The translations under genes and the position numbers were made by a program. A stretch of 32,000 nt of DNA, from the NCBI RefSeq assembly GCF_001272835.1, contig NZ_CP010546.1:60001-92000 (forward strand), in the 5' to 3' direction. This document shows positions 1 through 32,000 of this stretch, piece by piece; positions within the stretch are counted from its first letter, which is position 1; each line of letters starts with the position of its first letter. A model generated the notes under the pieces. That model did not search any database. It had not been told where the DNA came from and saw nothing but the letters and a program-made list of their open reading frames with translations. This stretch comes from Mycoplasmoides pneumoniae FH. GTDB lineage: Bacteria > Bacillota_I > Bacilli_A > Mycoplasmatales > Mycoplasmoidaceae.

Positions 1-1
1 C

Positions 2-1501
2 GACATTTACCCAGTGGAAAGCTTTCAAGTGCCTAAGGTACCACAAAAGCTATTTGGATTTGTCGACCAGGGCTTCTTTCCGAAGTTAAACCCGAAGGGC
101 TTGAACATTGCTGATAACGTGGCTTACTTGTTTGAGAAGTACAGCCTAAAACAAGCAACCCTTAAAGACTTTGACATCGTTTTGGAAAAGAAGAACGACA
201 TTGTGTTGGAACACAAGGTGCGTTATAACTTTGCTTTGCAATTTCACTTTGAAACTACATACATAGGTAGCGGTGGCGAAATTAACCTACAGTTTGCACT
301 GCAAGCTTCCACCACTAACTTTAGTAGTTTAGAGGAATTGCAAGCTAGCTTTAGTAAGGTAGGTAATAATTTAACTGCTCAATTGTTCTGAAAACCAGTT
401 GTAACCAAGCTCACTTCTGGAGAAAATGACTTAACTCACATTGCTCAAACCGCCGTTGGGGAAAGTTTATTTGACAGCAGGGTTGACTTAACATCCTCTA
501 TTATTAACAACGAAGCAGCCATTAAAACTACTCAGCAACAATTTGAAACAGAGGCTTTAGCACTTTTTAAAGCAGAACGTGAAAAAGCTTTAGCGGAATA
601 TAAAGCAGAGCAAGAACGAATTGCTAAAGAACTTGAAGAACAAAGAAAAGAATTAGAACGTCTCAAAAAAGAACAACAAAATAAACAAGAGTTAGTAGAG
701 TCCTTATACAATGTTGCTAACTTTGTTAGTTATTGAGAAAAGCGTGGCAAGGACGTTACTGACAAAAAACAATTAATTCAAGCACTTAAATCAGCTTTTG
801 CTACCAACTGAAACGAAGTGTTTCAATTATTAACTGCTGGAATGCGTGAAGGTATTAAGGAGTATTACAAACATAATAAACCTGACCAAAGCGCTAATGC
901 TAAAAAAGCCTTTGGCCAAAATGGTCTTGCATTTCCGCGAACTGGCTTTGATGGTATCTACATGTCTGACTGGCTTCGTGGTGAATTGAGGAATAAGGGT
1001 AACATCAATCTCCATCTCAAACAAAACGAAACCACCGTTAAAAAGATTAGGGATGACATTAGTATCGAATGAAATGAAAGCAAGGGCGGTATTGAGTTTC
1101 ACCAAACTTACCCTTACTGATTTGAATTTGAAGTTAACTTTAAGTACATTGGTGGTTACTCCTTAAACTGATGGGATGCCATTTGAGCTAAAGTAGCTGG
1201 GATCCCAGGTTCTTGAAAGGGTGAAATGAACTTAAAGCTAGTTATTGATGGTGAAATTCATAAGTGAATGGTAACCAAGCCAGACTATCCTGGAACCTTC
1301 TTTCCATTTGATGACCAGTTTGATAAGCTTTGATTCACCTTGCACGTTAGTCAAGAAATTAGTGTAAGGGATGAATCCTTCATGAATTTGCTCAAGAAAC
1401 AAGGATTAGATAAATTAGATCTTCGAACAGGATCAACCAAACCACCAGTAGTCGATCTAGCTAGCTACCTCCACTACTTGATTTTGGCAGACAAGAGTTA
1501 A
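2..1501 (+). CDS. Hypothetical protein, C-terminal part (5' end lies outside the window), with a central charged coiled-coil segment (KAEREKALAEYKAEQERIAKELEEQRKELERLKKEQQ) and a Trp-rich C-terminal domain
   Basis: Frame 2 is open from position 2 to TAA at 1499-1501 once TGA is read as Trp. I read codon by codon from 392-817 and 1073-1501 and found about 12 in-frame TGA and no TAA/TAG. Track ORFs 14..391 and 818..1072 are fragments of this frame. I recognise no family. Confidence 0.8.
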
Positions 1502-1528
1502 TAACTAAATTAACTATCAAAAAGTTTA

Positions 1529-1558
1529 AGGGCATCTACCTAAATAGGTGTCCTTTTA
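1529..1558 (+). terminator. Candidate rho-independent terminator after the first gene
   Basis: Imperfect hairpin gggcatcta / cctaaa / taggtgtcc (one bulge, one G-U pair) followed by ttttacttt, about 30 nt after the stop codon. Confidence 0.4.
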
Positions 1559-1712
1559 CTTTACCTTTCAAACTAAACAAAAAATACTCTGTTGGAGTAG
1601 ATTTTTTCCTCTCTAACCCTTTTAAGTATTGGTTGTAAGTGGTAATAAACGCTTCGTGATGAAAATCAAAAGTTCATTAGTTTAGGTTAATAAATTTAAG
1701 TAAAAATTAAAT

Positions 1713-1940
1713 ATGCTTAATTGATTTAAAAAAATTTTTTTCTCTGATTGAGGTGGAGCAGAAGATAAGCAGAATAAAAATAAGAAAAATGAACAAGCTG
1801 TTTTTGTAGATAAAGTAATGAGTAGAACAGATTTAACTGATGAAGAAAAAACAAATTCTAGTTGATTACTATCAGATGTTAGATGACTATTTGGACGATG
1901 ATTGAGACTAACTAAAACCACCCCGTGGGGTAGTTTTTAA
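1713..1940 (+). CDS. Candidate small protein (75 aa), Trp-rich, with all 6 Trp encoded by TGA
   Basis: The ORF runs from ATG at 1713 to TAA at 1938-1940: MLNWFKKIFFSDWGGAEDKQNKNKKNEQAVFVDKVMSRTDLTDEEKTNSSWLLSDVRWLFGRWLRLTKTTPWGSF. No TAA/TAG occurs in 76 codons of AT-rich DNA. A TAAAAAT -10-like box lies at 1701-1707, and a GC hairpin plus T-run sits at the 3' end. The ORF is invisible in the standard-code track. Confidence 0.45.
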
Positions 1941-1960
1941 TTTTAAGAACTAACCTTGTC

Positions 1961-3477
<1,517 letters not shown>

Positions 3478-3487
<10 letters not shown>

Positions 3488-4632
3488 GGCAGATTGTACT
3501 TTCCGTTTCAGTTCGGCTTTTTAGTTAATTTCCAATTTAAAAGTCTGACAGCTTCCCGGGCAATGGCTGGTGCTGCAGTTAGCCCTGGGGATTTCATACC
3601 CCCTAAAATGACAAAGTCAGGGTCATTGTGAGCTATTCTAATAATAAAGTCATTAGTGGCTTTATCAATTGGACGCGAACCAGCAAAGCTTATTAAGGCA
3701 TTATTAATGTTTAGACTTGGCACCATATGTTTGCCAATCTTAGTCAACATACATGGAGCATCTTTGGTAATGTAACGAGTAGCTTCCTTGTCTACCCCAT
3801 CTAAAGCGGTGGGTCCGACTAAGAAGTTGCCATCTAACATGGGTGACACAATTACCCCTTTACCATGGATTGTTGGTACCATGAAAACCATTGAGTTTAA
3901 GTGGAGTTCGCCCTGATTAGTTACCACCACATACTGACCTCGACGGGTTGTTTGTTCAAAATCATCAGCTTTGGCTAAATGAGCTAAATAATCAGCATAA
4001 TGACCTGCAGCATCAATAATCTTCTTAACTTTAAAACTAGGAGTAGTTTCGTTGTTAGTTCAAACTAAATAAGTCCCATCAACTTGCTTACTAATATTAG
4101 TAACCTCAGTATTAGTGCAAATTTGTACTTTGTTTTGCTGTGCTGCTAAAGCTAAACATTTGCTCGCTAACACTGGATCAATTGCTCAGCTACCCTCGAC
4201 TTTTAATCCAGCCACAATTTCCGGATTAACGTAAGGCTCTAACTTTAAGGTTTCTTCTTTAGAGAGCATTTGAATATCTTCCAGATTAATTTGATTGGCA
4301 ATGCCTCTTTGCTTTAGTACTTCTAATTGTTCGCGCTCCATTTCATTGAAAGCCACAATTAAAGTACGGATCTTTTGCCTTGGAAAACCTAAGCGTTTAA
4401 AGTAGGTATTTAATCAGAGCTTTTTACCCAAAATGTTGTATTTAGCAGTTAACTTGTGTGGATTGGGATCAATGCCAGTGTGGATAACACCACTGTTGGC
4501 ATGGCTAGTCTCTTGTGCCAAATAATGGTGCTTTTCTACCAGTGTCACTTTGAGCTTGTACTGGCTCAATTCATAAGCAGTGGCACAGCCTATTACACCA
4601 CCGCCAACTATTAAAACATCTCTTGTTTCCAT
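3478..4632 (-). CDS. glpD: FAD-dependent glycerol-3-phosphate dehydrogenase/oxidase
   Basis: The N-terminus [23 protein letters not shown] carries the GxGxxG FAD fold. Track fragments 4414..4632 and 3508..3930 share one frame. TGA at 3508-3510 is read through to TAA at 3478-3480, giving 384 aa. The 3' end overlaps the glpK start by 10 nt. Confidence 0.92.
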
Positions 4633-4814
4633 AAAGGCTTAACTAATTAATAGTTACAGAAATGCCTTGACACGCCGATGCTTTTATCGTTTAAAGTTTT
4701 GCAGAGCTGAAAAAGTGGTTTTTTAAAAAACATTTAACTCTTATTTAACTACTTTGAAAATCAACGATCTAATAAGTTACTATTACGCATATTTTTTAGA
4801 AAGGGTGTAATTTT

Positions 4815-6788
4815 ATGTTTGGAAAAGGGTTGGTCAAAAAAGGCCTTTTATTTTTTAGTGGCGTGAGTACTATGGCCGTCTTTTTAGTGTCTTGTGGTGC
4901 TACTAGAATTTGGGAATCTTCGATTCAACTGTTAGTTTCCAATGATGAAGCTACATTAGCTGACAAATCCTTTTCTGAGATGTCCTATGAAGGGATTAGA
5001 AGGTACTTTAGATCTCAAAAACATATTGAATTACCATCACCAAATAGTTCCCTGTTACAAGACGGCAACGGCCTTTGAAAACGTCCCGGACGTACTTTAA
5101 GTGATCGGATTGCTACCTTTAAAAACATTAAGAACGATGGTAGTGATGTGATTGTAGCTACTGGATTTAACCAACAAGAAGCACTACAAGCAATTAGCTC
5201 TGATGACCGTCGTTATTTAGCTGATAAAAACGACCTTGCTAAAGTTGGTTTCATTTTTGTCGATGGCCAAATTGAAAAGGAATATAACGTGATTAATAAA
5301 ACGCCACAATTTAGATCAACCCCACTAAACATTTCATCCGTTGCCTTCCGCAGTGATGATGGTTCCTTCTTAACTGGAGTAGCAACTGCAGTTTATTTGA
5401 ATTTAAATCAAGATTACTTTTTAAAGAAGAATGGAGCAACCAATAATAGTAGCCAAGATTTAACCGTTTCTGGTTTTGTCGGTGTTCCTATTCCTTCAAC
5501 CCTTTCTTTTTTAAACGGTTTCCGTTTGGGCATTGCTTATTTTAATGAGGTGATTTACACCCATTTAAGTGATGCTGAAACAACATCTGATAACAAGAGT
5601 AATTCTTCAAGTGCTAGCAACTCTGTTTTAGTGCAACTTAAACAGATGCAAGGAAACGACAAAAAGATTAAAAAGATTAAATGGATATCTCCTAAACAAG
5701 GAAGCGATAATAATTCGAACCTCAGTATCGATGATCACAAGTCTGGTTCTTTCTCCAGCACTGAACCACGAGCAACAACTATCATTAATAATCTTTTAGA
5801 CAAGGGTGTGAGTGCCATTATTCCTGTTGCCGGACCGCAAGTAAACTTAGCAGTTAACGAGGTGGCACGTCGCAAAGCGCACACTGCTATTATTGGTGTT
5901 GATAGTGCGCAAGAATTATTAGATATTAACCAAGATGCACCTGATAAAGATCAGTTAATCAAAGGTAATAAAAAAATTATTCCTTTCTCTTCTATTAAAG
6001 CCTTGGATGTTGCCATTGAAAACATGTTGATTGCCATTCAAAAAGGCAGTGATAATAATGGATATAAAGGATTTGGTTATAACAACATTGGTACGGTTGG
6101 AACTAGTTCAGTAGGTATTAGTGAGGCTGGTTATGAATTCTTAATTGATCCAGTTTTTTGAAAGACTACTCAGTCACAAGGGAAATCTATGGCCACAAAT
6201 ATGACTAATTTAAAACGTTTATCATCTGATGATACAAACACTAAGAAAGCATTAAAAGAGGTAAGCACCCATAAAAATGGTAGTGATAAAGATGGGATTA
6301 TTGGTAAATATTCCAATTTATTAACTAAAAAAAGCACAACAGTAACTGCTGTTGCTCAAAAATCTATGACAGACAATAATAGTGGAACTGAGCAAAAAAA
6401 GAATCTTTCTGAAGTAGATACTAAGAAGAAAGAGAAAGAAAGTAAAGGTAAAACTCAAAGTAATGGTCAGGACAGTGGCCAACAAAACGGAAAAGAAACA
6501 AACGATATTATTTCTAAGTATTCTAAGCTGTTAACTATGACAACTATGAACAATAAAGTAATGTCATCTAAAAAACAAAGTAGCGATGATAACAGTTTTA
6601 AAAAGACTTCAGAAAACGGAGACTGAGTAATTAAAGGAGACGAGTTAACTAAGAAAAAATCAACTGAGCTTCCTGCTTTTGCTAAAGGTGCAGATTACCC
6701 TACTTTCCCTACAGAAGCGGTAAGCGTTATTAACGGAAGTACCGCTTTAGACGGCAAAGGTTTTAAGTGGAGCTTTAAACAAATTTAA
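4815..6788 (+). CDS. Lipoprotein, BMP/PnrA-like ABC-transporter substrate-binding family, with low-complexity insertions and a C-terminal extension of about 200 aa
   Basis: The signal peptide with lipobox is MFGKGLVKKGLLFFSGVSTMAVFLVS-C. BMP-family-like blocks are present (VIVATGFNQ, IIPVAGPQ, IIGVDSAQ). Three track ORFs (4815, 5148, 6189) lie in frame 0 and are joined by TGA codons. The frame ends at TAA 6786-6788, giving 657 aa. Confidence 0.85.
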
Positions 6789-6805
6789 AATAATACTCGG
6801 CTGAT

Positions 6806-7072
6806 ATGAAGAAGATTCAAGTAGTCGTTAAAGACCCTGTGGGCATTCACGCCCGTCCTGCTAGTATTATTGCTGGTGAGGCTAATAAATTTAAATCGGA
6901 ATTAAAGCTAGTATCACCAAGCGGCGTTGAAGGTAACATCAAGTCGATCATAAACTTAATGTCTTTAGGCATTAAGCAAAACGACCACATTACCATCAAG
7001 GCAGAAGGAACTGATGAAGAAGAGGCACTAAATGCTATTAAAGCAGTTTTAGAAAAACACCAAGTTATTTAA
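6806..7072 (+). CDS. ptsH: Phosphocarrier protein HPr of the PTS
   Basis: The protein is 88 aa. It has the active-site His context VGIHARPAS and the regulatory Ser region KSIINLMSLG. Confidence 0.95.
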   Translation: MKKIQVVVKDPVGIHARPASIIAGEANKFKSELKLVSPSGVEGNIKSIINLMSLGIKQNDHITIKAEGTDEEEALNAIKAVLEKHQVI

Positions 7073-7095
7073 GTAATTTAATTTAACTTAGAATA

Positions 7096-7140
7096 AAAGC
7101 AACAAGCCAATCCCCAAGGAAAAGCTTGTTGCTTTTTTAT
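7096..7140 (+). terminator. Rho-independent terminator after ptsH
   Basis: A perfect 10-bp stem, agcaacaagc (7098-7107) / gcttgttgct (7124-7133), is followed by the T-run tttttatt. Confidence 0.75.
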
Positions 7141-7148
7141 TAAGAAAT

Positions 7149-7376
7149 ATGCTTTACTACGACGACGAGGATGAATATGACACTTCTAATTCTGGTGGTG
7201 TCGTAGATTTAGCATTTTTAGCACTAATAGTAGTTTTTCTATTTACCGCTTTTATTTCTTGGTTTGGGGCATGAACTTGCTACAAAACAAGGCGTTTTTG
7301 AAAGGTAATTAATAAACCCATTAATGTAATAGCAACAGCTTTCTTTAATTTGGGGAACCTTACTTTTTCTTTGTAG
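7149..7376 (+). CDS. Candidate small membrane protein (75 aa)
   Basis: The ORF runs from ATG 7149 to TAG 7374-7376 with 2 in-frame TGA: MLYYDDEDEYDTSNSGGVVDLAFLALIVVFLFTAFISWFGAWTCYKTRRFWKVINKPINVIATAFFNLGNLTFSL. It has an acidic N-terminus followed by one clear TM helix. Confidence 0.4.
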
Positions 7377-7515
7377 CATTAACTTTTCTACTAGGAAATA
7401 TACAAGCATTTACTCATGCTAATTAAGTAGTAGCACAGAACTTCAGGGAATAGCAATTAATATTGCCTTAATTGTTGGCATCATTAATTTACCTTTATTT
7501 ATATTCTTCCGAATA

Positions 7516-7767
7516 ATGCTGAAAAGTACTCATAATTTCTTAGACAAAAACATTCCACTACGAAAGAAATGAATTGAAGAAAAGATTGCTAGTGATGAAT
7601 TGGAAGGATGAGAATACACCCAAATTTATCCTTTCCTAAGAAAGCTTTCTAGAAGAAAGCGTTACCATTTTCTAAGAGCCTTAGAAAATGGTGATAAACC
7701 AACTTCTGTTTTAACAGATAGAGAAAATCAATTGTCTGAAAATCAAATAAGTCAAGCACATGCTTAG
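7516..7767 (+). CDS. Candidate small protein (83 aa from ATG 7516). The frame is open from 7423 and includes a possible TM segment upstream of the ATG.
   Basis: The translation is MLKSTHNFLDKNIPLRKKWIEEKIASDELEGWEYTQIYPFLRKLSRRKRYHFLRALENGDKPTSVLTDRENQLSENQISQAHA, with 2 TGA-Trp codons and a TAG stop at 7765-7767. A terminator-like hairpin follows. The start codon is uncertain. Confidence 0.45.
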
Positions 7768-7776
7768 TAAATAGAC

Positions 7777-7815
7777 ACTTAGCAAATTTATGTTTGCAAG
7801 TCTTTTTAATTTTTT
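7777..7815 (+). terminator. Candidate rho-independent terminator
   Basis: The hairpin is acttagcaaa / tttatg / tttgcaagt (9 bp with one bulge), followed by ctttttaatttttt. Confidence 0.5.
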
Positions 7816-8597
7816 AGCATCAAATTCGTCAATAAACTCTCTAATTTTTACCTAAAAATTCCTTATTTATTTCCTTATATTTTTATTTAAGAATAATCTT
7901 TTTTATTTCTCAAAATTTCCTTGATTTTATCCAAAATTTCCAATTTTATTTCTGGGAATTTTTACTTGTTTTATCTAAAAAATTACACCTTTCTTTTTTA
8001 GTGTTTCTCAAATATTTCTCTAAGAATGAGATTTTTATTCTTTGGTATTTCCACGTTATTTATCGAAATAATCTCTTTTTATTTCTAGAAAATTACTTTG
8101 ATTTTTGTCTAAGGATTCTCAACTTAGTCCCTAAATTTTCTCCGCTTTTTAGCGAAGAATATTTCAATTTATTCTTTGATTTTTATCTAAAAACTATCCC
8201 CTTAGTTACTTTAAATTTCTGTTAAATTTGTTTAGGGACTCTCATTTGTTTCTAAAAAACTTTTCCTTTTTCTTTCCAAAAGATTACAGTTTTTATTCTT
8301 AGAAACTTATCCGCCGTTTATCACAATATCTTTTTATCAAAACTTCTCCTTTTTATTCTTTAGGTTCCTCCTTTAATTTATCGAAATTTTCCATTTTTTC
8401 TTTTCTGGAATGTTTTTCTTTTTATAGCTAACTTAGTCTTTGAAATTTCTCTTTTTTATGTTCGAAGATTACGAATTGATAGACAAGAAATTGAAGATTT
8501 TTCAATTTTTCAAGCCTCCTTTTTCCAAAAAAACAGAATTGGTGAAGTTACTTTTTTAATTTTGTTCTAAAAGTAGCTTCGTTACCTTTCTAATTTA
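7816..8597 (+). repeat. Left array of degenerate T-rich direct repeats of about 20-25 bp (approximate consensus TTTTTATCYAAAAATTYCC)
   Basis: Example units are tttttacctaaaaattcc (7845-7862), ttttatccaaaatttcc (7925-7941) and ttttatctaaaaaattacacc (7969-7989). I count about 30 units by eye, all in one orientation. GC is about 25 percent. No credible ORF is present. Confidence 0.7.
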
Positions 8598-9310
8598 ATG
8601 AAGATTAAATATTTCTTTATTCCCTTGTTTTCTTCAGTTATATTATTTAGTGCCTGTTCTTCTATTCAGTCTGATCTTAGGAATCTTATTAAAGAAACAA
8701 CTGGCAAAGATTTTGACGTATCTAAATTAATTAAAACCTCTGAAGGAAGAAAAAACTTAATAAATTCTCTCAAAAAGTCTTACGAATCTAAGCCCGATGA
8801 AACAGCTAGCTTATTACTAATTGCTTGAAAGCAAAGTGCAGAAATGGGCGAAATAGGTTTTGATGATATTAAAGAAGGAGGAATTTATACCAGAGACAAT
8901 GATCCTTTCAAATTGGAACAAAAGGTTGAGTACTTCAATATGGAATACAAAATTTTAGTGATGTTTTAATTAAAGCTAAATTGATCTATATCTTTAAATG
9001 GCATGGCGATCATTCTTCTTCAGAAGGCTTAACTGCTAAAAATGGCGGCAAGCATCATTTCGATCTTTTTCTTAATCTTAAATCCTCTTCAAAAAAACCA
9101 TTTAATTCAAAAAGTTTTGATACAAAATCGGGAGAAGTTTTTCAAACGGAATGAATTAGTTTCCATACTTTAGTTAGTTGATCATTAAAAGGTAAAGATG
9201 AAAAAAGTCAAAAAAATCTTGACAAAATTATCATTAGCGAGTTTGTTACTAAAAAAGACCATGAACATGATTTTAATCTCTTTATATATTTAAACTATTC
9301 AATTAAGTAA
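8598..9310 (+). pseudogene. Frameshifted lipoprotein gene (about 237 aa if repaired)
   Basis: The signal peptide with lipobox is [20 protein letters not shown]. Frame 0 ends at TAA 8967-8969. Protein-like coding continues in frame 2 (open from 8873) to TAA 9308-9310: ...IKAKLIYIFKWHGDHSSSEGLTAKNGGKHHFDLFLNLKSSSKKPFNSKSFDTKSGEVFQTEWISFHTLVSWSLKGKDEKSQKNLDKIIISEFVTKKDHEHDFNLFIYLNYSIK. The frame change must lie in 8873-8969, probably at the A4T4 run near 8948-8956. Confidence 0.65.
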
Positions 9311-10200
9311 GCTCTCTAGATTATTTAGTTTTGATTTGCTAAAAATTCAAGTACTTTACTTTCAGTTCAGTCTTTAAAGTTAGCTATTTTTTAGATCAAA
9401 GATTAAATTTATTGGATTTCTATCAAAAAATTCCTCTTTTTACTCTTTGAATTTTCTCTGTTTTTTATCCAAGAATTACACCCTGATTCCATTAAAAGTT
9501 TTTGATTTTTACCAAAAAATTTCATTTTTTATTTCTTAAATTTACCTTTCTTTTTACCTAGGCATTACCCCCTTATTAGCAGAAGTTTCTACTTGCTTTA
9601 ACCAAAAGATTTCCTTTTTCTTCTTTAAAAATTCGCTTTACTTCGCCTAATATTTACCCTTTTTTATTGAAAAAATTCCCTGATTTTAGCCAAAAGATAG
9701 CTTTTTCTTTGTCTAAACTTTTAGCTCTTTTTTTACCCAAAAATTTCCTTTTTGCTTTTTTCTCCAAAATTTCTCTTTTTTTGAATTAGAAGAATGCACT
9801 TTTTTATTCAGAAGTTTTCTGCCTTTTGTCTTTTAAATAATTTCTTAATTTTTATCGCAAAACTCTCTGTTTTGTTTCCTGATAAATTCTTAGTTTTTAT
9901 CTAAAAGTTTCCACTTTCTCTTTTAAGAATTTCTCTACTTTTTATCAAGAAAGTTTCTTTCTCTTGTTTTTCTCTAAAAATTCCACTTCTTATTCCACTT
10001 ATTTTCAGTTTTAATTTCTCCTTTTATTTTTGAAATAATTTCCTTCTTTTATCAAGTTCTTAACCTTGTTCTTATTTGTTAATTCCCCTTCTTTTAGCCT
10101 ACAACTTCTCTTTTTTCTTGTTAAAAGATTCCCTTTCTTTTTATCAAGAAAATCTCTTTTTTTATGTCTTAAAAGTGGTCTTTATTTTGGTTCAAAATTT
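9311..10200 (+). repeat. Right array of the same degenerate T-rich direct-repeat family, same orientation as the left array
   Basis: Example units are tttttaccaaaaaatttca (9506-9524), tttttttacccaaaaatttcc (9728-9748), tttttatctaaaagtttcc (9894-9912), tttttatcaagaaagtttc (9939-9957) and tttttatcaagaaaatctc (10138-10156). I count about 35 units by eye. The motif aattacacc is shared with the left array (7981-7989 and 9474-9482). Confidence 0.7.
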
Positions 10201-10345
10201 AGTCCAAAAACAGTCAAATTTTTAGCACAAATTTAACTGCAAAAACTGTTCAAAAAATCTCACAAAATTGCAATCATTTTTTTGCAAGAAAATTTATCCC
10301 AGTTTTAGGGGGCAAGCGGGGTCAAAAATTGCTACAATAAATACC
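10190..10345 (+). promoter_or_regulatory. Putative potA promoter region: phased A-tracts, a GC-rich island and a TACAAT -10 box
   Basis: A-tracts recur about every 11-12 bp from about 10193 to 10290 (caaaattt, ccaaaaac, caaattttt, caaattt, gcaaaaac, caaaaaat, caaaatt, attttttt, gaaaattt). The island agggggcaagcggggtc follows. TACAAT lies at 10333-10338, 37 nt upstream of the TTG start at 10375. Confidence 0.35.
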
Positions 10346-10374
10346 GTTTTTTCTTTAAAAATTAAGTAGTTAAA

Positions 10375-12057
10375 TTGAACGAACGTTTTTTAATTGAAAT
10401 CGAAGGTTTAAACAAAACTTTCGATGATGGTTTTGTATCAGTACGTGATATTAACCTCAAAATTAAGAAGGGCGAATTTATTACGATTCTCGGTCCTTCT
10501 GGTTGTGGCAAAACAACTACTCTTAGGTTGTTAGCAGGTTTTGAAGATCCTACTTATGGCAAGATCAAAGTTAATGGTCTTGACATTAAAGACTTGCCCA
10601 TTCATAAGCGTCCCTTTGCTACTGTCTTCCAAGACTATGCCTTGTTTTCACACTTAACTGTGTACAAGAACATTGCTTATGGCTTGAAGGCAATGTACAC
10701 AAAGCTGGATCCGATTGATAAGCTAGTGGAACAATACCACCAAAGCTTACTGGACAAGCAACACCGCTTGCACAAGAGGATTGAACGCTTAGAAAAAAGT
10801 AATGCTAATCCACAACTGTTAGAACAACTTAAACAAACGGTTGTCGTTCAACAAAAACAGTTTAAACAACAAACAGAGACTTTTAAACAAAAGGAAAATG
10901 CTCGACGTGATGCCATTCAACAACGCTTGGTGCAACTTACCAAGGAATGGGAAAGCTTATCAAAGCAGAAGTTGCAACAATTAGAAGCGGAGAAAAAGTT
11001 GTTAGATAAAAAGTTTGAACAAACTGAGCGCAAATACCAAAAGGATGCTTGGATGGCAACCCACAGTGAAATGCGTTTAAAGCAGTTCAAACAAGAGGTG
11101 TTAGCTTTAAAACAACTAATTAAAACTAAGTTCAAACAAAATGAACCAGTTGACAAGTTGCAGTTAAAGCTGCAAACCTTAAAGCAAAAGTATGCTGCTA
11201 AAAGACAAATTGATAAGGAATACGATAAGTTGGTCTTAGCCTACAACAAGAAGGACTATTGAACTTCATACTGGGAAACCTATTCTTTACAACAACAAGA
11301 AGCCTTTGAAAAGCGTTACTTATCGCGCAAACTCACTAAACAAGAACAACACCAAAAGGTGTGTGCTGTAATTGAGTTAGTTGGTTTAAAGGGTAACGAG
11401 GACAAACTCCCAGAAGAATTGTCTGGGGGAATGAAGCAACGGGTAGCCTTAGCGCGTTCCTTGGTAATTGAACCAGACATTCTCTTATTGGATGAACCCT
11501 TGTCTGCTTTAGATGCTAAGGTACGTAAAAACTTGCAAAAGGAATTGCAAAAGATTCACCAACAAAGTGGTTTAACCTTTATCTTAGTTACTCACGACCA
11601 GGAAGAAGCCTTGGTCTTGTCCAACCGCATTGTGGTAATGAATGAGGGTAACATTCTCCAAGTTGGTAGTCCGGCTGATATTTACGATTCACCCAAAACC
11701 GAGTGGATTGCTAACTTCATTGGTCAAGCCAATATCTTTAAGGGTACTTACCTAGGTGACCTTAAGATTAAACTGCACAGCGGTGAAGTGATTAAAACTG
11801 ATGTGGACAATAACTATGTGGTTGGTAAGGAATACAAAATCCTAATTCGTCCCGAAGACTTTGACATTGTGCCCAAAAACAAAGGCTTCTTTAATGTTCG
11901 GGTAATTGATAAAACCTACAAAGGATTACTCTGAAAGATTACTACTAAGTTAGTTGATGACACCATAGTAGATCTAGAGAGTGTCAACGACATTGAGGTT
12001 GACAAAACCTTTGGGGTCACCTTTGATCCGATTGATGTTCACCTAATGGAGGTATAG
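10375..12057 (+). CDS. potA: Spermidine/putrescine-type ABC transporter ATP-binding protein with a large internal coiled-coil insertion
   Basis: The start is TTG at 10375; a TAA at 10363-10365 closes the frame upstream. Motifs present are Walker [11 protein letters not shown]-loop VFQDYALF, signature LSGGMKQR and Walker [12 protein letters not shown]. Track ORFs 10375..11262 and 11359..11934 are joined through TGA codons. The stop is TAG at 12055-12057, giving 560 aa. Confidence 0.92.
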
Positions 12058-12058
12058 G

Positions 12059-12919
12059 ATGAAACTATCGAAAAAATACCTCTTAGCTGTACCATTCTTT
12101 GTTTTAATGGTCATCTTCTTTGTAGTACCAATGGCATGGATTATTGTTAGTGGACTCCAAAATGAAAACGGTGCAAGTATAACGGAAAAGTACCAACCCT
12201 TAGTTGGTGGTTATTCTTTCTTTCAGAGTTTTTGAACTAGTCTGTGAACGGCGACTGTGACAGTACTAGTAGCCTTACTGGTTGCCTTTCCCTTTTGTTA
12301 CTTTTTATCACAAAGTAAAAACAAGGTATTCCGCAGTTTTGTGATTGCCTTAGCTACTGCTCCCATATGGAGTAGTTTTCTCATTAAGTTAATTGGGTTA
12401 AAAACACTGTTGGACTTAGTTTTGGGGTTAGCGTTGAACCGGGTGGGTGATAATAACCTCACCTTTGGTAGTGGTTATACCTTGATTGGGATGATCTACC
12501 TGTTCACCCCCTTCATGTTTTTACCACTTTACAACAACTTTTGTATCTTACCGAAAAACTTAATCTTAGCTAGTCAAGATTTGGGTTACAACTGGATTAC
12601 GAGTTTTATTAAGGTAGTTATTCCCTTTTCTAAAACTGCCATTCTGTCAGGGATTGCGTTAACTTTCTTTCCGTCTTTAACCTCGGTAGCGATTGCCCAG
12701 TTCTTGGACAACTCGAATCAAAATAACACCTTAGGTAACTATGTCTTTACTTTAGGTAACAATGGTTATGACAGTGCGATTGAGCGCGGCCGTGCTTCTG
12801 GTGCCATTATTATTGCGGCTTTAATTACCTTTGCCTTTTACTTTGTGGTGATCTTTGCTCCAAGAATAGTGCGCTTAATCCAGACTAAGTGTTTGGAATA
12901 CAGGAGGGTTAATGTTTAA
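12059..12919 (+). CDS. potB: ABC transporter permease (spermidine/putrescine type)
   Basis: The ATG at 12059 lies 1 nt after the potA stop. The protein has multiple TM segments and the EAA-loop [21 protein letters not shown]. Two TGA codons are read through near 12233-12247. The length is 286 aa. Confidence 0.9.
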
Positions 12920-13772
12920 GATGAAAAGCTGTAAGTTATGACTACGGGGAAGTTTCTTTGTCATTGTCCTTGTTCTCATCTACCTCCCTTTAATAATAGT
13001 TGTCTTAGTTAGTTTTAACGGTTCTTCGACTAGGGGTAACATTGTCTTAGACTTTGGTAATGTTTTAAACCCTAACCCGGATGCCAAGTCAGCATATCTA
13101 AGATTAGGGGAAGCGGACTTTGCCATCCCTTTACTCAACTCTGTCATTATTGGCTTAATTACGGTCATTGTCTCGATCCCGATTGCCATCATGACTGCCT
13201 TTGCTTTATTGCGATCCAGGCAATGGCTCAATAAAACAGTCTTTGGGATTGCTAACTTTTCTCTAGCAACTCCCGATATTATTACCGGGATATCGCTAGT
13301 GTTGTTATTTGCCAACACCTGGTTGAGCTTTAACCAACAGTTAGGTTTCTTTACTATTATTAGTTCCCACATCTCCTTTTCGGTGCCTTATGCCTTGGTG
13401 TTAATTTACCCAAAGATGCAAAAGTTAAACCGTAACTTAATCCTAGCGAGTCAGGATTTGGGTTACTCACCCATTGCTACCTTCTTTCACATTACCTTAC
13501 CTTACTTACTACCGAGTATCTTGTCAGCCATTCTAGTAGTGTTTGCCACGAGCTTTGATGACTATGTGATTACTTCCTTAGTTCAAGGTTCAGTTAAAAC
13601 AGTCGCCAGTGAGCTCTATTCCTTTAGAAAGGGGATTAAGGCCTGAGCTATTGCCTTTGGTGCCATTTTAATCTTGGTCAGCATTCTAGCTGTCTTGCTA
13701 GTAACACTGCACAAGTACCTACGCTTTAAACATAAAGAAATGCTCCGTGTTAAACAATGAAAAAACAGTTAA
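12912..13772 (+). CDS. potC: ABC transporter permease (second permease, potC/potI type)
   Basis: The ATG at 12912 overlaps the potB stop; an alternative ATG lies at 12921. The EAA-loop is [24 protein letters not shown] codons at 13644 and 13758 are read through to TAA at 13770-13772. Confidence 0.87.
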
Positions 13773-15214
13773 AGTATTGGTTTAGTCTAATGGGACTAAC
13801 CATGTCAGTTGGGTTAACTGCTTGTAGTTCCAACCAGTTTGTGTTTGCTAACTTTGAGTCGTATGTGTCGCCCTTACTTTTAGAAAGGGCAGAAGCCAAG
13901 CAACCAATGACCTTTCTTACTTATCCTACTAACGAAAAGTTAATTAACGGATTTGCTAACAATACCTATACGGTAGCAGTGGCCTCGAGTTATGCTGTGA
14001 GTGAACTGCAGCAACAAGGCCACTTACTACCAATTGATTGAGCTAAATTCAATTTAAAGAAAACCCAAAATGGTAGTAACCAAGCCACCATTCAAAACAA
14101 AGAGGATGCCAAAGAATTATTTACCAAAGAAATAGGCGACATTAGTGGTGAACTTTTAAACTGGGGTGTGCCCTACTTTTTACAAGACCTCGTGTTTGTT
14201 TACCGGGGCGAAAAGATTCAAGAACTTGAAGGTCAAGATGTTACTTGATCAACGATTATTAAAGCTATTGTTAATCACAAAGACCGCTTTAACAACAACC
14301 GTTTAGCCTTAATTGATGATGCTAGAACAATCTTTTCCTTAGCGAACGTCGTGCACCATGAGGTTAAGAATACCACGGTAGATGTTAATCCTACAGGTAG
14401 CACCTTAAACTACTTTGGCAACGTTTACGAAAGTTTTGCAAATTTAGGTCTAAAACGTGATAACCTCAACACGCTCTTTGTCAATTCGGACTCCAACATT
14501 ATTATTAATGAATTAGCTAATGGCAGAAGACAAGGTGGCATTGTTTACAATGGTGATGCCGTATATGCCGCTTTGGGCGGTGATCTCCGCGATGAAATTA
14601 ATGAGAATAACTTGCCCAACGGCGATAACTTCCACATTGTGCAACCGAAACACTCGCCTGTGGCCCTAGACTTTCTCATTATTAACCAGCAACAAACTCA
14701 CTTTAGAGATGCTGCACACCAGTTAATTTACCAGTTGGCCTTAGAAGGCGCTGATCAAACAGCAGAAGAATTATTAAAAACTGATGAAGAGAAAGGTACC
14801 AGTGATGAGGACTATTACACTTATGGTGCAATGCAGAATTTTAGTTACGTTAACTATGTTTCGCCTTTAAAGAATATTTCTGATGAAACCACTGGGATTG
14901 TGTTTAAGGAAAACAAACAAGCTGATACTAAGCGAGTTGTCAAACAACAAAGTCAATCAGAACAACAATCTGAATCAGCAGAAAAGGAAGAAACGGAACA
15001 AGATGATTTCTACACTGCTACTCTCAAAAGTTTGTTGAAAGCGGACAGTTTAGATGACAAAGCTAAGAAGTTAGTAGACACAATTAAAAAGACTTACAAG
15101 ATCAAAAAAGCCGACAATATTAATTGGGCTAACTTAATCGAGAAACCAATTACCCCATTACAAAGGAGTAATTTAACATTATCGTGGCTTGACTTTAAGC
15201 AACGCTTTTGATAA
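13757..15214 (+). CDS. Lipoprotein, PotD-like periplasmic-binding-protein candidate, with a Q/E-rich low-complexity segment near the C-terminus
   Basis: The signal peptide with lipobox is [23 protein letters not shown]. The gene occupies the position of the fourth gene of the pot operon. Track ORFs 13757..14041 and 14351..15211 share frame 2. TGA at 15209 is followed by TAA at 15212-15214, giving 485 aa. The assignment to PotD rests on position and size, not on motifs I can verify. Confidence 0.75.
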
Positions 15215-16173
15215 TGGAACAACCTTTGTGTATCTTGGGAATTGAAACCACTTGTGATGACACTAGCATAGGGGTAATCACTGAGAGTAAGGTACAAGCA
15301 CACATTGTTTTATCATCCGCCAAATTACACGCCCAAACTGGTGGCGTAGTGCCCGAAGTTGCAGCTAGGAGTCACGAACAAAACTTGCTTAAAGCACTGC
15401 AACAATCAGGGGTTGTTTTAGAACAAATTACTCACATTGCTTATGCCGCTAATCCGGGATTACCCGGTTGTCTGCATGTGGGAGCTACCTTTGCGCGCAG
15501 TTTAAGCTTCTTATTGGACAAACCCTTATTGCCCATCAACCACCTTTATGCCCACATCTTCTCGGCCTTAATTGACCAAGATATTAATCAGTTAAAACTC
15601 CCCGCTTTAGGCTTAGTGGTGTCCGGGGGGCACACTGCCATTTACCTAATTAAGTCCTTGTTTGACTTGGAGTTAATTGCTGAGACTAGCGATGATGCGA
15701 TTGGCGAAGTTTATGATAAGGTGGGCCGCGCTATGGGTTTTCCTTATCCAGCTGGACCCCAGTTAGATAGTTTGTTTCAACCGGAGTTAGTTAAGTCACA
15801 TTATTTCTTTCGTCCTTCCACGAAGTGAACGAAATTTTCCTACTCGGGGTTGAAGTCACAGTGTTTTACCAAGATTAAACAGTTAAGGGAAAGGAAAGGC
15901 TTTAATCCCCAAACCCACGATTGGAATGAGTTTGCTTCTAACTTCCAGGCCACCATTATTGATCACTACATCAATCATGTCAAGGATGCCATTCAGCAAC
16001 ACCAACCGCAAATGTTGCTGTTAGGTGGTGGGGTAAGTGCTAATAAATACTTAAGAGAACAGGTAACACAGTTACAGCTGCCTTACTTAATTGCGCCGCT
16101 CAAGTACACGAGCGATAACGGGGCGATGATTGGTTTTTATGCTAATCTTTTAATTAATGGCAAAAACAATTAA
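15214..16173 (+). CDS. tsaD: tRNA N6-adenosine threonylcarbamoyltransferase (Kae1/Gcp/TsaD)
   Basis: The N-terminus is [18 protein letters not shown], and VSGGHTA is present. The ATG at 15214 shares its A with the upstream TAA (TAATG). TGA at 15826 is read through. The length is 319 aa. Confidence 0.93.
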
Positions 16174-17308
16174 ACATCCCCGATGGGGTAGATATGTAGC
16201 AGAAGCAGTTGGTCGTGGTCACCCCGATAAGATCTGTGACCAGATTGCGGACAGTATCTTAGATGAATGCATTAAGCAAAGTCCGACCAGTCACGTTGCT
16301 TGTGAGGTCTTTGCTTCCAAAAATCTGATTATGGTGGGCGGGGAAATCCTTACCACTGGTTATGTTGATGTGGTCCAAACCGGTTGAAAGGTATTAAATC
16401 GGTTGGGTTACACCGAAAATGACTTTAGCTTTTTGAGTTGTATTAACTCCCAGTCCAGTGAAATTAACCAAGCTGTGCAAAGTAATGACGAAATAGGCGC
16501 GGGCGACCAGGGCATTACCGTTGGTTATGCTTGTAGTGAAACCGAGCAATTAATGCCCTTAGGGAGTATCGTAGCGCAAGCGCTGGTGCAACGCGCTGCT
16601 CGTATCATTGACCAATACCCCTTCATTAAACACGACATGAAGAGTCAGGTAGTGCTCAACTATACTGGTAACAAAGTTCAATGTGAATCAGTTTTAATGT
16701 CGGTACAACATACTCAGGACGTAAGTTTAGACCAACTGCGCCAAACAATTATCAACCAAGTGATCCTCCCCGTATTAACGGAGTACGGTTTAAATGATCC
16801 TAAAATCAAACACCTAGTCAATCCCGGGGGTTCGTTTGTCGTTGGGGGCCCGATGGCCGATACGGGGTTAACCGGACGCAAGATTATTGTGGACACCTAT
16901 GGTCCGTACGCTAATCATGGTGGGGGGAGTTTTAGTGGTAAAGACCCTACCAAGGTCGACCGCACTGGAGCTTACTTTGCGCGCTTTATTGCTAAACACA
17001 TTGTTAGTTTGGGTTGAGCGGAAGAGTGTGAAGTGAGTATTAGCTGGGTCTTTTCCCAACCATTACCACAATCAATTCAGGTCAAATGCTTTAACATTAA
17101 TAAGGAATTTAGTGAACAATTAATAAACCAAGTTATAAGTCAATATTTCAATTGATCTGTTGCTAAAATTATTGCAAAGTTAAAACTCCTTGATCAAGTT
17201 GAGTACTTTAGGTATGCTGTTTACGGTCACTTTGGTCACCAAACAGCCCCTTGAGAACAACTAAGTGAACGTGACTCGCTGCAATGTTTAATCAAAAATT
17301 TCCAATAA
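16157..17308 (+). CDS. metK: S-adenosylmethionine synthetase
   Basis: Motifs present are [18 protein letters not shown] and [15 protein letters not shown]. Four TGA codons are read through. The stop is TAA at 17306-17308, giving 383 aa. The gene overlaps tsaD by 17 nt. Confidence 0.93.
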
Positions 17309-17565
17309 AAGCTCCTAAAGCACCATTTTTTAAAAAGAAAACACCACCAGTACCACCAAAGAATCCTGTGGTAACCAGCACTACCCCAGAACTCAAGAAA
17401 ACCAAAATTAAAAAAGTAAAGGAAGCAGGGGATACCAATCTTTGAGATAAGATTAAAGCAAAGGTAAAAAAACACCCTTACCTGTTTGCTGTTTTAGTGT
17501 CCTTTATTCTTTTAATTGCACTTTTAGGCTGATTATTTGCAATTCCGATTTCGCAAATTCCTTAA
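17284..17565 (+). CDS. Candidate small tail-anchored membrane protein (93 aa)
   Basis: The ORF runs from ATG 17284 to TAA 17563-17565 with 2 TGA-Trp codons: [93 protein letters not shown]. It has a basic, Pro-rich N-terminus and a single C-terminal TM helix. It overlaps the metK 3' end by 25 nt. Confidence 0.5.
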
Positions 17566-17595
17566 GCTGCAAAAAGATAAAAAAGCAATGTTCGC

Positions 17596-18948
17596 TTAAA
17601 AACCTAAGCCACCAAGTCCACCAAAGCCACTAAAGGGATTTTTACCACCTTTCAGCATCCGGCCCATTTCTGCTGTTTTCGTTTGCAGTTTACTCCACTC
17701 CTTCATTAGCTTATTGAGTTCATCCATTTTACGTCCCGAACCCTTAATGATGCGTTGTTTTCGCGATGGGTCACGATTAATTAATTTGGGGTGCCGGCGT
17801 TCTTCACGCGTCATTGAGTTAATTAATACCTTTCACAGTTTAACCTTGGCTTCAATGCTCTCTACATGATCATCCGATACCGTTAAGTTACCCGGGAGCA
17901 TCTTGACAATACTACTAACAGAACCCATTTGGTTCATCTGTTCCATGTAAAGCAACAGATCTTCCAGGTCCATCTTGCCCAAGAACATCTTGCTAACTGT
18001 TTTGGTTAAGCTCTGTTTGTCAAATACTTCTTCCACTTTTTCCACTAAGGTCATCACATCCCCTAAACCCAAGATCCGACTGGCAATCCGTTCTGGGTGA
18101 AATTGTTCTAGACCTGTGAGTTTTTCTGATGTCCCCATTAGTTTAATCGGAACTTCCAACAAACTCGTTAAGGACAAAGCCGCTCCAGCGCGGGCATCAC
18201 TGTCAAGCTTGGTAATAATAAAACCGGTGAGTTTTAAACGGTTATGAAACTCCTTGGCAACATTAATAATTTCCTGGCCACTTAAACCATCGACCACCAT
18301 TAGGATTTCATCGGGGTGGAGTTCGTTTTTAATTGCTACCAACTCATCCATTAATTCCTGATTAGTTTGTAACCGTCCCGCCGTGTCACAGATTATTGCT
18401 TGACAACCGCTTTCCTTAAAGGTCTTAACGGCCTCCTTGGTGGTTTGGTCGGGGGCTTGGGTACCCTTGGCAAAGAAGACAGACTCGGTTTGTTCGGCTA
18501 GGGTCGCTAACTGGTCAATCGCAGCGGGGCGGTAGATGTCTAGTGCCACTAACATCGCTTTTTGTTGAAACTGTTTTTTCAGTCACACCGCTAACTTCCC
18601 ACAGGTAGTGGTTTTACCTGAACCCTGTAAACCGACTACCATTACCTTAAGTGGACGTTTACTAGTGATTTCTTGGTTGGGTTGGCTCAAAATGTTGATT
18701 AACTCTTGTTTAATTACTTTGAGCAGTCACTTCTGTAAGTCCTGACCGGGTTCTACGGTTTGACCAACGGTTTGTTCGCGAATCGCCTTAATGAAGTTTT
18801 TGACCACCAACAGGTTCACGTCAGCGTCTAAAAGAGCAATCCGAATTTCCTTTAAAACGGCTTGGACATCGGTTTCACTGATCGTTTGCGCGTTGATCTT
18901 TTTTTGCATCGAGCGCATAACGATGCTCGAGATCATTGACTTAAACAT
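17596..18948 (-). CDS. ffh: Signal recognition particle protein Ffh
   Basis: The N-terminus is MFKSMISSIVMRSMQKKI. GTPase motifs GLQGSGKTTTCGKLA (in the TGA-bridged gap) and DTAGR are present. The C-terminal M-domain ends in a Gly-rich tail. Three track fragments share one frame, giving 450 aa. Confidence 0.95.
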
Positions 18949-19003
18949 GGTGCTTTAATTATTTATTTTTTTATTATTTCTACGTATAGATAAAGCTAGT
19001 TTC

Positions 19004-19720
19004 ATGACACCGCACATAAACGCAAAAAAAGATGACATTGCTAAGGTTGTTTTAATGCCCGGTGATCCCTTACGTGCTAAGTGGATTGCGGAACAATTTA
19101 TGGAAAAGCCCCGGCTCGTCAACGAAGTGCGGGGCATGTTAGCTTTTACCGGTCAGTATAAGGGTAAGACCATTACCATTATGGGCCATGGCATGGGGAT
19201 TCCCTCAATTGGGATTTATTCTTATGAACTGATGAAGTTCTATGAGGTTAATACCATTATCCGAATTGGTAGTTGCGGGGCGTTGCAAGATTCCTTAAAC
19301 CTCCAGGACCTCATTATTGCCGCTAAGGCTTGGAGTGAGTCGATTTACGCTAACGACATGGGTGTGGAAGTGCCAGCAGACAAGATCTTAATGGCCTCCC
19401 CGCAACTAGTAGAGTTAGCTAAAAAGACCGCTAACCAACTTCAACTGGCCTTCCATGAGGGCTTGGTGTTCTGTGAGGATGCCTTCCACCAAACCAGGAA
19501 AGACGTGTTAAAGCTAGCACAAGAAAAACACGCTTTAGCAGTGGAAATGGAAGCGCATGCTCTGTACGCTAATGCCATGCTGCTCAACAAGCAAGCGTTA
19601 ACGATGCTCACGGTGTCCGATTCTTTGGTAACCCATGCTGCTCTACCAGCGGAACAACGCCAAGCCACCTTTAAGAACATGGCTATCTTATCCTTGGAAA
19701 TGGCTAGCCAACTCGTTTAA
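19004..19720 (+). CDS. deoD: Purine nucleoside phosphorylase (DeoD type)
   Basis: The ORF is intact at 238 aa, with the N-terminus MTPHINAKKDDIAKVVLMPGDPLRAK, GHGMGIPS and EMEAHALY. Confidence 0.93.
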   Translation: MTPHINAKKDDIAKVVLMPGDPLRAKWIAEQFMEKPRLVNEVRGMLAFTGQYKGKTITIMGHGMGIPSIGIYSYELMKFYEVNTIIRIGSCGALQDSLNLQDLIIAAKAWSESIYANDMGVEVPADKILMASPQLVELAKKTANQLQLAFHEGLVFCEDAFHQTRKDVLKLAQEKHALAVEMEAHALYANAMLLNKQALTMLTVSDSLVTHAALPAEQRQATFKNMAILSLEMASQLV

Positions 19721-19723
19721 ACA

Positions 19724-20398
19724 ATGAAATTAGAATACAACCGCATTATTGACAGTACACTACTTAAAGCTGATACCTTACCCCACGAAATTGATGCTTT
19801 ATGTGCTGATGCTCATAAGTACCAGTTTTACGCAGTTTGTGTCAATCCTAGCTATGTGCGGTATGCCAAAAATATCCTTAAGGGTACGGGGGTGAAACTG
19901 TGCACTGTCGTTGGTTTTCCCTTAGGACAAACAACACAACGCCAGAAGGTGTATGAAACTAAGATTGCCATTAAGGAAGGTGCGGATGAAATTGACATGG
20001 TAATGAACATTGCCGAGTTCAAAAAGCGCTGTGCCTGTGTCATTAGTGAAATAAGGGCAGTCAAAAAGGTTTGTGGTAAGCGAACGCTCAAAGTCATTAT
20101 TGAAACGGCTTTGTTAAACCAGGACGAAATTCGTGATGCCGTTAATGTCTGTATTGATGGTAACGCTGACTTTGTCAAAACTTCTACCGGGTTTTCCATG
20201 CGTGGTGCATCATTGGAAGATATCACAATTATGCGCGAAGCTAGTGGTAATCTCATTAAGATCAAAGCATCGGGTGGGGTTCAAACAGCGCAGCAATTCC
20301 TTGACTTCTTTAATGCTGGAGTTAGTCGGATTGGCACTTCCAATGCGGTCAAGATTATGGAAGAATTGCACAAACTAGAAAGCCATGAACATCGTTAA
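19724..20398 (+). CDS. deoC: Deoxyribose-phosphate aldolase
   Basis: The ORF is intact at 224 aa, with DMVMNI, KVIIET and the Schiff-base Lys context FVKTSTGF. Confidence 0.93.
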
Positions 20399-21650
20399 CC
20401 TTATTAGTAAAAAGCAACGCGGCAAGGCGTTAACGGAAACAGAAATTAACTGGTTTGTCCATTCCGTTAATAACAAAAGCTTGGCCGATTATCAGGTCAG
20501 TGCCTTTTTAATGGCAGTGTGATTTCAGGGGATGAATTCCAAGGAGTTGTTTTGTCTCACCAAAGCGATGGTGAAATCAGGAGAGAGCCTCCACTTTAAC
20601 CACCACAGCAAGTTAAGTGTTGACAAACACTCCACTGGTGGTATTGGTGACAAGGTTTCCATTGCTTTAATTCCAATCTTAACTGCCTTAGATTACAGTG
20701 TCGCAAAACTGTCGGGTCGTGGTTTGGGCTACACTGGTGGCACAATTGACAAATTGGAAGCAGTGGGAGTAAAAACAGATTTTACACCAACAGAGGCGCA
20801 GAACTTACTAGACCAAAATGACTGCTTTATTATTGGTCAAAGTGAGGGCATTGCTCCCGTAGACAAGGTGTTGTATGCACTACGCGATACTACGGCAACT
20901 GTGGACAGTCTGCCCTTAATTGCTTCCAGTGTCATGTCGAAGAAGTTGGCAATTAACAACGACTACATCTTCATTGACCTTAAGTACGGTAAGGGCGCTT
21001 TCTGTAAAACGAAGACGATGGCTAAAGAGCTAGCGCAGTACATGTACAGTATTGCCAAGCAGTTTAAGCGCAAACTCTACATTAAACTAAGTGACATGAA
21101 CCAGGTTTTGGGTAAAACGATTGGTAATGCGTTAGAGGTCTTGGAAGTAGTGCACTTCTTAAAACGGAATTGAACTGAAGTGGGTGCTGACTTTATTCAG
21201 TTGATGGAGCAAATAGTCACTGAAATCCTTATAGAAACAAAACGTGCACCAAACAAACGGGCAGCTGTAGCACTTTACCACGCTACATTAGAGGGCGAAA
21301 AACCATGGCAGCGTTTTTTAAAATTTATTGAGCTGCAAGGTAGTAGTCGGGAACGTTTTTTGGATTTAAAAGAGCTGTTTAATCCCCAGTATAAAGCGCC
21401 AGTGTTAGCATCTCAAAGTGGTACTTTGAGCTATACCAGTCCGGTGGATTTAGCCATGGTCTCGATTAGCTTAGGTGCTGGTCGAATGGTTAAAACAGAT
21501 CTGATTGACCCAATGGCGGGGATTAAGTTAGTGAAACAAGCTAACGAAGTGGTAAAAGCTGGGGACACAGTCTTAGAACTTTACAGCTCCAAACCAATTA
21601 CGCCTGCCCACATAGAAGCTGCGCAGCACACCATTATTATTAAGCAGTAA
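20385..21650 (+). CDS. deoA: Thymidine/pyrimidine-nucleoside phosphorylase
   Basis: The ATG at 20385 overlaps deoC by 14 nt. The N-terminus is [24 protein letters not shown], and the signature [13 protein letters not shown] is present. Two TGA codons are read through. The length is 421 aa. Confidence 0.92.
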
Positions 21651-21660
21651 ATAAACCTCA

Positions 21661-22062
21661 ATGAAAGTTGATTTAGATTGAGTCCACCACAAGTTACAGG
21701 AGGTGGTCAATCATGCCTACACGCCTTTTTCAAAGTTTAAGGTAGCTTGTATGTTGGTGGCCAATAACCAGGCATTTTATGGAGTCAATATTGAAAACGC
21801 TTCTTACCCAGTAACCCTGTGTGCGGAACGTAGTGCGATTGCTAACATGGTCACTAGTATCGGCAAGGCCACAATTGATTATGTCTTTGTGTACTTTGAC
21901 ACTAAAACTCCAACCAATTCACCTTGTGGCATGTGTCGGCAAAACATCTTTGAGTTTGCCACTGATAAGACCCAGTTATTCTGCATTGAGAAGGACAAGA
22001 GCTTTAAACAATTTACTATTCCCGAAATTTTAAAGGGAGGTTTTCGATCATATGAACAGTAA
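21661..22062 (+). CDS. cdd: Cytidine deaminase
   Basis: The ATG at 21661 is followed by one early TGA. The zinc-ligand motifs CAERSAI and PCGMCRQ are present. The length is 133 aa. Confidence 0.9.
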
Positions 22063-23716
22063 CGCATACTTGGAAGCTCAAAGGTGGCTAAGCCATCCGC
22101 GGGTAAAACCCAACTTAAAGGAGGTCATTACGGCTATGAGTGCTGAGGAAATCGAGCACTTCTTTAGCTTAAAGAAACCGAGTTTTGGCACTGCTGGGGT
22201 ACGGGGCAAAATGGCACCGGGGTACCATGGGATGAATGTGTTTTCCTATGCTTACTTAACCCAGGGTTATGTCAACTACATCCAGTCGTTAAACCCAACT
22301 AAAAAACCATTACGCTTTTTAGTAGCCAGAGACACTAGAAAACACGGGGCATTGTTTAATGGCATTGTGTGTGATGTGATTACCTCCATGGGTCATGTGG
22401 TCTATATGTTTGATAACAATGAACCAACACCAACACCATTAGTATCTTATGTGATTAAGAAGTACCACTTTGATGGTGGGGTGAATGTCACTGCTAGTCA
22501 TAATCCTAAAACCGATAATGGCTTTAAGATTTACGATGGTCATGGCGCGCAGTTACTAGACTTCCAAACTGATCAATTAATCGCAATGTTACCCCCAGTG
22601 GTAACAATGTTAGATTTCGAACCACGTGGTAACAACGAGCTGTTACACTTTTTGGATAACGAAGTGGTCTACAAAAACTACTTTGATGATCTTAAGGAAA
22701 GCCTAGTAGTGGACAACGACAGCTTTAAAAACCTCCCGGTGGTCTTTACCGGGTTACATGGTACTTCGGTGAAGTTGTTACCAAGGTTTTTAACCTATTT
22801 GGGTTACAGCAACATTATTAGTGTCCAACCACAAAACGTGTTTGACGCTAACTTTGCTAATGCTGACCACCTCAACCCCGAAAGTAAGGATACCTGAGAG
22901 TTAGCGCGACAGTATGCATCCAACACTAAGGCCAAGTTAATGATGGCAATTGATCCGGATGCTGATCGCTTTGCGATTGCCGAATGAAATCCGCAAACCC
23001 AAGACTGGCACTACTTCTCCGGGAACGAGTCAGGAGTTATGGTGGCTTACTATAAGCTCAAACACAAGCAGTTTAAGCGTCAACCTTACATTGTAACGAC
23101 GGTAGTCTCTACTGATCTAGTGGATAAGATTGCCAAGAAGTACGGGGCTTTTGTCAAGCGCACAAATGTCGGCTTTAAGTTTATTGGTCAAGCTGTTGAT
23201 CACTTCTCCAAAGACAATGAACTAGTAGTGGCCTTTGAAGAAGCGATTGGTATGATGGCTAGTGATGGTTTGAACCGCGAAAAGGATTCCTTTCAAGCAG
23301 CGGCCATCATGCTTGAAATTGCGCGCTACTGTCATAATAAAGGAATTAGCTTACTAGAGTTCTACCGTGGTGAGATCTTCGGTGAATTTGGTGATTACTA
23401 TAACTGAACGGTACCACACACCATTCACGGAGTTAACTGGAAGGAAAAAATGGAACAGGTATTACACCAGTTAACCACAGCTACCATTAAAGAGGTTGTG
23501 GGACACAAGATTACCAAGATTAAAAACTATGTCGACATTAACCTAGTCGAATATGTCTTGGAAAACGGTAACTGGATTAAGTTCCGCATTTCCGGTACAG
23601 AACCGAAGTTAAAGCTGTACTTTAACCTATCTAAAGGTTACTTAGCAGCTTTAAAACACGAAGCGAAAAAGATGCACGAGTTCCTAGTGCGATTGCTCAA
23701 CCTCGATAAAGCTTAG
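22052..23716 (+). CDS. manB: Phosphohexomutase-family enzyme (phosphomannomutase / probable phosphopentomutase role)
   Basis: The active-site Ser loop VTASHNP and the metal loop AIDPDADRFA are present. Three track fragments in frame 2 are joined by TGA codons. The stop is TAG at 23714-23716, giving 554 aa. The gene overlaps cdd by 11 nt. Confidence 0.88.
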
Positions 23717-24646
23717 GTTTTCTAAAGGCAAGTTAATTAACTGCGTTTTGGTGGTTAATTCGACTTCCACTACCGCTTTGTTAATTGTTCCTTGGTATAG
23801 AGCCTTAATTTGACCTTGAATGTGAATCGCACCAGTTAAGTGGACTTCCACTAAGTTACCAACACTAAATTGTTGCAGTTGATCGACCTTAGTGTCACCT
23901 TCGACAATTTCGTATTTACCCAAGTAAGGAATTAACACTGATGGGTCAACCTTGTTAGCTTCACTTTTAACAATCGCTACATCCTCGTTTCATTCGTCTT
24001 GTTCGGCCTTATTAGCTTCCATTAGAGCTTGCGCAAACTGGTTAGTATCAATGATTTCACCAGATTCGTTAACTTGGGCAATTGCTTCGGGTTTAACTTG
24101 TTTGTGCTTGAGAATGTACTGAAACTTTTCGTCAAACTTGTCTGCATCCATTTCCACAATGGCAGTGTTGGTCACTAACACCCGCTTTTTCGGATTGACC
24201 GAAATACCCTTAAGCATTTGTTCGAGGTTATCAGCATCGGCTTGGTCTAAAGGAGTTGGTAACGCACCGCGACCAGAGGAACCAACAATTCCAGTAATAC
24301 CAGGGAAGTTACGGATAATGCGTCATGCATCTTCACTGTAGATCATCTTAATGTAGATGTAACGACCTAGTAAATTCTTCTCGCTAATCTTCACCTTTAA
24401 ATAACGGTCTTCATCTAACACAAATCACTTTGTAAAAGCGGTGTTCTTTAATGAACGGGGCAGCTTGCCGGATTTTAAGGAAAAGACTTCTTCGATGACT
24501 TCGCGTTCTTTCAAAACCCTTACATCTAAGATTTCGTTGTCAAATCCCAAAGCTTTTACCTTAGCTTTGAGGTTTCGCACAACTGCTTCATCCTTAACAC
24601 TTACAGGGGCAACGTATCATTGCGGGATTAATTCCACTTGTTCCAT
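23684..24646 (-). CDS. nusG: Transcription termination/antitermination factor NusG (long form)
   Basis: The ATG at 24646 starts an NGN-like N-terminus, MEQVELIPQWYVAPVSVKDEAVVRNLKAKV. A KOW-like C-terminus FSVGNLVEVHLTGAIHIQGQIKAL is present. The gene sits in the conserved rpmG-secE-nusG context. The stop is TAG at 23684-23686, giving 320 aa. Confidence 0.87.
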
Positions 24647-24653
24647 AAACTAA

Positions 24654-25031
24654 TTATTTACCTTTAAAAACTCCAAGCGCAATAAAGAGGTGGTTAATGC
24701 CAAAGTAGATCCCTATCATAATGGCACTAACTAAAACAATTAACAAAAAGATCGTAATTAATTTCTTGCTTGTTACCCAGACAATCTTGTTAACCTCTTT
24801 GTCAATCCCAAACCACAGGTTCGAAAACTTCTTGGTAAAAGGCACCTTAACCTTTGGGGTTTGGTCCACTTTTTTATCTGTGTCTTTAGTTTTACTGTCT
24901 TGTTTCTCTTTGGCCTTCTTGGCTTCTATTTTGGCCTTTAGTTGACGGTGTAACTCGTGGATCTTCTCATCGTTGTAGGCGGTGAGTTTTTCCTTGTTCT
25001 TTAAACCAAAAGGGAGTTTCTTTTTTTCCAT
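24654..25031 (-). CDS. secE: Preprotein translocase subunit SecE (long basic N-terminal extension)
   Basis: The C-terminal part KEVNKIVWVTSKKLITIFLLIVLVSAIMIGIYF is the SecE motif plus a TM helix. I prefer the ATG at 25031, which lies 5 nt after the rpmG stop. The track's TTG start at 25082 would overlap rpmG. Confidence 0.8.
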   Translation of the reverse strand: MEKKKLPFGLKNKEKLTAYNDEKIHELHRQLKAKIEAKKAKEKQDSKTKDTDKKVDQTPKVKVPFTKKFSNLWFGIDKEVNKIVWVTSKKLITIFLLIVLVSAIMIGIYFGINHLFIALGVFKGK

Positions 25032-25036
25032 GAAGC

Positions 25037-25183
25037 TTAAAAGGAATCGAGGTGCTTGGTTTTTTGGTTGCAGTGCTTGCAATACTTATTAATTATAAGA
25101 CGATTAAGAACCTGCTTCGACCAAGACATTACATAGTTTCTACTTAAACAGTCTTGGCAAACAAAGATAATCTTCTTGCGCAC
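25037..25183 (-). CDS. rpmG: 50S ribosomal protein L33
   Basis: This gene is absent from the ORF track because it is too short. The reverse-strand translation is (V/M)RKKIIFVCQDCLSRNYVMSWSKQVLNRLIINKYCKHCNQKTKHLDSF, with two CxxC zinc-ribbon pairs. The start is GTG at 25183, or TTG at 25198 (53 aa). The gene lies immediately upstream of secE-nusG. Confidence 0.8.
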   Translation of the reverse strand: MRKKIIFVCQDCLSRNYVMSWSKQVLNRLIINKYCKHCNQKTKHLDSF

Positions 25184-25198
25184 GTGGAGTTGGGTCAA

Positions 25199-25582
25199 TT
25201 ATATATTATCGGTTTGGGTTACCAATTTAATCTTATGGTAACAGTAAAGTTGGAGCAAACCAAAGGGCAGAAAACGTGATCATTTCAAGGCTTTAGCAAA
25301 CTTTTGCTCGACGTTTTCGGCAACCTCGTTAATAATGTTGGCTGCCATATTGGACATAACTAATTGGGCCACCATTAAAAGGATTTCTAACACCCCTAAA
25401 ACAATTAAGACTGTGTTGAGGTTCCGAAAAATCGGATCACGACGTGGTGCACTCAATGAAGTTCTGTTAATGAGGTCATACATAATGCCAATGCCAATTA
25501 GGGAGATAGTGCACACAAAGAAGAAGATGCACACCAGCATCGTTAGTTCATTGAGCAGATTGAGCTTCTTAATCACTTTCAT
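25199..25582 (-). CDS. Hypothetical membrane protein (127 aa, two TM helices)
   Basis: Track ORF 25280..25582 is extended through TGA at 25280-25282 to TAA at 25199-25201. Two hydrophobic helices are present ([22 protein letters not shown] and [19 protein letters not shown]). The gene is nested in the operon, with a 14-nt overlap with rsmI. Confidence 0.65.
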
Positions 25583-26399
25583 GGAATAAGGTGTAGAGCT
25601 TATTTGATTTTAATTGCAATCGTTTAGCTAAATAATGACAAGCATCCTTAACCTTAACGCCCATTTGGACTAATTGGGTAATTTCTTGTTTTAAGAGTTG
25701 GTCGGAATATTGCCCCACCGGTTGGGTGTGGTGGTTGTTAATCACAATCACAAACTCGCCCTTTAGAGTAATGTCTGGCAGCGGTGCACTTGTATTAAAC
25801 CAGTAGTGGCTTTCGTGGAGCTTGGTCAGTTCCCGCCCTACAAAAACTTCAGTATTACTAAACACCGTTTGGATTACTTCCAGTGTTTGTTGTAAACGGT
25901 GTACCGCTTCAAATAAAACAATGGTGCCTTGGAAGTTTTGGTAGTGTTTGAGTGTTTGGGTTATTTGAGTGGGTTTGTGGTCCAAGAAGCCCAAGAACAG
26001 TAGTGGACTTTCGGGGAAGCCACTGGTTACCAAACCACAAACCAGCGCACTAGGACCATTAATTACTTCTATTGCGATTTGGGGTAGTTGCGTTCTGACA
26101 TACTCCACCAATATGTGCCCGGGATCGGATACTGAGGGATAACCCGCATCACTGACCAAACCACAGTGATACTGGTGGATTAAGTTAGCTACCTTACTTA
26201 AGTTTTGCTTTTCCTTAAACTCGTTGTTAATAATGAACTGTTTATTTGAAAAGTCAATGCCGAGTAAGCCCAAGAGTTTTTTGGTTACTCTGGTGTCCTC
26301 ACAAAAGAGCACTTCACACTTGGTTAAAGCCGCTTTAACTCGCGGACTAACTTCCTCAATGTTGCCAATGGGGGTGGCAATTACTTTAAGAGCTGGCAT
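25569..26399 (-). CDS. rsmI: 16S rRNA (cytidine1402-2'-O)-methyltransferase RsmI
   Basis: The ORF is intact at 276 aa, with [21 protein letters not shown] and [12 protein letters not shown] (tetrapyrrole-methylase-fold RsmI motifs). Confidence 0.88.
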
Positions 26400-26917
26400 A
26401 CTTGGTCAAAGGTAAGTTGGAGTAAATTAAGTTTGCGAAAGAGCTGCTTGTGGTTAAAGTAGCTTAAGTGTAGTTTGTTACACAACGCTAACCGTTTACT
26501 TTTACTGTTGAGGTTTAATTCCAAATATTGTTCCCAGCTTAAAGTGGGTTGGGTTGTTTTAGTGAACACCTGACGTTGTTGTAACGCTTGGATTAAAGCT
26601 GCATCAGTTGCTTCCGCTACCCCAATTTTAGTGCTGTTGGGTTTCATGTCTTTCCGAGCTATAAAACAACTTTCATACTTGTCTAAGTGTTGTTCTAACT
26701 GCCGGCGAATTTTCTGACCAGCAACATCGGGGTCCAAGAAGAGGATCACCGGTTGTTTTTTAGCTACAGCCTTAATCAGGTTAATGGTTCTTTGGTTTAA
26801 AGCTGAACCGTTCGTGGTAATAACACTAACATCAAACAGCTGTTGTAAGCGAGCTTGGTCAGTTTTGCCCTCACACACTATCACCCCATCTAGTTTTAGA
26901 CGTGTTTTTTTATCCAT
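26381..26917 (-). CDS. rnmV: Ribonuclease M5 (Toprim domain)
   Basis: The ORF is intact at 178 aa, with the Toprim motifs VIVCEGKTD and LDPDVAGQKIR. Confidence 0.85.
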   Translation of the reverse strand: MDKKTRLKLDGVIVCEGKTDQARLQQLFDVSVITTNGSALNQRTINLIKAVAKKQPVILFLDPDVAGQKIRRQLEQHLDKYESCFIARKDMKPNSTKIGVAEATDAALIQALQQRQVFTKTTQPTLSWEQYLELNLNSKSKRLALCNKLHLSYFNHKQLFRKLNLLQLTFDQVCQLLK

Positions 26918-27882
26918 TCAATGTGGCGCGTATAAATGGCAGAAATGGAAGAGTTATTAGCGTAACACAATAACACCTCTTCAAATAACGGTGCTAGATC
27001 AATTACCTGAAACTGGGGACACTGGTTAAACTTAGTTTGAGGAATGGAGTTGGAGACAAACAAATAGTCCACTAAGCCTTCGTTAAAGGCCTTTTGGAAG
27101 CGTTGCGGTGCTTCACCGTTAAACAAACCATGGGTGGCCATGACACAGACCTTTTTGGCATGGTGTTCCCGGAGTAGTTTAGCTGCTGCTATTACCGTAC
27201 CACCGGTGTCAATCATGTCGTCCACTATTAGACAGTTTTTGTTCGCTACTTCACCCAAGACATTAATTGATTCCGCTACATTGTGGGCTGGGCGACGCTT
27301 GTCAATAATCGCTAGCGGTAGTTCCAAAGATGTTGCAATTAACCTTGCCCGCTTTACACCGCCATAATCGGGGGACACCACCACAAGGTCTTTTTTACCT
27401 AACAGCTCTACAGTGCGGGTTAAAAAGACGTGGTAGGTTTGCAATGTATCCACGGGTATATTAAAGAAACCCTGGGTTTGGTCGCTGTGGATGTCGGTTA
27501 AAGCTACGCGGCTCACCCCAGCCGTGGTTAACAAATCCGCTACTAATTTACTAGTTATCGGTTCGCGTCCCATTGTTTTGCGATCTTGCCGTGCATAACC
27601 ATAGTACGGCAAAATGGCGGTAATACTTTTTGCACTACCCCGTTTTAAGGCATCAATTGCTATTAACAATTCCATTAAGGAATCGTTGACTGGCGCACAG
27701 GTAGACTGAAAGATAAAAACATCCTTATTGCGCACAGACTCCTCAAAGCGGATGTAGGTCTCCCCATCAGCAAACTCATTATGGGTAATTAACCCCATGG
27801 GCATTTTGAGTTTCTGACAAATACGACTAACTAAGTCGTGGGTTTTCGATAAGCTAAAAACAACGTGGTTATGGCGATCCAT
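26896..27882 (-). CDS. prs: Ribose-phosphate pyrophosphokinase
   Basis: The start is ATG at 27882 (MDRHNHVVFSLSKTHDLVSRICQKL). Motifs present are YARQDR, TDIHSDQTQGFF and the PRPP loop VDDMIDTGGT. The length is 328 aa. The 388-aa version in the track runs 60 codons into smpB in another frame. Confidence 0.92.
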   Translation of the reverse strand: MDRHNHVVFSLSKTHDLVSRICQKLKMPMGLITHNEFADGETYIRFEESVRNKDVFIFQSTCAPVNDSLMELLIAIDALKRGSAKSITAILPYYGYARQDRKTMGREPITSKLVADLLTTAGVSRVALTDIHSDQTQGFFNIPVDTLQTYHVFLTRTVELLGKKDLVVVSPDYGGVKRARLIATSLELPLAIIDKRRPAHNVAESINVLGEVANKNCLIVDDMIDTGGTVIAAAKLLREHHAKKVCVMATHGLFNGEAPQRFQKAFNEGLVDYLFVSNSIPQTKFNQCPQFQVIDLAPLFEEVLLCYANNSSISAIYTRHIEWIKKHV

Positions 27883-28312
27883 ATTGTTGGCGCAATTCGC
27901 GCTGGATCGTTTTACTTTTGATGGCTTCACGTTTATCAAATTTTTTCTTAGGTTTGGCCAACCAGATTTCCATTTTAATTTTGCCATTTTTAAAGAACAC
28001 TTTAAGTGGAATAATGGAAAGTCCTTCTTGCTTTTGGCGTGCCGTAATTTGTTTAATCTCATTCCGGTTTAAAAGGAGCTTTTTCACCCGTTTGAAGGGG
28101 TGGTTGAACTCGCCTGAAAAGGCATAGGGCGAAATGCTAAAATCTTTAATATAGACCTCGTGCTTGTCAATAAAAACATAGGCTTCCTTTAAGCTACCTT
28201 GCCCTAAAGCTAGCGATTTGACTTCACTACCTTTTAAGACTAAGCCAGCACAATAACCCGTTAAAAGGTAATAGTCATATTGCGCTCTGGGATTGTTGAC
28301 AAGTACTCGCAT
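27869..28312 (-). CDS. smpB: SsrA-binding protein SmpB
   Basis: The ORF is intact at 147 aa, with the N-terminus MRVLVNNPRAQYDYYLL, KGSEVKSL, RVKKLLLNRNEI and a basic C-terminal tail. Confidence 0.92.
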   Translation of the reverse strand: MRVLVNNPRAQYDYYLLTGYCAGLVLKGSEVKSLALGQGSLKEAYVFIDKHEVYIKDFSISPYAFSGEFNHPFKRVKKLLLNRNEIKQITARQKQEGLSIIPLKVFFKNGKIKMEIWLAKPKKKFDKREAIKSKTIQRELRQQYGSP

Positions 28313-28318
28313 CTGTAG

Positions 28319-29218
28319 ATGAAAATCTCTGTTATTATCTCCACTTACAACTGTGGTGCTTTAATTGTGAAAGCACTATGTTCATTAGTGTCAAACCAAA
28401 CACCAGCATGTGAGTTAGAAGTGCTTGTGATTGATGATGGATCCATTGATAATACTAGGCAAATTATCAAAAAATTTCAAGCAAAAGTTAGCTTTACTTT
28501 AAAGTACTTTTACAAAAAAAACGGAAATTGGGGTAGTGTAATTAACTATGTCAAGGAAAACCGTTTGGCCAACGGCGATTGGGTTACTGTTTTAGACAGT
28601 GATGATACCTTAAAACCTAATACACTCAACAAGTTGGCTAATTTAGTGGAAAAAGCGGATTATGACTTAGTAGTTTTTGACTACACTAAGTGCTGAAAAA
28701 AGATTAAACTGAAAATCCACACTTACCCGACTTGGTGAAAAAACATGACCCGGGAACTACAAAAGCAAACACCGTTTTGTATTCCTCTAGGTAAGTTTTT
28801 GAAACGCAACCTGTTTTACAAGTTGCCCAAGCTCAAAGAAAAGGTGAGTTTTCAGGATGCCTTGTATACGGCTAGTAGTTTAAAGCTCGCTAAAAAAGTG
28901 CGTCATGTTAATCAGTCTGGTGGCAACTACCACTTTAAGCGTGCTGGTAATTCAATGAGTATTCCCTGAAACATTAAGCGCTTTAGTGCTGAATTGGACA
29001 TTTGTAAAGACTTAATTCGTTTAAATGCTCAGGAAATTGCCCTAGTGCACTTATTGCGACAACAGTTTCGGGTGCAACTTAAAGAAAAGCAGATACAACT
29101 AGCGGTTACCCGTGACTTTAACTTTAGTGGGTTCTCTTGGTACACCCGCTGCTTTTTATGGATGGTATACCAAACGATGTTAAAGCGCTACTTTTACTTA
29201 CAAACAACTAAACAATAA
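28319..29218 (+). CDS. Family-2 glycosyltransferase
   Basis: The N-terminus is MKISVIISTYNCG, followed by VIDDGSIDNT and the DxD-type VLDSDD. Three track fragments in frame 2 are joined by TGA codons. The stop is TAA at 29216-29218, giving 299 aa. Confidence 0.85.
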
Positions 29219-29223
29219 AAAAG

Positions 29224-29258
29224 GCTGTGCAGCCAAACCACACAACCCTTTTTATTTT
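29224..29258. terminator. Possible bidirectional terminator between the glycosyltransferase and the convergent MFS gene
   Basis: On the plus strand, ggctgtg ... cacaacc (6 of 7 pairs) is followed by ctttttatttt. On the minus strand, ggctgcacagcc is followed by tttttt. The stems are short. Confidence 0.3.
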
Positions 29259-29269
29259 CTTTACTTTAA

Positions 29270-31006
29270 CTATTTCAACAAGTCCGCGTAACGGTTCTTT
29301 TCCTTACTTGCCACCAAGAACTGTCACTGGTTTAACTTCCACTTTTTGGTCATTTCACTTACCAGTTCATCGCCATTCTTAAGATACGAAGATGGCAGTG
29401 TTACCACAATCGCAATGGCTGCTAACAACAAACCAGCAAACAGCGCCACACCAGCAATTGCCCCTGGGAGGATGCTTACTCCTTTCATTCCAGGGTTTGC
29501 TAGTTTCGGTGCTTCTAAGAACATTGAGTTAGTAATGTCAAAGGCGGTGTAGATCACATAACCAAAGCCCCAGATGTAACCAAACAACACGGACACTTCA
29601 CTACGCTTGTACTCTTTGAATTCGTGCGGGAGGATCAAAATGGTACTTTGCATACTCCAAGCAAACGAACCACCAATAAAGGTTGCAATCGCCACAAAGG
29701 CAAAGCCAACAGCAGTACCCACACCTAGAGTGGCTGCAAACAATACGATTACAATCACCATTAAGGCATTCATGAAGAACATGAAGCTCAATCAACGCTT
29801 GCGATCGTAAACCGTTTTGTTAAATGGTGAAAACACCATGTAACCCATACCATAACCTAATACCCAGAGGATTGCTAAGGTTGGGAGACCGGCAAAGTAA
29901 CCACCAGCACCCTCTAGTGGTTTTAATGTTTTAACACCATCTTTAACATTAAACGAACTCGCTGGACTCACTGCTTGGAGAATGTTTCATCAACCACCAG
30001 TAAGTGGGTTTACTAACACCACCAAACAGATGCCATACATCCCGATCATCTTTCAGGTCGCTTTTCGCTTTAAGATATCACCAGCACTTGGTTGGTTACC
30101 CAACTGCATTTGTTCCTTGGTTTGCTTTTGGGGCATAAACGGATCCATTTGCTTTTCAAACCAAGCAAACACACAGAGAATGCCAAAACCAATCAAGATT
30201 AAAGCAGTTAGGATAAAGACCCAGTACTTAGTACCAGCTTGTTGAACAGATTGGAATAAGAACGGTACAAAAGCAACTACAATCCCACTGTTAAAGCCCC
30301 AGAGGTTCGCGTTGGATAACACTGACTTACGACGTTGCGTTGAAAGTGAAGCAATTAACGGTTGGGAGTAAGTTACTAAAGTTGTACCACCAATAGCAAT
30401 CGTGGAACGGAAAATAATAAACAACGCATAACCAGCAATTGATGAACTGGTACCAATTAAATTTTTATCTAAACCTTGAACTAAATCAATAGTTTGACCA
30501 TCTGCTAACATGGTCTTGCCTTCTGCCATAACAGGCCCCAACAATTGACCTTCATGTAATTGCGAAGATAGACTAGAAAGTTTACCCATTACTTCCTTTG
30601 AAAGTGGTCGCAATAAAGTTAACTGGTTATTTCCCCCTAATGGATCACCAATAATTAAGAAGGGGAAACAGAGACACATTAGCCCCATCATAATCATGAC
30701 CGCATAACGGTAACCAAACTTCAGGACCACTATTCCACACAATACGGATCCGACTGCACGTAGCAGGGTAATACTCCAGTTGGTGGCACTACCAGCAATT
30801 GATCCAGCACTGTTAGCAAAGAAGGAATTGACCCAACCATCATAGTTAGGTAAAACCTTAGTATTGCTATCTAAAATACCAGCTGGCTTACCAGCAATTC
30901 GGTCAATTACAAATCACTCTACGACAAACAACAAATAACCAAGCAAGACAATTGCCCACAACATGACAAGGCGTAAATCACTCGGCTTTTTTACAGACGT
31001 TTGCAC
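29270..31006 (-). CDS. MFS transporter, organophosphate:phosphate antiporter-like (UhpT/GlpT-like), paralog 1
   Basis: The protein has many TM helices. Track fragments 29324..29791 and 30053..30742 share one frame and are bridged by TGA codons. TGA at 29324 is read through to TAG at 29270-29272. The frame is closed upstream by TAA at 31022-31024. I prefer GTG at 31006, which is preceded by aaggag; an ATG at 30964 is the alternative. Confidence 0.82.
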
Positions 31007-31110
31007 AATCTCAACGACTCCTTAGTTAATTTATTTTTAAATTGTTTCAAGTCGACTTTTGTCTCTTATCTAAAAACAAGCTAGTTTTTTAGGCTTATCT
31101 TTGTTAACAA

Positions 31111-31148
31111 AATAAAAGACCAGAGCCGTTTGGCCCTGGACTTTTATT
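31111..31148 (-). terminator. Rho-independent terminator downstream of MFS paralog 2
   Basis: The hairpin is aaaagaccagagcc / gttt / ggccctggactttt (2 mismatches). T-runs flank it on both strands. It begins about 20 nt after the stop at 31170. Confidence 0.55.
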
Positions 31149-31169
31149 CCTTTTAGCGGTTTATCTAAG

Positions 31170-32000
31170 TTATTTTAAGAGATCCGCGTAACGGTTTTTA
31201 GCTTTATTCGCAATCACAAACTGTCACTGCGTTATTCTCCACTTCTTTGTCATTTCACTTACACATTCATCACCGTTTTTAATTCAGGATGATGGGAGGT
31301 AAATAATGACCCAGTTAATAACTAGAAGGAGTGATACAAACAAGACAATAGCGGCAATGGCACCTGGCAGAATATTGGCACTTGTATTACCAGTAGCAAT
31401 TCTTGGTGCATCTAAAAAGACAGACGTAATAATGTCAAAGATGCTGTAGAAGACGTAAGCAAAGCCTCACACATAACCAAAGATAATAGAAACTTCGTTG
31501 CGCTTGTATTCCTTGTACTCGTAAGGGAGAATCAAGATCGAGCTACCTAAACTTCAACCAAAACCACCAGCAATAAAGGTAAAGATACCCACAAACGTAA
31601 AGCCAACCACAGTATTTAAACCAAGCGTTGCAGCAAAGATTACTATTAACAACACCAACACGGCGTTGGCCGTAAAGATAAAGTGGAGCCAACGCTTCTT
31701 GTCATAAATTGTTTTGTTAAACGGTGACAGTAAGAAGTAACCCAAGAGGTAACCCATTACCCAGAGAATTAATAAGATTGGACGGGCAGTTGGAATAATT
31801 GCTTTTTTAGCACCTGAAATAGCTAACAAGCTGTTAAACCAGGTTTGGGTTAACGGGTTAATTAAGAGAATTGTACCTACACCAGCTATTGCCAACAGCT
31901 TCCAAGTTGTTTTGCGTTTCAAAATTGATAACGCACTTGGTCTCACACTCAAGCTTTGATTGGTTTTTGATTGCTTTTGGGGCAACATGTGATCGACCTT
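31170..32000 (-). CDS. MFS transporter, UhpT/GlpT-like, paralog 2 (5' end lies beyond the window)
   Basis: The frame of track ORF 31554..31988 is read through TGA codons to TAA at 31170-31172. The C-terminal half aligns by eye with paralog 1 (ILILP-EYKEYKR-EVS--FGY-WGF, ILPGAIA, NGDE-VSEMTKKW, NRYADLLK). Confidence 0.85.

Follow-up and report, generated by a model that had tools for sequence, protein, structure and literature searches.

Two degenerate ~22-bp repeat arrays around a frameshifted lipoprotein gene in the ptsH–potA interval of Mycoplasma pneumoniae

The ptsH–potA interval of Mycoplasma pneumoniae contains two degenerate arrays of a ~22-bp repeat, which lie on both sides of MPN054, a frameshifted lipoprotein gene of the PF00938 family. 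The two arrays are probably what is left of a single old AT-rich minisatellite located in an M. pneumoniae-specific gene-decay island. The island also holds the dead lipoprotein gene itself and decayed orphan small ORFs. The spacer accounts for ~0.4% of the genome of a species that serves whole-cell modelling and chassis engineering as the reference "minimal" bacterium. Positions refer to the window, i.e., the whole analysed stretch of 32,000 nucleotides, unless M129 coordinates are indicated; on the ptsH side of a 13-bp strain-specific indel at 7425, which lies within the small-ORF region and separates strains, M129 coordinates were converted as genome − 60014. The features of the interval are listed in Table 1.

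Table 1. Features of the ptsH–potA interval (window positions)
Feature	Position	Strand	Evidence
ptsH terminator region; the read-through/orphan transcript ncMPN399 starts here	7088..7147	+	published TTS37, TSS00857
Decayed orphan small-ORF region: orf75 (7149–7376), orf83 (7516–7767)	7149..7767	+	code-4 ORFs
Array 1, ~28 slots of the degenerate 22-bp unit, + strand T-rich	7816..8470	+	autocorrelation, PWM, tiling
Lipoprotein cassette, promoter-proximal part, common to paralogues	8495..8597	+	identity to the upstream region of MPN411
Frameshifted MPN054, PF00938 family	8598..9310	+	translation, Pfam
Array 2, ~36 slots of the 22-bp unit of array 1	9380..10230	+	TRF, autocorrelation, PWM, tiling
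potA promoter region, kept in M. genitalium	10264..10374	+	74% identity upstream of M. genitalium potA

Translation with code 4 reveals no intact gene between orf83 and potA, in agreement with the sequence-only reading, which had noted 2.6 kb of DNA without one and had correctly taken the DNA for that of M. pneumoniae. The GC content of the island is 25–31%, compared with ~39% for the whole window. That reading had also placed two co-oriented arrays at 7816–8597 and 9311–10200. The arrays and their common orientation were found, but not these limits: the repeat-like sequence stops at ~8470 and resumes at ~9380, and between these points are the lipoprotein cassette and the promoter region that belongs to it. 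At the ptsH end, TTS37 and TSS00857 correspond to M129 positions 67102–67161 and 67105–67125 in the published data. At the other end, the −10 hexamer of potA (TACAAT) occupies positions 10333–10338, and the published TATA64 and TSS00051 of the potA promoter map to window positions 10330–10353.

The base composition of array 1 (7816–8597) is 27.5% A, 15.9% C, 8.7% G, and 48.0% T, and that of array 2 (9311–10200) is 25.1% A, 17.6% C, 7.9% G, and 49.4% T; the GC content estimated earlier by eye at about 25% is therefore accurate, with 36–41% in the flanking genes. Base autocorrelation was scored against 200 dinucleotide shuffles. In array 1, peaks were found at lags of 22 (z 4.3), 44 and 45 (z 4.1 and 4.0), and 89 (z 3.7), and in array 2 at lags of 45 (z 6.8), 22/23 (z 6.6 and 6.5), and 89/90 (z 4.5 and 4.7). 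The periods of 22, 44–45, and 89–90 bp are thus far above the shuffles, as expected for the repeats reported in the sequence-only reading. Peaks of this type are absent from the MPN054 pseudogene, and potA exhibits codon periodicity only. TRF indicated an 89-bp period at 9415–9577 and periods of 21 and 26 bp elsewhere. The unit consensus obtained with an iterated PWM is ATTTTTATCTAAAAATTTTCTT (10 bits), and the 22-bp unit can also be written as wTTTTTATCyAAAAATTTyC. In the whole 32 kb, 41 matches of at least 12 bits are located on the + strand, all of them in or beside the arrays, and two on the − strand; the M. pirum locus (20% GC, 21.5 kb) contains only 7 and 10 PWM matches. Tiling gives 28 + 36 = 64 slots (53 score positive, 43 at least 5 bits), which fits the earlier count of about 60–70 units, and the motif aattacacc is indeed common to both arrays, at 7981 and 9474.

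Units of array 1 share a mean identity of 0.47 with each other, those of array 2 one of 0.51, and units from different arrays one of 0.48, while composition alone gives 0.35. Since the identity within the arrays is about the same as between them, they apparently represent one family, heavily decayed and without recent homogenisation. Traces of higher-order structure can be noted as well: the best two 89-bp copies (9415–9501 and 9504–9585) share 74% matches, units at even separations are slightly more similar to each other, and TTATC-type units recur every 44–45 bp. The divergence of units is independent of the distance between them. The arrays thus combine the characters of a tandem repeat or minisatellite, namely head-to-tail units, a single orientation, periodicity above shuffles, and higher-order structure. 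A decaying satellite had been one of the earlier suggestions, and it is supported by unit identities of 47–51% against 35% that are equal within and between arrays, by the 44.5/89-bp traces, and by a copy number constant among strains. According to the proposed course of events, slippage or unequal recombination would have amplified a ~22-bp T5/A5 unit head-to-tail, in part as higher-order units of 44.5 and 89 bp; the amplification would then have ceased, and point mutation would have worn the copies down to ~50% identity. Such identity is too low for further slippage, so the array should now be stable in length. If the arrays are a fossil satellite, the island can safely serve as a landing pad and offers a candidate deletion for genome reduction; it is then also a rare datable trace of non-coding DNA arising and lingering in a shrinking genome.

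The comparison of strains and of M. genitalium, which had been put forward with the original observation, revealed no copy-number change and a much shorter spacer, respectively. In six strain sequences, which represent both indel types and both lineages, the array length is identical and two SNPs are located in the arrays. The assignment of the arrays to VNTRs was rejected because of this constant copy number. In M. genitalium, the spacer is 198 bp long and contains one good unit-like match; only its potA-proximal ~110 bp are orthologous, and the small-ORF region is missing. Since 198 bp are found here in M. genitalium, 3.3 kb are lineage-specific. An alignment of the middle of the M. genitalium spacer with the start of array 1 (67%) is not convincing in AT-rich DNA. 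At the potA loci of other Mycoplasmoides (M. testudinis, M. pirum, and one MAG), synteny is broken and the arrays are absent. A scan of genome contigs for sister arrays gave, among the matches listed, which came from genomes other than that of M. pneumoniae, chance pairs only, with at most 4 PWM matches per kb; the peak of array 2 is ~25–30 per kb (a count of overlapping positions). No homologues of orf83 were found outside M. pneumoniae, Rfam gave one sub-threshold chance match, on the ptsH terminator, and no prior description of the repeat was found within the literature searched.

The N-terminal part of MPN054 is encoded at 8598–8969 and the C-terminal part at 8981–9310 in a different frame of translation, with the frameshift at ~8969. 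The product matches PF00938 (E = 1.4e-7) and has a signal peptide with a lipobox cysteine and full-length homology, as lipoproteins of this family do. Its paralogues (231–263 aa), present only in M. pneumoniae, are 45–59% identical to it over 89–100% of the joined frames, and their homology to MPN054 ends at the gene boundaries. Published data report a log2 expression of 1.39 for MPN054, no detected protein, and non-essentiality. Upstream, the region 8506–8546 is 80% identical to the upstream region of MPN411, and the motif CTTTTCCAAAAAAA(G)CAGAATTG is common to the promoter-proximal regions of three paralogues. The examined loci of the paralogous lipoproteins (MPN411 and others) are devoid of arrays. 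As for the earlier idea that the satellite expanded from the lipoprotein promoter, such a source is weakly suggested by the unit-like CTTTTCCAAAAAAA common to the paralogue promoters.

In culture, the arrays have no sequence-specific job: they are non-essential, near-silent on the repeat strand, free of mapped protein footprints, and poor in promoter hexamers. In the published Tn-seq data (PMC12494982), M129 positions 67046–70413 (3368 bp) are called non-essential as one segment, which received 3089 insertions in rich medium in vitro; the insertions persist across passages, inserts carrying promoters or terminators are tolerated at saturation without fitness cost, and all ncRNAs of the segment belong to class N. 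The sole + strand RNA touching an array, ncMPN400, has a published log2 value of 0.08, and weak antisense RNAs are located inside array 1 (ncMPN224) and array 2 (ncMPN387), with log2 values of 2.7 and 4.9 between them; the RNAs of the island thus range from 0.08 to 4.9, compared with 7–12 for the neighbouring genes. None of the published protein-occupancy sites begins inside the arrays. The sequence-only reading had named the absence of a phenotype and of distinct transcription or occupancy as arguments against a functional element, and the published Tn-seq, RNA, and occupancy data largely show just this. At most, the island would passively separate the potABCD promoter from the ptsH unit, which is strongly expressed. 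It had also been claimed that each unit contains a −10 box, from which an RNA polymerase sink or a source of pervasive transcription was envisaged. The units do hold one-off TAAAAT matches, and published lists contain 18 TATA-like boxes in the 3.4-kb segment, in addition to the two antisense RNAs. However, the + strands of arrays 1 and 2 contain no exact TANAAT, where shuffles predict 3.2 and 3.0 copies, and the − strand has only three; sigma-70-like sites are fewer than expected (5 vs. 13.9 ± 4.3), and the published TSS list contains no + strand start site inside array 1. The claim of a −10 box in each unit therefore fails. Given these depleted sites, the weak array RNAs, and the low expression of MPN054, a promoter array, polymerase sink, or source of pervasive transcription is extremely unlikely and can be considered largely refuted already.

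The spacing of the tracts is another feature of the arrays. The distance from T-tract to A-tract peaks at +9–10 (z 4.3–5.6) and that from A-tract to T-tract at +11–13 (z 3.9–4.7), which confirms the earlier remark that T/A tracts alternate about one helical turn apart (cross-correlation z 3.9–5.6 at 9–13 bp). Because of this spacing, moderate curvature and easy melting are predicted for the DNA. In a wedge model, which was checked against the A4T4/T4A4 benchmark only, the predicted curvature is 10.7 deg/turn in array 1 (z 3.7) and 11.6 in array 2 (z 5.7), with a window mean of 6.5. When the 32 kb are ranked in 300-bp windows by predicted curvature, the top 15 all fall within the arrays, and the predicted array values are higher than the maximum of each of five other mycoplasma loci. 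The phasing of the A/T tracts and a predicted curvature higher than in shuffles are the sequence characters of intrinsically curved DNA. Of the curved, nucleoid-protein-binding region suggested in the sequence-only reading, the curvature stands as a model prediction, the highest in the window and above shuffles, while the binding is not supported by the occupancy data mentioned above.

Possibly, the two blocks of ~0.7–0.85 kb, curved, easily melted, and poor in promoters, would form a DNA-encoded structural element, although we consider this unlikely. Such an element might be a topological barrier, a border of a chromosome-interaction domain (CID), or an insulator between ptsH and potABCD, and would act through polymer mechanics and not through a sequence-specific protein. 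Consistent with it are the predicted curvature, the tract phasing, the depletion of promoter hexamers, and a TADbit border between bins 23 and 24 (69,000 bp), which the merged data and replicates 1–3 all place between the arrays. However, the score of this border is 5 of 10, the lowest score class, and the chance of a bin boundary being a border is 43/272 = 0.16. Moreover, HpaII sites are absent from window position 5830 to 11671, and bin 23 has none at all; since the border lies inside a single 5.8-kb restriction fragment, an artefact is likely. Trussart et al. noted lower GC at domain borders and raised curvature as a possibility, but the GC association is weak (P = 0.088). Also against a structural element are the saturating transposon insertion tolerated at no fitness cost, the 198 bp that suffice in M. 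genitalium, and the fact that the curvature is a model prediction. It is improbable that the arrays would serve as a bacterial DNA-encoded mechanical or topological insulator that sets the CID border and decouples the ptsH and potABCD units. The ingredients of this idea are an old minisatellite, helically phased T/A tracts, purged promoter hexamers, and a cell nearly without nucleoid proteins. C. elegans minisatellites are reported to be DNA-encoded mechanical insulators (bioRxiv 10.64898/2026.08.08.743475), and the arrays resemble them and bacterial CID borders in helically phased tracts, low GC, and the coincidence with a called border. They differ from such domain-boundary DNA in that insertions are tolerated throughout their segment and in that the call of their border, which is not significant alone, is confounded by the depletion of restriction sites. 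If the arrays did shape local topology, they would show that DNA as such can encode chromosome domains where the cell has very few proteins that bind it, a question that comes from the published Hi-C study.

Several observations weigh against a fossil minisatellite. A genome under strong deletion pressure retains 1.5 kb of seemingly useless DNA, intact in every strain examined, and the SNP density of the island, ~1.2/kb, is not higher than the ~2.1/kb of the flanking genes, with counts too small for a test. The predicted curvature and the Hi-C border call should be added here; the depletion of promoter hexamers could reflect selection and not inheritance from the founder unit, and the non-essentiality comes from rich medium in vitro.

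Two other origins of the arrays were considered. It is quite improbable that the whole 3.3 kb is horizontally acquired DNA or the remnant of a lost mobile element, with the arrays as iteron- or centromere-like repeats. A direct-repeat spacing of ~22 bp is typical of iterons and some plasmid partition sites. In addition, the 3.3 kb are missing from M. genitalium, the GC content differs from that of the window, and the gene order upstream of potA is disrupted in other Mycoplasmoides, among which M. testudinis has transposase and integrase fragments there. However, low GC can also be produced by neutral decay under AT-biased mutation, the island has no replication, partition, integrase, or transposase gene and no rep-like or initiator ORF, BLAST of plasmid and phage collections gave no match to it, the lipoprotein family occurs in M. 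pneumoniae only, and orf83 is an orphan. Direct repeats about two helical turns apart are also seen in iterons and in clusters of DnaA boxes, as at plasmid origins, in E. coli datA, and in B. subtilis, and the A-type units (TTATCYAAA) differ from the DnaA box TTATCCACA at two positions. Such sets comprise 3–10 units, whereas ~64 units far exceed known iteron or parC/parS sets, and the island has no initiator gene. DnaA boxes are not enriched: within one mismatch, TTATCCACA occurs 9 times in the 32 kb vs. 9.4 expected, with one in the arrays, and the DnaA ChIP entries in the published supplement are at oriC. An array of IHF sites was not found either (WATCARNNNNTTR, 6 in the window vs. 4.6 expected, one in the arrays). 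Still less probable, and very unlikely, is an origin of the arrays from coding tandem repeats that once belonged to a surface protein gene. Tandem coding repeats are present in the variable surface lipoproteins of other mycoplasmas, the arrays adjoin a lipoprotein gene in the same orientation, and periods of 45 and 90 bp are divisible by three. However, the basic period is 22–23 bp, and the peaks at lags of 45 and 90 are matched in strength by those at 44 and 89. There are 7–24 stops per ~270 codons in all six frames, with TAA/TAG in the unit consensus, so the arrays were correctly judged non-coding before. With 48–49% T on the gene strand, the arrays do not resemble the coding DNA of mycoplasmas, the full-length paralogues have no repeat domain and are homologous to MPN054 only up to the gene boundaries, and no relative with an open frame across a homologous array was found.

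Among known repeats, the arrays are closest in kind to degenerate minisatellite or satellite DNA, with head-to-tail units in one direction, nested periods of 22, 44.5, and 89 bp, and divergence that does not depend on distance. They differ in being located in an 816-kb bacterial genome with a coding density of ~88%. The MLVA/VNTR loci of M. pneumoniae are also short tandem units in the same genome, but these markers vary in copy number among strains, while the arrays are constant and, at ~50% unit identity, far more decayed than typical VNTRs; the variable segments listed in PMC5391922 do not include them. RepMP elements are scattered through the genome as G+C-rich copies of segments of adhesin genes and are used for recombination, whereas the arrays are local, 25% GC, and without coding potential. 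The statement that they are not CRISPR repeats was also right, as the units abut without spacers and are ~50% identical, with no cas-like ORF in the window. Many eukaryotic satellites are AT-rich and curved, with phased A/T tracts (PMC8122249), which the arrays resemble, their curvature being predicted. Among the matches listed in a scan of metagenome contigs, a few clean T5/A5 arrays with the core TTTTTATCTAAAAATTCC were found in ORF-poor contigs, which are probably eukaryotic. Given that these arrays were picked by the query pattern and are probably eukaryotic, their likeness to those of M. pneumoniae can be explained by convergence and not by homology.

The window belongs to Mycoplasmoides pneumoniae; its PotA protein is 100% identical to that of the species. 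The gene order was read with the mycoplasma code. The ptsH–potA interval is 3.3 kb long and holds two arrays of a degenerate 22-bp unit on either side of a frameshifted lipoprotein gene. The arrays are a real, heavily decayed minisatellite inside a lineage-specific gene-decay island, and we consider it rather probable that they are a fossil without sequence-specific function.

Features of the ptsH–potA interval and its flanks, in window coordinates
Feature	Position	Strand	Remark
glpK	1961-3487	-	
glpD	3478-4632	-	
Bmp lipoprotein	4815-6788		
ptsH	6806-7072		
orf75, orf83 (small orphan ORFs)	7149-7376, 7516-7767		3' of ptsH
Array 1, T-rich	~7816-8470		5' of lipoprotein gene
MPN054 (lipoprotein gene)	8598-8969 + 8981-9310		frameshift-split, between arrays
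Array 2, T-rich	~9380-10230		3' of lipoprotein gene
potA promoter			after array 2, directly before potA
potA	10375-12057		then potB, potC, PotD-like lipoprotein

Each array has ~25% GC, with 48–49% T on the plus strand. At lags 22, 44–45 and 89–90, base autocorrelation lies above that of 200 dinucleotide-preserving shuffles (z up to 6.8); these peaks are absent in the pseudogene and potA. TRF detects an 89-bp period at 9415–9577 and shorter periods at other places. The 22-bp unit obtained from an iterated PWM is ATTTTTATCTAAAAATTTTCTT. At ≥12 bits, the whole 32 kb contains 41 plus-strand and 2 minus-strand matches, and all 41 lie within or beside the arrays. Composition by itself cannot account for the array matches, since the same PWM gives only 7 and 10 in an M. 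pirum locus of 21.5 kb and 20% GC. Tiling places 28 unit slots in array 1 and 36 in array 2. Thus, the periodicity, the common orientation and the count of about 60–70 units (64 slots) proposed by the sequence-only reading all stand. The better-matching "TTATC" units are spaced 44–45 bp apart and alternate with a "TTTCT" type; T-tracts are followed by A-tracts at +9–10 and A-tracts by T-tracts at +11–13 (z 3.9–5.6). A draft M. pneumoniae assembly (L013), whose strain has a SNP at 7912, has a contig end at window position 8048 inside array 1; the repeat can therefore defeat short-read assembly.

The two arrays are real, but shorter than first drawn: the remainder of the DNA attributed to them is lipoprotein cassette, in which similarity to paralogues spans ~8506–9350. 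MPN054 is in the PF00938 family, all detectable members of which are from M. pneumoniae. Arrays are absent from three paralogous lipoprotein loci, and the paralogue promoters have the unit-like CTTTTCCAAAAAAA in common. This sequence lends weak support to the earlier suggestion that the unit may derive from the lipoprotein promoter. At one paralogous locus (L008), two tandem MPN054-family genes (651–1358 and 1381–2077), the second seemingly split, lie beside the gyrB-gyrA-serS cluster.

Published data are in the coordinates of strain M129 (window = genome - 60027 downstream of a 13-bp indel). Miravet-Verde et al. 2025 (PMC12494982) mapped transposon insertions by Tn-seq at near-single-base resolution; in their map, 67046–70413 is one non-essential segment, with 3089 insertions in 3368 bp persisting over passages. 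MPN054 is of class N, with log2 expression of 1.39 and the protein absent. The ptsH terminator and the start site of the orphan-ORF transcript are at 67100–67161, and this transcript ends at 67798, just 5' of array 1. Both orphan ORFs (7149–7767) are transcribed as ncMPN399 (log2 6.5). No description of the repeat was found in the literature that could be searched; novelty is modest, since the region was already annotated as non-essential, un-annotated DNA.

A promoter array is disfavoured. The -10 box previously seen in each unit is exact in none: TANAAT occurs 0 times on the plus strand of each array versus 3.2 and 3.0 in shuffles (for each array, 0.03–0.04 of the shuffles have a count this low), and 2 and 1 times on the minus strand. 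Sigma-70-like sites in 6700–10500 number 5 versus 13.9 ± 4.3. The proposed RNA polymerase sink or source of pervasive transcription is not supported by the plus-strand TANAAT count or by RNA levels. Two RNAs are annotated within the arrays, both weak and antisense (ncMPN224, log2 4.9; ncMPN387, log2 2.7), and the sole plus-strand RNA touching an array, ncMPN400, has log2 0.08; neighbouring ptsH and potA reach 11.8 and 7.4. A coding repeat is disfavoured by stops closing all six frames across the arrays, and an iteron/DnaA region by a DnaA-box count at chance level. The IHF consensus shows no excess over chance, and Rfam, plasmid and phage searches gave no match. Nucleoid-protein binding was not borne out either, as no published occupancy site starts within the arrays: starts in the segment are only at 69254–69348 and 70330–70348, both outside the arrays as delimited here, with ~4.5 expected in 1.5 kb (genome density 2454 per 816 kb).

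The main rival, a passive structural or topological role of the arrays, appears unlikely to us. Curved DNA, as the sequence-only reading suggested, is indeed predicted. The Bolshoy–Trifonov wedge model, with literature parameters, reproduced the classic contrast between A4T4 (21.6 deg/turn, curved) and T4A4 (1.6, straight). With this model, the curvature of the arrays comes out at 10.7 and 11.6 deg/turn (window mean 6.5; z against shuffles 3.7 and 5.7), about half that of ideal phased A-tracts, a prediction and not a measurement. All of the top 15 curved 300-bp windows are predicted in the arrays, and none of five other mycoplasma loci reaches such predicted values even at its maximum. At a resolution of 3 kb, Trussart et al. 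2017 (PMC5344976) distinguished 44 interaction domains, with lower GC at borders (P = 0.088). In their TADbit output, bins 23 and 24 are separated by a border at 69,000 bp, which falls within MPN054, between the arrays. In the part of that output used here, the merged data and three replicates all show this border, with a score of 5/10 each time, the lowest class. The chance of a border at a given bin boundary is 43/272 = 0.16. CCGG (HpaII) is absent from 5830 to 11671, bin 23 being without any site; the border, like any HpaII-based Hi-C signal here, therefore rests on one 5.8-kb restriction fragment spanning the island. We treat the coincidence of border and arrays as a lead, not as evidence.

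Array length is identical in six M. pneumoniae sequences, including both forms of the 13-bp indel; their SNPs (2 in the arrays, 2 in the pseudogene, 9 in 4.3 kb upstream) are too few to judge constraint. The indel is at 7425, between orf75 and orf83, where reading frames resemble a broken larger gene. The 13-bp sequence, CAAACATCCTAAT, is present in L009 and L010 and absent from the window, L002 and L011–L013; judging from its coordinates, M129 has it as well. The indel probably belongs to the type-specific ones of 13–15 bp already published. In M. genitalium the flanking genes are the same, with a ptsH–potA gap of just 198 bp. The last ~110 bp of this gap are orthologous to window 10264–10374 (74%); the -10 region of potA lies there, as does one good unit-like match. 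The DNA upstream of potA is non-syntenic and array-free in M. testudinis, M. pirum and a related MAG. In M. testudinis (L003), this region carries Transposase_mut transposase and rve integrase fragments (2471–2713, 9083–9721) and helicase genes, mobile DNA by which synteny with ptsH is broken there.

Mean unit identity is 47% in array 1, 51% in array 2 and 48% between them (35% expected from composition). The arrays are thus one family without recent homogenisation, and copies too diverged for slippage fit their stable length. One 89-bp copy pair alone is still 74% alike. As to age and mode of origin, we infer from the decay level an old origin: provided that the copies were once near-identical, it suggests an age close to that of the M. 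genitalium split. Loss in M. genitalium would then be likelier than recent gain in M. pneumoniae.

Clean tandem arrays were found, among the matches listed, in ORF-poor metagenome contigs, probably eukaryotic: L214 (4927–5955), L138 (2452–2856), L215 (513–919) and L172 (154–399). The core of their units equals the M. pneumoniae consensus, as in TTTTTTATTTTTATCTAAAAATTCCACCTCTA (32.5 copies) and TTACCAAAAAATTTCGATTT (20 copies, with a 117-bp higher order). Since they were picked by a pattern derived from the M. pneumoniae unit, the likeness is likely convergence; T5/A5 satellites of ~20 bp recur.

No homologue of orf83 was found outside M. pneumoniae; orf75 has one predicted membrane helix and a weak sub-threshold MARVEL match. 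A sub-threshold Rfam match to Plastid-psbA-2 at 7089–7140 on the minus strand (26 bits, cut-off 56) was rejected as chance stem-loop similarity; the published hairpin of the ptsH terminator lies at the same place. PotA has a TTG start and 560 aa, including a ~200-residue K/Q/E-rich, coiled-coil-like insertion within the ABC ATPase domain; its relatives in Mycoplasmoides, Ureaplasma and Malacoplasma are likewise 450–607 aa long.

Follow-up and report, generated by a model that had tools for sequence, protein, structure and literature searches.

The potA gene of Mycoplasmoides pneumoniae FH, which lies in the stretch of 32,000 nucleotides analyzed here (the window), encodes an ABC importer ATPase with a long, K/Q/L/E-rich segment between its Q-loop and its signature motif. 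The segment falls in the helical subdomain, which in an ABC ATPase holds on to the permease and shifts when ATP binds. The locus raises the question of what such a segment is doing in a solute importer: whether it is a selected part of the transporter, a filling of a permissive loop, or, as a sequence-only reading of the DNA had suggested, a coiled-coil arm built on the design principle of SMC and Rad50. Our verdict is that it is a real, selected, uncharacterised and lineage-specific appendage.

We analyzed the protein on both sides of the segment. Translation with genetic code table 4 placed GPSGCGKT at aa 40-47, VFQDYALF at aa 84-91, LSGGMKQR at aa 349-356, the Walker B motif LLLDEP at aa 370 and the THD H-loop at aa 406. 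The set of Walker A, Q-loop, signature, Walker B with the catalytic Glu, and H-loop was complete in PotA and invariant across orthologs. Pfam found one ABC domain and a weak TOBE_2 match (E 0.0034, 17.9 bits against a curated cutoff of 21). In a Foldseek structure comparison, the protein gave full-length alignments with PotA, CysA, FbpC and MalK, most of the top 32 matches having a target-normalised TM score of 0.74-0.91. The results showed that, outside the insert, the protein is an ordinary, catalytically complete importer ATPase of the PotA/CysA/MalK type, encoded in a potA-potB-potC-lipoprotein operon. Homology and gene context point to polyamine (spermidine/putrescine) transport as its putative function. 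The supplements of Lluch-Senar 2015 (PMC4332154) list the PotA product of M. pneumoniae as detected by mass spectrometry and rate potA, ugpC and oppF as essential, from data on whole genes rather than on the arm.

The boundaries of the insert were defined by several comparisons. NCBIfam profiles of the PotA type matched in two stretches, with profile positions up to about 101 on the N-terminal part and positions 102-340 on aa 318-559. Alignment to E. coli PotA (8zx1_A) paired aa 6-110 with residues 17-120 and aa 327-532 with residues 126-339, so that the insertion point corresponds to residues ~120-126 of E. coli PotA. The distance from Walker A to LSGG was 309 residues in M. pneumoniae PotA and 98 in eight insert-free mollicute PotAs. 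Thus, split profiles, PDB alignment and motif spacing all bore out the claim of the sequence-only reading that about 208 aa are inserted between the Q-loop and the signature of PotA; the interval it gave, 10699-11322, is exactly aa 109-316. The arm, as we refer to it, is about 209 residues long and occupies the loop that joins the first helix of the helical subdomain to the second. Table 1 lists the features of the locus.

Table 1. Features of the potA locus, in window coordinates (aa, residues of PotA)
Feature	Position	Strand	Basis
potA (MPN055-type), ABC importer ATPase	10375..12057	+	ORF of 560 aa, TTG start, table 4
First half of NBD, Walker A (aa 40-47) to Q-loop (aa 84-91)	10492..10647	+	Translation motifs; columns invariant in 20-ortholog alignment
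Inserted helical arm, aa 108-316	10696..11322	+	Split profile matches, AF2 helices
Extension of ~64 aa, aa 118-181, M. pneumoniae and M. genitalium only	10726..10917	+	Absent from all other orthologs aligned
Elbow, aa 222-234 (family motif W..EN.EMR..Q), break in outgoing strand	11038..11076	+	AF2 helix break, ortholog consensus
Inferred arm tip, aa 254-259 (QNEPVD)	11134..11151	+	AF2 helix break 255-259; ortholog indels; lowest conservation
Aromatic base motif DYWTSYWETY, aa 294-303, includes W296 (TGA codon)	11254..11283	+	Y299 and W300 invariant
Second half of NBD: helical-subdomain helix RKLTKQE..., LSGGM (aa 349-353), Walker B LLLDEP, H-loop THD	11326..11721	+	Motifs, profile/PDB alignments
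C-terminal beta-rich regulatory (TOBE-like) domain, aa ~450-560	11722..12054	+	Weak Pfam TOBE_2, AF2 beta strands, Foldseek
potB and potC permease genes, 286 aa each, BPD_transp_1 family, frames overlapping by 8 nt	12059..13772	+	
MG045-family lipoprotein, presumed substrate-binding subunit	13757..15214	+	Pfam PF02030, E 2.5e-264

The insert was confirmed to be real, in frame and translated, as had been claimed, and the ORF is intact under table 4. The reading had also placed TGA-Trp codons within it; only one is there (W296), and the other (W520) is outside. Residues 109-317 contain 35 K, 31 Q, 28 L and 19 E, with 3 Pro and no Gly; the insert has no Cys, and the net charge of aa 108-316 is +16. 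A pseudogene scar, an intein or a gene fusion was ruled out by the intact frame, by conservation of the arm in two families and by the lack of homologs elsewhere.

The insert also affects how these proteins are named. PotA scored below all three NCBIfam equivalog cutoffs (387.7 against 550 for NF043075, 325.2 against 482 for NF006987 and 307.9 against 355.6 for TIGR01187), and the PhnT2 and FbpC profiles scored almost as high on it as the PotA profiles did. The splitting of the PotA match by the insert is probably why the orthologs bear generic RefSeq names: the insert drops these PotAs under the NCBI cutoffs for the PotA name, and most are annotated generically.

We then examined the predicted fold. 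The AlphaFold2 (AF2) model of the 560-aa protein alone had a mean pLDDT of 89.3 and a pTM of 0.75. The arm was modeled entirely as helix with a pLDDT of 86-95 (helices 114-141, 146-221, 225-229, 235-254 and 260-315, the longest being 76 aa), and a beta-bridge between 108-110 and 317-319 shut its base. K/E/Q-rich segments are often rendered by AF2 as confident long helices, paired or not. The model supports a folded helical appendage and not a disordered linker, an outcome that the sequence-only reading had taken as fatal to its proposal.

That reading had further described the segment as an uninterrupted, heptad-like coiled coil. A significant hydrophobic period of 3.5-3.65 was found in helices 114-141 and 146-221 and was absent from the returning helix 260-315, and the regularity of the heptads was moderate (a crude a/d score of z = 2.2, equalled by 2 of 200 shuffles). 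Since the regularity is moderate and the returning helix lacks periodicity, "helical arm" is a safer name than "canonical coiled coil". The hinge proposed near AWMATHSEM does coincide with a helix break in the AF2 model; however, ortholog indels put the tip at about aa 254-259, so that the break is an elbow in the outgoing strand. Ureaplasma and Malacoplasma have ~35 additional residues between aa 253 and 254, and in the minimal arms, those of Metamycoplasma and the hemoplasmas, the chain reverses near the elbow.

Helix lengths and ortholog indels suggest how the helices may pack. A proximal hairpin would pair aa 182-221 with aa 281-316, and a distal hairpin stacked on it would pair aa 235-254 with aa 260-280 around the tip. 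The extension at aa 118-181 probably forms an extra helical hairpin: in M. pneumoniae and M. genitalium only, aa 114-141 would pair with aa 146-181, running in the opposite direction along the continuous 76-residue helix. The outcome would be a T-shaped outrigger reaching ~100 Å on one side and ~45 Å on the other. A test for internal duplication gave no sign of it as the source of the extension (protein z = 0.6, DNA z = 2.1).

The distribution of the arm was determined in other mollicutes. Homologous arms, 90-215 aa long, are present throughout the Mycoplasmoidaceae and in 49 of the 61 Metamycoplasmataceae genomes sampled, their bearers including Mycoplasmoides, Ureaplasma, Malacoplasma, the hemoplasmas and Metamycoplasma. 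Within the Mycoplasmoidaceae, all 24 relatives' genomes searched had either a Walker A-LSGG gap of 201-309 residues or a reading frame of 452-594 aa. The 49 Metamycoplasmataceae genomes had a near-full-length ortholog of the 460-aa short-arm form (one match was in two pieces and two were partial). No arm was found in Mesoplasma or in seven other families sampled, where the Walker A-LSGG gap was the canonical 98-111 residues. Because a Mesoplasma-type PotA works without the arm, the arm is unnecessary for transport as such.

In a tree built without the insert columns, the insert bearers formed one side of a branch with an SH-aLRT of 97. The ortholog alignment, which the sequence-only reading had proposed for dating the insertion, thus fits a single gain. 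Judged from these sequences, the arm was most likely gained once, before the split between the pneumoniae-group and hominis-group mycoplasmas, and has since most likely lengthened and shortened, mostly at the tip. In each of the 11 other Mycoplasmoides species aligned, its length is exactly 145 aa. Over the 209 aa of the arm, and at 54% identity, one indel separates M. pneumoniae from M. genitalium; identity in the extension at aa 118-181 is 34%. Net charge is +16 in M. pneumoniae, +20 in M. genitalium and -2 to +14 elsewhere, and such variation counts against one common electrostatic partner.

We also measured selection on the arm. Since synonymous sites are saturated between M. pneumoniae and M. 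genitalium, dN/dS was taken from closer species pairs, and it was 0.06-0.3 for the arm and 0.03-0.13 for the core. Conservation declines from the base (DYWxSYWETYP), where Y299 and W300 are invariant, to the tip, which is the least conserved segment; the aromatic base motif is present in the short Metamycoplasma arm too. The sequence data indicate that the arm is retained by purifying selection.

The arm has no recognisable relatives beyond these transporters. An arm-only profile matched 19 proteins among 1.84 billion, those with ABC or arm motifs being PotAs with the same insert or fragments of them, and none of the 19 belonged to a recognisable different family. Searches of the arm for known domains gave no significant Pfam match, and the coiled-coil matches in the PDB were at chance level. 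Of the 50 Foldseek matches listed, nearly all were arm-less importer ATPases of ~300-390 aa, with E. coli PotA the best, and the remainder were CFTR NBD2 chains; no solved importer ATPase among these matches has the arm. The segment has proved to be a common feature of this ATPase subfamily, as the sequence-only reading had allowed it might be; as to its being already characterised, literature searches on mycoplasma PotA, on helical-subdomain inserts of importers and on cross-linking found no paper describing it, and the cryo-EM paper on E. coli PotABC does not discuss the loop.

Other importer ATPases of M. pneumoniae have inserts in the same loop: UgpC has ~207 additional aa, OppD ~50 and OppF ~540. 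The helix pattern predicted for the UgpC insert is the same as that of the PotA arm, including a 77-aa helix (76 aa in PotA); the AF2 model of UgpC was made from a 7-sequence alignment and has a poor core (pLDDT 68.5), and only the secondary structure of its arm was used. Homology between the PotA and UgpC arms was ruled out (BLASTP E 0.35, hhalign probability 0.3%). That the same loop took helical inserts independently in UgpC, OppD and OppF suggests a general habit of mollicute importers. With the PotA arm lineage-wide and inserts in these paralogs, the claim that such an arm is unexpected in a solute importer did not hold for a mollicute importer.

The explanation we favor, with somewhat better than even confidence, is that the arm is a selected, lineage-specific helical appendage, most likely of single origin. 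The mechanism is put forward more tentatively, as less likely than not. The conserved aromatic base would anchor the arm rigidly to the helical subdomain, which rotates on ATP binding and grips the coupling helices of the permease, and the arm could then tune the ATPase cycle as a lever or brace. It might do so by contacting the C-terminal regulatory domain of the partner subunit, the cytoplasmic face of the permease or the membrane surface.

It is also conceivable, though unlikely, that the arm grew largely neutrally. In AT-rich, drift-prone mollicute genomes, a permissive loop would have filled up with helix-forming sequence rich in K, E and Q, which would itself do nothing and be kept only because its loss would disturb folding. 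Unrelated inserts in one loop of four different ATPases would be expected from such growth, as would both gains and losses in an arm of 90-215 aa, a poorly conserved tip, an extension that M. pneumoniae and M. genitalium share at only 34% identity, and the arm-less PotAs of sister families. However, the low dN/dS over the arm argues against it, and the invariant aromatics and the common elbow motif have persisted in two families. Eleven species have one and the same arm length, 145 aa, the M. pneumoniae and M. genitalium arms are one indel apart, and the smallest genomes, which shed dispensable sequence, keep the arm.

On the other hand, the arm may be a docking platform that recruits a cytosolic partner (an enzyme, a regulator, or a cytoskeletal or ribosomal element) or ties transporters together, as an example of extra functions in proteins of reduced genomes; we regard this as rather improbable. 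The model predicts a long, exposed and rigid surface, PotA and UgpC of one cell bear arms alike in size and helix pattern, and in M. pneumoniae and M. genitalium the arm carries a strongly positive charge. The arm of ABC-F proteins contacts the ribosome and the M-domain of ClpB binds DnaK, and by analogy the PotA arm might bind a partner. Yet the tip and the outer parts, where partner sites would be expected, are the least conserved, the charge varies among orthologs, the PotA and UgpC arms have no common sequence, and one supplement of an in-cell cross-linking preprint does not mention PotA.

A broader conjecture, which we consider a long shot, is that the arms of PotA, UgpC, OppD and OppF are convergent parts of one cell-level coupling system peculiar to wall-less bacteria. 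Through helical-subdomain outriggers, the importers would be mechanically or regulatorily coupled to each other, to the inner face of the membrane or to a shared cytosolic partner. If so, their ATPase cycles would be gated by something other than substrate, and the matching 76- and 77-residue spine helices of PotA and UgpC would reflect a shared geometric requirement.

The SMC/Rad50 design, in which paired antiparallel coiled coils from ATPase heads meet at their tips or bridge distant objects and link head engagement to a remote site, is very improbable: the insertion site topology, between Q-loop and signature, stands, and some orthologs have weak precomputed SMC_N (PF02463) matches, but the strands are only 40-76 residues long, there is no hinge domain, CxxC hook or conserved apex, the tip being the most variable part, no SMC_N match to M. 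pneumoniae PotA appeared at E <= 0.1, and the PotA chain makes up a whole importer ATPase by itself, ends in a TOBE-like tail and is encoded beside permease genes. On our reading, the arm is not a DNA-handling or long-range bridging device of that kind.

The arm matters for several reasons. The transporter that carries it is essential, and its hosts are the best-studied minimal bacteria. Solved importers offer no precedent, in structure or in function, for a rigid, selected appendage of 90-215 residues on the helical subdomain. Among mollicute importer ATPases, several far exceed their homologs elsewhere in length; a role of the arm in regulating or bracing the transport cycle, if it has one, would help explain the extra segments in proteins of reduced genomes. 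Neither human ABC proteins nor other bacteria have the arm, so it also serves as a lineage-specific marker.

Among known systems, the closest are E. coli PotA (PDB 8y5f, 8zx1; PMC11414716), CysA (1z47) and MalK, which have the same catalytic motifs and the same fold of the NBD and regulatory domain (Foldseek E 1e-31 to 1e-26, target-normalised TM 0.75-0.91). M. pneumoniae also resembles an E. coli PotABC-type operon in having two BPD_transp_1 permeases. However, the E. coli-type proteins are 340-390 aa long, have ~5 residues where M. pneumoniae PotA has 209, and lack an arm. The mollicute inserts of OppD, OppF, UgpC and MalK type are similar in occupying the same loop and in being helical, K/E-rich, lineage-specific, uncharacterised and in essential importers; those of OppD, OppF and UgpC differ in size (~50 to 540 aa) and are unrelated to the PotA arm in sequence. 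Opp inserts occur in the mycoides clade, whose PotA is arm-less; the NCBIfam models MMSYN1_0167 and MMSYN1_0168 have 561 and 649 positions.

The arms of Rad50 and SMC, with strands of 300-500 residues, emerge from the same site of the ABC head and are likewise made of antiparallel helices. They are 5-10 times longer and carry a conserved dimerising hinge or zinc hook, whereas the PotA tip is unconserved and hookless. The M-domain of ClpB/Hsp104 is a coiled coil inserted into an ATPase domain, with roles in motor regulation and partner binding. It provides a functional precedent for a lever or brace, although the fold is AAA+ and not ABC, and it has no homology to the arm beyond a chance-level PDB match.

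In the ABC-F proteins, soluble factors that act on the ribosome and consist of two tandem ABC domains joined by a linker, the arm is ~45 aa long, and EttA reportedly carries an alpha-helical hairpin arm in the helical subdomain of ABC1. We found no sequence relationship between the PotA arm and ABC-F in arm-profile, Pfam and PDB searches. By analogy, the two would be alike as helical hairpins that leave the helical subdomain between the Q-loop and the signature, and the ~90-aa arm of Metamycoplasma falls in roughly the same size class. PotA differs in having a single ABC domain and adjoining permease genes, as befits a subunit of a membrane importer.

The gene that carries the arm was assigned as potA (MPN055), since it has a named ortholog in Mycoplasmoides genitalium (559 aa, 74% identity to the window protein) and since the M129 gene table places MPN055 potA at 70404-72086 (PMC4332154 supplement), as compared with 70375-72057 in the present genome, a single contig of 817,207 bp. 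The protein contains a single Pfam ABC_tran domain spread across aa 24-376 and is a complete importer ATPase encoded in a potA-potB-potC-lipoprotein operon. The PMC4332154 supplements report detection of PotA by mass spectrometry and score potA, ugpC, and oppF as essential in M. pneumoniae, the M. genitalium orthologs being likewise scored essential; a supplementary table of the same study (Lluch-Senar 2015) includes ncMPN230, an antisense RNA overlapping the 3' end of potA as well as potB. In the window potA begins with TTG (10375-10377), as apparently do 16 of the 20 orthologs from across the family (potA loci L002-L020, N termini aligned). A weak start codon kept on an essential transporter gene may reflect translational tuning.

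The NCBIfam PotA, CysA, MalK, and UgpC models each matched PotA in two separate stretches, with profile positions up to about 101 falling in the N-terminal part and positions 102-340 falling on aa 318-559. When PotA was aligned with the solved E. coli PotA, aa 6-110 corresponded to residues 17-120 and aa 327-532 to residues 126-339. Because both alignments split there, the insert lies in the short loop joining helices 1 and 2 of the helical subdomain; the insert coordinates given in the sequence-only reading were exact. In M. pneumoniae PotA, 309 residues separate Walker A from LSGG, versus 98 in insert-free mollicute PotAs. Of the 209 residues of the insert, 35 are K, 31 are Q, 28 are L, and 19 are E, and it has neither Gly nor Cys; the TGA-encoded tryptophans noted earlier in this segment come down to just one, W296.

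Locations of potA, its arm, and related features (G000:C1, the single contig of this genome, on which the window spans 60001-92000; L036 and L037, the UgpC and Opp loci)
Feature	Location	Strand	Size	Basis or remark
potA ORF	window 10375-12057	+	560 codons	genetic code 4
Arm (insert)	aa 108-316; window 10696-11322	+	~209 residues	split profile and E. coli PotA alignments
ncMPN230	window ~11600-12520 (M129 coordinates 71625-72547)	minus		published table, PMC4332154
UgpC-like	G000:C1:172532-174292; L036:132-1892; outside window		586 aa, insert ~207 aa	MPN134-type, UgpC/MalK-type, essential
OppD	G000:C1:266575-270361 with OppF (L037); outside window		423 aa, insert ~50 aa	
OppF	G000:C1:266575-270361 with OppD (L037); outside window		851 aa, insert ~540 aa	

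AlphaFold2, fed with an alignment of 20 orthologs, produced a PotA model (mean pLDDT 89.3, pTM 0.75) in which the insert was the region of highest confidence. At pLDDT 86-95, the predicted helices 114-141, 146-221 (76 residues), 225-229, 235-254, and 260-315 argue against a disordered linker. The predicted strands 108-110 and 317-319 that flank the insert can be read as pairing at the arm base, and the model shows the arm rigidly closed there. A crude heptad score exceeded that of shuffled sequences modestly (z = 2.2), and a hydrophobic periodicity of 3.5-3.65 was significant in the first two insert helices and missing from the returning helix. For these reasons, we prefer "helical arm" to textbook coiled coil for the insertion first described as a coiled coil. 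A Foldseek search of the PDB matched E. coli PotA (8y5f and 8zx1), CysA, FbpC, MalK, and the like, nearly all of about 300-390 residues, and the arm was absent from every match listed.

All 24 other genomes searched in the window's own family have an ortholog, with reading frames of 452-594 aa and Walker A-LSGG gaps of 201-309. Insert-bearing members include M. genitalium, M. gallisepticum, M. pirum, M. alvi, M. testudinis, Ureaplasma species, Malacoplasma penetrans, M. iowae, and M. girerdii, and the hemoplasmas M. haemofelis and M. parvum. In the hominis group, Metamycoplasma canadense has an arm of about 90 residues and shares the base motif (D.DF.YSYWENY...LTRKIT); orthologs of this 460-aa form were found in 49 of the 61 sampled Metamycoplasmataceae genomes, all but three near full length. 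There is no arm in Mesoplasma or in seven more families of the order, all of which have the canonical gap of 98-111. After removal of the insert columns, a maximum-likelihood tree placed the 27 insert-bearers together on one side of a branch (SH-aLRT 97), a grouping consistent with a single gain of the arm. An arm-only profile searched against 1.84 billion representative proteins returned 19 matches, and those with ABC motifs or the arm's own motif were PotAs bearing the same insert, or fragments. Nothing related to the arm was found in Pfam or the PDB.

Arm length follows lineage: hemoplasmas and one further family member carry about 101-105 aa, each of the 11 other Mycoplasmoides species in the alignment has precisely 145 aa, the Ureaplasma and Malacoplasma lineages range over 151-184 aa, and the arms of M. 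genitalium and M. pneumoniae reach 208-209 aa. The arms of the last two species are 54% identical with one indel; identity is 34% over aa 118-181 versus 86-90% in the catalytic parts. In species pairs with unsaturated synonymous sites, dN/dS was 0.06-0.3 for the arm versus 0.03-0.13 for the core. Conservation declines from base to tip, the majority fraction being 0.62 in the proximal returning helix, equal to that of the flanking canonical sequence, and 0.25 at the tip. Y299 and W300 are invariant among the orthologs, and a helical wheel would place Y295, W296, Y299, W300, and Y303 on one helix face. The arm is under selection, with constraint strongest at its base.

Roughly aa 228-280 have no counterpart in the minimal arms of Metamycoplasma and the hemoplasmas, and the arms of Ureaplasma and Malacoplasma contain about 35 more residues, placed between aa 253 and 254. 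Since the predicted helix lengths fit these positions of gain and loss, we infer a proximal hairpin of 182-221 with 281-316 and, stacked on it, a distal hairpin of 235-254 with 260-280, the tip being aa 254-259. AWMATHSEM, previously taken for a hinge, would then mark an elbow of the outgoing strand. The 64 residues that M. pneumoniae and M. genitalium alone possess would suit a third hairpin, of 114-141 with 146-181, directed the opposite way along the continuous 76-residue helix to give a T shape. Internal duplication was considered as the source of this extension, and no sign of it was found. The extra Ureaplasma/Malacoplasma segment (loci L010 of Ca. Malacoplasma girerdii, L016, L019, L020, and L033-L035) has a higher content of hydrophobic and aromatic residues (e.g., ...FLNYFKSWF... 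and ...LKRFLHKITKLF...). This sets it apart from the rest of the arm, which is K/E/Q-rich, and it may form a tip module of its own.

PotA is an ordinary importer ATPase with a lineage-specific, selected helical outrigger. In MalK, the inhibitor EIIAGlc docks on the surface beside the same loop and on the partner's regulatory domain. In the established ABC mechanism (PotABC, PMC11414716), ATP binding turns the helical subdomain, which grips the coupling helices of the permease, relative to the RecA-like core. On these two grounds, the most economical reading, held tentatively, is that the arm may act as a lever or brace tuning the ATPase cycle. Mostly neutral growth of a permissive loop is rather doubtful, and a docking platform for another component is a little less probable still. 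The SMC/Rad50 design suggested by the sequence-only reading, a bridging arm, is very improbable: the arm length is wrong, the conserved apex is missing, and there is no Cys. The arm itself is a genuine, conserved feature, and the site that it occupies is mechanistically sensitive.

The potA sequence of M. pneumoniae has been public since the 1990s; our literature search found no paper describing the arm. Since its profile match is broken in two by the insert, PotA falls below every curated NCBIfam PotA cutoff (e.g., 387.7 versus 550). The arm would in this way have a side effect on annotation: such scores probably explain why most RefSeq orthologs are named just "ABC transporter ATP-binding protein."

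A whole-genome scan for ABC motifs, with the families of enlarged ATPases confirmed afterwards, revealed enlarged motif spacing in three further importer ATPases (UgpC-like, OppD, and OppF) and normal spacing in the nine remaining transporter-type ABC domains that it found. Each of the three inserts occupies the loop equivalent to that of the PotA arm, past helix 1 of the helical subdomain. The mycoides-clade NCBIfam models are so long (561 positions for OppD and 649 for OppF) that the Opp inserts extend past the clades having the PotA arm. The PotA arm is one case of a tendency seen more widely among mollicute importers. The UgpC insert is conserved within the genus, including M. genitalium and the M. 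gallisepticum group, and AlphaFold2 predicted helices at 113-137, 142-218 (77 residues), 223-274, and 277-311 (arm pLDDT 86-94), the model being poor outside the arm because the alignment holds just 7 sequences. Homology between the two inserts was rejected (BLASTP E value of 0.35; hhalign probability of 0.3%). The UgpC insert and the PotA arm are therefore unrelated in sequence, yet their predicted helix patterns are nearly the same.
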